IMG/VR virus record: IMGVR_UViG_3300030294_000003
Length of the DNA stretch: 64,000 nt
Reading direction: 5' to 3' (one strand)
DNA from: a virus
Lineage: Duplodnaviria; Heunggongvirae; Uroviricota; Caudoviricetes
This document shows positions 1 through 64,000 of this stretch, one piece after another; within the stretch, counting starts at the first letter, position 1, and the number at the start of each line of letters is the position of its first letter. The notes below the pieces were generated by a model that made no database searches, was not told the origin of the DNA, and saw only the letters and a program-made list of their open reading frames with translations. The position numbers and the translations under genes were made by a program.

Positions 1-537
1 TTTCAAGACATTATTGATTTCAAACGTAAAAATATGAATAGTGTTATTGTCCTAAAAGGGAACCACGATTTAAGTTACTGGTATTTAAACTATCCAATAT
101 TTAAATGTTCTCGTTTTAGGGAAAGTATTGCGATGGAACTAAACGACCTATATTCTTTCAATAAAGATTTATTCCAAAACGCTTGGCAATATAAAAATGT
201 GGTTGCGACTCACGCTGGAATACAACATAATTGGTTTATAAACGAGTTTAAAGGTGATATCACACTAAACGTAGCTGATCAACTAAATAATCCGAAAGAT
301 GAAAATCAGTTAAATGCATTATATCAAGTTGGTAAAATTAGGGGTGGGTGGAAAGATGTTGGTGGTATATTTTGGGCTGATAAAAGTGAACTTAATAAAT
401 CATTAAAAGGAGTTATTCAGGTTGTTGGGCATAATAGAGTTAAAGATATTTCATATTATATAAATAAAAATTATGGTGAAATATATTTTATTGATTGCTT
501 AGGCTATAAAGAAAACTGTCTAATATTAGAACTATAA
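1..537 (+). CDS. Calcineurin-like metallophosphoesterase (5'-truncated by window edge)
   Basis: Frame is open from base 1 (FQDIIDFKRKN) into the tracked ORF; motifs GNHD, THAG, VVGH, IDCLG. Confidence 0.75.
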   Translation, partial: FQDIIDFKRKNMNSVIVLKGNHDLSYWYLNYPIFKCSRFRESIAMELNDLYSFNKDLFQNAWQYKNVVATHAGIQHNWFINEFKGDITLNVADQLNNPKDENQLNALYQVGKIRGGWKDVGGIFWADKSELNKSLKGVIQVVGHNRVKDISYYINKNYGEIYFIDCLGYKENCLILEL

Positions 538-545
538 TAATAATA

Positions 546-899
546 ATGAAAAAGGAAAAATACCTTGAATATCGTAAAATATTTGAATCTAATTACCTGG
601 GAATGATAAAATTAGGTAAACATGATTTGGGATTCGTTAATTTACATGATTTAAAAACTGGCATTTCAAGGTATAGTGAATTTGTATTTATTTATAGTTG
701 TGATATAAATTGTAATTTTACAAATACAGTAAACTCAATTGATAGAAGAAAAAGGTTCATCACCAAATACGTTAACCATCCAGCAATAAAAATAAAAATT
801 GATTTTGATAACATACATCTAATTGATCGTTGGCCAGAGCGTTTTAAACAAATAACAAAATATTATAAAAATAATAAAATAAATCATGGAATTAATTAA
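546..899 (+). CDS. Hypothetical protein
   Basis: 117-aa ORF tightly packed in + operon. Confidence 0.65.
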   Translation: MKKEKYLEYRKIFESNYLGMIKLGKHDLGFVNLHDLKTGISRYSEFVFIYSCDINCNFTNTVNSIDRRKRFITKYVNHPAIKIKIDFDNIHLIDRWPERFKQITKYYKNNKINHGIN

Positions 900-1209
900 A
901 AATTATTTAGAATCATTACAGAAAATATACGATCATGTTGGGTTTGTAGAAGATTGGGTGATTTATCCTTTAGATGATCAATTAAATAGGTATTGGGATG
1001 AGGATGGTGATAGTGTATATTATGCTGACACATATGAGGAGTTTGACTCTGAAGATGGTGGCTACTATGTTGATGAAATTTACAAGCAAAGATTTTACAA
1101 CCAATGGGTTTATGTTGGTGATGATTTTACAATGATATTTTGTAACCCAGGGGTTGATGGTATGAAATACTTTAGACTATTTGATAATTCAAAAAGAATG
1201 AAAAAATAA
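886..1209 (+). CDS. Hypothetical acidic phage protein
   Basis: 107-aa ORF overlapping upstream stop. Confidence 0.7.
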   Translation: MELIKNYLESLQKIYDHVGFVEDWVIYPLDDQLNRYWDEDGDSVYYADTYEEFDSEDGGYYVDEIYKQRFYNQWVYVGDDFTMIFCNPGVDGMKYFRLFDNSKRMKK

Positions 1210-1221
1210 TAAAATAAATAT

Positions 1222-1611
1222 ATGAATAAAGAATTTGTCTCACTTGAAATTGCAAAGAAACTAAAAAGGCTTGGTTTTACTGAACCTTGTTTTGCTTGTT
1301 ACGATAACTGCGGTATGCTATCAACGTATTCAGATATTTTTAACTCTAAAAACTATAATAGAACTGAAACTTTAATGTGTTCAGCTCCATTACATCAACA
1401 AGTGATTAATTGGTTATACAATGAGTATAAGTTAATTGTTGGTGTTGAAACTGTTTCATTAAATGAATGGAAAGGATTCGTATGTGTTTCAACAATGGCA
1501 TTGGAAGATGTTGTTGAAATTAACGAAACTTATCCCGATGAAGATAGATATAAAGGAATGGAACAGGCTATTAATATCGCATTGGATATTGAAATTTTAG
1601 CATTATTTTAA
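1222..1611 (+). CDS. Conserved hypothetical phage protein
   Basis: N-terminus MNKEFVSLEIAKKLKRLGFTEPC typical of a Bacteroidota-phage family; AP...QVINWL motif. Confidence 0.7.
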   Translation: MNKEFVSLEIAKKLKRLGFTEPCFACYDNCGMLSTYSDIFNSKNYNRTETLMCSAPLHQQVINWLYNEYKLIVGVETVSLNEWKGFVCVSTMALEDVVEINETYPDEDRYKGMEQAINIALDIEILALF

Positions 1612-1690
1612 AATGTGTTTATTTATTTGGTTTATTGAGTATTTATTAATAAATTTGTAACATTAAAAATAATAACAAATAAAACAAACC

Positions 1691-2563
1691 ATGAAAAAAG
1701 AAACCTTAAGAGAAAACATAGCAAAACTTGTTAGAAGCGGAATTCAGGAAATAAAAGAAAAACAATTCATAACTGAAGACCTTATCACATTCGGTAGTGG
1801 AAGACCTAATTACGATCAGGTTGTTATCTTAGCTGGTGGTACGGGGGTTGGTAAAGGATTTGTATTAAATAATCTTGTTGGTATACAGGGGAAAGTTTTT
1901 GATGTAGACCAACTAAAATCTCTTGGTATAAGAAGTAAGTTGATTAAAGACAAGGTTTTAAGTTTAACAGGTAGAGATATTACTGAACTTGATTTACGTA
2001 ATCCTTATGACGTTTCATTTCTACACGATGTATTCAAAGAACTACAAATTGCCGATAAGCAAGTTGAAAATTTATTAAATGCAATGGTTGGAAGAGAAAA
2101 TAAACCTAATTTGATTTTTGATGTTACCCTCGCAAATTTAGCAAAATTAGAATATGTTTCAAATCAAGTTGTTGAATATGGTTATTCAATGGAAAATATT
2201 CATATTGTATGGATAATTAATGATATTGAGGTTGCAAGAGCTCAGAATAAAAATAGACCAAGGGTTGTATCGGAAGCTATGTTTACACAAATTCACGATC
2301 AAGTATTTCTTAGTTTAAAAAATATACTTACAGGTAGATTTCCAATCTTAGATTATATGAGCGGTGATTTTTATATTGTTTTTAACCAAAAGAATGTCGA
2401 TACTGAAATGTCTTTTTCACCAATGGGCGGAAGATATGTAAATAAAACAAACTATATTAAAATCAAAGGAAAAAATAAACCAATGAAAACCATTGATGAA
2501 ATAACCCAAGCTGTTATTGATAAAATAGTTCTTTATTCTGGAACAGACAACACACCGCTATAA
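1691..2563 (+). CDS. P-loop kinase (zeta-toxin/AAA_33-like), probable late protein
   Basis: Walker A GGTGVGKG, VFDVD and LIFDVT segments, ARAQN..RPR lid; TATTTATT at 1640-1647; terminator follows. Confidence 0.7.
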   Translation: MKKETLRENIAKLVRSGIQEIKEKQFITEDLITFGSGRPNYDQVVILAGGTGVGKGFVLNNLVGIQGKVFDVDQLKSLGIRSKLIKDKVLSLTGRDITELDLRNPYDVSFLHDVFKELQIADKQVENLLNAMVGRENKPNLIFDVTLANLAKLEYVSNQVVEYGYSMENIHIVWIINDIEVARAQNKNRPRVVSEAMFTQIHDQVFLSLKNILTGRFPILDYMSGDFYIVFNQKNVDTEMSFSPMGGRYVNKTNYIKIKGKNKPMKTIDEITQAVIDKIVLYSGTDNTPL

Positions 2564-2602
2564 TATCATCATTATTAAAATAAAATATTAAAATTACTTA
2601 AT

Positions 2603-2628
2603 AGACTTGCTTTTGTGAGTCTTTTTTA
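2603..2628 (+). terminator. Intrinsic terminator
   Basis: AGACTTGC-TTTT-GTGAGTCT stem followed by T run. Confidence 0.65.
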
Positions 2629-2707
2629 TGTGTAAAAATAGTATATAATAATTGATGATGATTTAGAAGAAAAATAATTTTCTTACTATTTATAGTAAAA
2701 GAAAATT

Positions 2708-3694
2708 ATGGATAATCTAATAGAACAAACGCATCAAATAAAAATATATGGAAGAAATATTAGCTATTATAAAAAAATTGGGTATAATTGTGTTTATGGC
2801 GAAATTATAACTGTAACCTCAAGTAATCTAAACCCTTCAACATCTGAAAGAGTTAAGTGTGTTTGCTCTGAATGTGGAAAAATTGTGGATGTACCTTTTA
2901 AACAATATATGAACTGTAAAAAGGGATTTGTATGTTCTAGTAAATGTAAAATGAGAAAAACAAATAGAAATTTAAAAGATGAATTTGGGGTTACTAATTT
3001 CTCTCAATTAAAAGAAATTAAAGAAAAAAAGAAACAATCAGCAATAAAAAAATATGGTGTTGATAATATTTCGCAATCTAAAGAAATTAAAGAACAGAAA
3101 AAACAATCTTCACTTAGGGTTTATGGTGTTGATAATATATCACAATCTGAGATTATTAAAAAACAGAAAATCACTACTTGTAAATTACACTACGGTGTCG
3201 AATATGCGCTCCAGTCTACTAAGATTAAGAATAAAATAATTAAGAAATTACAATTAAAATATGGAGACAATATTACTAATATTAGTCAAGTTGCGGAAAT
3301 TATGGATAAAAAATTTTTAACTGGAATATGTGCAAAAAAATATACTCTTCCATCTGGAAGAATAGTAAGTTATCAAGGTTATGAACATTATGGGTTACAA
3401 TATTTGTTAGCCAATGGATATGTAGAAGATGATATTGTGATAGGTAATAAAGAAATCGAAAATATAATAGGAAAAATTATGTTTTACGATTTAAAAGTAA
3501 ATAAGAATAGAAGATACTTTCCAGACATTTATATTAAAAGTGAGAATAAAATATACGAAGTAAAATCAACTTACACAATAAAATTAAACGTTGATTTAAT
3601 TAAAATGAAAGAAGATGCCGTTATCAGAGGTGGCTTTCCGCATGAATTTCTTATTTTTGATGCTAAAGGAAATAGAAAAGAGCATATTATTTAA
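2708..3694 (+). CDS. Free-standing endonuclease: Zn ribbon + 23-aa KYGVDNISQ repeats + PD-(D/E)XK domain
   Basis: CSEC..CSSKC; about five 23-aa repeats; C-terminal RYFPDIYIKSENKIYEVKS. Confidence 0.75.
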   Translation: MDNLIEQTHQIKIYGRNISYYKKIGYNCVYGEIITVTSSNLNPSTSERVKCVCSECGKIVDVPFKQYMNCKKGFVCSSKCKMRKTNRNLKDEFGVTNFSQLKEIKEKKKQSAIKKYGVDNISQSKEIKEQKKQSSLRVYGVDNISQSEIIKKQKITTCKLHYGVEYALQSTKIKNKIIKKLQLKYGDNITNISQVAEIMDKKFLTGICAKKYTLPSGRIVSYQGYEHYGLQYLLANGYVEDDIVIGNKEIENIIGKIMFYDLKVNKNRRYFPDIYIKSENKIYEVKSTYTIKLNVDLIKMKEDAVIRGGFPHEFLIFDAKGNRKEHII

Positions 3695-3707
3695 ATAAAG
3701 TTAATTG

Positions 3708-3741
3708 ACTTGTTTTAACCAATAAATTAAAGTACATTTGT
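3708..3741 (+). promoter_or_regulatory. Bacteroidota-type sigma70 promoter (-33 TTG / -7 TAnnTTTG)
   Basis: ACTTGTTTT...GTACATTTGT upstream of 3767; same geometry at 12 other sites. Confidence 0.8.
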
Positions 3742-3766
3742 AATATAATTTAAATATGTAAAATTT

Positions 3767-4324
3767 ATGAAGTACCTATTTCTTGATTTTGATGGTGTTT
3801 TAAACGTTATACCCGAAGGATTTGATGATTTTGGTTCGATATTTCATAAACATTTTGTGTCAAATCTTAAACGAATAATTGATGAGACTGATTGTAAGAT
3901 CATAATTACATCTTCTTGGAGACAAAGTGGTTTAAAATTTATTCAAGATATGTGGGGATTTAGAAATTATCCAGGGGAAATACTTGATGTGACACCTACA
4001 CTACGGTTACAAAAAGGTGGTTCTATTCAATTTTGGAATGATAAATTATCAAGGCACCCAACAGAATCAATTGGTGGATATTCAATACCAAGAGGGTGTG
4101 AAATAGAATATTGGCTCAATCACGAAAGTGAAAAATTTGGAGAAATTGAATCGTGGGCTTGTGTTGACGACGACACAGATTTTTTATTTAACCAAAAAGA
4201 TAACTATGTTCAATGTAGCGAAAACCATGATCACATAGATAAAATAGATTACGGTTACGGTTTAACAGATATATGTACACAAAAGGTAATTGATATTCTA
4301 AATAATGTTAAAATAATTGCTTAA
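3767..4324 (+). CDS. HAD-family phosphatase (Swiss-army-knife RNA repair-like HAD)
   Basis: FLDFDGVLN motif I, ITSSWR motif II, RGCEI..WL, VDDD motif IV. Confidence 0.8.
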   Translation: MKYLFLDFDGVLNVIPEGFDDFGSIFHKHFVSNLKRIIDETDCKIIITSSWRQSGLKFIQDMWGFRNYPGEILDVTPTLRLQKGGSIQFWNDKLSRHPTESIGGYSIPRGCEIEYWLNHESEKFGEIESWACVDDDTDFLFNQKDNYVQCSENHDHIDKIDYGYGLTDICTQKVIDILNNVKIIA

Positions 4325-4348
4325 ATCGATTATTTAAATTATCTTTGC
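4316..4348 (+). promoter_or_regulatory. Bacteroidota-type promoter
   Basis: TTGC...TATCTTTG upstream of 4375. Confidence 0.7.
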
Positions 4349-4374
4349 ATTATAAAATTAAATAATAACTTATT

Positions 4375-4623
4375 ATGGAAAAAGAAGAAATTAAATGGGT
4401 ATTTGAAGAGGCTAAAATAGTTATTGAAAATAGACCAAGAACATATATTGAATGGTATGAACCTCATAATGTATTGGTTGGTGAAATGGTTCATATGAGA
4501 TATGAACGAAGAGATTTTGGTGGTGGACTTATTAGCTATGTTAACACATATAATAATATAGCTACAGTTGATGAAGGTAAATTTTTCGATGCTTTAGAAA
4601 ATTTATATCAATTAAACAAATAA
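4375..4623 (+). CDS. Hypothetical protein
   Basis: 82-aa ORF after promoter. Confidence 0.65.
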   Translation: MEKEEIKWVFEEAKIVIENRPRTYIEWYEPHNVLVGEMVHMRYERRDFGGGLISYVNTYNNIATVDEGKFFDALENLYQLNK

Positions 4624-4637
4624 AAAGTAAAAATGTT

Positions 4638-4886
4638 ATGGAACAAAAAGTATTTAAAACGGTTGAAGAAATAAAGAATTGGTGGTACACGAACGAAGGT
4701 TCTCATTATAGTTTTAGTGGTTTACTAACTTATGTAGAACGATCAATATGTGAATATCCTGTTAAGCCAAATAAACCTACTCTTTCACAAAAACATTCAG
4801 CTAATATGGCATCAGAATATGCTAAAGAACTATTAGTATATGAGAATGAATTACTTCAATCATATCAAAGTGAATTAAAAAAATAA
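4638..4886 (+). CDS. Hypothetical protein
   Basis: 82-aa ORF in operon. Confidence 0.65.
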   Translation: MEQKVFKTVEEIKNWWYTNEGSHYSFSGLLTYVERSICEYPVKPNKPTLSQKHSANMASEYAKELLVYENELLQSYQSELKK

Positions 4887-4894
4887 TTTATATT

Positions 4895-5308
4895 ATGGAA
4901 AAAATAGATGAAGATAAAACAGATTATTTTGTAACAAGAACATCTTTGACGGATGTGATTGCAACTACCGAATATTTTGAAGCTGTCGAGAATGCTTTAG
5001 ATACTAGGAATGAAGATTCCACATTTTTTGAAATTGATATTAACGGTGGGTTATATAAACATATTTGCCCTGTTTATATCGATGAAATGATTAAAATACT
5101 TACCACTATTAAAGAAGATGGTTGTAATTTCGCCCAAATAGTATATCATTCTGATCATTTGTGTTGTGAGCTTATTGGATTAGAAATTAGACGATCAACT
5201 CCTGATGAGATAGATATGCATATTAAATATGAAAAATCAGAAAAAGAGAAAGAAAAACAAATCATAGAATTAGAAAAACAAATCAGAGAAATCAAAAAGT
5301 CAATATAA
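4895..5308 (+). CDS. Hypothetical protein, C-terminal coiled coil
   Basis: 137-aa ORF in operon. Confidence 0.65.
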   Translation: MEKIDEDKTDYFVTRTSLTDVIATTEYFEAVENALDTRNEDSTFFEIDINGGLYKHICPVYIDEMIKILTTIKEDGCNFAQIVYHSDHLCCELIGLEIRRSTPDEIDMHIKYEKSEKEKEKQIIELEKQIREIKKSI

Positions 5309-5350
5309 ATATATTGATATAGTATTAATTTAAAAAATAAAAAATATAGA

Positions 5351-5980
5351 ATGAATAATTTATTTATAGTTTTCACGGTACTATGCGTACTAACAGTTTC
5401 GGTATTATACATACTTGGGTATTTTACTTTTTTAGTTAAAAAAATTTCCTTGACTAATTGGTTATTTATTGGTCTTGGTGTATTATTACTTTCAAATTTT
5501 ATCTTATTAATAGGTAAAGCGAGTGAGGTGAATGAAAAATTAAATTTAGTCATAAAGGCACCTAAAGAATTTTTAACAACAATAAAAAAAGATTCGACTA
5601 TTTCGGATGCTAAACTATACCAGTATCTTCTTAAAACAAGGGTTGGAAACCCTGAAATTATATTTTGTCAAGCTAAACATGAATCATCTTCTTACAGTTC
5701 ACCTTTATATTTAAGAGCAAATAACTTGTTTGGTATGAAAATATCGAATTCAAGAGTTTGTGTTGGTGGTGCAGAAAGCGGTGAATTTCAGAAATATAGT
5801 AATTGGAAAGAATCGGTAACGGACTATATTATATATGGGTTTGAAAATAATTTAAATACACTTTCACAGGCTGAATATCTAAGATTTTTATCAACAGGTG
5901 TTTATGGTAGTGATCCACAATATACTAATAAAATCAGTAAAATGATCAAAGAAACAGATTTTAAAAAATTAGAAAACTAA
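5351..5980 (+). CDS. Membrane-anchored glucosaminidase-like (GH73/FlgJ-type) peptidoglycan hydrolase
   Basis: Two N-terminal hydrophobic segments; QAKHES, NNLFGMK, YGSDPQYTNKI motifs. Confidence 0.7.
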   Translation: MNNLFIVFTVLCVLTVSVLYILGYFTFLVKKISLTNWLFIGLGVLLLSNFILLIGKASEVNEKLNLVIKAPKEFLTTIKKDSTISDAKLYQYLLKTRVGNPEIIFCQAKHESSSYSSPLYLRANNLFGMKISNSRVCVGGAESGEFQKYSNWKESVTDYIIYGFENNLNTLSQAEYLRFLSTGVYGSDPQYTNKISKMIKETDFKKLEN

Positions 5981-5983
5981 AAT

Positions 5984-6169
5984 ATGGAAAGTAATTTTAA
6001 ATATCATATATTCGAATATCCTTACGGTACAACCCGTTATAATCAAATATTAGAGGATAAATTAAATGAAATGGGAAATATGGGTTATAAGGTTATTTCA
6101 AGTCAATTGAAGCCTTTTAAAAATGTAACAAGTAATGCATATGAAATGATTGTAATATTTGAAAAATAA
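5984..6169 (+). CDS. Small hypothetical protein (DUF4177-like pattern)
   Basis: KY..F.Y....LN.MG..GY.VI pattern. Confidence 0.55.
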   Translation: MESNFKYHIFEYPYGTTRYNQILEDKLNEMGNMGYKVISSQLKPFKNVTSNAYEMIVIFEK

Positions 6170-6178
6170 ATAATTTTA

Positions 6179-6439
6179 ATGAAATTAATAAAGAAGAAAA
6201 TAAAATCTGATAGGGTTATAACTGACTCAATTATTGGTAAGTGGATAAAGTTAACCAAAATATATTTATATGAGCATTACTATGAAACGGATGAATTTTA
6301 TATTGTTACATATAGAGTTTTACCAACTGCTGGTTTAGAATATATGATTGTTCGAAAAGATGATAATATCATAATAAAACAAGATATGCAAGATATGAAA
6401 CTACCTAAAAAAATAATTTCATTATTAGAACAATTTTAG
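6179..6439 (+). CDS. Hypothetical protein
   Basis: 86-aa ORF in operon. Confidence 0.6.
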   Translation: MKLIKKKIKSDRVITDSIIGKWIKLTKIYLYEHYYETDEFYIVTYRVLPTAGLEYMIVRKDDNIIIKQDMQDMKLPKKIISLLEQF

Positions 6440-6449
6440 GGTTAATTGT

Positions 6450-6482
6450 TTTGCTTAAATCAATTAATTTACTTATCTTTGT
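6450..6482 (+). promoter_or_regulatory. Bacteroidota-type promoter
   Basis: TTGC...TATCTTTG upstream of 6532, near-copy of the 4316 site. Confidence 0.7.
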
Positions 6483-6531
6483 ATTATAAAATTATTAAAC
6501 AGATAAAAACAATTTAAAAAATTAAAACATT

Positions 6532-6810
6532 ATGGAGTTTGTATGTGAAGAAATCAGGAATTTGATTATTAACAAGTCATTAGAAAAATACAGTATTACC
6601 GTTAAGGACATTAAAAAGTTTAAAAATGCATCCGTCAACGGTGTTCATTGGCAAGAGAATTATACATTAACAGAAAATGAATATAAAAACTGGTTTCATT
6701 CATGTATTAACACTTTGGAAGAAAAATTTCCTGAAATGCATCCAGATATGGTTAAAACAAAATTCTTATATGAATATGCGTCTGTTTATGCTTTAAAAAT
6801 TGAAGAATAG
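6532..6810 (+). CDS. Hypothetical protein
   Basis: 92-aa ORF after promoter. Confidence 0.65.
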   Translation: MEFVCEEIRNLIINKSLEKYSITVKDIKKFKNASVNGVHWQENYTLTENEYKNWFHSCINTLEEKFPEMHPDMVKTKFLYEYASVYALKIEE

Positions 6811-7006
6811 TGGGTCAGGAGAAATACTATCATAAATTTGATGAACTTACTGATATTTGTTTAATATGTGACATTTCAAAGCGAAAAATACCATATGTTG
6901 GAGACGGTATAACCGAAGAAATTACGGTAAATTTATTACTGAATATTCATTCGATAAAGTAGTGTATACTAAAGAATTTATTAATTGTAAACCAAAATAA
7001 TAATAT

Positions 7007-7279
7007 ATGGAGCTGAACGATTTAATAGGTAAAAACTTCAAATATATCTCCAAATATGGTGATAAGAAGGAATGTGACTGGATTGGAACTGTTGAAAATT
7101 GTATAATAATCCAAGAATGTAGAGGTTCCAAATGGGAAATGTTTAAACCAGTTATTAAAATAAAATCAGTTGCTGGACCAGTATATGAATTAAATGAATT
7201 AATATTTTTTACATTTAAACCCAAAGTAGATACTCATTTGAGTACTGAAAATAAAAATAACTTATTAATAATAAAATAA
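7007..7279 (+). CDS. Hypothetical protein
   Basis: 90-aa ORF. Confidence 0.6.
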   Translation: MELNDLIGKNFKYISKYGDKKECDWIGTVENCIIIQECRGSKWEMFKPVIKIKSVAGPVYELNELIFFTFKPKVDTHLSTENKNNLLIIK

Positions 7280-7297
7280 TAGATTATATAATATAAT

Positions 7298-7561
7298 ATG
7301 ACAGAAGAAAAACTTAAAGAAATGCTCCAAAATAGATATCGCGATACAAAGTCGTATTGGAGTTTAGCACCTGTAGATTCAAAATATGCCGAAATGGTAA
7401 TTGATGTTATGAAAGACGTTTATAATCAGGGCGTATCCGACGCGATAAATAATGCTAAATTAATAGATAAAAAAATAGAATACGATGGTGTTAGGGCTGG
7501 TGGTTATCATATCGAACGTGTTATAGATGAAGATTCAATTTTAAAACTATTAATGTCATGA
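7298..7561 (+). CDS. Hypothetical protein
   Basis: 87-aa ORF, ATGA overlap with next gene. Confidence 0.65.
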   Translation: MTEEKLKEMLQNRYRDTKSYWSLAPVDSKYAEMVIDVMKDVYNQGVSDAINNAKLIDKKIEYDGVRAGGYHIERVIDEDSILKLLMS

Positions 7562-7800
7562 AAAAATTAATACCACTTATTTTTGCTATTTTACTATTTT
7601 CCTCGTGTACAAAGGATTTATCAAAAGTTTATGACTATGAGGTTATTGATACAACTTATGTCGCAAAAAATGGTTATGGAACTATACTCGATTATATAGT
7701 TATTATTAAAATTGATACCACATATTATTCAGCTACTATAGATAATTATAGTAGATTAGTTGAAATAAATAAAAAACTTAAAATTAAAAATCTAAAATAA
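7558..7800 (+). CDS. Putative lipoprotein
   Basis: MKK + hydrophobic core + FSSC lipobox. Confidence 0.7.
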   Translation: MKKLIPLIFAILLFSSCTKDLSKVYDYEVIDTTYVAKNGYGTILDYIVIIKIDTTYYSATIDNYSRLVEINKKLKIKNLK

Positions 7801-7804
7801 AATT

Positions 7805-8053
7805 ATGAATTCACTATCTTATTTATTACGATCTCTTATGGGATTGGATGTTCCAGCTCAAAAAAAATGTAAAATTTGTAAAACTATTATACCATTAAAT
7901 GGTGAACATTTAGATACATATAAATGCTCGGTTAAAACAATTGGTTTTGATGAAACAGGTGTACAAATTGAAACAAAAGAAGATGTTAATTATCGTATTG
8001 TGCAATGTCCTAACTGTTTAAATGAAATTAAATTATATTCACTTCAAAAATAA
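7805..8053 (+). CDS. Zinc-ribbon protein
   Basis: CKIC...CPNC. Confidence 0.65.
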   Translation: MNSLSYLLRSLMGLDVPAQKKCKICKTIIPLNGEHLDTYKCSVKTIGFDETGVQIETKEDVNYRIVQCPNCLNEIKLYSLQK

Positions 8054-8056
8054 TCT

Positions 8057-8296
8057 ATGGAAAACTTCATTGAATTAACTAAATTCGTTGATCGTTTAAA
8101 AAAGATTGGTATTAATCTTAATTTATGTGCTAATTTTCCGTGGATTTATATTGATAAAATTAATAATAAAAAAGTTGTTGAAAAATTCCAAGCAAATCAT
8201 GGTTTTACACTTGGTTATTATCCAATAAAACGTGATGGGGATTTTAAATTTAGTGATTTGAATGAAATATTTAAACTAATTAGAAAATACAAATAA
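8057..8296 (+). CDS. Conserved hypothetical phage protein
   Basis: 79-aa ORF, NFPWIY..ING-like motif. Confidence 0.65.
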   Translation: MENFIELTKFVDRLKKIGINLNLCANFPWIYIDKINNKKVVEKFQANHGFTLGYYPIKRDGDFKFSDLNEIFKLIRKYK

Positions 8297-8299
8297 TAT

Positions 8300-8980
8300 A
8301 TGGAAAATTATAAGATAATCACTGACGAAGTTGCTTTGTGTAATTTTATAGATTGGTTGCCAGAGTTAGAAGATGGGGAGGGATACTATGTTACATTATT
8401 ATGTCGTAATAAATATACCGATAAATTATTAAAAGATAAGGTTCAATTGAAGAGAATAACATCAAATAAAGAATTTTTATTTGATAAAATTAAACAAATG
8501 GAATGTGAACTTGGCACATATAAATACAAAGGTGAACCAATTCCTGTTGAATCAATGTGTTTATATATCACACCAAACCCAAGAAGTTACGAGAAAGCTG
8601 GTAAGAATTTAGCTAAAAAGTTAATAGATTTATGTTTTGATAAATATAGCGGATATAACCCACAAGCTGAAGCATTAACAGCTATCCAAAAAGCTTGTAG
8701 TAGAACTGTTTTTATGGATTTTGACTTTGATAATACAACTATTGAAGAAATGAAGTCAAGTATTGTTGAAGTAATTAACGAGAGTGCAATAACTTTTGTG
8801 CAAACTCACGGGGGATTTCACGTTCTTATTGAAGTATCAAAGATTGAAGATAAATATAAAAAGACTTATTATAATGGTATAACTAAATTACCTAATTGTG
8901 ATGCCAGGGGTGACGGATTACTGCCCATATGTGGCTGTTTTCAAGGAGGAGTAACCCCACTATTAATTAAGGCTATTTAG
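8300..8980 (+). CDS. Hypothetical protein with AEP (primase-polymerase)-like motifs
   Basis: FMDFDFD followed by VQTHGGFHVLI resembles AEP motifs I and II. Confidence 0.45.
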   Translation: MENYKIITDEVALCNFIDWLPELEDGEGYYVTLLCRNKYTDKLLKDKVQLKRITSNKEFLFDKIKQMECELGTYKYKGEPIPVESMCLYITPNPRSYEKAGKNLAKKLIDLCFDKYSGYNPQAEALTAIQKACSRTVFMDFDFDNTTIEEMKSSIVEVINESAITFVQTHGGFHVLIEVSKIEDKYKKTYYNGITKLPNCDARGDGLLPICGCFQGGVTPLLIKAI

Positions 8981-9064
8981 AATAATTTATAAATAACAAG
9001 TTTTTGGAAATTAATTTAAATAAAAACGTGAATAAATTCCATTCCCGTATATTTATAAATAGAA

Positions 9065-9244
9065 ATGAATATGAAAAATAAAAAAACAACAATTAATTTT
9101 ACGATTGATCCAGATCTAAAATATGATTTTATTAAAATTAGTGATGAATTTGGTTTTAATAGATCTAAAATGATTTCTAATTTTATTAGAAAATGGTGTG
9201 AAGAAAATAAGAGTATTAACAATTTAAAGAATGACGAAAGATGA
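9065..9244 (+). CDS. Small ribbon-helix-helix (CopG/Arc-like) protein, not in ORF track
   Basis: MNMKNKKTTINFTIDPDLKYDFIKISDEFGFNRSKMISNFIRKWCEENKSINNLKNDER; TATTTATA at 9050-9057. Confidence 0.75.
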   Translation: MNMKNKKTTINFTIDPDLKYDFIKISDEFGFNRSKMISNFIRKWCEENKSINNLKNDER

Positions 9245-10517
9245 ATTTATTAAAAAAGCAAAAGCAAAACATGGTGACAAATATGATTATTCACTGGTTG
9301 AATATGTAAAATCAAATATCAAAGTAATCATAATTTGTCCAGAACATGGCGAATTTTTACAATTACCAAATTCCCATTTGGTGGGTAATGGGTGTAACAA
9401 ATGTGGAATAAAATTAAAAAGTGATAAACTTAGGCACAACAATGATATTTTTATCTCTAAAGCAATTGTGATACATGGAGATAAATATAATTATACTAAG
9501 ATAGATTATAAAAATGCTCAAACTAAAGTATGTATCATTTGTCCTATACATGGTGAATTTTGGCAAACACCAAGTGATCATTTACAAGGTAGGGGATGTT
9601 CTATGTGTGGAAATGTTAATAGATCTTTAAGCAAAACTAATAATACTGAATACTTTATTAAAAAATCTAATAAAAAACATAATTTTAAATATGATTATTC
9701 CAAGACTAATTATGTAAATAGTGAGAGTGACGTATGTATAGTTTGCCCAGAACATGGGGAGTTTTATCAAAAAGCTAATTCACACATGATTGGTTATGGA
9801 TGTTCTAAATGTGGCGGAAACTTTATGGATTTAGATACATTCATTGAAAAATCTAAAGAAAAACATAATAATAAATTCACATATGAAAATGTTGATTACA
9901 TAAATTCAATAATTAAAGTAGATATAACATGCCCGATTCATGGCGAATTTTGGCAAACACCAAATAGTCATTTAGATGGTAAAGGATGCCCTAAGTGTTC
10001 AGGTAGTTATATGGATTATAATTATTTTATTGAAAAAACAAAACTAATTCATAGAGATAAATATGATTATTCAAAGGTAGAATATAAAGGAACCAATATA
10101 AAGGTTAAAATAATATGCCCTATTCACGGAGAATTTTGGCAAACACCTCATAATCATTTAAAAGGTCAGGGATGTCCTAAATGTAATGAAAGTAAAGGTG
10201 AAAAAATTGTAAATCAAACATTAACAAATTTTAAACTTAAATTTATTCGGGAACATAAATTTGATGATTGTAGATATAAATATTCTCTCCCATTTGATTT
10301 TTATATTCCTAAATATAATACTTGTATTGAATACGATGGGGAACAACATTATAAACAAGTAGATAGATTTGGTGGAATAGAAGGTTTTGAATCAATTCAA
10401 AGAAATGATAAAATAAAAACCCAATATTGCCTTGATAATAATATTAAGTTAATTAGAATTCCTTATACGGAATTTAATAATATAGAAGAAATATTAAATA
10501 AAGAAATTTATGATTGA
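9231..10517 (+). CDS. CPxHG-repeat endonuclease with C-terminal Vsr/DUF559-like PD-(D/E)XK domain
   Basis: Five ~68-aa repeats YDYS...CPxHGEFxQxPxxHLxGxGCxxC; tail LPFDFYIP...IEYDGEQHY. Confidence 0.8.
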   Translation: MTKDEFIKKAKAKHGDKYDYSLVEYVKSNIKVIIICPEHGEFLQLPNSHLVGNGCNKCGIKLKSDKLRHNNDIFISKAIVIHGDKYNYTKIDYKNAQTKVCIICPIHGEFWQTPSDHLQGRGCSMCGNVNRSLSKTNNTEYFIKKSNKKHNFKYDYSKTNYVNSESDVCIVCPEHGEFYQKANSHMIGYGCSKCGGNFMDLDTFIEKSKEKHNNKFTYENVDYINSIIKVDITCPIHGEFWQTPNSHLDGKGCPKCSGSYMDYNYFIEKTKLIHRDKYDYSKVEYKGTNIKVKIICPIHGEFWQTPHNHLKGQGCPKCNESKGEKIVNQTLTNFKLKFIREHKFDDCRYKYSLPFDFYIPKYNTCIEYDGEQHYKQVDRFGGIEGFESIQRNDKIKTQYCLDNNIKLIRIPYTEFNNIEEILNKEIYD

Positions 10518-11646
10518 AAATTTAATTTTTGAAGCTATTGTTGGTAGCGTTGCTTATGGTACAAATATTGAAACCAGTGATTTAGATAAAAAGGGTATTT
10601 TTTTATGCCCTATTGATAATTTATTATCATTTGGCTATACCGAGCAAATTAATGTAACTAAAGATGAAACGTACTATGAGGTTCGTCGATTTTTAGAATT
10701 ATGTTCTGTCGGAAATCCGACCTGTTTAGAATTGCTATTTTCTGATGATGAATATATTTTACATACATCACCTCAATTTGAACTAATACGTGAAAATAGG
10801 GATGTGTTTGTAACAAAAAAATGCGCAAATGCCTTTACTTCATATGGTTACAGTCAGATTTCAAAGGCAAATTCGTTGGGTAAAAAATTAAATTACAATG
10901 AAAATGATTATAAATTAAAGACACCTTTAGATTTTATATATTTTTATAATAATGGTAAAACATATTCTTTTAAAGAATATTTGAACGACAATGGGCTATT
11001 ACAAGAAAAATGTGGCTTAGTTCGATTGGATCATATGAAAGATTGTTATGCCGTTTATTATGATTACAATAATGATGGTTATAGAGGAATAATTGGTGAA
11101 AATAGTAATGAGGTTAGATTGTCATCTATTAAAAAAGGAGAAACGCCATTTGTGATGATATATTATAATGTTGAAGCATATTCAAAGTTCATGAAGGAGT
11201 GGAAGGAGTATAATGAATGGTTAAAAAATAGGAACACCCAAAGATATGTTGATGTTAAAAAGCACGGACAAACTCTAAGTGGTTCATTTATAGATGGTAA
11301 GAACCTATTGCATTGTCGGAGGCTCATCGATGTGGGGGTTTCGATTGCCACTACAGGCACTTTTACCGTTAAACGCCCAAATGCCGACTATTTACTTTCA
11401 ATCAAACGTGGTGAAGTTCCTTTAGATAAAATAATTGAAGATGCAGAACGCGATATCGCTGGTTTACAGGAATTGTATGATAAATCAAATTTACCAGAAA
11501 AAGTTGATCCACTATTTGTAAAAGAATTATTACTTAAGATTAGGAAAATGCCAATTGATGATATTAATATAATATCAACCAAAAGCCTTCCATTTGATTC
11601 TAATAAAATAATTGATGAAATATTAAATGAAGAAATTAAACAATGA
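10510..11646 (+). CDS. Nucleotidyltransferase (Pol-beta superfamily, RlaP/YcgL-like)
   Basis: GSVAYGTNIETSDLD (GS + DxD), YYEV..F..L...GNP. Confidence 0.8.
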   Translation: MIENLIFEAIVGSVAYGTNIETSDLDKKGIFLCPIDNLLSFGYTEQINVTKDETYYEVRRFLELCSVGNPTCLELLFSDDEYILHTSPQFELIRENRDVFVTKKCANAFTSYGYSQISKANSLGKKLNYNENDYKLKTPLDFIYFYNNGKTYSFKEYLNDNGLLQEKCGLVRLDHMKDCYAVYYDYNNDGYRGIIGENSNEVRLSSIKKGETPFVMIYYNVEAYSKFMKEWKEYNEWLKNRNTQRYVDVKKHGQTLSGSFIDGKNLLHCRRLIDVGVSIATTGTFTVKRPNADYLLSIKRGEVPLDKIIEDAERDIAGLQELYDKSNLPEKVDPLFVKELLLKIRKMPIDDINIISTKSLPFDSNKIIDEILNEEIKQ

Positions 11647-11891
11647 GTAGAAAAGATTTCACCTCTTTAACAATAGAAAACCACCCCGCATGTCCAAAAT
11701 GCGGAAGTGATAAAACGAGTATTGTAATTGTAAAAATAACTGATTATATACATAGAAATCAAGGATATCCTCGTTGTAATGATTGCCATTACGAAGGTTT
11801 AATGGACTATACTAAAATATATTGGGCATGTTCAGAATATAAAGGGAATATCGTATTTAATAAAGAAGATATCGAAAAAATTGTTAAGTGA
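11643..11891 (+). CDS. Zinc-ribbon protein
   Basis: CPKC...CNDC. Confidence 0.6.
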   Translation: MSRKDFTSLTIENHPACPKCGSDKTSIVIVKITDYIHRNQGYPRCNDCHYEGLMDYTKIYWACSEYKGNIVFNKEDIEKIVK

Positions 11892-11924
11892 TTTCCATTA
11901 ATAAGTAAATTACATTACTTTTGT
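11888..11924 (+). promoter_or_regulatory. Probable Bacteroidota-type promoter (weaker match)
   Basis: TACTTTTG at 11916-11923 upstream of 11976; -33 element poor. Confidence 0.5.
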
Positions 11925-11975
11925 ACCAGAATTAAATAAAATTAATATAAACTATAAATTAAAAAAAGAAAAAGA

Positions 11976-12506
11976 ATGGGAAAAATTATTGCAGCTATTG
12001 TATTGGGTATTTTGATTTTTGGTGGTGTTATTTATACCGCAATGTATTTTAATTATAACAACCAGGATGTATCAATTCGAAAAGAAGCTGAAGCACAACG
12101 TGGAAAAGTGGAAATTGTTTATGATAATATGTGGAAAGTTATTCACCAGACGAATGAGGTTAAAAACAGTTATTCATCTGATTTTAAAGAAACCGTTAAA
12201 GGTATTATGGAAGGCCGATATGCTAAAGGTGATGGTAGTTTGATGAAATTGGTTGTTGAGCAAAATCCAACGTTATCACCTCAAATGTATACTCGCGTTA
12301 TGGATGCCATAAATATCGAACGTCAAGGGTTTGTGACACAGCAGACGCGTATGTTGGATATTATTCGTCAGCATGAAACGTTATTAAGTACTATACCAAG
12401 TAAATTCTTTATTACTAATAAGACACATATTCAGTATACTACCATTTCAAGCACTAGAACTAAAGAAGTAATGGTATCTGGTATTGATGATAACGTTGAA
12501 TTATAA
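11976..12506 (+). CDS. Single-pass membrane protein with helical soluble domain (LemA-like architecture)
   Basis: N-terminal TM segment followed by predicted helices. Confidence 0.65.
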   Translation: MGKIIAAIVLGILIFGGVIYTAMYFNYNNQDVSIRKEAEAQRGKVEIVYDNMWKVIHQTNEVKNSYSSDFKETVKGIMEGRYAKGDGSLMKLVVEQNPTLSPQMYTRVMDAINIERQGFVTQQTRMLDIIRQHETLLSTIPSKFFITNKTHIQYTTISSTRTKEVMVSGIDDNVEL

Positions 12507-12518
12507 TAACATCAATTT

Positions 12519-13667
12519 ATGACAACCATAGCGTTTATTATACCTCTTATTTTCGCCATCTTCCTTCTTGTCTTTTTTAGACAGAAGGTTGTATGGTGGG
12601 AATATCTTATTATTGTACTTCCATCGATGTTTATTGCTGGGTGTTTATATTTCGGGATGATTTCATATACAACTTCAGATACAGAATATTATGGTAATTA
12701 TGTGACTGGAATAAAATATTATGAACCTTGGGATGAATATATCCATAGAACTTGTACAAGAACAGTTGGTAGCGGTAAGAACCAAACAACTGAGTCTTAT
12801 GATTGTTCCTATGTTGAAAATCATGGACCTGAATGGAAGCAAACATTGAATAATGGTTATGAGTATAGTATTTCAAATAAGGAATATAATCGTTTATTCT
12901 CACTTTGGAATACTGAAAATTCATTTATTGATATGCATCGAAATTACGATTCGCAAGATGGTGATTGTTATTCAAAATTATGGGACGGTAATATAAGTCA
13001 CTCAAAAACTAGAACAATCGACCATAAATATGAGAATAAAATAAAAGGTTCCAAATCTATATTTGGATTTGAAAATATAACGCCAGATGAAGCGAAAATA
13101 TTGGGATTATATGATTATCCAAGTTTATATAACCAAAGCAATGGTGGGTTTTTCAATAGCGATAACGACTCAAATCAAAGCCCGTTTTTGGGGTATAAAC
13201 CATCAAAGGATGAATTAGTCCAATGGGGATTCATTAATGGTTATTATGGTCATAGAAATCAGTTTAGAACCTATAATCTGGTATTTTATAATAAACCACT
13301 TTCGATAGTTCAAGATCAAAGGAGTTATTGGGAGGGTGGAAATAAAAACGAGTTGGTTACTTGCATTTGTTTGGATTCCACAAGTAAAAAAATTTTGTGG
13401 GTTGATGCATTTTCTTGGTGCGATAAACCAACATATGAGGTTAATTTAAAATCATATTTTAATGGTAAGGAAAAGTTAGATTTCATAGAATTTGCTAATT
13501 GGACAAAAGCAGCGATACCACAATACTGGAAAAGAAAAGAATTTAAAGACTTCAATTATATTGATATTCAATTAACAGGAACTCAATTTATGTGGACGTT
13601 AATAATAATATTCGTATTTAACCTTGGAATGTCCATATATGTTGTTTTGAACGACGAAGAAAATTAA
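12519..13667 (+). CDS. Multi-pass membrane protein with large extracytoplasmic domain
   Basis: Two N-terminal TM segments, one C-terminal TM, Cys pair in HRTC...YDCS. Confidence 0.75.
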   Translation: MTTIAFIIPLIFAIFLLVFFRQKVVWWEYLIIVLPSMFIAGCLYFGMISYTTSDTEYYGNYVTGIKYYEPWDEYIHRTCTRTVGSGKNQTTESYDCSYVENHGPEWKQTLNNGYEYSISNKEYNRLFSLWNTENSFIDMHRNYDSQDGDCYSKLWDGNISHSKTRTIDHKYENKIKGSKSIFGFENITPDEAKILGLYDYPSLYNQSNGGFFNSDNDSNQSPFLGYKPSKDELVQWGFINGYYGHRNQFRTYNLVFYNKPLSIVQDQRSYWEGGNKNELVTCICLDSTSKKILWVDAFSWCDKPTYEVNLKSYFNGKEKLDFIEFANWTKAAIPQYWKRKEFKDFNYIDIQLTGTQFMWTLIIIFVFNLGMSIYVVLNDEEN

Positions 13668-13684
13668 TAATAAAAATTTAAATT

Positions 13685-13900
13685 ATGTACAACGATGAAT
13701 CTTATGAAGAAATCATAAATACCTACACTTACGAAGAATTAAAAAAAGAGATAGAGGAAGAATACGATTATAGGGATAATGAGCCGCATTATGGGTGTCT
13801 ACAACCAACATATAAAGAATATGTTTTATCAGTATCAAAACTAAAACCTGGTCAATCTGTTGAAATTAATGAAACAGCATGTGAATATACAATTATTTAA
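13685..13900 (+). CDS. Hypothetical acidic protein
   Basis: 71-aa ORF in operon. Confidence 0.55.
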   Translation: MYNDESYEEIINTYTYEELKKEIEEEYDYRDNEPHYGCLQPTYKEYVLSVSKLKPGQSVEINETACEYTII

Positions 13901-13912
13901 TCAATTAGACAT

Positions 13913-14143
13913 ATGAAAAATAGAGATCGTTTAATTAACCAAAAAAGAGATTTAACAACTACCCATTATAATACTTTAACCAACGAATTTGGTGATAAAT
14001 TGGAAGAACGTAATTATGGGTATTGGTCAGCTATGATAAAATTAACAGGAGAATATGAAGTGTTTAAATCTGAAAGATCTGCTATCATATTTACAAATAA
14101 AATATCTGGAAAAGCTAAAAATTGGATAAAAAGCTTTGAATAA
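13913..14143 (+). CDS. Hypothetical protein
   Basis: 76-aa ORF. Confidence 0.55.
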   Translation: MKNRDRLINQKRDLTTTHYNTLTNEFGDKLEERNYGYWSAMIKLTGEYEVFKSERSAIIFTNKISGKAKNWIKSFE

Positions 14144-14195
14144 ACAATTAATTTGTCACGCTTATATATTAGATATATTATAAAAACTAAAAATA

Positions 14196-14444
14196 ATGAA
14201 TATTTCAGAAGAAAACCAAATTTGGTTAAATTGGATTAAAGAAAGTTCTAATTTACGTATTGTAATTGAAATAGGTCCTAAAAATAGATTAAAGGTTCGA
14301 TTAATCATATTAGAGAATGGGATTCCAAGATTTATAACTAAAAAAGGTAATCACAATGATACCTTGGATTCTTCAATTACCGATGTTAAAAATCAATTTG
14401 CTATATATAGCCTATCTAAAAAAATATTTCCAAAAACAACTTAG
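14196..14444 (+). CDS. Hypothetical protein
   Basis: 82-aa ORF convergent with 14441-14755. Confidence 0.5.
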   Translation: MNISEENQIWLNWIKESSNLRIVIEIGPKNRLKVRLIILENGIPRFITKKGNHNDTLDSSITDVKNQFAIYSLSKKIFPKTT

Positions 14445-14755
14445 TTATAAAATTCATTATTCTCCAATAAATACCTAATTAACCGATGTTTAGACTCACA
14501 GATGTTTATAAAATCTGTTGCCTGAGCATCGGTTAAATTAAACCATTCCCCCATCAACCGTTTTAAATGATAATGATTATGTAGCATATTTTCTAACTTA
14601 TATGGATAATCTGTTTCAAACTTTCTACACAAAATAAGTTCATTAGAATTCCCAGTTTGAAGCTCTAACTTTCTTTTGTTGACTGTTTTGGCTTTTGTTA
14701 CTCCAATTTTATAATTGGAAGTGCCAGCCTCGTTTATTAGATAAATGAACCCCAT
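14441..14755 (-). CDS. GIY-YIG family protein (T5orf172/MUG113-like)
   Basis: FIYLI...YKIGVT...R..ELQTGN...LENMLH..Y...GEWF. Confidence 0.85.
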   Translation of the reverse strand: MGFIYLINEAGTSNYKIGVTKAKTVNKRKLELQTGNSNELILCRKFETDYPYKLENMLHNHYHLKRLMGEWFNLTDAQATDFINICESKHRLIRYLLENNEFYN

Positions 14756-14809
14756 ATACTTAATATTATCGCTTTAAATGAATTTTTTTAAACAAAAAGT
14801 TAGCCTAAA

Positions 14810-14843
14810 ACTTGTTTTATTAAATTATTATCAGTACATTTGT
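14810..14843 (+). promoter_or_regulatory. Bacteroidota-type promoter
   Basis: ACTTGTTTT...GTACATTTGT upstream of 14892. Confidence 0.8.
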
Positions 14844-14891
14844 TGTGAAATTAAAATAAATCCCGATCCGAGGGGATAAAAAATTAATAAT

Positions 14892-15365
14892 ATGAAAACA
14901 TTAGCAGAAGAATTAAAAGAAACCTCTTTAAATAGAGCAGTTGAATTGAAAAATGAAAGAGAGTTAATTGCTTTGGATAAGGAAAAACTAGAACAAGATA
15001 GAATTAACTTAATAATCCAAAAAACTTACAATCATTTTGAAAGTAATTGGCTTAAAGAAGCTAATAAAGCAGCCTTGGATGGTGAAACCTATTTTAGTGT
15101 TATATTAGATGAACGAGGTAGAAATGTATCAGAAAAAGATTATGATATGACATCAGATTGCCGTAATATAACAGGAGTATGCTTGGGAGACTTATATGAT
15201 ATAATAATGAATAAGAAAGGGAAAGATTATTTTGATACATTATGTAAGCAAATTGAATCACAAGGATTTAAAAATGTAGAAATAACTTGTAGAAGTTGGA
15301 ATGGAACTACATTTTCATGTGAAAGTTATACAGCATATATCATACATTTAAGTGCTAAATTTTGA
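14892..15365 (+). CDS. Hypothetical protein
   Basis: 157-aa ORF after promoter. Confidence 0.65.
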   Translation: MKTLAEELKETSLNRAVELKNERELIALDKEKLEQDRINLIIQKTYNHFESNWLKEANKAALDGETYFSVILDERGRNVSEKDYDMTSDCRNITGVCLGDLYDIIMNKKGKDYFDTLCKQIESQGFKNVEITCRSWNGTTFSCESYTAYIIHLSAKF

Positions 15366-15391
15366 ATAAAAAAAATAAATAAAATTGAAAT

Positions 15392-15958
15392 ATGGATTAT
15401 TTAGACTCCCTCCTCTCACAATGTTTATTACTTGATTCGCTTTGTTTACAAAATACAGACACAAACAAAGTCTTTACTCCACAAAAATTAGCCGAATTAA
15501 ATAATGCTGGTTTCATTATTGGTGGATCACTTGCTTTGAGGTTATATGGTTATGACATTAGAAGACCAATTATTGAGGTTGATCTAATTATATCAACTAA
15601 TGATTTTGACAATGGTAAAATAATTAAATTTTTTGAAGATTTGAATGATTGTCCTAGTACATCACACCAAGGAGATTCAAAATATTGTTTTGAGGGCCTA
15701 AATGGTGAATTATATGACGTATTAACCTGGACTGGAAAAGTCGATTATACTACCATTATAATTGATGGAATATCACTTAAATTACAAGATGAAGAGGATA
15801 TTTGGTTTAAGAAGAAAGAATATGCATACAAGGGATATACAAAACACGAATTTGATTTAGAAGCTAATAAAATAATCACAACCGAAGCTGAATTGAAATA
15901 TTTTAATCAACATTTTCCAAAACCAACTGAAAACGAAATTAATGATTTACCATTTTAA
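15392..15958 (+). CDS. Minimal nucleotidyltransferase-fold protein
   Basis: IIGGSLALRLYG...EVDLII pattern (GS + acidic pair); C-terminal KH..DL. Confidence 0.55.
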   Translation: MDYLDSLLSQCLLLDSLCLQNTDTNKVFTPQKLAELNNAGFIIGGSLALRLYGYDIRRPIIEVDLIISTNDFDNGKIIKFFEDLNDCPSTSHQGDSKYCFEGLNGELYDVLTWTGKVDYTTIIIDGISLKLQDEEDIWFKKKEYAYKGYTKHEFDLEANKIITTEAELKYFNQHFPKPTENEINDLPF

Positions 15959-15970
15959 ATTAATCAAATT

Positions 15971-16213
15971 ATGAAAAAAGTTAAACTTACACAGGAAATT
16001 GATATAGAATTTAAAAATATAGTCGTCCAATATGAAATATCGGATGTTGGGTCAATGATCCAGGAAATTAGTGGCACATTTGAGAACTACGATTGTGATT
16101 GTGAAATACTAAATAAAATTATCTCAATTATATTAAATTGTAACCCAACCAAGGAAGATTTATTTTCAATTGAAATTAATAAATTAAAAGAACTATTAAA
16201 CATTTTAAATTAA
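15971..16213 (+). CDS. Hypothetical protein
   Basis: 80-aa ORF. Confidence 0.55.
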   Translation: MKKVKLTQEIDIEFKNIVVQYEISDVGSMIQEISGTFENYDCDCEILNKIISIILNCNPTKEDLFSIEINKLKELLNILN

Positions 16214-16224
16214 AAACTAAAGTT

Positions 16225-16776
16225 ATGACAATATTTGGAATTATTATTTTTATCTCAATCATATTGGGTGTTTTTATGTTAATATATAAAGAAATTACTG
16301 ACGATAATTGGGATTTTGATGCTGGATTTTTAGCTTTTATTGGTACTTTTGGTATTACACTTGGTATTTTTCTTATTATTTCTTGCTTTTCATCTATCAA
16401 TATTAAATATGAGAAATGCCCGAAATTTGGTGTGACTTATATAAATTCATTATCAGTTAATTCTTCAATTAGTGGTAATTTCTTTTTAGGCTCTGGGCGT
16501 ATCGAAAACAAAGATTATTACTATTATATATCAAATTCAGAATTTGGTTATAAAATATCTAAACTTGAAAATGATGGTAACACATATGTTAAAGAAGATA
16601 TTAAAATTAATAATAAACCATTCATTGAATTTACAAAATATAATGCCGTACACATAAATTGGTTTGCAAAAATAATCTTTAAAAACAAATTCTTTTCTAA
16701 AGATGGTGAAACAATAATTCACGTACCACTAAATACAATTATTAAAGAGTATAATGTTGATGTTAGTAAATTATAA
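16225..16776 (+). CDS. Membrane protein
   Basis: Two N-terminal TM segments; G.FFLGSG.I motif. Confidence 0.7.
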   Translation: MTIFGIIIFISIILGVFMLIYKEITDDNWDFDAGFLAFIGTFGITLGIFLIISCFSSINIKYEKCPKFGVTYINSLSVNSSISGNFFLGSGRIENKDYYYYISNSEFGYKISKLENDGNTYVKEDIKINNKPFIEFTKYNAVHINWFAKIIFKNKFFSKDGETIIHVPLNTIIKEYNVDVSKL

Positions 16777-16834
16777 CACGATAATCGATAATAAACCGAT
16801 TAACTACACAAAATAAACTAAAAAAATAAATAAT

Positions 16835-17110
16835 ATGAAAAAAATTAATGTATTAAATAATTTCTTTAATTCGAAATCAGATGCTTCAAATTTAGAAGCA
16901 AGTGAACAGGAAAAACTTGAAGTAGATTTTGAAATATGGTTTGATAATGAAATGAAAGATTTTGAATTTGCATCAAGATTTTTAATGCTTCATTTAGGTA
17001 ATACAGAAAAATATAATCCAAATTGTGCTGCAATAGTATCAAATACAAGAGCATCTGTTATGCAAGGAATAGAAGCAACTGCATATATTGAAGATTACAT
17101 TCCTGATTAA
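16835..17110 (+). CDS. Hypothetical protein
   Basis: 91-aa ORF. Confidence 0.6.
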   Translation: MKKINVLNNFFNSKSDASNLEASEQEKLEVDFEIWFDNEMKDFEFASRFLMLHLGNTEKYNPNCAAIVSNTRASVMQGIEATAYIEDYIPD

Positions 17111-17112
17111 TA

Positions 17113-17403
17113 ATGGAACAATTTTTAATTATAACAGGAATGATTTTTTGGACGTTTGTTATCATACCATTCTTACTGGGTATTTTATATTTTATTTGGA
17201 ATTATATCATACCAACTGATTTCCAAATATGGGTTAGGAATATTTTGTTTATTCCACAAGCGTTTTATGTGAAAAACCCCGATAAAGTGTTGGAATTATT
17301 AATGGATTTACTTAAAAATAGACCAAAAGTAAATAAATCATATTCCTATAAAATAATTATAAAAATTTTGAAATGGAGAATAAAGAAAAATATAAAGAAA
17401 TAG
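17113..17403 (+). CDS. Small membrane protein
   Basis: N-terminal hydrophobic helix. Confidence 0.6.
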   Translation: MEQFLIITGMIFWTFVIIPFLLGILYFIWNYIIPTDFQIWVRNILFIPQAFYVKNPDKVLELLMDLLKNRPKVNKSYSYKIIIKILKWRIKKNIKK

Positions 17404-17900
17404 AGGGAGATTTATTTAAAGAAATATTTAGTGAACAGTATGATGTTACACTTCAAGGAGTTAACGCTTTTTGTACCCAGGGGGCTGGAATAGTAATACC
17501 ATTCAAGAAGTATTTTGGTACAGATACGTTTCCAATGGAATTAACTGGTAAAGGTGATATTAATAAGCTTGGTCAAATTGATTGGCAATTATTCACTATT
17601 GTTGATGGCGAACCTAATACTTGGCTACCAGATAGTACTAAAGGACGTGATTTATATGTCGTTAATTGCTATTCGCAATTTCACTATGGTAAAAATCATT
17701 TAGATTGGACTGATAGACCTGCAGACTATGAAGCATTAACTTTATGTCTTAGAAAAATTAATTATAAATTTAAAGGATTGAAAGTTGTAATGCCTTTAAT
17801 TTGTGGTGGCCTTGCTGGTGGTGATATAAATATCATTCGTCAAATTATAGAGATAGAATTAAAAGATTGTTATGTAACACTTGTCTTATATAAAAAATAA
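17373..17900 (+). CDS. Macro-domain (ADP-ribose binding/hydrolase) protein
   Basis: EIEGDLF, QGVNAFCTQGAGI, VVNCYSQ, DYEAL..CL, MPLICGGLAGGD. Confidence 0.85.
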   Translation: MENKEKYKEIEGDLFKEIFSEQYDVTLQGVNAFCTQGAGIVIPFKKYFGTDTFPMELTGKGDINKLGQIDWQLFTIVDGEPNTWLPDSTKGRDLYVVNCYSQFHYGKNHLDWTDRPADYEALTLCLRKINYKFKGLKVVMPLICGGLAGGDINIIRQIIEIELKDCYVTLVLYKK

Positions 17901-17904
17901 ATTA

Positions 17905-18921
17905 ATGATTAATAAAGTTTTAAGAAACATTGAAGTCCCAACGGGAAACATTTGTATTATGCAAGGTGAAAAAGGCTTGTTAGAGTTTTTAACTGTTGGT
18001 GATTATGGTAAAAACGCTAATATAAAAGCTGATTTTCTTGGTATTTCAAGAGAATTGAATGGTGTTCCAAATGGTGAAATAATGCCGTTAACAGAAAAAT
18101 TTGTTATAACCATAAGCACCCAATATGGTTGCTCTATGAATTGCAAGTTTTGTGATGTTCCAAAGGTTGGGCCTGGATTAAATGCTACCTATCATGATAT
18201 GCTGGATCAAATATTATCTGCTTTAGCTTTACACCCAGAGATTAAATCAACTAAACGATTAAATTTACATCTGGCTCGTATGGGAGAGCCGACGTGGAAT
18301 GGTAACGTACTGGATCTTGCAACTTGTTTACATAGAAATATCTATGATTTTTGGGAAGGTTCTGGTGCAATTCACCCAGTAATATCAACAATGCTTCCAA
18401 AAGCGAATAAAAATTTGATTAAATTTTTATTGATTTGGTGTAATGATATTAAAAATAAATTATATAATGGGGATGCTGGGTTACAATTTTCAATAAACTC
18501 AACCGATAACGAACAAAGGAATGATATGTTCTCTAATAATAGTCTGTCATTAGAAGAAATATCTGAAATAGGTAAAATGTTACCAGAACCAGTTGGAAGA
18601 AAATATGCTTTGAATTTTGCATTGGCCGATGAATATACGTTGGATGCTGATGTATTACTTAAATTGTTTGATCCTAATAAATTCATATGCAAACTAACAC
18701 CATTACATAAAACAAACAGTTGTATTGAAAACAATATTGAAACAACAGGTGGATATGATGCATTTACACCCTATAAACAAAAAGAAACTGAGTTAAAACG
18801 TGTTGGTTTTGATGTTATTGTATTTGTACCAAGCTATGATGAAGATAATGGATTAATCACCTGTGGAAATGCTATTTTAAGTGGAAATTTACCAAAAACT
18901 GAATATAAAGAAATAATTTAA
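17905..18921 (+). CDS. Radical SAM protein, RlmN/Cfr-like
   Basis: ISTQYGCSMNCKFC (CxxxCxxC), MGEP, LQFSINS, C-terminal TCG; start moved to ATG 17905. Confidence 0.8.
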   Translation: MINKVLRNIEVPTGNICIMQGEKGLLEFLTVGDYGKNANIKADFLGISRELNGVPNGEIMPLTEKFVITISTQYGCSMNCKFCDVPKVGPGLNATYHDMLDQILSALALHPEIKSTKRLNLHLARMGEPTWNGNVLDLATCLHRNIYDFWEGSGAIHPVISTMLPKANKNLIKFLLIWCNDIKNKLYNGDAGLQFSINSTDNEQRNDMFSNNSLSLEEISEIGKMLPEPVGRKYALNFALADEYTLDADVLLKLFDPNKFICKLTPLHKTNSCIENNIETTGGYDAFTPYKQKETELKRVGFDVIVFVPSYDEDNGLITCGNAILSGNLPKTEYKEII

Positions 18922-18922
18922 G

Positions 18923-19105
18923 ATGAAAAAATATGAATTAAGTCCTTATGGGACACCAGAAATATGTCCAAACGTGGATGGTAAATTTATTGGTAGTGCG
19001 GGTTATACTGCTGGTTGTGAACACTGCTCCGATTATAAAACAGATGATTATCATGATAGGATAGATGTTATTCGCTTTACTTGTAATTTCAAAAAAACAT
19101 TTTAA
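18923..19105 (+). CDS. Small Cys-containing hypothetical protein
   Basis: 60-aa ORF, CP...GCEHC. Confidence 0.5.
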   Translation: MKKYELSPYGTPEICPNVDGKFIGSAGYTAGCEHCSDYKTDDYHDRIDVIRFTCNFKKTF

Positions 19106-19118
19106 AAACAGAATAGTT

Positions 19119-19511
19119 ATGGAAATAGATTTAAATGATGTTGATAAAATGATGTTTATTTTTAATGACGAGAAAAAAATTAAAATAAAGCCACATAAGT
19201 ATATGTCAAAAGAATATCTGAAGGTTGGTGGTGAGTTTTATTATTTTGACTGTGAATTTGAATGCGTTCGTTTATTAAAAATAACATATATTAGAAGTGG
19301 GATGTGTTTTTATTCAATTGAAGATGAAAAACATTTAAAAGAATATTGGTTTCCAGTCGATTGTTTTTTTGCTATTACGTTGGAAGCTAAAAAATATATA
19401 ACAAATATAAACACAGATTACTATGAGGTTGTAACACATTTAGGTAAATCTGAAATAATATATATCAAAGATGATGAAGAAAAATCATGGATTAAGCCAT
19501 GTTTAGTTTAA
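19119..19511 (+). CDS. Hypothetical protein
   Basis: Likely start MEIDLNDVD at 19119. Confidence 0.6.
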   Translation: MEIDLNDVDKMMFIFNDEKKIKIKPHKYMSKEYLKVGGEFYYFDCEFECVRLLKITYIRSGMCFYSIEDEKHLKEYWFPVDCFFAITLEAKKYITNINTDYYEVVTHLGKSEIIYIKDDEEKSWIKPCLV

Positions 19512-19540
19512 AAAAATAATAATTTAAAATAAATAAAATA

Positions 19541-20368
19541 ATGGTATTAGATTTAACGAACGGGATCTGCGAGAATTTGCAGTATAAGGCTTGGAAATTT
19601 CCAGGAGGTGAAATTCATTTTCAATTAAAAATTAGAATTATTGAAGATATAACAATAAAAGCGAATTTAAAATCTTCAGATGATATTATGTTTCTATTAT
19701 TGGTTGTTGATACAATTAAAAAAGATAATAATCGTGTTAAAATAAATTTGTTTATTCCATATATGGCATATCAACAAGCGGATAGAAATTTTGGTGTTGG
19801 CGAATGTTTCAGCCTGAAAACTGTTTGTAACTTAATTAATTCGATGGAATTAAATAAAGTGTATGTCTTCGATCCTCATTCGGAGGTTACTCCAGCATTA
19901 TTAAATAATTGTGAGGTGATTGATAATTCGGAATTCGTTGAGAATGTTTTAGATTATATTTTAAACAAGAATGACATTGCTGAACAAGATATGATCATTC
20001 TCGCAACCGATGCTGGTTCTTACAAAAAAATATTTAAATTATGTAAGAAAATTAATTTTCAAGGACAAATTGAGTCGTGTTCAAAATCCAGAGATAATGG
20101 TGAAATTACAACAAAAGTTCCTGTATTTGATGAAAATAAAACTGTTTTGATTTTAGATGATATTGCTTTGGGTGGCCGAACATTTTTGAAAATAAAAACA
20201 CAGATTAAAAACAAGTGTTATCTAGCAATTTCTCACGGAGTTTTAAATAACGGTGGTTTTAGTGATCCAGTTGAAGACTTATTAAAAGAATTTGAAATGA
20301 TATTTACAACTGACAGCAGATGTAATATTGAAAATGAACGAGTAAAAATATTTAATTTAAAACTATGA
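19541..20368 (+). CDS. prs: Ribose-phosphate pyrophosphokinase-like protein (ADPR-PP synthetase, Adps/NARP1 candidate)
   Basis: FPGGE, PYMAYQQADR, FDPHS, VLILDDIALGGRTF PRT motif. Confidence 0.88.
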   Translation: MVLDLTNGICENLQYKAWKFPGGEIHFQLKIRIIEDITIKANLKSSDDIMFLLLVVDTIKKDNNRVKINLFIPYMAYQQADRNFGVGECFSLKTVCNLINSMELNKVYVFDPHSEVTPALLNNCEVIDNSEFVENVLDYILNKNDIAEQDMIILATDAGSYKKIFKLCKKINFQGQIESCSKSRDNGEITTKVPVFDENKTVLILDDIALGGRTFLKIKTQIKNKCYLAISHGVLNNGGFSDPVEDLLKEFEMIFTTDSRCNIENERVKIFNLKL

Positions 20369-21321
20369 AAGAAGCAATATTTATGCTTGGATTGCCAGGA
20401 AGTGGGAAAACTAAACTTATAGAATCCAAACTTTCAGTTGTTAACAGCTGTTCACTAGGTAAAATTTTTATTTTGCAAGAAAACCAATATGTATTGGTTT
20501 CAGCAGATGAAATTAGATTAAATCATCCAGACTATGACCCAGAACACCCAGAGTTAATTCATGAAGAATGTGTGAAATTGGCAAAAGAAAAGGTGTTTGA
20601 AGTTGCTGAAAGAGGATTCAATTTGGTTATGGATGGTGGTGGTATTAATAATAACTATACTGTTAATATCATTGCTGAATTAAAAAAGTTAGATTATCAT
20701 ATCAAGGTTGTTTTTATCAATACACCAGTTGAAGTATGTATTGAAAGAAACCAATATAGGTATGAATATGGTGAACGTTTTGTAAAAGCCGATGCTATCA
20801 TTGATAAGGCATATAAACTACAAGTATCTGTTGTGAAATTAAAACTGTTAGCGGATGAGTTTGAACAGGTTGACTACTTCACTGACAGTCATATATTTGT
20901 GGATTTGGACGGAACCCTTGCTGAATATCAGAATTTACAAGCTGATACATATGGTAATATTGACTTCGTTCAATATTCGGTTTTCCTGAAAGGGAAACCA
21001 GTAAAAGAAGTTATTGAAAAAATTAAAAAACTATCTGATAGCGGTAAAGAAATTTATGTTGTCAGCGCTTCCCCAAATAGTATTGCTAATAACGAAAAAA
21101 TGGAATGGCTTTATTGGAATGCAAATTTTATCAAAATGGAAAACATATACTTTGTTGGAAACCGTAAGTACAAACACGTATTTCTACAACAGCTAATTAA
21201 AAAACTTAAGTTAAATGTATGTGATTGTATGGTTGTTGATGATGACCACCAAGTGCTTGAAAAATATAAATCAATCGGCGTGAACTCAGTTCACCCAAGT
21301 AAATTATTATCTAATTATTAA
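20365..21321 (+). CDS. AAA_33 kinase - HAD phosphatase fusion (polynucleotide kinase/phosphatase-like)
   Basis: GLPGSGKT, SADEIR, N-terminal kinase; FVDLDGTL, VVSAS, VVDDD HAD motifs. Confidence 0.8.
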   Translation: MKEAIFMLGLPGSGKTKLIESKLSVVNSCSLGKIFILQENQYVLVSADEIRLNHPDYDPEHPELIHEECVKLAKEKVFEVAERGFNLVMDGGGINNNYTVNIIAELKKLDYHIKVVFINTPVEVCIERNQYRYEYGERFVKADAIIDKAYKLQVSVVKLKLLADEFEQVDYFTDSHIFVDLDGTLAEYQNLQADTYGNIDFVQYSVFLKGKPVKEVIEKIKKLSDSGKEIYVVSASPNSIANNEKMEWLYWNANFIKMENIYFVGNRKYKHVFLQQLIKKLKLNVCDCMVVDDDHQVLEKYKSIGVNSVHPSKLLSNY

Positions 21322-21349
21322 ATTAAAATTATAAAAAAACTAAAATAAA

Positions 21350-23017
21350 ATGACAAAATTAATTCAAAATCCTCTTCTAATGGAAGATGGATACAAGACT
21401 TCTCATGTAAAAATGTACACCGAAGGTACCAGTTTAGTATATTCTAACTATACTACCAGAAATGTAGCCAGAATGCCAGATCAGGCAAAGAAAATAGTTG
21501 TATTCGGTATTCAATATACGATCCAATATATTAAAGACTTATATGACAACAATTTTTTTGGACAACCAAAAGAAAAAGTAATTGGTGAGGCTAAAGAATT
21601 TTTATCACAATATCTTAGTACTGATTTTGATGTTACACATTTTGAAAAATTATATGATTTAGGCTATTTACCAATCAGGGTTAAAGCTTTACCAGAAGGT
21701 ACTATAATTGGAGAAAATATCCCAATGCTAACAATATGTAATACTCACCCTGATTTCTTTTGGCTAACTAATTTTCTTGAGACCTTAGTTTCTAGTTTAA
21801 TTTGGAAAACTATACACTCTGCATCTATGGCTTATGCTTATAAACAAATTTTACTAAAAAATGCTGAAGAAACTGATAAAGAAAATTTATTTGGAGTAAA
21901 CTTTCAAGCCCACGATTTCAGTTTTCGCGGAATGCAACATCCTGAAGCTGCAATTAGTTCAAGTATGGGATTTTTAACCTCATTTTGGGGAACTGATACT
22001 ATTCCAGCATTACAATCGGTAGCTTATTATTATGGTGATAGGAATATTGGATTCAGTATACCAGCCTCTGAACATAGCTGTATGACATCCTATGGAAAAG
22101 AAAATGAGATAGATGGGTTTAAAAGGCTTATCAAAATATTCCCAACTGGATTATTATCTGTAGTATCAGACCAATATGATCTTTGGCAAGTTGTGACAAA
22201 ATTTTTACCAGAATTAAAAGAATCAATTCTTGCTCGTGATGGTAAGTTAATTATCCGCCCTGATTCGGGGAATCCAGTGGATATTATCTGTGGAAACGCA
22301 TACCAAGTAGATTTTAAATCATCTGATTTAGTTATTGATTCAGAAGCACATAAAGAAGTTTACACTTTAATGAATATTCATGAGAATAAAGATGGGGCTA
22401 AATTTATTGTTACATCTGATAAAGTGTATTTTGAACTTACACCAAAAGGATTTGGATATCTTGATTGTACATGGAACCAAATAGAACCAATATCTGAGAA
22501 TAAAGGGTTAGTTGAATTACTTTGGGATATATTTGGAGGTAATATAAATGATCAAGGTTTTAAAGTTCTTTCAAAATTTATCGGGTGCGTTTACGGAGAT
22601 GCCATTACACTGGACAGGGCAGAACAAATATGTAAGAGACTAAAAGAAAAAGGCTTTGCGACTACTAATATAACGCTTGGAACTGGATCATTTTCAATGG
22701 GTTACTGTACACGCGATAATCAAGGAGGGGCTGTAAAATCCACATTTATCGAAATCGAAAAAATAAATGATTTAACAAATGAGATTGAAACAATTGGAGT
22801 TAATATATTTAAAGATCCAGTTACAGACCGTGGGCTAAAAAAGTCAGCTAAAGGTTTACTTCAAGTTTATAAAGATTCTGATGGGTCATATAAGTTGAAA
22901 AATGAATGTACGTGGGAAGAGGAAGGACAAGGCGAATTAAAACTCATCTTTGAAAATGGAGAGTTTATCTCAAGGACAACTTTAACAGAAATTCGGGAAA
23001 AGATAAATAAAGCGTAA
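21350..23017 (+). CDS. nadV: Nicotinamide phosphoribosyltransferase-like protein (Namat/NARP1 candidate)
   Basis: DGYKTSH, HDFSFRG, PASEHS, SVVSDQYD, IRPDSGNP, YGDAIT, KSAKG. Confidence 0.92.
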   Translation: MTKLIQNPLLMEDGYKTSHVKMYTEGTSLVYSNYTTRNVARMPDQAKKIVVFGIQYTIQYIKDLYDNNFFGQPKEKVIGEAKEFLSQYLSTDFDVTHFEKLYDLGYLPIRVKALPEGTIIGENIPMLTICNTHPDFFWLTNFLETLVSSLIWKTIHSASMAYAYKQILLKNAEETDKENLFGVNFQAHDFSFRGMQHPEAAISSSMGFLTSFWGTDTIPALQSVAYYYGDRNIGFSIPASEHSCMTSYGKENEIDGFKRLIKIFPTGLLSVVSDQYDLWQVVTKFLPELKESILARDGKLIIRPDSGNPVDIICGNAYQVDFKSSDLVIDSEAHKEVYTLMNIHENKDGAKFIVTSDKVYFELTPKGFGYLDCTWNQIEPISENKGLVELLWDIFGGNINDQGFKVLSKFIGCVYGDAITLDRAEQICKRLKEKGFATTNITLGTGSFSMGYCTRDNQGGAVKSTFIEIEKINDLTNEIETIGVNIFKDPVTDRGLKKSAKGLLQVYKDSDGSYKLKNECTWEEEGQGELKLIFENGEFISRTTLTEIREKINKA

Positions 23018-23036
23018 CTATAAATAAAAATAATGG

Positions 23037-23070
23037 GAGAGTTTATCTTAACTGGTAAACTCTTTTTTTT
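23037..23070 (+). terminator. Intrinsic terminator
   Basis: AGAGTTTATC/GGTAAACTCT stem followed by T run. Confidence 0.75.
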
Positions 23071-23152
23071 ATTAAAATAATTCAGGAAAATATGATATTT
23101 TATTAATATTTTATGTATTTATATTAAAATAATCGTACCAACAAAAACAAAT

Positions 23153-23302
23153 ATGGATAAACAATTAAAAAACACACACTTCGTGATCAGAACAAGTGTT
23201 GACTTTAAAGAGAAGTATAAAAACTTTTGTGATGATAATGGGTATACATTATCTAAGAGAATAATAAGTTTGATGAAAAACGATTTAAATGCCCAGAAGT
23301 AA
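23153..23302 (+). CDS. Small ribbon-helix-helix protein, not in ORF track
   Basis: MDKQLKNTHFVIRTSVDFKEKYKNFCDDNGYTLSKRIISLMKNDLNAQK; TATTTATA at 23116-23123. Confidence 0.75.
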   Translation: MDKQLKNTHFVIRTSVDFKEKYKNFCDDNGYTLSKRIISLMKNDLNAQK

Positions 23303-24764
23303 TAATATAGAAATTAGAAAAGCAACGTTTATTAAGAATGCAAATTTAAAATATGATAATAAATTTGACTATTCTTTGGTTAATTTTAAAACAGCTAAAA
23401 TTCCAGTAGATATTATCTGTCCAGATCATGGAATTTTTACCCAAACGCCAACTCATCATTTAAGATATATCTTTGGATGCCCAAAATGTGCTATTGATGA
23501 TAAAAATAAAAAATCAAGAATTATTGAAAAAGATATTTTTATTAATAATGCAAATTTAAAACATAATAATAAGTTTGACTATTCCTTGGTTGACTATCAA
23601 CACTACAAAACAAAAGTAAAAATTATATGTCCAGAACATGGAGTATTTGAGCAATCACCAACAAATCATTTAAACGCCGAGTATCCGTGTCCATCGTGTT
23701 ATGCTTTTTCATTTAAAGAAATTCATAAAGAAACAGATCATAAAAATGAAACAGAAAAACAAAAATTTATAGAAAATGCAGTTAAAAAACATGGTAATAA
23801 ATTTGATTATTCTTTAGTAGAATATATATCAGCAAAAATACATGTTGATATAATTTGCCCAGAACACGGAGTATTTTCACAATCACCAGATAAACATTTA
23901 AATAGTAAATATGGTTGTATGGAATGCTGGAGTGAAAATAGATCTTCAGCTTATAAATCGATCAAAAATAGAAAACCTAAACCACCTGTAAGCTTTGATG
24001 ATTTAAAAAAAAGGGTTTTTGATAAACATGGGGATAGATTAACATTAAAGTTAATAGGAGAATGGCATGGACTTACTAAAACCAATATTTTGGCTTATTG
24101 TCCAGAACATGGTAATTTTGAGACTATTGCCAGAAATTTAATTTTATTAAATAATACCTGTGGATGCCCCAAATGCGGTAAGGAAAGTTCGGCAAAAAAT
24201 AGAACAAAATCTTATGCTAATGCTATAGAACAAATTAAAATCGTACATGGGGATAAATATACATATCCAATAGAAAACGAAAAAATTTATAAAAATAAAA
24301 AAAGTAAAATTAAAATATGTTGTCCTGAGCACGGGATATTTACAAAATCAGCTCAAAAACATTTATCGGGACAAGGGTGTATTGAATGTGGAATTGAACA
24401 ATTGATTAAAGATAATAAATTAGTTGGGGGTTATAACTCAACAATATTTATTGAAAATCCCAAAATTGGGGAAAAACCTGCTATATTGTATTATTTAAAA
24501 ATTAATGATGGTAAATATTATAAAATTGGAATAACATCAAGAAAATTAAATATAAGAATGGGAGCATTAAAATCAAAATCAAATGGGGAAATAAATAAAA
24601 TTGAAGCTATTTGGGTATATAATGATACGTTATTGAATTGTTATAATAAAGAACAATTTATATTAGTTGAGAATTCTGAATATAGAATGGGTAGACGTTG
24701 GAGCACTGAATTATTTTCTAAGGATATATTACCAATTAACCCATATGAATCAATAATAACATAA
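23289..24764 (+). CDS. CPxHG-repeat endonuclease with C-terminal GIY-YIG-like domain
   Basis: Five CPxHG...CxxC repeats; tail LYYLKI...YYKIGITSR...R...E. Confidence 0.75.
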   Translation: MPRSNNIEIRKATFIKNANLKYDNKFDYSLVNFKTAKIPVDIICPDHGIFTQTPTHHLRYIFGCPKCAIDDKNKKSRIIEKDIFINNANLKHNNKFDYSLVDYQHYKTKVKIICPEHGVFEQSPTNHLNAEYPCPSCYAFSFKEIHKETDHKNETEKQKFIENAVKKHGNKFDYSLVEYISAKIHVDIICPEHGVFSQSPDKHLNSKYGCMECWSENRSSAYKSIKNRKPKPPVSFDDLKKRVFDKHGDRLTLKLIGEWHGLTKTNILAYCPEHGNFETIARNLILLNNTCGCPKCGKESSAKNRTKSYANAIEQIKIVHGDKYTYPIENEKIYKNKKSKIKICCPEHGIFTKSAQKHLSGQGCIECGIEQLIKDNKLVGGYNSTIFIENPKIGEKPAILYYLKINDGKYYKIGITSRKLNIRMGALKSKSNGEINKIEAIWVYNDTLLNCYNKEQFILVENSEYRMGRRWSTELFSKDILPINPYESIIT

Positions 24765-24881
24765 CATAAGTTAATTTATTTGTCGAAATTAAAAATTTCC
24801 ACTACATTTGCAAAAGATACCCTAAAAAGGTATCTTTTTCTATTTCATGACTATTTATATAAACATATACCAATCATTATT

Positions 24882-25979
24882 ATGACAAAAGAAGAAATAG
24901 TTGACTACTTATATTCGATTTTTAATTCAAAGAAGAATGGAGTTCACCAGGTCTATATTGAAAAAATGATTTCAAAGGCTATATCGCTCATTGCGGAGTT
25001 AAATGACGTAGATGATAAGGATGTATTAAAAAGTCTCAAAATAGGGCAGCAAATAGAGCGTGAGCATACGTTAGAGGACACTCAGTTCCAGAAAATAATT
25101 GCATTACAACATTTAATAGAAAACTTGGATTATTATACAGCTTCGAAACCAAAAAATTGGGCGCAAAAGGAACTTGATGGTGAAAAATCGGAGGGTTTAA
25201 CTGAAATGAAAGAAAATTTTAATAAATTTAGTGGGTTGTTAACTATAAATGAATCTCGGTTCGAATCGGATAACGAGGAAGCACAACAGTATATTGATAT
25301 TATTTCAATAGATCCAAATAATGAAAGATATGGAAAATATAAACAAGTATTAAAAGATAAATTTGGTATAGATTACGATTCGGTTGATTTGGACCAGTCA
25401 TTTATAGATAATGCAAGTTTAGAAAATATTAAAGAGAAGAATGATTTTATGAGCTTTGATAATTATGTTAAATATGCCTATAGAATATTCCAATTAAGAG
25501 AATTTCCAGCTATGAAACTTTCTGGTAAAATTGCAAGTGTTGAGGATGTTGAATACCTATCAAAAATTTTTGATTTTAAAGTTGAGAGAAGGGAATATGA
25601 TGGCGGCCCAGGTAATTTTGCTGATTACGTTGCTGGCATTATAACAGTACCTAATATAATCGATCTTGATACATTAATACATGAGATTGGCCACCATTTT
25701 GATCACAGAATCTCAGGTGAATACGAGGGTTATGCAAAAACAATCACTTACGCCAGTAGCTCCTATTATATTGGTAAACATAGTGAGGTGTTTGCCGAAA
25801 ATTTTATGCATTATTTCGCAGTCCCAAGTATATTGAAGGAATATTTACCAATGGTATACTCCGAACTTGATAATAGGATTTCATCTAATTACAAAGATGT
25901 CCTAAATAAATTGATTTTTGGGACGAATGACCAAATGACTGAAATTAAGAAACAATTTAAAAATAAACTAATAAGATGA
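24882..25979 (+). CDS. DUF5661-like domain fused to HExxH zincin-like domain; probable late/virion protein
   Basis: GQQIEREHT...IALQHLIENLDYY; LIHEIGHHFDH and EVFAENF; TATTTATA at 24852-24859 suggests start at ATG 24882. Confidence 0.65.
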   Translation: MTKEEIVDYLYSIFNSKKNGVHQVYIEKMISKAISLIAELNDVDDKDVLKSLKIGQQIEREHTLEDTQFQKIIALQHLIENLDYYTASKPKNWAQKELDGEKSEGLTEMKENFNKFSGLLTINESRFESDNEEAQQYIDIISIDPNNERYGKYKQVLKDKFGIDYDSVDLDQSFIDNASLENIKEKNDFMSFDNYVKYAYRIFQLREFPAMKLSGKIASVEDVEYLSKIFDFKVERREYDGGPGNFADYVAGIITVPNIIDLDTLIHEIGHHFDHRISGEYEGYAKTITYASSSYYIGKHSEVFAENFMHYFAVPSILKEYLPMVYSELDNRISSNYKDVLNKLIFGTNDQMTEIKKQFKNKLIR

Positions 25980-27400
25980 GTATTAAAAAAGTTTTAACCG
26001 AAGGAACACTTGAACAAGAAGTCTTGGATTTCCTAAAAAATCTTATAGCTGGAACCGAATACGATAATAATATCTATTTGGCGGGCGGGGCAGTGAGAGA
26101 TGAGTTGATGGGAAAGGCAGCTAAAGATCTTGACTTTGTAGTTAACGGAGATATCAATGCTGGTATTAACTTTTCATTTTGGCTTGCTAACAAGTTGGGC
26201 AATTATAAAGAGGACTCAAATCCTGTTATTTATCCACGTTTTGGAACTTCAAAATTATCTTTAAATAACAATGTATTCAATTTACCAAATATTGATTTAG
26301 AATTTGTTGCTCCAAGGGCTGAAGCATATAATAATATTAACTCAAGAAAACCAGATGTGGTAGGTGGTGATTTAAAGGTGGATGTTTCTCGTCGTGATCT
26401 GACAATCAACTCTTTACTAAAAAATGTTTCAACAAATGAAATACTTGATTTAACTGGTTATGGTATCGATGATATTAAAAATGGTATCATCCGAACAACA
26501 TCAAATGCAGATGAAATATTTAAACAGGATGGGTTAAGAATGCTTCGCGCAGTTCGGTTTACAGTTAAATATAATTTCAAGTTGGATTTAGATACTATTC
26601 GTGTAATGAGAAACAATGCATATTTGTTAAATAATATTTCAAATGAACGTATTTCTGACGAATTAAATAAAATATTATTATTTGATAATCCAGCTAAAGG
26701 TATTCGGTTATTGAAAGTTACTGGGCTATTACCTTATATTGTTGAAGAGTTAATCCCTACTATTGGGATGAAACAAAATAAATATCATATTAATGATGTA
26801 TTCGGACATACTATGTCTGTACTGGATAATACTCCTCCTGTTTTGGAAACAAGGTTAATGGCTTTATTTCATGATATTGGTAAGGTTATTACTAAAACGA
26901 TAGACGAAAATGGTGAAGTTCATTTCTTGGGGCATGAGAAAGAAAGTGAAGTATTAGTGCGATCTATAATGAGTCGTTTAAAATATTCTAATGATATAAT
27001 CGATATAGTTGCTTGCGGAGTTAAAAATCATATGTATTTAAAACAAGGCGGTGATGACGGAAATAAATTATTAGATAAAACATTACGAAAGTTTAAAGCT
27101 ACTGTTGGTGATAATATCGAACAGGTTTTGGACTTGATTCACGCCGATAATATATCGCATACAGCTGAAGCATCAATGCCTAATCAAATAGGTATTCTTA
27201 GAGAGAGAATTGATAATTTATCTTCTAAAATAAATAATTCAAATAGAAACTTACCAATTAATGGGAGTGACCTAATTGGATTAGGTGTTAAGCCATCACC
27301 TTTTATGGGTGAACTATTAGATGTTATTCAAGATGCCTGGTATGAAAATCCAGATTTAACAAAAGATGAAGCATTGGAATTAATAAATAAATACCTATAA
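25976..27400 (+). CDS. cca: CCA tRNA nucleotidyltransferase with HD domain
   Basis: AGGAVRD, KDLDF, RRDLTINSL, DGLRMLRAVRF, ERI..EL.K, LFHDIGK. Confidence 0.92.
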   Translation: MSIKKVLTEGTLEQEVLDFLKNLIAGTEYDNNIYLAGGAVRDELMGKAAKDLDFVVNGDINAGINFSFWLANKLGNYKEDSNPVIYPRFGTSKLSLNNNVFNLPNIDLEFVAPRAEAYNNINSRKPDVVGGDLKVDVSRRDLTINSLLKNVSTNEILDLTGYGIDDIKNGIIRTTSNADEIFKQDGLRMLRAVRFTVKYNFKLDLDTIRVMRNNAYLLNNISNERISDELNKILLFDNPAKGIRLLKVTGLLPYIVEELIPTIGMKQNKYHINDVFGHTMSVLDNTPPVLETRLMALFHDIGKVITKTIDENGEVHFLGHEKESEVLVRSIMSRLKYSNDIIDIVACGVKNHMYLKQGGDDGNKLLDKTLRKFKATVGDNIEQVLDLIHADNISHTAEASMPNQIGILRERIDNLSSKINNSNRNLPINGSDLIGLGVKPSPFMGELLDVIQDAWYENPDLTKDEALELINKYL

Positions 27401-27410
27401 TATCATAGTT

Positions 27411-27571
27411 TTTGCACCATTATCACAGCATATGATAACAATGCAAATATGTTGATAATAACATTGGTTTAACCCAACATTAACACCAAAAATCATATTT
27501 AACGTTGGGTTTTACCAACAATAATAAAAAAATAAATGGCTACCGAAAATTTTATATTTCAGTAGCCATTT
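27411..27571. repeat. Cluster of three hairpins at the strand-convergence point; the last is a bidirectional terminator
   Basis: TTTGCA..TTATCA/TGATAA..TGCAAA; TTGGT..AACCCAAC.TTAA/TTAA.GTTGGGTT..ACCAA; AAATGGCTAC/GTAGCCATTT flanked by A and T runs. Confidence 0.7.
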
Positions 27572-27613
27572 TTTAATTTATTTAAACCTTGTAATTGATA
27601 ATATATATTTTAT

Positions 27614-28486
27614 TTATTTTTTAGATCCACAGGATGGACAAAAGCGTTCTTTTGTTTTAAAGCGTCGACCACACCCAGAACAAAAAAGAACCAAATCTTC
27701 GGCTACCACCAATTTCCTTGATTCTGGTAATAGTTTCCACTCACTACTCCAAGTATGAAACATCTCAAATTTGGTATCGACAGTGTTAAATCTCTGGTCA
27801 GAATCAGAACCTTCTCCAACCCTCCCAGTTTCAATTGATTTTTTAGAATGTAATGAATTGGTTGATTGGCCACCCGTTGATGAATTAAAAATTAAATTAC
27901 CTGATACGGTTAACGTACCGTTAGGTTCTTGACATCCCATTTCCACATTATATCCTGTTGAATTATAATAACAACTGGCACTTGTTGTTATCGCACTGCC
28001 AAATAAAGGATTAAAATTTGTCAATTTTGAGCCATCAAGCCAAGTAATATTATCTTCTATGTGCGGACCACCATATATTATTCTTTCTGGAATTTCGAAA
28101 GAACCCCAAGAAATATTTGGTGCGAAAATAGATTCTTTATAGAATTTAACCCTTACCAATCCATTCTTTTCTATTGCTTTAATAACTTCGTTGTTTTCAC
28201 CTTCTACCCCATAGGTTTCAAATAAAAACTTTTTAGGTTCATTTATATACCTTTCAAGAAAAACTCGCTCTGCTGGCCTTAAAATGATTCCAGAGCCTAT
28301 TGAAACCCCATTTAGTTCAATCGTGGCGAGAACTTTGAATTGTGTTGGATTAAACAACTCAATTTCGAAATTGTTTTTATTCTTCAGGTAAACAACATTA
28401 TTAACATATTGTTTAATCCGCTGCTTATTTGCTGCAATATATGCGACTGGACAAGCATTACCCATTGTTTTGGAATTTGTAATCAT
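27614..28486 (-). CDS. Conserved jumbo-phage hypothetical protein with C-terminal zinc ribbon
   Basis: FEIELFNP...LNG...G.ILRP.ERVFLER; low-complexity middle; CSGC..CPSC. Confidence 0.75.
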   Translation of the reverse strand: MITNSKTMGNACPVAYIAANKQRIKQYVNNVVYLKNKNNFEIELFNPTQFKVLATIELNGVSIGSGIILRPAERVFLERYINEPKKFLFETYGVEGENNEVIKAIEKNGLVRVKFYKESIFAPNISWGSFEIPERIIYGGPHIEDNITWLDGSKLTNFNPLFGSAITTSASCYYNSTGYNVEMGCQEPNGTLTVSGNLIFNSSTGGQSTNSLHSKKSIETGRVGEGSDSDQRFNTVDTKFEMFHTWSSEWKLLPESRKLVVAEDLVLFCSGCGRRFKTKERFCPSCGSKK

Positions 28487-28516
28487 TTTCCTTATTATTT
28501 TTATTTATTATTTTAT

Positions 28517-28590
28517 TTGAAAAACTAATTGTTGGATTATCACCCCAACTTAACGCACCAAAATTAATATTTTATACGTTAGCTTTTCAA
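28517..28590 (-). ncRNA. Candidate structured 5' leader (three-way junction)
   Basis: 12-bp P1 TTGAAAAGCTAA/TTAGTTTTTCAA enclosing two hairpins, between the TATTTATA motif (28619-28626) and ATG 28486. Confidence 0.45.
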
Positions 28591-28643
28591 TCACAAGGTT
28601 TCAATTTTATTATTCTATTATAAATAGCGAAAATTTTTATTTT

Positions 28644-29003
28644 TTACATATAAATATAGTAATCATATACTATTAACATCGGTTTATCTAAAGAAAATTT
28701 ATGAGCATTATTAAAATATGCATTATTAAAAACTATTTTATTCTTATTTTCAGTCTCATAATCTTCTAATTGAACATTTTTAGCAACGTCTCGTTTGTAT
28801 GGAACTCCTTCCTTTCGTTTGCTGAATATATATCCTGGCCAGTAACTATTAATCCATCCACTTATCTCATTAAAACATGTTTTGTCATTACATGGTTTAA
28901 TAAATGTTAAAAATATTTCCCCTGGGTTAGCTAATGCTTCTTCATCATCGATTAGTACTATCCATTCCTGTCCTGGTGGTATTGTTAATTTACATTTTTT
29001 CAT
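28644..29003 (-). CDS. Hypothetical protein
   Basis: 119-aa ORF. Confidence 0.6.
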   Translation of the reverse strand: MKKCKLTIPPGQEWIVLIDDEEALANPGEIFLTFIKPCNDKTCFNEISGWINSYWPGYIFSKRKEGVPYKRDVAKNVQLEDYETENKNKIVFNNAYFNNAHKFSLDKPMLIVYDYYIYM

Positions 29004-29068
29004 ATTTAGTTTATATTAGTTTCTGTAACTATATTATTAATATAGTTCTGGTGGTTATATTAAACTAT

Positions 29069-29449
29069 TTAATTATTTTTTTTAATTACTGTATTATAAT
29101 ATAATTCTGCTGAACCCCATTCCAGGCAAGCAGCTGTATCAATATAATGTGGTCGATCTATTTTATCTTTTACTAAATCATATCTTGGTATAAAAAATTC
29201 TAAATATTTTTCTAAATTAGGCTCTTTAGAATAATAATGCATATATAATAACTTAAGAGATAATATTACTTCGTAAAATAAACTAAAATCATTCCGATTT
29301 TCACCAATAATTTTATTATACATATTTTCACAATGGATAGCCAAAAATAGACTTTCTGATATTGGTATTCCGTTAAACCCATAATTAATCTTTCTTCTCC
29401 ACTTCCTAATTAATTTTTCCTCTTCTTTTGTAAATGGTACTGTTTTCAT
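29069..29449 (-). CDS. Hypothetical protein
   Basis: 126-aa ORF. Confidence 0.6.
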   Translation of the reverse strand: MKTVPFTKEEEKLIRKWRRKINYGFNGIPISESLFLAIHCENMYNKIIGENRNDFSLFYEVILSLKLLYMHYYSKEPNLEKYLEFFIPRYDLVKDKIDRPHYIDTAACLEWGSAELYYNTVIKKNN

Positions 29450-29452
29450 AAT

Positions 29453-29677
29453 TTATTTTAAACCTATTAATGAAGTATCCGAATGACCACTTTCTAATTT
29501 TAATTTTATTACTTTATTATACCACACATCAAATTCTTCAAAAGATTTGACAAGATTCTCAACGTTTAATTTATGTTCATCAGTCGTATCCTCCAAATAT
29601 GGGAAAACTTTCATATCTTCCAAAAATGTTTCCCAGCCTAAATCAATTGTTTTATCATAATCATATTTATTTCCCAT
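29453..29677 (-). CDS. Hypothetical protein
   Basis: 74-aa ORF. Confidence 0.6.
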   Translation of the reverse strand: MGNKYDYDKTIDLGWETFLEDMKVFPYLEDTTDEHKLNVENLVKSFEEFDVWYNKVIKLKLESGHSDTSLIGLK

Positions 29678-29685
29678 ATTTTAAA

Positions 29686-30150
29686 TTAATAACAATTGTT
29701 AAATTCCACAATTTGTTCTTCACCCATATCCTCATATACCTCATCATATGCTTTATCGCTAAAATGATGTAGAAAAGAATGGTTGTATTCGTGTCCATCT
29801 GGATATTTACTCATAAAATCAACTATTATTTTTGGATCATCAATTATTTCAATATCGTTTTCATCAAGTGTGTTATATACATCCGAATGTTTACCCGCGA
29901 TTTCACCAAAATAGATGGTTTTCCCTATAATGTATTTTAAAATTGTCTCTATGTTTGATGCTGGTAAAACTATTCTTTCAATAATACCCTCACTAAAACC
30001 TCTCCAACCTCTCCACTCCATTTTTAAAAGTCGTAAATTATCTAACTTAATTTTTTCTAAGTTACATTTTTCGATGATTTCACTTAAGCTTATAAAATGT
30101 TGGTCATTGATTGTTATGCCGTTAAATTGATATGTGATTTCTTGTTTCAT
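29686..30150 (-). CDS. Conserved hypothetical phage protein
   Basis: YFGEIAGKHSDV motif; 154 aa. Confidence 0.7.
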   Translation of the reverse strand: MKQEITYQFNGITINDQHFISLSEIIEKCNLEKIKLDNLRLLKMEWRGWRGFSEGIIERIVLPASNIETILKYIIGKTIYFGEIAGKHSDVYNTLDENDIEIIDDPKIIVDFMSKYPDGHEYNHSFLHHFSDKAYDEVYEDMGEEQIVEFNNCY

Positions 30151-30167
30151 AATTAGTATTTTATTTA

Positions 30168-30416
30168 TTAAAATTTTTTAATAAGTTCTTTTTTATCTAA
30201 ATATTCAAAATATGTTAATGCAAGTGTAAGTGGCTCCCAGTATAACTCAGTACCTAACTTTTCCCAAATATATTTAACATATTTAGCATTAATTTCACGG
30301 CTTCCAAACCGTTTTAACTCATCTTCAATATATGTTATTTGTGAATCTCTTAATCCGAATGTTACTTTTGAATTACCTAGCTTTTCGATAAGTGACTCCA
30401 TTATTTTATTTTCCAT
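30168..30416 (-). CDS. Hypothetical protein
   Basis: 82-aa ORF. Confidence 0.65.
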   Translation of the reverse strand: MENKIMESLIEKLGNSKVTFGLRDSQITYIEDELKRFGSREINAKYVKYIWEKLGTELYWEPLTLALTYFEYLDKKELIKKF

Positions 30417-30618
30417 TTTTTATTAATTTTAAAATTTCATCACTATTCGGAAAATCATCAATACCCATATATTCAGACCCAAGTAATAATGATACACCAA
30501 ACCTATAAGCTACATTTTCAAGTTCAATATTTGACTCTACTGTTGTTTTTCCATATGATTTATCTCTAAACCCTTAATAATACCAAGCTAATAAATTTTC
30601 GTCTTCTATGTTATACAT
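30406..30618 (-). pseudogene. 70-codon ORF interrupted by one in-frame TAA
   Basis: MYNIEDENLLAWYY*GFRDKSYGK...EILKLIKNGK; TAA at 30574-30576; fills the gap and overlaps both neighbours. Confidence 0.6.
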
Positions 30619-30799
30619 TTTTTAAGTATTTATAGTATTCTTCCTCTTGTTCTTTATAGTATTCGTTTTGCATATCAAGATAACATTCTTTGAAGTATTC
30701 ATTTTCCTGTTGTTTACAATAACTTTCCATTTCATCGTAACGTTCGTTTATTTCATCTTCAATAGCCTGTTGGCTTCCTAAATAGTTTTCATTGTTCAT
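30611..30799 (-). CDS. Small acidic hypothetical protein
   Basis: 62-aa E/Y-rich ORF. Confidence 0.55.
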   Translation of the reverse strand: MNNENYLGSQQAIEDEINERYDEMESYCKQQENEYFKECYLDMQNEYYKEQEEEYYKYLKNV

Positions 30800-31568
30800 A
30801 TTTTTCTATACGTTTATTAATTATATCACAATATTCGCTTGATATTTCGCTTCCAATCCAATCTCTATTATTTTTAATTGCCATTTTAGCAGTCGTTCCA
30901 CTTCCCATAAAAGGATCGTAGACTAAATCCCCTTCGTTAGACCAACTGACTATATGATCGTTAGCTAATTGTTCTGGGAAAATAGCAGGGTGTTGAAATG
31001 CAACTTCATCTAAGCTGCTTTTACCTTTTCCCACTTTATACTTCCATATATTAGTTCTTCTGCCAAACTCACCATATCCACCACGAGAAACCTGTTTAAG
31101 AGTTCCATCTATTAATCTCTTAGTCCCATTGTCTCCATTTCTGGACTCTTTGTTTTCTCTGTCGAGAAGTAGATTTATGGTTCCGATTTTACCCTTGGAA
31201 AATACAAACATATACTCAAAAGCCTGCCAATACGATTTGTTATTTCCACAAGCCCCACGCGGAGGTTTCTCATATATCATTGTATCATGCAAATTAAAAC
31301 CACATTGCATAAAGTATAATGCCTGTTTAAACGATGTTCCAGATTCACTACCTTTAATTGTTGCATCACCAACTATCCAAACTACAACTCCACCAACTTT
31401 TGTAACTCTATATAATTCTTTAGCTACATTTTCAAAATCAAAACAATATCCATTATATGTCCTTAATTTATCATATGGTGGCGATGTTATTGTTAAATCA
31501 ATAAATTCGTTTGACATGTGTGACATTGTTTCTAAACAATCTTCATTATAGTTTTTGTTAATCTCCAA
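30789..31568 (-). CDS. DNA methyltransferase, N4-cytosine/N6-adenine beta class
   Basis: TSPPY, HPAIFP, DPFMGSGTT; probable TTG start (M)EINKNYNEDCL with GGAGG 8 nt upstream. Confidence 0.9.
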   Translation of the reverse strand: MEINKNYNEDCLETMSHMSNEFIDLTITSPPYDKLRTYNGYCFDFENVAKELYRVTKVGGVVVWIVGDATIKGSESGTSFKQALYFMQCGFNLHDTMIYEKPPRGACGNNKSYWQAFEYMFVFSKGKIGTINLLLDRENKESRNGDNGTKRLIDGTLKQVSRGGYGEFGRRTNIWKYKVGKGKSSLDEVAFQHPAIFPEQLANDHIVSWSNEGDLVYDPFMGSGTTAKMAIKNNRDWIGSEISSEYCDIINKRIEKYEQ

Positions 31569-32073
31569 TTTCAACCCCTCCTTCAATTTCATTGCCCCAC
31601 GAACTCCAATTTTCAGCTGTGGTCCGAGCAAACATCTCCAATCTATTAGCGTTTGGAAACCATTTTTCAATCATTTCGCGTACAATTAATGGTTTTTTAC
31701 TGTGTTTCGTTCGTTTCTCGCGTATTACACTGCTATCTCTGACACTTGGTTCAGGGGGTGAAAAATGACCCTTTGTGGCAACAATTAGTATCTCATGTTG
31801 ACCACGAAACCAATAGCCCATACCTTTTATTTCTTTATCCCAAACGGCCTGCGTTTTGTATGTAAATCCCCAGGCTTCTATGACTTTTAAGGCCTCAAGC
31901 AATTTTGGAGCTGTTGCCCACAAATAGAGAACTGAATTATCAGCTGAAGGCACATTTAAAGCACATATTTCATCGACTGTCATTGTTGGGTAATTTTTCT
32001 CAATCGATCTACTTGTTGATTTTGAAAAACTATACTGCCAGGCTGGATCTGCGTAAATTACGTCGTATTTCAT
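31558..32073 (-). CDS. MT-A70 family adenine methyltransferase
   Basis: YDVIYADPAW, LYLWAT, WGF.YK...WDK, HSKKP, LEMFAR, WGNE. Confidence 0.9.
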   Translation of the reverse strand: MKYDVIYADPAWQYSFSKSTSRSIEKNYPTMTVDEICALNVPSADNSVLYLWATAPKLLEALKVIEAWGFTYKTQAVWDKEIKGMGYWFRGQHEILIVATKGHFSPPEPSVRDSSVIREKRTKHSKKPLIVREMIEKWFPNANRLEMFARTTAENWSSWGNEIEGGVEIGD

Positions 32074-32076
32074 ATT

Positions 32077-32454
32077 TTATAATTGTAGAGTTAATAAATC
32101 CTTAACTTCGATTGGATTCAACCATCTATTAAAAAGAACGTTGGTTTCAATTTCTTTTATTTTATTTTTAAGTTTTTCAATTGTTTCAACTACTCTAATG
32201 TCTATTGCTATCGTGATAGTTTCTAATTTAAAGGCACAGTTTTTTAATGATTCTACTTCTTCATTAAATTCTTTTTCTTTAAGATTAATATAAAGTTGGT
32301 AATCATATCCAAATTTAGTTGGTTCCAATTCTTTAAGCATTATCCACTGATCATACGATGCTGGCTTGTATTTATCTACTGGGATTGTTTTATCTATTTC
32401 AATTAAATAGTGTAATGTGATAGGGTAATAAGATATTCCTTCTATTATTTTCAT
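32077..32454 (-). CDS. Hypothetical protein
   Basis: 125-aa ORF. Confidence 0.6.
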   Translation of the reverse strand: MKIIEGISYYPITLHYLIEIDKTIPVDKYKPASYDQWIMLKELEPTKFGYDYQLYINLKEKEFNEEVESLKNCAFKLETITIAIDIRVVETIEKLKNKIKEIETNVLFNRWLNPIEVKDLLTLQL

Positions 32455-32643
32455 TTATTTGCTTATTTTATAACAATCTTTAATGGTCTCATCTTCAATT
32501 TCACAAATTATACTTCCAGTTACTTTCCCTTTAGAGTCTATCCAGTCGCATCCATCTGGAGATAACCACTTATAGTTGATCCTTTCACCATATAAATTGG
32601 CAACTTCTTTTATAGTTAAATATTTTATTGTTTGGTCTTTCAT
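32455..32643 (-). CDS. Hypothetical protein
   Basis: 62-aa ORF after promoter. Confidence 0.55.
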   Translation of the reverse strand: MKDQTIKYLTIKEVANLYGERINYKWLSPDGCDWIDSKGKVTGSIICEIEDETIKDCYKISK

Positions 32644-32667
32644 TTTTATTTTCCTAATTTATTTTAA

Positions 32668-32701
32668 ACAAATATACTAATAATATTTTAATAAAACAAG
32701 T
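32668..32701 (-). promoter_or_regulatory. Bacteroidota-type promoter
   Basis: Minus strand ACTTGTTTT...GTATATTTGT. Confidence 0.8.
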
Positions 32702-32715
32702 ATTTTTATCTTAAA

Positions 32716-33498
32716 CTATAATAAAACTTTTTTATTACTAATTACAGAGTTAAAACCATTACTGATACTATCATATTTAAGTATATATTCTGATTCTACT
32801 TTAAAAATTTCACTATCACCTATGTTTGATGGTAATTCCTCTAAAACTTCAAATGTCCAATCACTTAATTTTGTTGATCTGAGGTATATTCCAAATGGGC
32901 TGCTTGAATGCGTTAGATGATTCCACCACCTAAAAAATGGTGCGTTTCGTGTTTTACCTACATAACATTTATTGGTTGATTTTTCGGTACACTTGTAAAT
33001 GTAATTTGGTGAATCAGTTTTAATGTAGTTTTCATCGTCTGGAAACTCAATGTTTTTATATTTATCTTTCTTATAATTATTTAAACAAATATCATCATCA
33101 CTCCTACAAAACAATATTTCTGAACCGAATAATCTTTCACTAATCCTTGGTTTTGAAACATATTTATTTTCATGAATTTGACCACAGCTATTACATACCC
33201 AAGAACCCTCAGTAATTAACTTTTTTTCATATTCATAAAGAGGAAATATGATTACATAAAAGAATTGAGCCTGATCTTTTGTTTCTTTTTCGTAAACCTT
33301 CCCAGTTGGGAAAAATTGTGGGTATTTTTCTAATAATATTTGTTTAACCTCTGCTTTATCTTTTGCCATTATAATTGGCTCCCTAATAACTTCAACCGTA
33401 TCAAATCCACTACTAAAATATTCATCTTTTGAAATAATTGATTTAACGACTCGAATGAAAGCCTTGAAATATAATAATTCTTTTTCTTCTTCTATCAT
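32716..33498 (-). CDS. Protein with C-terminal GIY-YIG nuclease domain
   Basis: YIYKC...CYVGKT..R...H...F..EVLEE...E...I...GFN. Confidence 0.8.
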   Translation of the reverse strand: MIEEEKELLYFKAFIRVVKSIISKDEYFSSGFDTVEVIREPIIMAKDKAEVKQILLEKYPQFFPTGKVYEKETKDQAQFFYVIIFPLYEYEKKLITEGSWVCNSCGQIHENKYVSKPRISERLFGSEILFCRSDDDICLNNYKKDKYKNIEFPDDENYIKTDSPNYIYKCTEKSTNKCYVGKTRNAPFFRWWNHLTHSSSPFGIYLRSTKLSDWTFEVLEELPSNIGDSEIFKVESEYILKYDSISNGFNSVISNKKVLL

Positions 33499-33509
33499 AT
33501 CTGATTTAG

Positions 33510-34685
33510 TTAATTATTTTCTTTAACCCACTTTTCGTACATTTTTACCTCATTGTTCTTTAAGTTGTTGAACGTAGAAAAAAACGAAGCAAACTTATTT
33601 TCGTTAAGTAGTTCGTCAATTCCATCGCGTAACATAAGTTTATATAGATTTGATAATGATCTACCGTCGGGGTCTATCGGTGAATACATTAAATTGTTTA
33701 GTTGTTCAATAGCATCTGGTGTCAATAATGGTTTTTTTAAATTTATAATTTTTTCGTTGATTTCGAAAAGTTTTTTTCCTTGCATTCCAACTGTCTCTTG
33801 ATTTATAATATTTAAACATTTTACAAATGGTTTTTTCTTTTCGGATACCCTTTTTTGATTGATTTCTTTGGCTCTTGCAATTACCTCCCATAAATATACT
33901 TCTCTTGTGGCTATCTCTGGCATAATTTCCATTAACCCATCTTCAGATAACCCTTTCACGCCCTTGATGTTATCACTGGTATCTCCGCACAATATTTTCC
34001 GTAAAGCTACATTTTTATAATTGTAACCGAATGTTTCACTGAAATTTTTGGTTGATATAAATTTTTTCAATCGCGGAATATATATACATATTTGTTCATT
34101 TATTAATTGTGATACGTCCATATCTCCGCTTACAAGATAAGTTAAATCATTCGATTTTTTATTTAAACAGTAAAACGCTAAATGATCATCTCCTTCTATG
34201 TTATTACTTGATACTTGCCTCACAAAAAGCTCCTCTAAATAGGCTTGTAAAATTGCTTTCTGTCTATGAAAATCTTCTTTCTCTGTTAATTTAGATTCAA
34301 TTTTTTCTTTATTCTTTCTACTGTATTCTAATGTTCTTTTCACGAATGCATCCATTTGGTCATAATAATCTGAATGAACATTATCATTTGAAAAATTTTT
34401 ATGCCTATTTTCTTTGTATTCTGGATATATATCATGTCTTAATTGACCACTAACACCCTCATCCCAAGCAACATATGCAAAATCAAAATCGCGTTTTGAT
34501 AATAAAATTTTTAATTGAAGTAAAAATTGAAATACCCCGCCATATGGTTGCCCTTTTGTATTTATCTTTGTATCGGCATTCCAACTTAATTGTAAAAGCG
34601 AATCTCCATCAATAAATAATGTGTATGTGCTTTTTTCTGGTATTTCGTGAGTTTCAGAAATTTTCTTTGGGATTGGTTGAGCCAT
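33510..34685 (-). CDS. 5'-3' exonuclease / flap endonuclease (T4 RNase H, PolI N-terminal-like)
   Basis: IDGDSL, WD, YKENR, EGDD, SGDMD, CGDTSDNIKGVKG. Confidence 0.9.
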   Translation of the reverse strand: MAQPIPKKISETHEIPEKSTYTLFIDGDSLLQLSWNADTKINTKGQPYGGVFQFLLQLKILLSKRDFDFAYVAWDEGVSGQLRHDIYPEYKENRHKNFSNDNVHSDYYDQMDAFVKRTLEYSRKNKEKIESKLTEKEDFHRQKAILQAYLEELFVRQVSSNNIEGDDHLAFYCLNKKSNDLTYLVSGDMDVSQLINEQICIYIPRLKKFISTKNFSETFGYNYKNVALRKILCGDTSDNIKGVKGLSEDGLMEIMPEIATREVYLWEVIARAKEINQKRVSEKKKPFVKCLNIINQETVGMQGKKLFEINEKIINLKKPLLTPDAIEQLNNLMYSPIDPDGRSLSNLYKLMLRDGIDELLNENKFASFFSTFNNLKNNEVKMYEKWVKENN

Positions 34686-34919
34686 GTTTTTTAATTTATT
34701 ATTTGGTTAAATTCATTATCTAAAATTTTCTTTATTTCAATATCATTTGATGCACCATTTCTATAAAAGATATATTCAATATCAGGATTTGGTATTATTT
34801 GTTTAGTTTTATTCATCTATTTTTTGTTATTATTTCCATTATTTGAGTATATTTTTCTGATTTACAGCTAATACTATCTGAAATAAATGAACCCCTATCT
34901 TTTTGATGATATAACCTAA

Positions 34920-36214
34920 TTGACTTACTCCCACAGATAAATCAGTGGAATTCTACCGTCAGGCGCAGTTTGCCACCAGCAAGCTGGGGGTCTTACAACT
35001 ACTAAGGTATTCGACAAAGCCCTGTCGATGTATATTTATTGCTGCATTTAAATCCCTATCTATCTCCACTCCGCAGGATGGACAGATGAAAGTTCTATCT
35101 TCTAATCTAAGTCCTTTATGCTTGTTTCCACATTCACTACAAGTTTTTGAAGAAGCGTACCATTGATCTATCTGATAAATATTATTTTTATATTTTAAAG
35201 ACACTTCTTTTAATATATAAATAAATGAAGCGTGACAAAGGTCACTAACTTTTCTTCCCCACAGTCTTTTCATTCCATCTAAATTCAGAGTTTCTAAAAA
35301 AATGAGATCGTATTTTCGACAAAGTTCATGAGCAAGCTTATACTGATAATCAGAACGACGATTTGTTATCTTTTTATAGGCTCTGACAAGGGTTTTCCTT
35401 GCCTTATTCCCATTTGAAGATAAAACGGTAATATCGACCATCTTTTTCCACTTAGTACTATATTTCTGCTTTCCAGTCTTAACTCTACCCTTAGAAGAGA
35501 GTTTATTATGTAGTTTTTTAATTTTCTTTATATCCTTTTTAAAGAATAAAGGGGAAATACTACTTTCTCCATCGGACATCGTTAGATATGTTTTTAATCC
35601 GAAATCAATTCCTACTGATGCACCATCGTGTGTCTTTGAGTAAAAATTTTTATTTCTAACATCTTCTTCTGATGTGATGGTTAAATAAAAGTCACCTAGT
35701 TTATCACGTTTAAGTCTAATTAGTTTAGGAGTTCCATAATCTCTCGATTTAAAGAACTTAAAACTATGTTTAAGTTTATTAATGTAAAGTTTATTTTCTG
35801 TCAACAGGTATCCACCTTGTTTAAAAACAAAGGAAGAGAAACTGAAACCAGATTTAAATTTAGGTGGTCTTTTCTGTTTCTTTTTAAAAAAACGAACATA
35901 AGAAGTATCTAATCTTTGTATGATTTCCTGTATGGTCTGCGACCCCATTAATTTAAGAAAATCGTTTTTAGGGACAATCTTCTTTGCAAAATGGGATTGC
36001 ATTTTAGATGAGTTAATATAAGATCCATATAAACTATAATATCGTTTTTGAAGAGCAAGACAATGATTCCAAACAAAAGCGGAGCTTCTGCACAGATCAT
36101 GGAGTTTTATATTCCATTTGACATTATTATATAGTTTATATTTATATGTGATCACTTAATTTAAATTGTACATATCCTTTATTTAAAGGGCTTTCGTATT
36201 TATATTCGTTTTTC
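34920..36214 (-). mobile_element. Non-autonomous tnpB-only IS200/IS605-family element with IS608-like ends
   Basis: Right end GAAT-TCCACTGATTTATCTGTGGGAGTAAG-TCAA; tentative left end TTAC|...AAAG-CCCTTT-AAAT-AAAGG; no tnpA in window. Confidence 0.75.
34959..36155 (-). CDS. tnpB: RNA-guided endonuclease TnpB
   Basis: TYKYKLY HTH start, GIDFG / FLETL / DRDLNAA RuvC triad, CSEC..CPSC zinc finger; GTG start. Confidence 0.93.
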   Translation of the reverse strand: MITYKYKLYNNVKWNIKLHDLCRSSAFVWNHCLALQKRYYSLYGSYINSSKMQSHFAKKIVPKNDFLKLMGSQTIQEIIQRLDTSYVRFFKKKQKRPPKFKSGFSFSSFVFKQGGYLLTENKLYINKLKHSFKFFKSRDYGTPKLIRLKRDKLGDFYLTITSEEDVRNKNFYSKTHDGASVGIDFGLKTYLTMSDGESSISPLFFKKDIKKIKKLHNKLSSKGRVKTGKQKYSTKWKKMVDITVLSSNGNKARKTLVRAYKKITNRRSDYQYKLAHELCRKYDLIFLETLNLDGMKRLWGRKVSDLCHASFIYILKEVSLKYKNNIYQIDQWYASSKTCSECGNKHKGLRLEDRTFICPSCGVEIDRDLNAAINIHRQGFVEYLSSCKTPSLLVANCA

Positions 36215-36220
36215 GTAATT

Positions 36221-36409
36221 TTATTCACCAAAAATTTTTATTTTGTATTTTCCAGCTTTATTCAATATTTTATGCCTTAACTCTTATGTTATCTCACCAC
36301 TTTCTGACAGGTTATCAATTTCTACGAGGATTAAATGTCTACTTTCTTCAAGATATTTACAATATTCTTCAGAAGTCAAAACTCCAGCAATAATTTTTTC
36401 GTTTTTCAT
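36221..36409 (-). pseudogene. Small ORF with one internal TAA (or a 41-aa ORF)
   Basis: ATGA overlap with Clp stop; MKNEKII...SGEIT*ELRHKILNKAGKYKIKIFGE; TAA at 36284-36286. Confidence 0.4.
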
Positions 36410-38886
36410 TTAATTTCGATTTTATTATTATTTATATTCACATTAAATATATATCCATTTTCTAATTCATTTTCCAAGTATATATCACAAATAACATTTT
36501 CAATTTCATTTTCAATGGCCCTATTGATCTTTCGTGCACCACTGTTTTTATCTGAACCGATTGTTTTAAATAAATAGTCCGTAACATCATCTCCAAATTC
36601 AACATCAAAATTAATCTCATTCAAACGTTTTTTTAATTTACTCAATTCTAACTCGATAATTGATTTTAAGTTGTCTTCGGTTAATGAGTTGAAATAAATA
36701 ACGTCATTAAGTCTACTAATGAATTCTGGCGGAAACTTACCTTTGAGGGCTTTTTCAATTATATTCTTTTTATTATCTTCCACATTTATTTGAAAACCAG
36801 TTCCGCGACCTAATGAAGCCGCATCTTTTGCGCCAACGTTCGATGTCATAATAATAATAACATTTTTAAATGAAACACGAACACCTGTATTATCGGTAGC
36901 AAAACTTTCATCAAAAATCTGTAAAAATATATTATAAACATCATTATGAGCCTTTTCAATTTCATCCAGTAATAATACACAATATGGCTTGTTTTTAATG
37001 GCTTCCGTTAATAAACCACCTTGATCATACCCAACGAATCCACTTCCAGTTCCAACCATCTTATTTACAGCTGTTTGGTCAGAGTATTCGCTCATATCAA
37101 ATCTAACTAAAGCATCTTCACTACCAAATATTTCTTCAGCTAATTTTTTAGCTAAAAAAGTTTTTCCACACCCAGATTCCCCAACAAACATAAAAACTCC
37201 ATTAGGCTTATTTTTTCTACCAAGTCCCATTCGGCTTCTTTTCATGGATTGAGCAACCTTTTTAATCGCTTCCGATTGGCCGATTATACTTTCACCTAAT
37301 TTGTTTTCAATGTTTAAATAACGTTCCTTCTCCGAAGTAGTCAACCTATTAATTGGGACACCTGTCATTTCAGATACAATATTAAACACATCGATTTCAG
37401 TAATTTCTTTAATATTATTCTTAGATTGTGATTTTTTATTTTTTTCTAAATCTACTATCTTACCTTCTATTTCAATACATATTAAATTATAACCATCACC
37501 AATATCAAAATTATTTTCTGAGTATGCTTCTTTGACGTTTAACTTATTTAATTCAAGCTCTTTCTTTAATTCAAAAAGTTCCGATTCATTGTATAGGTTA
37601 GAAACCTTTTTTTCTGAGCCGCATTCGTCCATTATATCAATTGCTGAGTCTGGAAGGTGCCTTTCTGTGATATATTTATTTGCAAGCGTTACACAAGCTC
37701 TAATGGCTTCGTCCGTATAGCTTACATTATGATACTTTTCATAGTATTTTTTTGAATTAAATAATATCTTCTCTGTTTGTTCAATTGTTGTTGAAGTAAT
37801 AACGCTTTTTTGAAATTTTCTGTTTAAAGATGGTTCGTTCTCTATCGAATTTTTATATCCTTTAAAGGATGTCGTTGCTATTAATTGAATATCACCATCT
37901 ATCATGGCCTTTGATAATATACCACCAATATCAGACGCATTATTGGAATTTGATGATAATACAGAATGAATATCATCGATAAATAACATATAATTTTTAT
38001 TGGCTTTTATTTCATTTATAACACCATTCAATCTCTCTTCGAGCATCCCTCTGAATGAAGTACCAGCTATTAAAGATGATAAGTCTAAAGATAAAATTTC
38101 TTTCCCATTAAGAAACATACCCTTACCCTCTTCTATCATATTAGCCAAGCCGTAAATTATAGCACTCTTGCCAACACCCCCATCACCAACTAAAATTATG
38201 TTATTTTTATTTCTTCTACCAAGAATTTTTATTAAACGATTAATTTCAACTTCTCTACCAACTATTTGATCTATTTTACCTTGTTTTGCTAATGTATTTA
38301 AATTAGTACAATACAATTTAATCATATTTGCTTTACCAGATGGTTTATTTTTCTGGCCTTGTATTGTTTCTACATAGCTTTGGTTTGTATTTTCATTTTG
38401 TTCGTCAAATTTGGCTATTTCACCTTGTTTTATAGTATTAATGGTATTGAATAGGTTATCATATTTTAGACCAACGTGAGTTAGTTTTGATATATCTTTA
38501 ACATTTGAAAGTATTGATAATAATACGTGTTCAGACCCTATCTTAATATCGTTTAATTTTTCTTTTTCTGTATTAGCAGCTATTAAACAATTACTAAAAA
38601 CTAAATCGAATCCTATTGATTTTTCAATATTATTTAATACTTTCGGCTTAAAAGTGGTCGCAGATAATTCTTTTAATAATTCAGAAAAATAAACTAACAA
38701 ATCATTTATATCATCTTTTGCTAAAAATTTTATCAACATTTTATATGCTATTGATTGTTTTGATTGCAAAATCGCCAGCATAAAATATTCAATGGTTATC
38801 TTTTTGGTAGGAAAGTCTTCAACTAAATCTTTAGTTACTAATGCCAATACTTTTTTTAATTCAGTTGTATATTTATTTTCTTCCAT
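36406..38886 (-). CDS. clpC: ClpA/ClpC-type AAA+ chaperone ATPase
   Basis: Clp-N-like N-terminus, GDGGVGKS, FIDDIH, GESGCGKT, RFDMSEY, LLDEIEKAH, GARKINR. Confidence 0.9.
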   Translation of the reverse strand: MEENKYTTELKKVLALVTKDLVEDFPTKKITIEYFMLAILQSKQSIAYKMLIKFLAKDDINDLLVYFSELLKELSATTFKPKVLNNIEKSIGFDLVFSNCLIAANTEKEKLNDIKIGSEHVLLSILSNVKDISKLTHVGLKYDNLFNTINTIKQGEIAKFDEQNENTNQSYVETIQGQKNKPSGKANMIKLYCTNLNTLAKQGKIDQIVGREVEINRLIKILGRRNKNNIILVGDGGVGKSAIIYGLANMIEEGKGMFLNGKEILSLDLSSLIAGTSFRGMLEERLNGVINEIKANKNYMLFIDDIHSVLSSNSNNASDIGGILSKAMIDGDIQLIATTSFKGYKNSIENEPSLNRKFQKSVITSTTIEQTEKILFNSKKYYEKYHNVSYTDEAIRACVTLANKYITERHLPDSAIDIMDECGSEKKVSNLYNESELFELKKELELNKLNVKEAYSENNFDIGDGYNLICIEIEGKIVDLEKNKKSQSKNNIKEITEIDVFNIVSEMTGVPINRLTTSEKERYLNIENKLGESIIGQSEAIKKVAQSMKRSRMGLGRKNKPNGVFMFVGESGCGKTFLAKKLAEEIFGSEDALVRFDMSEYSDQTAVNKMVGTGSGFVGYDQGGLLTEAIKNKPYCVLLLDEIEKAHNDVYNIFLQIFDESFATDNTGVRVSFKNVIIIMTSNVGAKDAASLGRGTGFQINVEDNKKNIIEKALKGKFPPEFISRLNDVIYFNSLTEDNLKSIIELELSKLKKRLNEINFDVEFGDDVTDYLFKTIGSDKNSGARKINRAIENEIENVICDIYLENELENGYIFNVNINNNKIEIK

Positions 38887-38889
38887 TAT

Positions 38890-39312
38890 TTAATTTTTTA
38901 ATTCTGTGATCACCTTTTTAATATCATCTTCACTCCAGATTCTTGGGTCTAAAGTACAAATCTCAATACCATAGGGGTGGTCTAAAATGTGTTCTGTTGG
39001 TTTATAACAAGTAATACCCAGGCTACCAATCCTATCAATATAATAAATATTCTTATCTAAATTAAAAGGTAATGAATGATATGTTTTGTAGTCTACCCAA
39101 TCTATATTTAACCCTTTATATTCAACAACTTTTTTGATAATAAAATCTTTTATTTCGTCTATACTATTATAACTATTATCATATTGTTTAATTTCTCTTC
39201 CTTTGGCTGCTTCTTCAAGTGACATTGGTTTTAAAGATGTGATTTCATCTGATAATAATTTTGCTGATATTTTCTTTATTATTGGGAATTGAACCATTTC
39301 AAATTTTTCCAT
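38890..39312 (-). CDS. Hypothetical protein
   Basis: 140-aa ORF after promoter. Confidence 0.6.
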   Translation of the reverse strand: MEKFEMVQFPIIKKISAKLLSDEITSLKPMSLEEAAKGREIKQYDNSYNSIDEIKDFIIKKVVEYKGLNIDWVDYKTYHSLPFNLDKNIYYIDRIGSLGITCYKPTEHILDHPYGIEICTLDPRIWSEDDIKKVITELKN

Positions 39313-39334
39313 TATTTATTTTAATCGTCTCAAA

Positions 39335-39368
39335 ACAAATGTACCGATAAAATGTGAGAAAAGCAAGT
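39335..39368 (-). promoter_or_regulatory. Bacteroidota-type promoter
   Basis: Minus strand ACTTGCTTTTCTCA...GTACATTTGT. Confidence 0.8.
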
Positions 39369-39480
39369 TCTAAACATAAAAATAACGATTTTATTTAACC
39401 TGAATGCTGAACTAAAAATATTTCATACAATTATTTATTTTTTTTAATAATTAAACTATTTATATTAAAATACTAAACAT

Positions 39481-39819
39481 ATGAGTACTAACCCAGAATT
39501 ACTTAAATTATTGGAAGCTAAAATTACTAAATTAGTTAAACAGGCTATTACTGAAGATGAGAAAAAAAGAGGTAACGATAATGTTGAAGTTTCAAAGGAC
39601 TACGAAAAGAAATATAAATCAATTCAAAAAGCTTTAGAGAACGATACAATCAACGCGACGCAAGTAATGTCTAACGCTCTTGGATTTAAATCTGATGATG
39701 ATGCAAAGAGATCTCACGCATTTAAGCAGTTACACCAGAAAAAAACACAGGATGGTACAGGCGTTTATAAATTCTCTGATGAAGAAATCAATAAAATTGC
39801 TGCCGTTTTAGGGGTTTAA
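39481..39819 (+). CDS. Probable late/virion protein
   Basis: Isolated + gene; TATTTATA at 39457-39464; ITE motif near N-terminus. Confidence 0.65.
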   Translation: MSTNPELLKLLEAKITKLVKQAITEDEKKRGNDNVEVSKDYEKKYKSIQKALENDTINATQVMSNALGFKSDDDAKRSHAFKQLHQKKTQDGTGVYKFSDEEINKIAAVLGV

Positions 39820-39843
39820 CCATCCTGGAATTAAATATTAAAA

Positions 39844-39884
39844 TAATAATAGCTCATAAGATTTATTTTTATGAGCTATTATTA
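39844..39884. terminator. Bidirectional terminator
   Basis: 16-bp stem TAATAATAGCTCATAA/TTATGAGCTATTATTA between convergent genes. Confidence 0.75.
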
Positions 39885-39904
39885 GTTTTATTAGTAATCA
39901 TTAA

Positions 39905-40198
39905 TTATAGAAATGTTCCACTCACATGATACACTGGCCCATAATTAGGGTTATTTTTTAATTTTATTATATATTCTTCAAGCGCTTTTTTCCAGAAAAC
40001 TCTAGTATACATTCTACCATTTCCAAAAGTTATATATTCACTATCTTTTTTATTAATAATATCTTCAAATGTAATTAACAACCCATCTTCCAATTCGGTT
40101 TTAATAATTTGCTTTCCTTCTGGTACATTAATTTCAAATAATTCACTTGTGGATTTCGATTTTGTGGTTGTATAAATATAATTTGGGTTTAAACTCAT
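39905..40198 (-). CDS. Hypothetical protein
   Basis: 97-aa ORF. Confidence 0.55.
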   Translation of the reverse strand: MSLNPNYIYTTTKSKSTSELFEINVPEGKQIIKTELEDGLLITFEDIINKKDSEYITFGNGRMYTRVFWKKALEEYIIKLKNNPNYGPVYHVSGTFL

Positions 40199-40210
40199 TT
40201 TACTATATAT

Positions 40211-40528
40211 TTATTTGTTTGGTACTATCTTATGTAATGTATTTAATGTGTTATCAAGTGTTCTATTCGCTGATTCAATAATAAATAATAAATCATTTAA
40301 TCTATTTATGACATAATAATCATCAATTTTATCATGTATTGTTATTTCACTCTCATCCATTGGGGCAATTAGGCCGACAATGCCTTCTATGTCTGTGGAT
40401 AGACTACAATTTTTATTTACAGCCGTTGATAGTTTACAAATGAAATCCCCCAATAAGGTATTATCCGCAAGTTCTAAATTAGGCTCATTTTTTGTACGTA
40501 CTTTTTGTCTATCAAAATCTTTTTCCAT
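40211..40528 (-). CDS. Hypothetical protein
   Basis: 105-aa ORF. Confidence 0.6.
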   Translation of the reverse strand: MEKDFDRQKVRTKNEPNLELADNTLLGDFICKLSTAVNKNCSLSTDIEGIVGLIAPMDESEITIHDKIDDYYVINRLNDLLFIIESANRTLDNTLNTLHKIVPNK

Positions 40529-40547
40529 ATTTGTATTTATTTATTAT

Positions 40548-40952
40548 TTAATTGTTTAATTCAATAGCTTCATCGTAAAATAACCTATCATCATCCAACG
40601 ACACATTTGTTAATTCGAATACTTGTTTTTTTGTTAAAAGAATAATATCACCTAACACATCAGTTGGTATTAAATTTGAAAAGATAATACTACTGTAGTC
40701 AATTGGGTCCCAGAGGTAATCACCAATAATATAACTATCTTCAGCTTCCTCTATCGATAATGGCGAAATTAATTCACTCTCATCTTCAATGATGGCTGGT
40801 AAATTCGTGTGTGTAATATAAATTGGATTATTATCATTTTCATCTTTTTTGAAAATAACCGAATTAAAAATTGTAACCTCCAATGGGTTGATAACTAAAT
40901 TTTTAATAATCCCAAATCGTTCTGAGCCAAAAATCTTTTCTAAATCTTTCAT
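40548..40952 (-). CDS. Hypothetical acidic protein
   Basis: 134-aa ORF. Confidence 0.6.
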   Translation of the reverse strand: MKDLEKIFGSERFGIIKNLVINPLEVTIFNSVIFKKDENDNNPIYITHTNLPAIIEDESELISPLSIEEAEDSYIIGDYLWDPIDYSSIIFSNLIPTDVLGDIILLTKKQVFELTNVSLDDDRLFYDEAIELNN

Positions 40953-40985
40953 TTGTAATTTTTTTAATTATTTATTTGTTCGGAA

Positions 40986-41255
40986 CTATTTTTTTATTAT
41001 GTTTAATAAATTTTCTTCAATTAATTTGATTTCATCGTTTACTCTATTAAATTCATCTTCTGAAACTATAAATTTAGGATAAACACACTCTATACGGGAT
41101 TCACCATAAATTGGTATGATGTGTTGAATGATATTACCACCCAATTTCGTATATTTTAAAACGGAGCCCATATATTCTGGAATATCAAAAGCATCAAGCA
41201 TACTGATATCAACATAAATGACTAATATAACTGTCTCTTTATTGAATGTTTTCAT
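40986..41255 (-). CDS. Hypothetical protein
   Basis: 89-aa ORF, SRIEC..P motif. Confidence 0.65.
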   Translation of the reverse strand: MKTFNKETVILVIYVDISMLDAFDIPEYMGSVLKYTKLGGNIIQHIIPIYGESRIECVYPKFIVSEDEFNRVNDEIKLIEENLLNIIKK

Positions 41256-41647
41256 TATAAAATTTTTGATGATGAAAATGTTAGGTTTTTATTTTCTTTT
41301 GAAATTAACACATCTGTTAATTCGAAAATATATTCATTTGAAACCATTAATAATCTTTCAAAATTTTCATTGGTAGCTATTGGGCTGAATATTTTGATAG
41401 GGTTATAATAACCTAAACCTGTTGGAAAATAACCAATTGTCTCATCTGTTATTTGTTTTGTTTCAATGTCCAGCTCAAAGGATGGGAATGAATCGTGATT
41501 AACAAAATATACTGTATCAGATTCTTTATTATCAAGGGATAATAGGACGGAATTATAATTTTCTGTTTTAATATTTAATAAATTTTGAATACCTTTATTC
41601 AATCTATTATATTGCTCTAAACCAATGACTTCTTCTAATTTTTCCAT
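41255..41647 (-). CDS. Hypothetical protein
   Basis: 130-aa ORF after promoter. Confidence 0.6.
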   Translation of the reverse strand: MEKLEEVIGLEQYNRLNKGIQNLLNIKTENYNSVLLSLDNKESDTVYFVNHDSFPSFELDIETKQITDETIGYFPTGLGYYNPIKIFSPIATNENFERLLMVSNEYIFELTDVLISKENKNLTFSSSKIL

Positions 41648-41674
41648 AGTTATAAATAATTTTAATCTTTCAAA

Positions 41675-41708
41675 ACAAATATACGAATAATATTTATAAA
41701 AAACAAGT
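41675..41708 (-). promoter_or_regulatory. Bacteroidota-type promoter
   Basis: Minus strand ACTTGTTTTT...GTATATTTGT. Confidence 0.8.
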
Positions 41709-41813
41709 TTTACTTGTGTTAAATTATATTAAATAAAAAATAAATGAAAATAATTTTTTAAAAACTGGTCAAAAACTAAAATTGTATATATTTATAATAA
41801 ACAATAAAAACAA

Positions 41814-41954
41814 ATGAATAAAGAAAAAACAATTTTAGTTAGAATTGATGAAGAGCTATATCTTTCAATCCGTAAATGGTGTAAGGAAAATGGCGTTAAT
41901 CTAAGCCAAAATATTAGAAATTATTTGGTTAAAGAAATAGAAAAAAGTAAATAG
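41814..41954 (+). CDS. Small ribbon-helix-helix protein, not in ORF track
   Basis: MNKEKTILVRIDEELYLSIRKWCKENGVNLSQNIRNYLVKEIEKSK; TATTTATA at 41789-41796. Confidence 0.8.
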   Translation: MNKEKTILVRIDEELYLSIRKWCKENGVNLSQNIRNYLVKEIEKSK

Positions 41955-41963
41955 GTTTAAAGG

Positions 41964-43067
41964 ATGGGAAAAGCTTCAAATATAAGTGATTTTATTATAA
42001 AAGCAAAACTTAAACACGGAAATAAATATGATTATTCTTTAGTTGAATATTTAAATTGCGATACGCCAGTAAAAATAATTTGCCCAAAACATGGAATATT
42101 TGAGCAAAAGCCTTACTTACATATTAACAAGGGTTCTGGATGTCCAAGATGCTTGGGATATTATAGAACGACAGAAGAGTTTATAGAAATATCTAATATT
42201 AAGCATAATTATAAATATGATTATTCTCCAACAATTTATATTGATTCTGAGACTAAACTTAACATTTGTTGTCCTATAATTAGTCATGGTATTTTTTCAC
42301 AGAGACCACTTGACCATCTTTCTGGTAAGGGATGTCCAGTTTGTGGGGGAAATATTAGAAAAACGACAGAACAATTCATTTTTGAATCAAATATTAAGCA
42401 TAATTTTAAATACGATTATTCTTTAACCAATTATAAGAATAACAAAGAAAAAGTTAATATTATTTGTCCAGAACACGGTATGTTTAGTCAGACTCCAAGT
42501 AATCATTTAAAATATGGCTGTATTGAATGTGCTGGAACTAATAACTATACAACTGAAGAGTTTATTGAAAAAGCAAATTTGAAACATAATTATAGATATG
42601 ATTACACCTTAGTTAATTACACAAATGCAAAGATAAAAATACCAATTATTTGCCCAAATGAAAGTCATGGTATGTTTATGCAAACACCACATGGACATCT
42701 TTCTGGTAAGGGGTGTCCAAAATGTAAGTTTTCGAGAAACGCAATAGAAATTAAAAATTTGCTTGATAAAGAAAATATTGAATATATTTTAGAGTATAGA
42801 TTTAGCGATTGTCGAAATATTAATCCGTTACCATTTGATTTTTATATACCATCGTTAAATACTTGTATTGAATATAATGGAGAACAACATTATATACCAG
42901 TATTAATATTTAATGGTAGTAAAGGATTTGAATCTCAACAAATAAGAGATAAAATAAAAATTAATTACTGTAAGGATAACAAAATACCTTTACTTATCAT
43001 TAAATTTGATGAAAATATAGAAGAAAAGTTGTTTGAATTTGGTATAATAAAAAAGGAGAGTGTTTAG
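41964..43067 (+). CDS. CPxHG-repeat endonuclease with C-terminal Vsr/DUF559-like domain
   Basis: Four repeats; tail LPFDFYIPSLNTCIEYNGEQHY, paralogous to 9231-10517. Confidence 0.8.
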   Translation: MGKASNISDFIIKAKLKHGNKYDYSLVEYLNCDTPVKIICPKHGIFEQKPYLHINKGSGCPRCLGYYRTTEEFIEISNIKHNYKYDYSPTIYIDSETKLNICCPIISHGIFSQRPLDHLSGKGCPVCGGNIRKTTEQFIFESNIKHNFKYDYSLTNYKNNKEKVNIICPEHGMFSQTPSNHLKYGCIECAGTNNYTTEEFIEKANLKHNYRYDYTLVNYTNAKIKIPIICPNESHGMFMQTPHGHLSGKGCPKCKFSRNAIEIKNLLDKENIEYILEYRFSDCRNINPLPFDFYIPSLNTCIEYNGEQHYIPVLIFNGSKGFESQQIRDKIKINYCKDNKIPLLIIKFDENIEEKLFEFGIIKKESV

Positions 43068-43080
43068 TTCTCCTTTTTTT
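43049..43080. terminator. Bidirectional terminator
   Basis: AAAAAAGGAGA...TCTCCTTTTTT between convergent genes. Confidence 0.75.
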
Positions 43081-43088
43081 ATTTTAAA

Positions 43089-44654
43089 TTATTTTAATAT
43101 TGTATATTCAGAATTTGGTCCCAAATAAAAAATATGTTGAAATTTTCCATCGTTATGTAAAATAATATCACTATGAACCCAAGCGCTTGCTGAGTGGTTA
43201 TATCCTAATCGTTTATCACAATTACACCCCACCTGGGCACTACCATCATATCTAAGTGCATTATGTCCATGTGCTGTAATAACCTTTATATTTAGCGATT
43301 TAAATTGTTTGGCGTTGCCTCGTGAACCTCCAATCCCATCAGATCCATGACAAGCAAGTTCCACTCCTTTAACAATATAACTATCATCTCTACCAAAACA
43401 TTTAATTTCTGGAAATCTTTTTTCGATAATATAAGCTAACAGTCCTTTTGGTGCTTTATCTTCTAATAAGACTTTTGCATATTCTAAATATTGTAGTGTG
43501 TTCATACCAGCTTTTTTAATATCACTATCAATAATAAATGATTCTAAAAAACGATCATGATTTGAGTTTACAATTCGAATATTTAAATGTTTGATTTTTT
43601 CTAAAAACTGCATTGCACCTTCAATTTCTTTTTCGACTGATCCTAATCCATCTTCCTGATTTCTAAAAACTTTAACGAAATTATTGGCTTCATGATGGTT
43701 AATTGATCTAAAATCTATTAAATCATGTAAAAATATTTCATTTGGGTTTAATTTTGGTACTAAATCTTCAAATCCCATTCTGTGAACATTTTTATCTACA
43801 AATGGATAATGCGTATCCCCTTTTATTAATGCTGGCACACTTTTATTTCTTGAAATATTTTCATTATCTACGTGATACCATAAATCATTGAATGAACCAT
43901 TATCTTTTCCAGTTATTTGTCTCGCATAAAATTCTTTACCATCTTTTTCAATTAATAATGCACCATACGTTGAATGGAATTCTGAAATTTTTCCAATTTT
44001 TGTTTTTGTGAAATTAGGTTTTGATAAAGTACCTGTTGTGAACATTAACTTTGGCCTATCACCAAATACTGGCAAACTTTTCATATGTATCCTTGGGCTT
44101 GCAACACAACACGAGTGTTCTCCTGTCATACTTTCCAAATTGGTTAATGGCATAATTGCTGTTGGTGAAATAACAACATCTGAAAGTATTGAGAAATTTT
44201 CATTTATATTGTGCCTATTTAATGTTAAGTAGTCTTCAACTTCTTTTGGCCACCACATATCACCATCTTCTTTAATCACCAATGGGTTTGTTGGGTTATG
44301 ATATGTGTATGGAATTACAAGTATCTGCGCATCTAAATATTCAGCGTATGTTTTTAAATTATTCCAAAAACTTAAATTAATCTTACTGGCATTTTGTACG
44401 GCTGTAATTAAAAAGAATTTTTTATCGCTATTTAATTCCTTCGTTTTGGCTACTTCTAATTGTTCTGTTGAAACAGTTCCTTCCACTCTTTCTTTCAAAC
44501 CAAGTTTTTCACTACACCACCTACGTAATTGTCTTTCTGAAATTGAAAATTTATTACAAAGATCAACCATTCTATCGTCCCAACTAAGATCTTTATTCTT
44601 ATAAACACTTGCAATATATTCCTTATCCTCTTCTGTTAATTTCTTAAATTTCAT
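43089..44654 (-). CDS. Large metallophosphoesterase-like protein with N-terminal HTH-like segment
   Basis: GDTH, LHDLIDF, SNHD, CHG, AHGH motifs; N-terminal CNKFSISERQLRRW. Confidence 0.7.
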   Translation of the reverse strand: MKFKKLTEEDKEYIASVYKNKDLSWDDRMVDLCNKFSISERQLRRWCSEKLGLKERVEGTVSTEQLEVAKTKELNSDKKFFLITAVQNASKINLSFWNNLKTYAEYLDAQILVIPYTYHNPTNPLVIKEDGDMWWPKEVEDYLTLNRHNINENFSILSDVVISPTAIMPLTNLESMTGEHSCCVASPRIHMKSLPVFGDRPKLMFTTGTLSKPNFTKTKIGKISEFHSTYGALLIEKDGKEFYARQITGKDNGSFNDLWYHVDNENISRNKSVPALIKGDTHYPFVDKNVHRMGFEDLVPKLNPNEIFLHDLIDFRSINHHEANNFVKVFRNQEDGLGSVEKEIEGAMQFLEKIKHLNIRIVNSNHDRFLESFIIDSDIKKAGMNTLQYLEYAKVLLEDKAPKGLLAYIIEKRFPEIKCFGRDDSYIVKGVELACHGSDGIGGSRGNAKQFKSLNIKVITAHGHNALRYDGSAQVGCNCDKRLGYNHSASAWVHSDIILHNDGKFQHIFYLGPNSEYTILK

Positions 44655-44677
44655 TCTTAATTTTGTTTTTAACTTCT

Positions 44678-45043
44678 TTATTTTAGTTTTAATAAATTAC
44701 CCATTACATGGTTATTAATTGATGTAGCCATTTCCCAACCTAATCTATCTTCCATAAACTTAAATTCTGGCATATTATCCATTTGTTCTGTTGTGATCGG
44801 AAACTCATCTTCTATTATTTCTCGTTGTATATTAACCATCCCAGCTTGACATATTGTATACATTTCATATAGTTCAGCCTCAGTTGCTTCAATTAGCTGA
44901 CTAAAATACCACTCCCAATGATCACCAATCCCACCAACATAAGTACCATATTTTTTAATTAATGGGTGTTCGAAAGCTCCATAATGTGGTTCAGTACCTT
45001 TAACTAGCGATAATAACCCTTTTTTATCTAAATATACGATCAT
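44678..45043 (-). CDS. Hypothetical protein
   Basis: Start MIVYLDK at ATGA overlap with upstream stop. Confidence 0.6.
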   Translation of the reverse strand: MIVYLDKKGLLSLVKGTEPHYGAFEHPLIKKYGTYVGGIGDHWEWYFSQLIEATEAELYEMYTICQAGMVNIQREIIEDEFPITTEQMDNMPEFKFMEDRLGWEMATSINNHVMGNLLKLK

Positions 45044-45426
45044 AATTCGCAAATGTCTTCAGTTCTGTTTAGTAACTCTTTTTTCTCAATATCAATCTCA
45101 TCAATTCTATTTCTAATATCAATTAATAATTTTGTCTTTAATTCTGTAATCGTAGGTGCAAAGACTGGAAACCCATTATCTATAACATTTCCGTCATTTG
45201 AAAATATATAATCTAAATTATCACAAATTCTATAGGAATATATTTCAACCTCATTAAATATTAATTCTTCAATATTAAATTTTTGTTCATCAAAACAGTA
45301 CCATTTATTACTTTTTAATAATTTTATATGTGTTGGTGAACGATTGGTAGCAAATAATTCTATATTTTCTGATAGCCATTCTTTATCTAATAATTTAGAT
45401 ACATCCTCTAATTCTATTGTTTTCAT
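45040..45426 (-). CDS. Hypothetical protein
   Basis: 128-aa ORF. Confidence 0.6.
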   Translation of the reverse strand: MKTIELEDVSKLLDKEWLSENIELFATNRSPTHIKLLKSNKWYCFDEQKFNIEELIFNEVEIYSYRICDNLDYIFSNDGNVIDNGFPVFAPTITELKTKLLIDIRNRIDEIDIEKKELLNRTEDICEL

Positions 45427-45433
45427 TTTTTAT

Positions 45434-45844
45434 TTAATTTATTGATTGGTATTTATTAAATAATTCACTTAAAGTTACTCTGTTTTGTTGGGCTAAGTCT
45501 ACTGTTAGAGCACAAATATTCCTTTCAGATGATAGGTCCAATTCGGTGTTTATATATTCAATTAAATTACTATATTTATTAATAATATTAGCTCCTTTCC
45601 AAGCATAAATCCAGTGCCCATTAATAGAAAATCGTTTATTGACTGATCCTATATTTGACCCTTCGCTATATCTCCACCAGCCCCAATTGCCTTCCCAGAT
45701 TTGATCATCTAACGCTTCTAACTTATTATATTCGATATCTTCTAATTCCCATACTTGGTAATAACCACCATTGTGAGTTTTGCTGGCTTCAATTCCCAGT
45801 ATTTTAAATGTTAAGTCTAAATTTCCACCTATTATTTCTTTCAT
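45434..45844 (-). CDS. Conserved hypothetical protein
   Basis: WGWWRYSEGSN motif. Confidence 0.65.
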   Translation of the reverse strand: MKEIIGGNLDLTFKILGIEASKTHNGGYYQVWELEDIEYNKLEALDDQIWEGNWGWWRYSEGSNIGSVNKRFSINGHWIYAWKGANIINKYSNLIEYINTELDLSSERNICALTVDLAQQNRVTLSELFNKYQSIN

Positions 45845-46185
45845 TACGACATACCCTCCCCATTTAAATATCTTGAAGCAATATAATCAGAATCAAAACA
45901 ATTCAAACCATCGGGAGGGATTGGTAACGTATATTCTTCATTATCCACATCCAATTTCCACTGACCATCACTTCCAAACGGAATATACCAGTTGTTATGT
46001 ACCCAATCTAAAAAATCTGATAACTCTTCTTTTTTATTAATACTGATAGACAACTCTCCAGCCCATTCAAATTTACCTTTATATTTATCATAATCTAAAA
46101 TACCTAAATCACCACCACTTGCAATAAACGTTGTATTCAAATGTGTGTTTAAAATAATTGTTTTTCCTGGTTTTATTTCTTCCAT
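45844..46185 (-). CDS. Hypothetical protein
   Basis: 113-aa ORF. Confidence 0.6.
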   Translation of the reverse strand: MEEIKPGKTIILNTHLNTTFIASGGDLGILDYDKYKGKFEWAGELSISINKKEELSDFLDWVHNNWYIPFGSDGQWKLDVDNEEYTLPIPPDGLNCFDSDYIASRYLNGEGMS

Positions 46186-46187
46186 TT

Positions 46188-46505
46188 TTATAAATTATTA
46201 AAATATTCTTCTAAATCTCCCATTAATTGACCTATTCCGCTCAAAAGTGAGTATTTATCAATAAAATCAATTTCATTTATATCACCCGCTAATTCTGATA
46301 TTGCTGTATCACCCAAAAATTCAGGATATAAATAAAAAAAGTAGCCAGCTGATTTACTTATTTTTTTAACCCATTTTTCTGGATAACTTTCTTTTTCTTG
46401 TCTGTTAACACAACCATTATCCAATTGTATTAAAACCATTAATTCTTTTGCTATTTCAATATCACCATCGTCTGATAAATATTCTTCAAATGTCACTTTT
46501 TTCAT
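46188..46505 (-). CDS. Hypothetical protein
   Basis: 105-aa ORF. Confidence 0.6.
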   Translation of the reverse strand: MKKVTFEEYLSDDGDIEIAKELMVLIQLDNGCVNRQEKESYPEKWVKKISKSAGYFFYLYPEFLGDTAISELAGDINEIDFIDKYSLLSGIGQLMGDLEEYFNNL

Positions 46506-46513
46506 ATTATTAT

Positions 46514-46738
46514 TTATTTACAAAGTTTATTAATAAAATATTCTGCTGAATTGTTTGCTATTATGAATTTATCTTTATCATCTAACACTTCTTTATCAGT
46601 TTTTTCTTTGTACCAACGTTCGTTATCAATATATGCCATTGCAATATTTACAACCCAACCAATTCTATAGCCTTCGTCGTTTTGAAGTGCTTCACATAAT
46701 ACACTTAATGCGTTTGAAATTTCATTTGATTCTTTCAT
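46514..46738 (-). CDS. Conserved hypothetical phage protein
   Basis: L..D.GYRIGWVVNIAMA motif. Confidence 0.65.
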   Translation of the reverse strand: MKESNEISNALSVLCEALQNDEGYRIGWVVNIAMAYIDNERWYKEKTDKEVLDDKDKFIIANNSAEYFINKLCK

Positions 46739-46747
46739 ATATTTTTT

Positions 46748-47125
46748 CTACCATACTTTTCGTTTAATATTTTTTAGGCTTTCATTTATTTTTAAAAAAT
46801 TATATTCATAACCACTACATTTATCACGTTCTGTGACAGTATCTAAGGAGAAATGTAGTGGTGTGTGTATTACTTCTTTATTAAAATTGAAATTAAGTCT
46901 TCTTATTTTTTCTATTTCAGATACCATCCAATATGCTTCTGAGTTTATCCCACATACATAGCTTTCGACATTCTTCATTGAATCAAGTGTATATTTTTCA
47001 ACGCAACCTGAGACATTTGTAATTGTAACTATGAATTCAACTTTACCAATACACTTACCTAAGATATTTTTTATAAAATTTTTCATATATTTAATCTTTC
47101 CTATCATAATATTCAAATACTTCAT
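46748..47125 (-). CDS. Hypothetical protein (true start probably MKNFIKN)
   Basis: ORF in operon; tracked 5' end overlaps upstream gene. Confidence 0.5.
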   Translation of the reverse strand: MKYLNIMIGKIKYMKNFIKNILGKCIGKVEFIVTITNVSGCVEKYTLDSMKNVESYVCGINSEAYWMVSEIEKIRRLNFNFNKEVIHTPLHFSLDTVTERDKCSGYEYNFLKINESLKNIKRKVW

Positions 47126-47768
47126 CTAATTGTTTTTGATCCTTAATATAATATCGATAATTATTTTTGTGCCAGGTTTTAATACCTGTTTCTTCAAATT
47201 CTTTTGAATCGTACCAATCTGATCCTTCAATATAAGGCTCTTCTGTCCAATCATCTGGTAATTGTTCTCGAATGACATCAACATAAAATGTTTTTGGAGT
47301 GAATGGAAATGATTTTATATTTTGAGAACTATGATATCCGCATACTCTACCTGTAAAAGTATCATCCCATTTTTCCGATTCTTCATCTCCAGGGTATTGC
47401 CCTCGCCAAACAATTGCATCAACATATGATGCCTGACCGTCCTTGCTATGTTTAAGAATACCACCACATCTCATATTTTGATATAATTCCTCTGAACCAC
47501 CAGCAATATCTGATACATCTCCCCATTCCTCATCGAGTCCACTGATTGGGCTAATTGGTTTAAATGATAATAGCTTTTTAATGGTTGATGCGATTGCTCC
47601 AGCTATATAAGGTGCCGATGCACCACTTTTACCACTATTCCCAAACTTTTCACATAAAGCTAATATCTCTGGTATAAAATTTTCCACTATTGGACGGTTA
47701 TCTGGGTCCAAATGTATTTTACTTAAAAGTTCCAATTCTGTTTTTGCGTGTCGTTGTGTATTTGTCAT
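47091..47768 (-). CDS. Conserved hypothetical phage protein
   Basis: HA..EL, SG.SA, P.SP..G..EEW, LYQN.R, F.PKTFY motifs. Confidence 0.75.
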   Translation of the reverse strand: MTNTQRHAKTELELLSKIHLDPDNRPIVENFIPEILALCEKFGNSGKSGASAPYIAGAIASTIKKLLSFKPISPISGLDEEWGDVSDIAGGSEELYQNMRCGGILKHSKDGQASYVDAIVWRGQYPGDEESEKWDDTFTGRVCGYHSSQNIKSFPFTPKTFYVDVIREQLPDDWTEEPYIEGSDWYDSKEFEETGIKTWHKNNYRYYIKDQKQLDEVFEYYDRKD

Positions 47769-47772
47769 ATTA

Positions 47773-48309
47773 TTAAATGTTATTTATTTTATTGTTAATC
47801 TTATCAATTTCTTCATTTGTCCAAGGCCTATTGTTTACTCCGTCTTCCGATATTGTTAAATAATCACCTTCTGACCTAAAAGCAACTTCTATTTTCCAGG
47901 GTTCGATTTCTGGTTCACATATCACCCATCCTCTATCGTTTATACCTATTGGTTTGGGCCCATCTTTCATTATTATCGAATCATCTGTAATTGGGTTTAA
48001 TTTAGATATATCAATCGGTTCTCGTTTTAGAATTGTATCTTTAAATAACTCATTTACTTTACAAATAGCATCCCCATCATACCATGATATAGTATTTGGT
48101 TGGTGTTCGAACCTTTTTGTTAAAAAATAATTATCGGATCTTGTTTCAACGATATATTTTTGATATAACACACTATTACCATAATTTCTGATAACATCAT
48201 TATTACAATAATAAATAATGTCTCTGAAATAATCTTCAGTAACCACTACATTACCTTTACCATCCTTGTAAATTTTTACATCCATATTTTTTATAATTTT
48301 ATTCCCCAA
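47773..48309 (-). CDS. Hypothetical protein
   Basis: 178-aa ORF. Confidence 0.6.
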   Translation of the reverse strand: MGNKIIKNMDVKIYKDGKGNVVVTEDYFRDIIYYCNNDVIRNYGNSVLYQKYIVETRSDNYFLTKRFEHQPNTISWYDGDAICKVNELFKDTILKREPIDISKLNPITDDSIIMKDGPKPIGINDRGWVICEPEIEPWKIEVAFRSEGDYLTISEDGVNNRPWTNEEIDKINNKINNI

Positions 48310-48532
48310 AGTCTTCTATTTTCCACCAACTTTCACTAATAATAAAATCAGCATCCCCACTCATCGCTTTACCAGTTTTAGTATCTACTACTAAGTAAAC
48401 CCAATTTTCAATAAAGTCTTCGCGTTTTAAATAATCAGTTTGAAATAAATCGAACCCATCGCTAATAATAAGATATCTTTTCATAATATATTTATAAGTT
48501 TTGGTAATGACTAATACAATTACAAGCCCCAT
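48299..48532 (-). CDS. Hypothetical protein (true start probably MKRYLII)
   Basis: Short ORF in operon. Confidence 0.5.
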   Translation of the reverse strand: MGLVIVLVITKTYKYIMKRYLIISDGFDLFQTDYLKREDFIENWVYLVVDTKTGKAMSGDADFIISESWWKIEDFGE

Positions 48533-48941
48533 TTAATAAATTATCAAATATAACTAAAACACACGGGAAAGGTGCTGGACTTTTGCTTTCGTTAAAGTTT
48601 AATCTACCTTTAATGAAACGAATTTCACTAGCATATTCTAAAACTAAATTATGCCAATATTTTGTATCGCTTCTACAAGGTATTAAATAAACACATGTGT
48701 TTGCCCTTCCAGCCTTTATTTCATCAATTCCTTTGATGATAAATGGTTCAATATTACTATATGGTGGGTTGATATAAATATTACCATTCCATTCAATTGT
48801 AAGACCATCAATTTCACTTTTAAGTGGGCACGGATCAAAATCGAAACTAAATTCTTTATTTAATTCTTTTAAAAATTTAATTGGTGTAGCATAATCATCA
48901 CTATTCCTTGTTCCTTGTATTTCCTTCGAAAATCTTATCAT
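48492..48941 (-). CDS. Phage DNA N6-adenine methyltransferase (phage Dam-like)
   Basis: DDYATP, FDFDPCP, YINPPYS, LIPCRSDT.YW, RFIKGRL.F. Confidence 0.88.
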   Translation of the reverse strand: MIRFSKEIQGTRNSDDYATPIKFLKELNKEFSFDFDPCPLKSEIDGLTIEWNGNIYINPPYSNIEPFIIKGIDEIKAGRANTCVYLIPCRSDTKYWHNLVLEYASEIRFIKGRLNFNESKSPAPFPCVLVIFDNLLNGACNCISHYQNL

Positions 48942-48948
48942 TATTTTT

Positions 48949-49599
48949 CTAATCTCTTTTTAATAAATTTAATATTTCTTTCCTTGTTCTCTTTTTTTTT
49001 CCTACTGGTTCTTCAAAGGTATTCAATTTAGACCTCTCAAAAATTTGTTTATCTACGATTGATTTTGAAACATCCGAATGCCCTTTACATATACTGGCAT
49101 TCTTTTTAAATTCAACTACCCTTTCATATTTCCCTTTAATTTGTCGGTAATTATAAACATAAAGGTCTATTTTATCGCAATATTTTTTTATCATTCTAAT
49201 AACCTTGCGCCTATCCCCGTTTCCATCAAACTCCTCACAACCTATCATAGTTGTTGCAACTCTTAATCCTTGGAACTCATTATTGGCTGTTTTAAGACAG
49301 TTTTCTAATGCATTGTAATCTATATAAACTGGTAATAGATCAGGTCTAAAATTATATCCAGAAGTAATAAAACATAATGAAAATAATGGGATGGTATTTT
49401 TTGTTGTAACTCTTTTCCCTAATTTATTTTTATCACCATATTTTGTTGATAAATTTAGATCGTAGACATATTTAAATTTTTTTCTGACCTTACCTTGAAA
49501 CCCATTGTTCATTGTACAGTAGGTATTCGTTCCTATAAGGATTACATCATACAATTCAACATCATCGATAAGGTCTTTATATTTAATGACTTTATACAT
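48949..49599 (-). CDS. Macro-domain-like protein
   Basis: DLI..YDVILIGTN.YCTM.NG, IDY.ALENCL, IGC...G; start MYKVIKY because a promoter overlaps the tracked 5' end. Confidence 0.7.
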   Translation of the reverse strand: MYKVIKYKDLIDDVELYDVILIGTNTYCTMNNGFQGKVRKKFKYVYDLNLSTKYGDKNKLGKRVTTKNTIPLFSLCFITSGYNFRPDLLPVYIDYNALENCLKTANNEFQGLRVATTMIGCEEFDGNGDRRKVIRMIKKYCDKIDLYVYNYRQIKGKYERVVEFKKNASICKGHSDVSKSIVDKQIFERSKLNTFEEPVGKKKRTRKEILNLLKRD

Positions 49600-49613
49600 T
49601 GCATTTAATTTAA

Positions 49614-49647
49614 ACAAATGTACCAATAAAATATGAGAAAAACAAGT
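49614..49647 (-). promoter_or_regulatory. Bacteroidota-type promoter
   Basis: Minus strand ACTTGTTTTTCTCA...GTACATTTGT. Confidence 0.82.
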
Positions 49648-49657
49648 TTTTATATAA

Positions 49658-49702
49658 AAAAATAACCCAAATCATAATATAAATTAGATTTGGGTTATTT
49701 TC
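49658..49702 (-). terminator. Intrinsic terminator
   Basis: 14-bp stem AAATAACCCAAATC/GATTTGGGTTATTT. Confidence 0.75.
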
Positions 49703-49717
49703 ATTTAAAGTTATTTT

Positions 49718-50071
49718 TTAAAATGGGAGATCATCTACTTCCGATGGTGCTTGTGTTGTGGTCTTTTGTGTTGTATCAGGCATTTCCTGAGATCCTCCTG
49801 TGTTATTAATTTTCCACACATTTAAACTATTATATGTCTTACCATTGTAGTCGTTTGTTTTTGCGTTATATAATACTTCAACAATAGCACCTACTGATAA
49901 AGTATCTACAATTTCTTGTTTATTTAATGCACTAAAAATAATTGAATTTGGGTGTTCACCCTCTGTTTCTTCTACTCTGATAGTTGTATTGGACCATTCC
50001 CCATTTTTACCAGTTCCTGATTGTGTAACACCAATTTCTGTAATTTTACCCGAAAAACTTAAATTTGCCAT
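49718..50071 (-). CDS. DUF3127-like OB-fold single-stranded DNA-binding protein
   Basis: GKI......G....GEW, YNGK.YNSL..WKI, acidic DDLPF tail. Confidence 0.8.
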   Translation of the reverse strand: MANLSFSGKITEIGVTQSGTGKNGEWSNTTIRVEETEGEHPNSIIFSALNKQEIVDTLSVGAIVEVLYNAKTNDYNGKTYNSLNVWKINNTGGSQEMPDTTQKTTTQAPSEVDDLPF

Positions 50072-50110
50072 TTTTTTACTTTTTTTTTAATTTATTAATA
50101 TTTATTATTT

Positions 50111-50260
50111 ATTTTAGAGTTTCTTCCACCATACTCTCACACTATTACCTCCCACATCTGGTGTTACTGATCCTAATTTTAGAGTATCTTCCACCAAATC
50201 GTTTTCCGACGACCTGTCTTCCAAGGTGTTACTGATCCTAATTTTAGAGTATCTTCCACC
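50111..50260. CRISPR. Cas-less CRISPR-like mini-array: 2 full + 1 partial 36-bp repeats, two 29-bp spacers
   Basis: GGTGTTACTGATCCTAATTTTAGAGTATCTTCCACC identical at 50160-50195 and 50225-50260; 20-bp remnant with 1 mismatch at 50111-50130; unique spacers 50131-50159 and 50196-50224. Confidence 0.65.
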
Positions 50261-50604
50261 CTGTCTTTTATAAAGGACTGAGTTTCATTATAATTAAGAC
50301 CGAAGTTACTTCCAAAAACTGACCAAATTTTATCATAATGAACATAGAAATACCTTTTTTCTTTATTTTCTGAATCCTGATATAATTCAAAAATAACTTC
50401 ATCATTTTTATTATCTTTATAAAATACAGAATTAGGATATTCAGGTTTAATAACAATTGATAAATCGATTAAAAAACAACGAAAGAAATCCTCCATTTCT
50501 TTATTCTTATCTATTTTGATAAAATCAATAATTATTTTATTATCATTATATTTAATTAATTTTTTATATTCATTTGGAATATTTATTTCTATTAAATTTT
50601 TCAT
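50179..50604 (-). CDS. Hypothetical protein whose C-terminus is encoded by the mini-array
   Basis: ...QSFIKDR-VEDTLKLGSVTP (repeat)-WKTGRRKTIW (spacer)-WKIL*. Confidence 0.75.
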   Translation of the reverse strand: MKNLIEINIPNEYKKLIKYNDNKIIIDFIKIDKNKEMEDFFRCFLIDLSIVIKPEYPNSVFYKDNKNDEVIFELYQDSENKEKRYFYVHYDKIWSVFGSNFGLNYNETQSFIKDRVEDTLKLGSVTPWKTGRRKTIWWKIL

Positions 50605-50613
50605 ATATTTATT

Positions 50614-50967
50614 TTATATTAATTCTATTAAATTAAAGTCCAGTAATTTCACAAGAAATACTTGACCTTCATCTTTCAATATGAATAATTTTACCATTGG
50701 TAGTTCTTTATTACTTTGTATTTTAACTTCAACTAAATTTTGTAAATCGTAGAACCTTTGCAATATATTATGGGTTCTATATTTTAATCCATTTTTTTCA
50801 TTCACTTCTAAATCAAAATATAAATACTCAAAATCAGAAATTGCAAATTTTCTTTTGAATATACCTTCCATTTCAGTTATATACCCATTATCATCCATAT
50901 AATTAAATATGGCGAATTTCATAGGTTTAAAACCCTTTTCTTTTATTTGTTTTATTAATTCTTGCAT
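50614..50967 (-). CDS. Hypothetical protein
   Basis: 117-aa ORF. Confidence 0.55.
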   Translation of the reverse strand: MQELIKQIKEKGFKPMKFAIFNYMDDNGYITEMEGIFKRKFAISDFEYLYFDLEVNEKNGLKYRTHNILQRFYDLQNLVEVKIQSNKELPMVKLFILKDEGQVFLVKLLDFNLIELI

Positions 50968-51257
50968 TTGAAAAGTTTCATTAATTTATTTTTAATTGAA
51001 TATATGTCGTTCGGGTGTGAATACACTTTTTTTCTATATACAGATAGAAAACTTGGAGTTACTGGTTGTCCGAACATCATTAAACTTAACCAAACTTTAC
51101 CCGTAAATAACACTTTTAAGCGTTCTATAAAAGACATTTTCCAACAAGAGATAACTTCACCACCATTTGAATGTAGTCTTAAAGCTGGGAGTGGTATATA
51201 TTCTGGTTGATCTTTTGCAAATGTAACATTACTGTCTTTGAAGTCTATTGGTTTCAT
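50955..51257 (-). CDS. Conserved hypothetical phage protein
   Basis: MKPIDF..SN..FAKDQPEYIPLPA...VISCW...F.ERL..LFTGK.WL. Confidence 0.75.
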   Translation of the reverse strand: MKPIDFKDSNVTFAKDQPEYIPLPALRLHSNGGEVISCWKMSFIERLKVLFTGKVWLSLMMFGQPVTPSFLSVYRKKVYSHPNDIYSIKNKLMKLFKCKN

Positions 51258-51424
51258 ATTTATTTAATTTGTTTTTAAATTGGGAAATAAATTAAAGTCA
51301 TTATAACGCTCAATATGGTATACCCAAATAAACCTAAAATTAGTGCTAGTTTACTATAAAATATAATGTCACTTCTATTTATTATTCTTAATTTTTCTAA
51401 AATCTTTTTATATAGTTTCATATT

Positions 51425-51646
51425 TTATTTTTCTATTTTTTCAACCTTTAACCAATTATATACTAATGTTTTATTTATAACTTCACTCGTCTCACTTTGA
51501 ACTGAGTAATATAAATGCTCCTTTGAAAAGTATATAATATTTGGGGAGTGAGTTAAAAATATCCTTTCACTTGTTCCATCTTCAAAAACTATATAATACC
51601 TATTGCGAATTATTTTAAAAACTAAACAAAAAATATACTCTATCAT
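51425..51646 (-). CDS. Hypothetical protein
   Basis: 73-aa ORF after promoter. Confidence 0.55.
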   Translation of the reverse strand: MIEYIFCLVFKIIRNRYYIVFEDGTSERIFLTHSPNIIYFSKEHLYYSVQSETSEVINKTLVYNWLKVEKIEK

Positions 51647-51658
51647 ATATCAATTTAA

Positions 51659-51692
51659 ACAAATGTACTAATAAAAAGTGAGAAAAACAAGT
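51659..51692 (-). promoter_or_regulatory. Bacteroidota-type promoter
   Basis: Minus strand ACTTGTTTTTCTCA...GTACATTTGT. Confidence 0.82.
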
Positions 51693-51753
51693 TTTTTTAA
51701 ATAAAAATATTCAAAAAATATAAAGTTGGTCGTATTTATATTAAAATAAAACT

Positions 51754-51837
51754 ATGGACATTATATTATTAATAAAAGAAGATTGCGGTTGCAAAAAACA
51801 AACTACTCAACCATCTAACCCACCAGTTAAGCAATAA
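51754..51837 (+). CDS. 27-aa micropeptide with CGC motif, not in ORF track
   Basis: MDIILLIKEDCGCKKQTTQPSNPPVKQ; TATTTATA at 51733-51740; stop abuts the convergent gene stop at 51838. Confidence 0.55.
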   Translation: MDIILLIKEDCGCKKQTTQPSNPPVKQ

Positions 51838-52884
51838 TTATTTGTTTATCGCATTTTGAGCCGCTTGTGAAATAATTATAGTTTCAACTTCACCTATAAA
51901 ATCATCTAAATCTTTTGAATTGGTATAGGACATTGCTGACTTTAAATAGTGGGTAAAATTATTTACCCATTGATTCATTGTGTATTCAACACGATAGGTT
52001 CTCTCTATACCCTCAGATGTCTTTAATTTCGCATTTCCAAGCTCTTTCTGGGCCTTTTTAGTGCTCATACCATAAAACACCTTATCGAACATATAACCTT
52101 CCTTAAATTCGTCTAAAATCGTGCTTGAATATTGATCAACTTTTGTGGTATTATCTGTATATATTGTTTCCCCAGCACTTTCAAGCATTTTATTAAAAAT
52201 AGATCCACACATAACATAATCTGCCCCCAGCGCCAAACATTTATTTATATCCGAATAACCTTTGATTCCCCCGTCTGCAACAATTCTTGCTGGATTTCTC
52301 AGCTTTAAAGATGCATCAAAACATTCTGAGATTAGACTCGCCATCGGATAGTGAATACCTGTGTTTGAGGAAGTTATACAACCAGCGCCGCCGCCAATTC
52401 CACAGCGAACATAATCCGCCCCAGCTTCGCTAAGTATAATATATGCCTCTGGGTTTGCAATATTACCTACCATAATAACTAAATTATCACCATAACTTAA
52501 TTTACCATTCCGAATTGATTCATGTAATTTAAACATATTACCATTCGCAACGTCGATTAATATAAAGTGTTTTATGTTATTATTAATCTCACCAAACTCA
52601 ACTATTTTATTGAATTCACTTAAAGAAAAAGCACACCAAGTTTCAGAACACATCTCCTTGCGAATTTGTAAATCAATATGTCTTGGTATAATTGGATTAA
52701 TTTTATTTTCTTGGAAAAGTTTATAATTATTTAAATCAACAACACTACTCATTGGGGCGGTAAAAAGAGGTAGCATACCATTCGATATATATGGATTACA
52801 TTCACTCCTACTATTAATATGTGAAACTTGCCCTTGAACAATTTCAATATCCATCAACCCGTACTTAACTTCTTTATTTAACAT
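51838..52884 (-). CDS. guaC: GMP reductase / IMP dehydrogenase family protein (no CBS domains)
   Basis: TAPMSSV, IDVANG, GIGGGAGCIT catalytic loop, VADGGI, ALGADYVMCGS, FYGMS; 348 aa. Confidence 0.8.
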   Translation of the reverse strand: MLNKEVKYGLMDIEIVQGQVSHINSRSECNPYISNGMLPLFTAPMSSVVDLNNYKLFQENKINPIIPRHIDLQIRKEMCSETWCAFSLSEFNKIVEFGEINNNIKHFILIDVANGNMFKLHESIRNGKLSYGDNLVIMVGNIANPEAYIILSEAGADYVRCGIGGGAGCITSSNTGIHYPMASLISECFDASLKLRNPARIVADGGIKGYSDINKCLALGADYVMCGSIFNKMLESAGETIYTDNTTKVDQYSSTILDEFKEGYMFDKVFYGMSTKKAQKELGNAKLKTSEGIERTYRVEYTMNQWVNNFTHYLKSAMSYTNSKDLDDFIGEVETIIISQAAQNAINK

Positions 52885-53465
52885 TATTTTTTAATAAAAT
52901 TCTTCTTGCGTTCAACATTTGCAAATTCGTTGGCAACCCTTAAAATTCTGGATAACATATTTCCGAACAGCTTAGTTTGTAAATCATCTTCTTTGTCAAT
53001 TGATAAAATAGCTTCAAATTCAGCTTTTTCTAATTCAATACCGTATTTTTGGCATAGGTAAACAGAATATTCACCAGTTTTTATGGCTGGTAATCCATCA
53101 GAGAATTTATAAAAATTTCCTCGCTTAACTTCCCATTCAACATCGTTTACTACAAATTCTTTTGTTTTTGCAATTTGATGTAAAAAACAAGTTTTCATTA
53201 ATGAATTATTTTCAATTCTATCTTCCTCTGATAATAGCGTTTCATTTATTTTTTTTGCGTAATCAGTGATTAATAAAATATGTTCAATTAAACCTCCGAT
53301 ATAAGCACCACCACTTTCTTCTTTTGTATGTGATGGTGCGATTTTTAATAAATTATCGAACTCATCATCTAATACCATTTTTTCGGTATATATACCGTAT
53401 TTCTTTAGCATTTTAATAAACCTAACGAAATTTACATTTATTTTTTCTTCTGTAATCTTATACAT
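52884..53465 (-). CDS. HD-domain-like protein (degenerate)
   Basis: GAY.GGLIEH, CFLHQIAK in place of HD. Confidence 0.65.
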   Translation of the reverse strand: MYKITEEKINVNFVRFIKMLKKYGIYTEKMVLDDEFDNLLKIAPSHTKEESGGAYIGGLIEHILLITDYAKKINETLLSEEDRIENNSLMKTCFLHQIAKTKEFVVNDVEWEVKRGNFYKFSDGLPAIKTGEYSVYLCQKYGIELEKAEFEAILSIDKEDDLQTKLFGNMLSRILRVANEFANVERKKNFIKK

Positions 53466-53617
53466 ATATTACTTTAATTAATTTATTTTATAAAAAAGGT
53501 TGGCTATCCATTTCACGTAACAGGAAATTAAGACATTTAGGTATTCTTCTTGTAGCATATTTCAGCCTTCACCACTATAGATAATTGTTTCCCCAGTACC
53601 AACCAGATTTTATTTAA

Positions 53618-53821
53618 TTATTTACTAATAAATTCGTAAATCTTCTTTGACGATTTGATTAAATGATCTACATCCATATTAAACCCAGCTGTAAATTTTA
53701 AGGCAAAATCAACAGATGAAATTTTTAATGATTGATCCTTTTCTTTTTTAATTCTGTTATTGAATTGTTCAGGCGTTTCAAGCAACCTACTATTTTCTAC
53801 TACTTTTTTCTTTCCGAACAT
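53618..53821 (-). CDS. Hypothetical protein
   Basis: 67-aa ORF. Confidence 0.6.
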   Translation of the reverse strand: MFGKKKVVENSRLLETPEQFNNRIKKEKDQSLKISSVDFALKFTAGFNMDVDHLIKSSKKIYEFISK

Positions 53822-53824
53822 AAT

Positions 53825-54271
53825 TTATTTCTCCTCTTCTTTTGGTACTTCATATTTATAAACATCTAAAATATTTGTTTCTACAATACCACAAACTTGA
53901 TAATCGGCCATTGATCCTTTCATTCCATCTGCAATTACATCCCAAGCATCTTTAACGTCGTTTGCTTGAGCCATCATAGTACAGGTAGTCCTCTTTTCAA
54001 CTCCTTTGATTTCATCTAAGCTTATAAAAGCAACCTTACAACGATACCATTTGTCTCCATTATCATTGAAGAACATTTCACTAATTTTTTCCCTTTTAAT
54101 CGCAGCCGTAAGAAATTCACCACTAATAAAAGGTTTTAATTCTTCTGTTACCCTAGCTTCCGCTTCTGTAAAAGATAGAGCATCAAATAAAAATTCATCA
54201 CACGTTTTTACAATCTTACCTTCTTCGGCTGTTTTTTCATACTTTACTTTTACATTAAACCAATTCAACAT
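53825..54271 (-). CDS. DUF4494-like protein (Bacteroidota family)
   Basis: WF.VKVKYEK, DALSFTEAEAR, DKWY.CKV.FI.LDE..G.EK. Confidence 0.85.
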   Translation of the reverse strand: MLNWFNVKVKYEKTAEEGKIVKTCDEFLFDALSFTEAEARVTEELKPFISGEFLTAAIKREKISEMFFNDNGDKWYRCKVAFISLDEIKGVEKRTTCTMMAQANDVKDAWDVIADGMKGSMADYQVCGIVETNILDVYKYEVPKEEEK

Positions 54272-54314
54272 TTTTTCTAAGTTTTAATTATTAATATTAC
54301 TTTTTAAATTCACA

Positions 54315-54348
54315 ACAAATGTACTAACTTTTTATGAGAAAAACAACT
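54315..54348 (-). promoter_or_regulatory. Bacteroidota-type promoter
   Basis: Minus strand GTTGTTTTTCTCA...GTACATTTGT. Confidence 0.8.
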
Positions 54349-54377
54349 CTTGATTGTTAAAGTTTTAATTATTTTCT

Positions 54378-55262
54378 CTAAGGTCTCGTACTGCTTCTCA
54401 TTATTTTTCTATTATCCCATCCTGTTTTTTCGGCTATTCTCTCAATTAAATTACCTGAAATAGCGTCCCTAACGAATCCTGACCAATATATTGATTTTAG
54501 TTTTAATGGTAATACATCCTTTTCTAATTCATTATATAACCTAATACAGTCTTCGTGGGTTTTACATATAACCATTTCGAAACTGTAATCTTCATTTTCA
54601 ATTATTAGTTTATTTTTATAAACCATTACCCGTTTCTGATGGTGATTAACCTTGTTAACACCGTTTAATAATATATCTTCTAATATATAATAAAAATTTT
54701 TTCTTTGGTGTCTGGGGTGGAAGCCGTGTACCCAATATGTTTCCTCAAAATAAAAATCTGATTTCTCGTAAATTAACCATTTTTCATTTGTCGCTATATT
54801 TGGGACGAATTGGCCAATTTCATTTCTGAGTAGTGTCTCTTTAGGATCGTCAGCATTTCTTCTCTGTAATAAAACTAATTCGTATTTTGCTTCATAAACA
54901 TTATGCTCCTTTATTATAACTTTTTTGGGTATTCTTATATCTTTCTTGTTTTCAATAAGAATCTTATTAAATTTCTGAATTGCATCATCTTTGCTTGGTG
55001 TATATAAAATATCAACTAAAACTTTTTTTTGACTTGTAACTATTATCCTCCAGTAGGGATTTATTTTTCTTTCTTGCTTTTTCTTTAATGCTTTTATTTC
55101 AGAATCCTTTTTCTTCTTATCTTTTCTATATTTCTTTCGATGAGAAGTAGCATCTTTTCTTCTTTGATTTCCACATTTTCTATAAGCCTCATCCGCAAGC
55201 CTTTTTCTTAATTTTGTATATTTATTTTCAATTGTATCGTTTTCTAATAAAATATTATTCAT
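54378..55262 (-). CDS. Basic hypothetical protein
   Basis: K/R-rich N-terminus, 294 aa. Confidence 0.7.
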   Translation of the reverse strand: MNNILLENDTIENKYTKLRKRLADEAYRKCGNQRRKDATSHRKKYRKDKKKKDSEIKALKKKQERKINPYWRIIVTSQKKVLVDILYTPSKDDAIQKFNKILIENKKDIRIPKKVIIKEHNVYEAKYELVLLQRRNADDPKETLLRNEIGQFVPNIATNEKWLIYEKSDFYFEETYWVHGFHPRHQRKNFYYILEDILLNGVNKVNHHQKRVMVYKNKLIIENEDYSFEMVICKTHEDCIRLYNELEKDVLPLKLKSIYWSGFVRDAISGNLIERIAEKTGWDNRKIMRSSTRP

Positions 55263-55515
55263 TTACATCTTTAATAAATTTAAACTTTAAATCAAGTATT
55301 GTAACTAATACCTCATCTCCTGGACTGAAATCGCTTGGTAATGCATCTTTATTATTTTTGAAAAAATAATCCTCATCTATTTGTCTTAAAAGCTCTTGCT
55401 CTAATTCAAATACAATTGTGATATTATCTTTCCTTACATCGTTTAACTCGTTGTGTAATGTAGATGCAATTTTTAATAATTGTTCATATGTAGGTATGTT
55501 AAATATTTTTCCCAT
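55255..55515 (-). CDS. Hypothetical protein
   Basis: 86-aa ORF. Confidence 0.65.
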   Translation of the reverse strand: MGKIFNIPTYEQLLKIASTLHNELNDVRKDNITIVFELEQELLRQIDEDYFFKNNKDALPSDFSPGDEVLVTILDLKFKFIKDVNE

Positions 55516-55733
55516 TATAATACTTCAAATATACTGTTTATAAATCGATTTATCTTAATTTTAAATAAATTATATTTTGTTGGTTTATATGGATTTTTAA
55601 TCTCAGTTATCATTTTTTCACCTAACCCATTAATTAATTGGTTTGCAAATGAATCCCTAAAATTATCATTTTTAATATTTAGCATGATATATTCAGATTC
55701 AGACTCTTTTATTTCTTTTTCCTCATTAATCAT
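55515..55733 (-). CDS. Hypothetical protein
   Basis: 72-aa ORF. Confidence 0.6.
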   Translation of the reverse strand: MINEEKEIKESESEYIMLNIKNDNFRDSFANQLINGLGEKMITEIKNPYKPTKYNLFKIKINRFINSIFEVL

Positions 55734-55748
55734 CTTTCCTATACCAGT

Positions 55749-55943
55749 TTAATATATTAAAATTTTTTTACTTGCGAATAAATAAACTTCTGATTTACCT
55801 TTAAATATGCCTTTACAAATTTTATCATCACCTTCGTGTTTTAAATCTTTATATTGATTCCCATAATATGCTAAATCATTGGTAAGATTTATAAAATCTT
55901 GTTCTATTGCTTGTTTTAAAAAAACATAATTTTTATTTTTCAA
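55749..55943 (-). CDS. Hypothetical protein
   Basis: 64-aa ORF. Confidence 0.5.
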   Translation of the reverse strand: MKNKNYVFLKQAIEQDFINLTNDLAYYGNQYKDLKHEGDDKICKGIFKGKSEVYLFASKKILIY

Positions 55944-56310
55944 AATGTTCTTCTATGTTATGTATTACCCAGCTCGTACCTGAGGCAATTGCCCCATCAC
56001 ACAATAAAATTAATATTGTAATAAACAAGAAATCAATACCATAATAGTCATATATAATTCGGCCAAATATCATATTCATTGGTGTAAATGAAAAACTGGA
56101 AATAAAAAATAAATTAATTACTGAAAAAAACATACCAACCCACATAGGTAGGCACATCATACAATCAAATAATTCACCAAATTTAGGATGTATTTTATTG
56201 GAACACGATCTCCACCAAGTAAAAATACCACCAGGACCATTTGAATATACGATCATGTTTGATAGACCGTATGATATAAAAATAAAAGATAGTAATACAA
56301 GTAGTTCCAT
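55933..56310 (-). CDS. DUF1360-like membrane protein
   Basis: Three hydrophobic segments, ELFDCMMCLPMWVG motif. Confidence 0.7.
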   Translation of the reverse strand: MELLVLLSFIFISYGLSNMIVYSNGPGGIFTWWRSCSNKIHPKFGELFDCMMCLPMWVGMFFSVINLFFISSFSFTPMNMIFGRIIYDYYGIDFLFITILILLCDGAIASGTSWVIHNIEEHFEK

Positions 56311-56786
56311 TATTCTGCTTTATTTGATATTTCAATGTCTGATTTGATAACACTTTTATCTTCAGTTAGTAATTCCCTTTTATCAGATGCTATTTCAGGT
56401 TCCACTTTTGATTTTTTATATGGGCGTTTTTGTTTACCACTAAATGTGAAATTTAGAGTTTTTAAATAATCTAATTCATTCTCTTTAAAAATTAATTCTA
56501 ATTTATCAATGTAAGAATTAAATAAAATATCCTTTTCTAAATCTACTAGATATGGGTTAATACTCTCTAATATTACATCTATAATGTCAGAAAAACTTAT
56601 ACTTACAATATCAGAACCAAAAACTACTTGCGTTGGTTTATTACTATCTCTCTGAACATCTATATCGCCATACATCTCCTGTAGAACCCATTCTGTGGGT
56701 ATAAACACTTTGACATACTTAAAGCCCTCGTAGATACCATTTATAATGTACCTATCGCCTAATTTGTTTATTTTTTCTTCTAACAT
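56310..56786 (-). CDS. Hypothetical protein
   Basis: 158-aa ORF. Confidence 0.65.
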   Translation of the reverse strand: MLEEKINKLGDRYIINGIYEGFKYVKVFIPTEWVLQEMYGDIDVQRDSNKPTQVVFGSDIVSISFSDIIDVILESINPYLVDLEKDILFNSYIDKLELIFKENELDYLKTLNFTFSGKQKRPYKKSKVEPEIASDKRELLTEDKSVIKSDIEISNKAE

Positions 56787-56797
56787 TTTATTTATTT

Positions 56798-56989
56798 TTA
56801 AAAAAAGATTATTGTAAGTATATAACTCACACTCAATCCGAAAAATAGTAAATCTTTACTCACAATTTCATACGAAATTTTCGCTTTTATACACTTATAT
56901 AGATGGAAAATTTCTTTCACTACTATCTGTATTGAAAGAAATAAAATAAATATCTTTAAAAAGTGAATGATAATTAAAAACATAACCAT
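56798..56989 (-). CDS. Small two-TM membrane protein
   Basis: Two hydrophobic helices. Confidence 0.6.
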   Translation of the reverse strand: MVMFLIIIHFLKIFILFLSIQIVVKEIFHLYKCIKAKISYEIVSKDLLFFGLSVSYILTIIFF

Positions 56990-57014
56990 AACATTTGTTT
57001 ATTTTAAATTCAAA

Positions 57015-57048
57015 ACAAATGTACGAATAATAATTAAGAAAAACAAGT
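57015..57048 (-). promoter_or_regulatory. Bacteroidota-type promoter
   Basis: Minus strand ACTTGTTTTTCT...GTACATTTGT. Confidence 0.8.
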
Positions 57049-57065
57049 TAAAACTATAAAATGTT

Positions 57066-57470
57066 TTATTTTTTTGCTAAAAATGTTAGGTCTTCATTTA
57101 CTGAAACATTTACTTTATACCAGCTTATATTTTTAGCTTTTATCTTAATTTGGTAATTCAGTGCTCCTTTTTTTTCTGTAAAATCATAAATTGTATCATC
57201 TAAAGGCGCTAATTTCCTATCAATGTAAATAGTATCACCATTATGTATTAGTCTATATTTAACTATTGTTAATGGTTTATTTATTCGCATAAAATTAATT
57301 GAGTCGGTAAGTCTTTCATTTTTACCAATTAAAATTTTATTTTCTAATTTGTGTAAATTTGCATTCTCGATAATTGACTGTCCATTTAAATAAAGTAATA
57401 AACACATTCCCGATAAAGATAATATTAAAACCCACTGTACTAAGTCTGCAACTAATTTATTTTTTGCCAT
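57066..57470 (-). CDS. N-terminally anchored protein with coiled coil (spanin-like candidate)
   Basis: One N-terminal TM, coiled-coil segment, directly downstream of the holin candidate. Confidence 0.45.
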   Translation of the reverse strand: MAKNKLVADLVQWVLILSLSGMCLLLYLNGQSIIENANLHKLENKILIGKNERLTDSINFMRINKPLTIVKYRLIHNGDTIYIDRKLAPLDDTIYDFTEKKGALNYQIKIKAKNISWYKVNVSVNEDLTFLAKK

Positions 57471-57492
57471 AGTGAAACGTATTAAATAAAGT

Positions 57493-58215
57493 TTATTTTG
57501 TTGATTGATATAAATCTAAAAGTATAGCTATTTTCTGTGATGCATCAATAATCTTCCCATCGGCGTTCTTGTTAATTGGTTTTTCTATATATGAAATACC
57601 TAAAAAACCAATAGCCATATTACTCCCAGTTAATGATACCATATATAGATATTTTACATTATTTTGAGACATTCTATTAGCTAATTTTACATCTATTTTT
57701 TTCAGATCTTCTATAGTTCCTTTAAATATTTTATTTTTATAAACATGAGCAACGAAGCTAAATCTGGAAAGATTAATATTACCATATTCTTCAGCAATTG
57801 GTGGCATATCTGGATTTATCATTTGTTCATAGGTTATTTCTCCATAAACAAATGGTAATCCTGTTGGGTTATTTGACCCGTTATGCATTTCAATAACAAA
57901 TACTCTATCTGAACTTGTTTCTATTAATAACTTTAATAATATAGCATCTATCTGAGGATTTATTTGATTCAATCTTAATTGCATAGTTGTTGAATGTTTT
58001 TTTGTCTCTTCAATTTTCTGATCCTGCATTACTTTTGTTACAATAGCTTTTTGATTTATAAATAAGGCGAGAGTTAAAGCAAATAATATTAATACAAATA
58101 GCCCACCAAAAACCCTAAATAAACCATATTTATCAATCATCCTCAACGTTCTTTCCAACAACCCTAACTTGTCATTTATTTGCTCATCTATCTTAGTTGT
58201 TGGTATTATATTCAT
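57493..58215 (-). CDS. T4 gpT-like holin candidate (single TM + GAF-like domain)
   Basis: TM at ~aa 32-57; SSDRVFVIEMHNG and IGFLGISY beta segments of GAF type. Confidence 0.55.
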   Translation of the reverse strand: MNIIPTTKIDEQINDKLGLLERTLRMIDKYGLFRVFGGLFVLILFALTLALFINQKAIVTKVMQDQKIEETKKHSTTMQLRLNQINPQIDAILLKLLIETSSDRVFVIEMHNGSNNPTGLPFVYGEITYEQMINPDMPPIAEEYGNINLSRFSFVAHVYKNKIFKGTIEDLKKIDVKLANRMSQNNVKYLYMVSLTGSNMAIGFLGISYIEKPINKNADGKIIDASQKIAILLDLYQSTK

Positions 58216-58265
58216 TTTTTTAACTCAGCTTATATTTTATTTTAATGATGAGAAAATATGGAATT

Positions 58266-59108
58266 CTAATCCAACAAACTACGCATCTTTTCTATTCCTT
58301 TTTGTATTTGTGAATCTTCTTGTTTCCTTTGTTCGTTAGTTGGTGTTCCAAATTGTTCTTTACTATCGTAATTATATAACTTTTTAATTCTATTAAATTC
58401 TTCGGCTAATTTAATTTTATTTTCATACCCCTTAATTACAGCCTCATTTATTAAGCCATTTATTTTCCAGGCTATTAAATATTCATTTTGATTTTTATCT
58501 TTCATAATGAAATTACACCCATCTTTTTTATAATCTTCTGGGATTAAACTAAGCATATGACTTTCACCTAAAAATTGAGTGTTTTTAAAATTCAAACGTA
58601 GTGTTTTAGTTAAATCTACACTCTCAAATGCGGTAGGCTTCTTTGGTAAATCAATAAATTTCGAAACCAGACCTGTGCTTTTTAGAATATGCTCTTTATC
58701 TGTTTTATCTTCGCTTGATTTATCAGCTGCTTTATAATATTCTTTATTCCCTTTATCGCTCGTAGCTGCATCCTCTTTATCTACACTATTACCCATTGAT
58801 GGGTCACCTTCGATGCCTTTTTTTACACGTTCTTTCCATTTGTCACCAGGATCACTAGGAAACTCAAGATCTAAATTTGTTTTATTGTTATTTATATCAC
58901 CTTTAGCATCATTGAATTTAACTGGATTGCTTTCATCACCAATATTTTTTTTAGTGGTTGCACCAGTGTATTCTAATGTATTTTTATTGGATTCGATATT
59001 GGATTTTTTATTTTTATCAGTAACACCTGGACCAAGAACTGGCTTGAATTCAGAGATACCTTCTCCAATCATTTCACGTAATTGTTTTCCAGTTAAGATG
59101 GTTTCCAT
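58266..59108 (-). CDS. Probable late/virion protein
   Basis: TATTTATA motif at 59172-59179 (minus); LRE/ISE motifs; low-complexity charged region. Confidence 0.65.
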   Translation of the reverse strand: METILTGKQLREMIGEGISEFKPVLGPGVTDKNKKSNIESNKNTLEYTGATTKKNIGDESNPVKFNDAKGDINNNKTNLDLEFPSDPGDKWKERVKKGIEGDPSMGNSVDKEDAATSDKGNKEYYKAADKSSEDKTDKEHILKSTGLVSKFIDLPKKPTAFESVDLTKTLRLNFKNTQFLGESHMLSLIPEDYKKDGCNFIMKDKNQNEYLIAWKINGLINEAVIKGYENKIKLAEEFNRIKKLYNYDSKEQFGTPTNEQRKQEDSQIQKGIEKMRSLLD

Positions 59109-59212
59109 ATAATTTTTATTTTCGTTTTATTTTCAATTAACTATTGTAATAAATTACTTTTATTATAAGTATATAAATATTATTATTTATACTATTTTTT
59201 TGAAAATTATTT

Positions 59213-59668
59213 TCATAATCCACCTATTTTTCTATTGATTGGTGACATAAACGGAATTTCAAAGCTACCACCAACTGAACTACACGTATTTACTCCACCC
59301 ATATCTCCACCACCTTCACCATCTTCAGTTACAAGTTCTTGTTCTGGAAACATATCATAATATAATCTATCAACTTTTCGTTCGAAATTTTTCTTTGGAA
59401 CCATTAATTTAATCTCTGTTAAACCTGTATCCTCTGATAATTCTAACTTTCTTTCAACTAGACCAAATCTCAGTAACTTATTTAATACTTCGCTATTTCT
59501 TAATCCATTTAAACCCCAGAAATTACCTTTATTTATTGTATGATTATTTGAAAGCATTTCATATAAAAAAGATTTTACTTCTTTAATGAACTCATCTCTT
59601 GATATTTTTTGAGCTTCAATAGACTCTTTTAATATCATTAAATTATCTTTATTAATAAGTATGTTCAT
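59213..59668 (-). CDS. Probable late/virion protein
   Basis: LKE and VTE motifs, Gly-rich C-terminus. Confidence 0.65.
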   Translation of the reverse strand: MNILINKDNLMILKESIEAQKISRDEFIKEVKSFLYEMLSNNHTINKGNFWGLNGLRNSEVLNKLLRFGLVERKLELSEDTGLTEIKLMVPKKNFERKVDRLYYDMFPEQELVTEDGEGGGDMGGVNTCSSVGGSFEIPFMSPINRKIGGL

Positions 59669-59675
59669 TAGTTAA

Positions 59676-59882
59676 TTATTTATTTATTGTATCGGCCCAG
59701 AAATTTTTACGTTGCCATAATAGTTTATATAACTCCTCTATTACTTTGGCTGAAATTACCTTTGTTCTTGCTTCAAAATCTTTTGATTTTAATTGCTTTG
59801 CGTTTTCATCTCTAATTAAACTAATAATTTCAGGCTTTGAAAATTCTTCTTTAATTAATTGTTTTAATCTGTTCGGTTCCAT
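59676..59882 (-). CDS. Probable late/virion protein
   Basis: TATTTATA motif at 59906-59913 (minus); IKE motif. Confidence 0.65.
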   Translation of the reverse strand: MEPNRLKQLIKEEFSKPEIISLIRDENAKQLKSKDFEARTKVISAKVIEELYKLLWQRKNFWADTINK

Positions 59883-59971
59883 ATATTATTTTAATATATT
59901 TTTAATATAAATAGTATGTAAAATAAAAAAAGCTAGATTTCTCTAACTTTTTAACTATATAAATAAAATAA

Positions 59972-60421
59972 TTATTTATTTTGATAATCCCCCAATTTTT
60001 CATCCCAATATGTTTTCCACTGGTCTTTTAAAACTACGAGTTTACCAAGTTTATCAGATGTGTCTTTTGATAGTAAAACAGAATCACCCCAAATATATAA
60101 TCCACCACTTTGATCATTATATCTGAATTGAAATTTTAAATTGTTCATTCCCGTAATTTCACCATTAAACACAACATCACTATCCGCTGTATAAACTATT
60201 AATGAATTAGAGTCTGTTTTAACTGCCCCAACAAATTTCTGTAAGTTAGCCTTTAATTCCATAAAATATGGATCACTCTCTGGAATTACAATTGTATTTG
60301 AGGTATCATTGTTGGATGGGTCTGCTGTTTCAAACTCTTCTGTTAATCGACGTAGTGTTTGACACATTTTTCTGGTAATATCCGATTCGTTTAAAAGTAC
60401 CACGTTACTATTTTTAGTCAT
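59972..60421 (-). CDS. Probable late/virion protein
   Basis: TATTTATA motif at 60437-60444 (minus); LNE and LTE motifs. Confidence 0.65.
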   Translation of the reverse strand: MTKNSNVVLLNESDITRKMCQTLRRLTEEFETADPSNNDTSNTIVIPESDPYFMELKANLQKFVGAVKTDSNSLIVYTADSDVVFNGEITGMNNLKFQFRYNDQSGGLYIWGDSVLLSKDTSDKLGKLVVLKDQWKTYWDEKLGDYQNK

Positions 60422-60446
60422 TTTACTTATTTTTATTATAAATAGT

Positions 60447-61181
60447 TCAAAAAACGGTTTTTTCTAAATATTTACACCTAATTTTACGAATCGACTCATC
60501 AATTATTTTAGAAATTCGCATATATGAGATATTATACATTTTAGATAATTCAGTAATATTTAATTCATCATGTTCTTCAATTCCGAAATAATGTTTAACA
60601 ATGGTAGATTCTCTTGGGCTAAGTTCATCTAAATAAAATAACACACTTTTAAACATGTCTTCAATTGCCTCAAATTCAGCTTTTTCATTTTCATCATCTG
60701 AAAAGCTTTGAATAGATGATTTTATTGTTTTATCTATACTAATATCGTTTACATCTTTATCTAATTCATTAAGCACTTCTACTCCATTAGTCATAATATC
60801 AAATTTAAAATTTGGCTCTCGTATTTCTAACCACTTACCCTCGTTTTTAATGGATGACGTAATTGCCTCTTTAATTTGCCAGTAAGCGTATGTAGAAAAT
60901 TTAGTACCAATCTTATAGTCAAACTTATTTGCTGCGAGTATAAGACCTCTATTTCCCTCACAAACTAGATCTTTATATTCTACACCTCTATCTTTATACA
61001 TTGATGCAATATATGGGACTAATTTTAAATTTGAAGTGACCAGCTTATCTCTTGATTTTAGATCTCCTTTTTGAATTGCTTTACTTAATTGTTTTTCCTC
61101 TTTTAAATTAATTCTTGAAAATTTTTTCATTTCAAGGCCATATTGCTTTAGAACATTATACTCTTTTAATTCTTCTCTCAT
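60447..61181 (-). CDS. RNA polymerase sigma-70 family factor
   Basis: SRDKLVTSNLKLV, DLVCEGNRGLILAANKFD...KFSTYAYWQI (region 2), LSPRES.IV..YFG...ELS......RI (region 4). Confidence 0.92.
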   Translation of the reverse strand: MREELKEYNVLKQYGLEMKKFSRINLKEEKQLSKAIQKGDLKSRDKLVTSNLKLVPYIASMYKDRGVEYKDLVCEGNRGLILAANKFDYKIGTKFSTYAYWQIKEAITSSIKNEGKWLEIREPNFKFDIMTNGVEVLNELDKDVNDISIDKTIKSSIQSFSDDENEKAEFEAIEDMFKSVLFYLDELSPRESTIVKHYFGIEEHDELNITELSKMYNISYMRISKIIDESIRKIRCKYLEKTVF

Positions 61182-61184
61182 TTT

Positions 61185-63602
61185 TTATTGGTTATTACCA
61201 TTAATTTCTATTTTAGCGGATGAAATATTTTTCTGTTTGTCGATTCGGACGGTAGTGCTATGCCAATCCTTAATAGAATCCAGATGGGTGACGTGTAAAA
61301 TGAATTGATAATCCTTTTCAATTTTCTTATACATTTCTCTCATGTTATCATAGTTCTCACTCGCAACTCCGCCAAGAATTTCATCTAAAATTAAAAAGTT
61401 TGGTCTTGGCATTGTTGATATATTCCCAAGAACACATCTTAAAGCCAGCGCCGATGCTGTTTTTTCGAAACCAGACGCACCGCCCAAACTTGATGCCACA
61501 TCATCTTTAATTATATTAAAAACTACCTCGTTTTTATCTGTTAAAGCAACTTCAATGTCAAAATCACAAACATCTTCCAAAAGTCTACTTAATTCGGAAT
61601 TTATAATTGGTAGTGTTTTCTTTAACACCATTTTCGAAATACCATTTTTACCAACCATTTCTAAATAAGCTTTCCAATCTCTGATTAAAATAGCTTCAGT
61701 ATTAATTTCTTTAATTAATAACTCATTTGTTTTAATTTTTTTATCTAATTCAACAATATTCCTTTCGAAATTTTCAATTTCTCTTAATTTGGCATCTCTT
61801 TCTATTGTAAGTGATCTAATTTTTGCATTGATGTTTATTAGACTGATATCTATCTGATTATTCTTTTCAATTGCACCCTTATTTTCATTAAAATCTTTAA
61901 TTTTTTGTTCATTTTCTTTGTATTGAGATAATAAATTTTGAATTTGGACTGGTATTATTTCAATTAAACCTATTAATTTTGCTTTTTTATCGAAAGTTTT
62001 TTTATTATTTTCTAATTCAATAATTTCAGATTTAGTTGTATTTAAATTATTAGCTGATGTTATTCCAGATTTTTTTAATTCTTCTATTTTTAATTCGTTT
62101 TGTGATATTGCACCAGAATTATCCAAACCATCATATTTCCTTTTACATGTTGGGCAAAACTCGCTTTTAGTTAAATTTTCGTTTGTTAATTTTAATGTGG
62201 TAATTTTATTTTTTATATTACTTATTTCAATTGAAATTTCTTTATCTAAATTAATCTTACCCTTATAAATAATTTCATCGAATGTAATATCTTTTAATAG
62301 TTCAAACTCTGATTTATATCCAGCTAATTCTAATCGTTTAGATGCACCTTCTTGTTTTATTTTTTCAATTCTACCGTTTACCGTATTAATATCTAATTTT
62401 AATATATTTTGATCGATTTGTTTTTTTGAAAGTAATAATGTGTCCTTGGATTGCTGTTCGATTTCTGTTAACTTATTTAGCTCAGTAACTCTGGTTTTCG
62501 ATAAATTAATATTTTCATTATTTGTTTTGATAGAGATATTATTGTTTTCAATTACCGAAGTTAATTCTATTTTATCATATAACTTTGATTTTAAACCTTT
62601 TTCAAATTCTTTATATTTATCCTTTGCAAATTTATCTTTTTCCTCCAGTGGTGATAATCCTACCCATTTAGATAATAATTTACCTGTTTCTGTTTTACCC
62701 ATTTCAATTAGAGAGAATAGATCAGTAGCAGTTGTCATTACAATCATTCCAAAATCTTTTTCGTTACCGATAGCTTCTTTTATTATTTTATTGGTTTTTA
62801 CTGAATACTCACCCTGTTCGTTTGAAATAGAATCCGTTAATTCTTCCTTTTCACCATTTATTATTTGGTAATATTTAACCTTTTGTGATGCATCTCCCCA
62901 TTCACCAGTACGTTTTTTTGCTCTTGTAACTACTCGTTCAATTACATAAGTTAACCCGTCTATTTTAATACCACCACATACATTAAAGGTTGTAACATCT
63001 AAATATTTATTGAAACATTCTGATAACGTGTATGGCTTTTGAGTTTTTCCGAAGTATAAAAATGATACTAAATCCATAGCGAAACTAGTTTTTCCGTTTT
63101 GATTTCCACTAGTTACTCCGTCTATACTACCATTCAAAAGAATTAAGCCTTTTAAGTCTGTATAATCAAACCTATTATCTGGACCGTAACTTAGGAAATT
63201 GCTCCATTCAATCCATTCCAATTCAGATTTTCTAAACTTTTCATAAACATCGTAATCAATTTTGGAATTTATCTCAGAATCAATAACCTTTATATGTTCA
63301 AAATCAATATTCTCGATTTTATTATCGATAATGTAATCATTAAATAGTTTTAATTGAAATTTTGGATCTTGAATATTATTTATAACCTCGGACGAAACAT
63401 CTATTTGTTCTCCTTTTTCATTTAATTTGATCGCATTAAAAGAAACTTTTACCGATTCTTTTGGTATTCCATATCTATCGGCAAATGTCGATATAATATG
63501 TTTTTTTGATTCATGAGAATAGTTAATTGGATTGTCGTTCCATTCAACATTGATTTTTGATTTCTTCCCTACTTTAACTCTATATTTATTATTTACTGAC
63601 AT
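61185..63602 (-). CDS. sbcC: SbcC/Rad50 (T4 gp46-like) recombination ATPase
   Basis: NFLSYG, GNQNGKTS Walker A, CPTC zinc hook, ASGFEK signature, LILDE, VTH. Confidence 0.9.
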   Translation of the reverse strand: MSVNNKYRVKVGKKSKINVEWNDNPINYSHESKKHIISTFADRYGIPKESVKVSFNAIKLNEKGEQIDVSSEVINNIQDPKFQLKLFNDYIIDNKIENIDFEHIKVIDSEINSKIDYDVYEKFRKSELEWIEWSNFLSYGPDNRFDYTDLKGLILLNGSIDGVTSGNQNGKTSFAMDLVSFLYFGKTQKPYTLSECFNKYLDVTTFNVCGGIKIDGLTYVIERVVTRAKKRTGEWGDASQKVKYYQIINGEKEELTDSISNEQGEYSVKTNKIIKEAIGNEKDFGMIVMTTATDLFSLIEMGKTETGKLLSKWVGLSPLEEKDKFAKDKYKEFEKGLKSKLYDKIELTSVIENNNISIKTNNENINLSKTRVTELNKLTEIEQQSKDTLLLSKKQIDQNILKLDINTVNGRIEKIKQEGASKRLELAGYKSEFELLKDITFDEIIYKGKINLDKEISIEISNIKNKITTLKLTNENLTKSEFCPTCKRKYDGLDNSGAISQNELKIEELKKSGITSANNLNTTKSEIIELENNKKTFDKKAKLIGLIEIIPVQIQNLLSQYKENEQKIKDFNENKGAIEKNNQIDISLININAKIRSLTIERDAKLREIENFERNIVELDKKIKTNELLIKEINTEAILIRDWKAYLEMVGKNGISKMVLKKTLPIINSELSRLLEDVCDFDIEVALTDKNEVVFNIIKDDVASSLGGASGFEKTASALALRCVLGNISTMPRPNFLILDEILGGVASENYDNMREMYKKIEKDYQFILHVTHLDSIKDWHSTTVRIDKQKNISSAKIEINGNNQ

Positions 63603-63629
63603 ATAAACTTATTATATTGATTAATTTTT

Positions 63630-63663
63630 ACAAATGTACGTAAAAGAATCAAGAAAAACAAGT
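63630..63663 (-). promoter_or_regulatory. Bacteroidota-type promoter
   Basis: Minus strand ACTTGTTTTTCT...GTACATTTGT upstream of sbcC. Confidence 0.8.
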
Positions 63664-63677
63664 TGCTTTTAATATAA

Positions 63678-64000
63678 TTATACCATATAACACTTTAAAA
63701 TTGTTTTGGTTTGGCCATATGTTAATGAATTTGGGTTGATGTCGGAAAGATATATATATTTATTACCAGTAGCAATTCCACACTCATTTAACTCTGTATA
63801 ATAATAATTATCACCAACACCATTAAATAATAACCCATTATTATCTACTATAGCCCACATAGAAGTATCATTTAATTGACAATTTGGTGAATTTAATATA
63901 TTTTCAAAATAATAATATCTATCAGATTCTTGGTCGTATATCACTCTATTCTCAAATCCACTATCATCTGTGCTTGTATACCCTGTTGTAACTAAATCCG
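63678..64000 (-). CDS. Hypothetical protein, 5'-truncated by window edge
   Basis: Frame is open from 63998 (DLVTTGYTSTDDSG...) into the tracked ORF. Confidence 0.65.
   Translation of the reverse strand, partial: DLVTTGYTSTDDSGFENRVIYDQESDRYYYFENILNSPNCQLNDTSMWAIVDNNGLLFNGVGDNYYYTELNECGIATGNKYIYLSDINPNSLTYGQTKTILKCYMV

Follow-up and report, generated by a model that had tools for sequence, protein, structure and literature searches.

A Cas-less CRISPR-type array of repeats and spacers at the 3′ coding end of a phage gene

Gene X and the array at its 3′ end

The window analyzed here is a 64,000-nt stretch of the IMG/VR virus record IMGVR_UViG_3300030294_000003 (Caudoviricetes; 147 kb, 28% G+C, CheckV 41% complete), a phage detected in at least 19 peat-metagenome runs and in no RNA run. 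Its minus strand encodes ORF X (50179-50604; 141 aa), which is flanked upstream by a gene (50614-50967, minus strand) whose stop codon lies 9 nt before the X start, and downstream by a DUF3127 gene of the same operon (49718-50071, minus strand), whose start lies 40 nt past a short array of repeats and spacers. Given the spacing to the upstream stop codon, X and the array are predicted to belong to one multi-gene transcript in the sense orientation, and no terminator is predicted between the array and the DUF3127 gene.

The array begins inside X. The ORF-proximal, leader-side repeat 1 (50225-50260, minus strand; 36 nt) forms codons 116-127 of the gene and encodes VEDTLKLGSVTP. It is followed by the proximal spacer A (50196-50224, minus strand; 29 nt, 13/29 or 45% G+C), which is translated in the X frame as WKTGRRKTIW and supplies the tail of the protein. 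Repeat 2 (50160-50195, minus strand) is identical to repeat 1 at 36/36 positions and is read as WWKIL-stop because the 65-nt period shifts the frame; the last 14 residues of X are thus encoded by spacer and out-of-frame second repeat. Beyond it lie the distal spacer B (50131-50159, minus strand; 29 nt, 12/29 or 41% G+C) and, at the trailer end, a truncated terminal repeat (50111-50130, minus strand; 20 nt). Of this third copy, the initial 20 nt as read in the ORF sense remain (19/20 identical), the rest being replaced by AT-rich sequence. The repeat termini, GGTG and CACC, are complementary. The array features described in a first-pass annotation, including the complementary ends, the in-frame proximal repeat, the frame break in ORF 50179-50604, and two unique spacers of higher G+C than their ~28% G+C context, were reproduced in every detail from the sequence.

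With up to three mismatches allowed, the 36-nt repeat matches the window twice, against 0.00 matches expected from 100 shuffles, and no other periodic array occurs in the 147-kb record. The locus has several features generically expected of CRISPR, namely near-identical direct repeats in the 23-50 nt range at a fixed period (two at 36/36 plus the truncated third) and unique spacers of constant length (29 and 29 nt), both more G+C-rich than the 28% G+C genome and unrelated to each other. The division into repeat and spacer can be read as 36 + 29 or equivalently as 35 + 30 nt, since the protospacer match described below spans 30 nt and one relative (L016) varies at repeat position 1.

Three other kinds of repeated or variable sequence were considered and ruled out. 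Simple tandem duplication is incompatible with two unrelated 29-nt inserts, and a protein-level tandem repeat with a 65-nt period that breaks the frame and, in a relative from a salt lake (L032), with an array of which half lies beyond the stop codon. A diversity-generating retroelement (DGR) variable region, an alternative named in the first-pass annotation, is excluded by the lack of any template-like copy of a spacer (up to 8 mismatches) in the 147 kb and by homologue spacers that are mutually unrelated.

Cas1 and Cas2 are absent from the whole 147-kb record, as are cas13b, csx27, and csx28, and searches with Pfam and PADLOC found no Cas family among the 20 scanned ORFs of at least 637 aa, drawn from 21 ORFs of at least 450 aa. 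Likewise, no cas genes were found near the arrays of four relatives (L005, L006, L032, and L033). The region is a genuine CRISPR-type repeat-spacer array, Cas-less as the initial reading of the sequence had proposed, and it is nucleated on the 3′ coding end of X. With no cas1, cas2, or effector gene in the record or near relatives, every Cas-dependent step considered below is hypothetical.

X is a real gene despite the absence of a Pfam family (a Pfam search returned no match). An AlphaFold2 model built with 129 homologues shows a confident alpha/beta domain (pLDDT 94.8) spanning residues 1 to ~127, in which VEDTLKLGSVTP forms the end of the last helix (residues 105-120) and the terminal loop. 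Searches for fold relatives were negative (Foldseek against the PDB, best E 0.05; VIA-wide, best Z 4.1; Atlas, none), and the only AFDB matches are two uncharacterized members of the X family itself; the model thus suggests an orphan fold. The confidence of AlphaFold2 in the spacer-encoded tail (pLDDT ~88) is likely an alignment artefact. No polar residue is conserved across the family, one Trp is nearly invariant, and a search of 185,579 prokaryote species, each represented by one genome, found no relatives of X.

Arrays across the X family and their turnover

X has 11 close homologues. Searched against 1.84 billion representatives, a profile built from them retrieved a family of no fewer than 1,159 clusters of small phage proteins (E≤1e-3). 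All 11 carry the repeat-coded motif, then a variable stretch of ~10 aa, then a second repeat. Where the frame stays open, the tails show either the motif again (66-nt period) or the pattern [RW]WK[IT][LFP] (65-nt period), which results from reading the second repeat in a frame shifted by one, and the same repeat-type tails were seen throughout 159 inspected family representatives. For nearly every family member inspected, the last ~12 codons of the gene are the first array repeat.

The DNA of about 25 loci, recovered from ENA and JGI metagenomes, bears out the expectation that homologues consistently end in arrays of this geometry with differing spacers. These loci contain 36-nt repeats, unique 29- or 30-nt spacers, and between 2 and 10 repeats, mostly 2-4, with 10 in the salt-lake phage L032 and at least 7 in L031, both of which have 36 + 30 geometry. 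Among 36 spacers from relatives, almost all are 29-30 nt long and three are 27-28 nt, and all are mutually unrelated except for one duplicated spacer. In L032 the repeat is still 36 nt although the protein motif is one codon shorter, which points to a molecular ruler rather than a protein motif. Truncated or decayed copies are distal to X in every case (L004, L014, and L005 are truncated as in the window), in agreement with the earlier proposal that the ORF body sits where the leader would be; the leader position is occupied by the coding body of X instead of a non-coding AT-rich leader. Some phages carry tandem X paralogues, each bearing its own mini-array, while in the MVEQHLKLG subfamily many arrays are decaying. 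In IMG/VR, the exact and degenerate 36-mer repeat was found in one relative only, and a looser 24-nt repeat pattern gave only chance matches in unrelated genes.

What the arrays add to the protein is variable. The commonest period in the subfamily of the window is 65 nt, which always breaks the frame; early ends are frequent among first-spacer tails (for example, P0003, P0004, P0005, and P0008), and in fusion proteins such as P0013 translation continues through in-frame arrays. The tails comprise anywhere from 0 to over 30 residues and share no conserved property.

Repeats of one locus are usually identical at 36/36 positions; comparisons among loci reveal differences, which fall mainly on third codon positions in the X frame. 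Together, these observations indicate that repeat 1 drifts as coding sequence and that the downstream copies follow. This is the pattern that CRISPR adaptation produces, the leader-proximal repeat being copied at each event. Synonymous-site conservation is 0.75 in the repeat versus 0.69-0.71 in the rest of the gene, giving little sign of a repeat sequence strictly imposed by a partner.

Two loci, L006 and L016, share 97% identity across the gene and 95% across the downstream flank; their arrays hold 2 and 3 spacers, respectively, with none in common, and each is homogeneous for its own repeat variant. Arrays therefore turn over faster than their flanks diverge. Over shorter time scales they are stable: both spacers of the P0004 array are identical in five marine samples, with a sixth, truncated contig showing the first spacer, and the array of the window is identical in four peat runs. 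Fragmentary salt-lake contigs recruited to L032 hint that only trailer-end spacers are common to strains, although holes in contig data prove nothing.

Repeat structure, likeness to type VI-B, and origin of the spacers

An alignment of 21 repeat variants supports a conserved RNA structure. Two elements, a stem of 4 bp at the termini and an inner hairpin of 6 bp, are paired in 81% of cells, compared with 35-46% in slid controls, and covariation exceeds that of all 500 shuffles, with compensatory changes at pairs 2-35, 11-26, 12-25, 13-24, and 14-23; pair 2-35, for example, is GC in 17 sequences and UA in 2. Kinship among the variants inflates these figures, yet the changes lie between subfamilies and within codons. 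An Rfam scan of the region found no CRISPR-DR family and one chance snoRNA match.

Arrays of type VI-B are defined by 36-nt repeats, 30-nt spacers, complementary GUUG/CAAC repeat ends, and a poly-U loop (10.1101/092577). The phage arrays resemble those of Bacteroidota (10.1101/092577; Flavobacterium columnare, PMC8092290, PMC5395568) in their 36-nt repeats and ~30-nt spacers, their complementary 4-nt repeat ends, their small inner hairpin with a homopolymer-rich loop, and the lack of cas1 and cas2 of their own. The 36/30 geometry, already linked to Bacteroidota VI-B arrays in the first-pass annotation, does match, and it is equally that of the F. columnare II-C array (PMC8092290; 10.1101/092577). 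In ungapped comparisons, phage repeats are identical to the F. columnare VI-B repeat (PMC5395568, Table 4) at 15-23/36 positions, against a shuffle mean of 10.5, and to the II-C repeat of the same species at 8-16/36. The repeat of the window reaches 17/36 (shuffle p~0.009), and those of L012, L031, and L032 reach 20-23/36 (p<5e-5). Repeat ends take the canonical GTTG...CAAC form, or a form near it, in L031 and L033, whereas those of the window (GGUG/CACC) are covarying and complementary but non-canonical. At their leader-distal ends, the phage repeats carry the complement of GGTGT or GTTGT. In F. columnare, a II-C Cas1-Cas2 fills the Cas1-less VI-B array in trans, and the leaders and repeats of the two arrays differ except for a leader-distal GTTGT (PMC8092290). 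These features fit a VI-B-like satellite array that would likewise be filled in trans.

Several differences set the phage arrays apart from this type. The phage record has no cas13b, csx27, or csx28, a protein-coding gene occupies the leader position with repeat 1 being translated, and the array resides in a lytic-type phage instead of a bacterial chromosome. Read in the ORF sense, the loop of the repeat is A-rich; it is U-rich only in the antisense orientation, which places the poly-U loop opposite to the transcript that is expected. The decay polarity, the absent terminator, and the operon context indicate sense transcription, which counts of G-U versus A-C pairs (22 versus 15) weakly favor. 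The strand of the VI-B-like poly-U loop is consequently in conflict with the one indicated by polarity and operon context. With no cas13b nearby, the array is at most a VI-B-like satellite and not a VI-B locus; it is classed here as VI-B-like rather than as a member of the type.

A host repeat was sought with a degenerate 36-mer covering all repeat variants of the subfamily in genomes of 185,579 prokaryote species, one genome per species. No match was found, so neither the window's variant nor its close forms are identical to a repeat in these genomes; the host may be an unsequenced one. The assignment to a Bacteroidota host is putative and follows from the repeat type. A Bacteroidota promoter pattern (TTTG-N17-21-TAnnTTTG) is not enriched in the window, with 9 occurrences found versus 5.9 expected.

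Across loci, the mean G+C of spacers is 36%, compared with 27% for the loci themselves (paired p=3e-5). The search for protospacers succeeded for spacer A, which together with position 50195 (50195-50224) matches a separate contig of 583-589 nt at 30/30 positions. This contig was seen in four peat metagenomes (runs X4, X10, X11, and X12; Logan contigs). The flanks of the protospacer are unrelated to the window, have 40% G+C, a value within the top 7% for the phage genome, and contain one SNP between samples. The depth of the contig roughly tracks that of the phage in three of the four runs, and the protospacer could therefore lie in an unsampled part of the phage's own genome; it sits either there or in another replicon. 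The G+C content of the spacers and this match point to a foreign origin. The older spacer, B, has no match in the phage's 147 kb, cultured phages, IMG/VR, or the four peat runs. More generally, no protospacers were found in the 147 kb of the phage or among all collected loci, 50,697 records of cultured phages gave chance-level matches only, and 24-25-mers of four spacers had no match in IMG/VR. The sequence 3′ of the protospacer resembles the start of the repeat (shuffle p~0.04); as one of several possible comparisons, this resemblance was treated as chance.

Candidate mechanisms and relation to known viral CRISPR elements

The account that we favor on balance is a Cas-less array seeded on the end of the X gene as an evolved landing pad, most likely built by host Cas1-Cas2 in trans, and probably feeding host Cas13b. 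Its first part is likely. A Cas1-Cas2 integrase acting in trans during infection would put in the 29-30-nt inserts, the end of the X gene would act as leader plus first repeat, and each integration event would duplicate repeat 1; such copying would keep arrays homogeneous while repeat 1 drifts as coding sequence. A type II-C adaptation module would fit, both in its 36/30 ruler and in the GGTGT/GTTGT motif at the leader-distal repeat end, and in Flavobacterium the II-C module also services Cas1-less VI-B arrays (PMC8092290). The second part is more tentative, with a chance a little short of even in our estimation: the array would form part of the early operon transcript, and a host effector, most likely Cas13b, would be loaded with units of the array. 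In this way, guides of the phage may be directed at a co-resident replicon, be it a rival phage, some other mobile element, or the host, and/or may flood host Cas13b. The rewriting of the last ~10 residues of X by each acquisition is real and is probably tolerated rather than used. The absence of cas genes from the record and from the surroundings of relatives, static arrays across samples, a single protospacer that may lie in the phage's own genome, the small excess of synonymous-site conservation in the repeat, the absence of a matching host repeat, and the strand conflict count against the favored account.

Other explanations deserve weight to differing degrees. The arrays could be neutral by-products, in which the 3′ end of X mimics a leader-repeat junction for the host adaptation complex and ectopic integrations accumulate, tolerated since the tail of the protein would be unimportant, the result having no function for the phage. 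Off-target integration by Cas1-Cas2 that creates new arrays has been documented (Nivala 2018, as cited in PMC7054753), and the coding-type evolution of the repeat, the lack of a matching host repeat in the 185,579 species genomes, the early-ending first-spacer tails, and the many decaying arrays of the MVEQHLKLG subfamily are all in keeping with it. Nevertheless, we regard this as rather unlikely: the design persists in 1,159 or more clusters as well as in tandem paralogues, each with an array of its own, compensatory changes maintain the stem and hairpin although these lie inside codons, diverged subfamilies have retained the resemblance to the VI-B repeat, and synonymous changes should easily erase an accidental target. 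Less likely again is a role as decoy or sponge only, with repeats acting as RNA or DNA mimics that titrate host Cas13b or the adaptation complex while the spacers are incidental. Phages are known to encode mimics of CRISPR repeats with inhibitory activity against CRISPR (PMC10651486), crRNA-like RNAs of viruses are known competitors for Cas proteins (10.1101/2024.10.29.618823), X sits in a predicted early multi-gene transcript, and relatives hold many tandem copies. However, the known Racrs are solitary repeats, from a survey that masked ORFs and found no type VI (PMC10651486), and a pure decoy would need neither intact repeat-spacer-repeat units, nor fresh spacers, nor a perfect match to contemporary DNA.

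The remaining explanations place the function in phage proteins, and we consider each of them very unlikely. In one, spacer acquisition is a means of varying the last ~10 residues of X, or in-frame arrays are translated in their entirety. Of 32 spacers, 24 are open in the coding frame of the repeat versus 14-15 in the other two frames, the first spacer is read through in 112/156 cluster representatives versus about 47% expected, a count probably biased because representatives may be the longest members of their clusters, and the read-through fusions and the tail pLDDT of about 88 point the same way. The first spacer is, however, the sole translated spacer in the window's subfamily, and at the DNA level first spacers are open in 8/12 loci versus ~47% expected, which is not significant. 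The frame-breaking 65-nt period, the tails without a conserved property, and the half of the L032 array that lies beyond the stop codon further weigh against this possibility, and the functional rewriting of the protein tail suggested by the first-pass annotation gained no support. In the other, an autonomous non-Cas system of the phage is at work, with X or another phage protein binding the repeat and making or using the array by an undescribed mechanism. The strict linkage of gene and array across the family, the orphan fold, and the absence of the X family from the prokaryote genomes searched (185,579 species) would suit such a system. Against it, no polar residue is conserved across the X family, in which only one Trp is nearly invariant, X at about 115 aa is far below the size of any known integrase, and the 36/30 geometry, end motifs, and decay polarity are exactly those of Cas1-Cas2 products.

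A further, bolder possibility, which we hold to be unlikely, is that X and its array constitute a phage-owned heritable spacer library, with the gene end an evolved landing pad for host Cas1-Cas2 and with tail rewriting or binding of the repeat by X being functional. If true, it would be a coupled module for nucleic-acid and protein diversification without known counterpart.

Among known systems, virus-borne mini-CRISPR arrays (SPV1 and SPV2, PMC6858448; reviewed in PMC11656645) are similar in being Cas-less, in having one or two spacers in a viral genome, in their presumed dependence on host CRISPR machinery, and in having at least one spacer that matches co-occurring foreign DNA. Those arrays have repeats identical to the host's, are intergenic, and are directed mostly against viruses closely related to the carrier (PMC6858448, PMC11656645), whereas the repeat of the window is the 3′ end of a gene, evolves with that gene, and has no known host counterpart. 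The solitary repeat units (SRUs) of Racrs (PMC10651486) and the viral crRNA-like RNAs (10.1101/2024.10.29.618823) are likewise CRISPR-repeat copies encoded by phages and potentially able to engage host Cas proteins. Racrs, however, are solitary and intergenic, while the phage array consists of full repeat-spacer-repeat units with changing spacers within and behind an ORF; the SRU/Racr survey masked ORFs and reported no type VI solitary repeats on viruses or plasmids (PMC10651486). Finally, in “neo-CRISPR” loci (Nivala, Shipman and Church 2018, as cited in PMC7054753), a native non-CRISPR sequence is duplicated around an integrated spacer, and by analogy such duplication would be the most economical origin for a repeat that is the coding end of a gene. 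Those loci are rare laboratory events at scattered sites, while in the phages one gene-family site is reused across more than 1,000 lineages and retains a CRISPR-like RNA structure.

No published description of viral arrays whose first repeat is the coding end of a gene was found in the literature, and these loci apparently represent a widespread, undescribed variant of virus-borne CRISPR arrays. They provide a natural example of one sequence serving as codon string, RNA hairpin, and integrase target, and they raise the testable question of whether the phage repeats can be acted on by the corresponding enzymes of Flavobacteriia, II-C Cas1-Cas2 and Cas13b. If the favored account is correct, surveys that mask ORFs, such as that of SRUs and Racrs, would systematically miss a class of viral CRISPR elements. 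Should host enzymes routinely write spacers at an evolved landing pad at a gene end, viruses would own updatable guide libraries without the cost of cas genes, and CRISPR adaptation would be exploitable by its targets.

Duplication of X and its arrays

In relatives, paralogues of X, the small phage gene (50179..50604, minus strand) whose 3′ coding end is the first 36-nt repeat of a Cas-less CRISPR-type array, occur in tandem some 520-540 nt apart, with one mini-array per paralogue. Such tandems were found in the metagenomic loci L021 (3259-4949), L022 and L023, which share one 40-kb contig, and L020 (1115 and 1639). Within these tandem loci, the arrays of two adjacent paralogues carry an identical 27-nt spacer; arrays are thus duplicated along with their genes. 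In three X-family proteins, in-frame arrays are read through into the next paralogue, yielding poly-X proteins with six (P0013, 760 aa), five (P0021, 588 aa) and three (P0015, 346 aa) copies of the X domain.

In L004 (484-519), the gene that precedes X ends with a lone 36-mer resembling the repeat (31/36 identical), and this gene may be a paralogue that has lost its array. At L003 4334-4440 (identical to L017), the sole homologue seemingly lacking an array encodes a protein that runs on past the C-terminal motif, and in this continuation the stretch that codes for the motif recurs, as judged by eye, in decayed form.

Sequence context and other phage genes

Around the start of X, two short stretches (50585-50622 and 50539-50574) share ~87% identity with many other contigs from the peat runs. 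They resemble an AT-rich element present in many copies, which may represent promoter or punctuation motifs. Elsewhere, the phage encodes an 826-aa AAA ATPase (~36406-38886) matching PDC-M37B and DolB (2.7e-30) and an 805-aa protein (~61185-63602, minus strand) with an LmuB-like PADLOC match (6.6e-10), both of them defence-system-like. A DnaB-like helicase of 839 aa encoded beyond the window (G000:43368-45887) probably contains an intein, given its LAGLIDADG and homing-endonuclease domains.

Sequence flanking the protospacer

In the foreign contig that matches window positions 50195-50224 (runs X4, X10, X11 and X12), the sequence 3′ of the protospacer, in ORF-sense orientation, reads G-AAT-GGTGAAGAGACTTTA and resembles the start of the repeat at 13 of 15 positions with one gap. 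Since shuffling gives p ~0.04 for one flank, this likeness is probably due to chance; it would be of interest if spacers were captured by homology.
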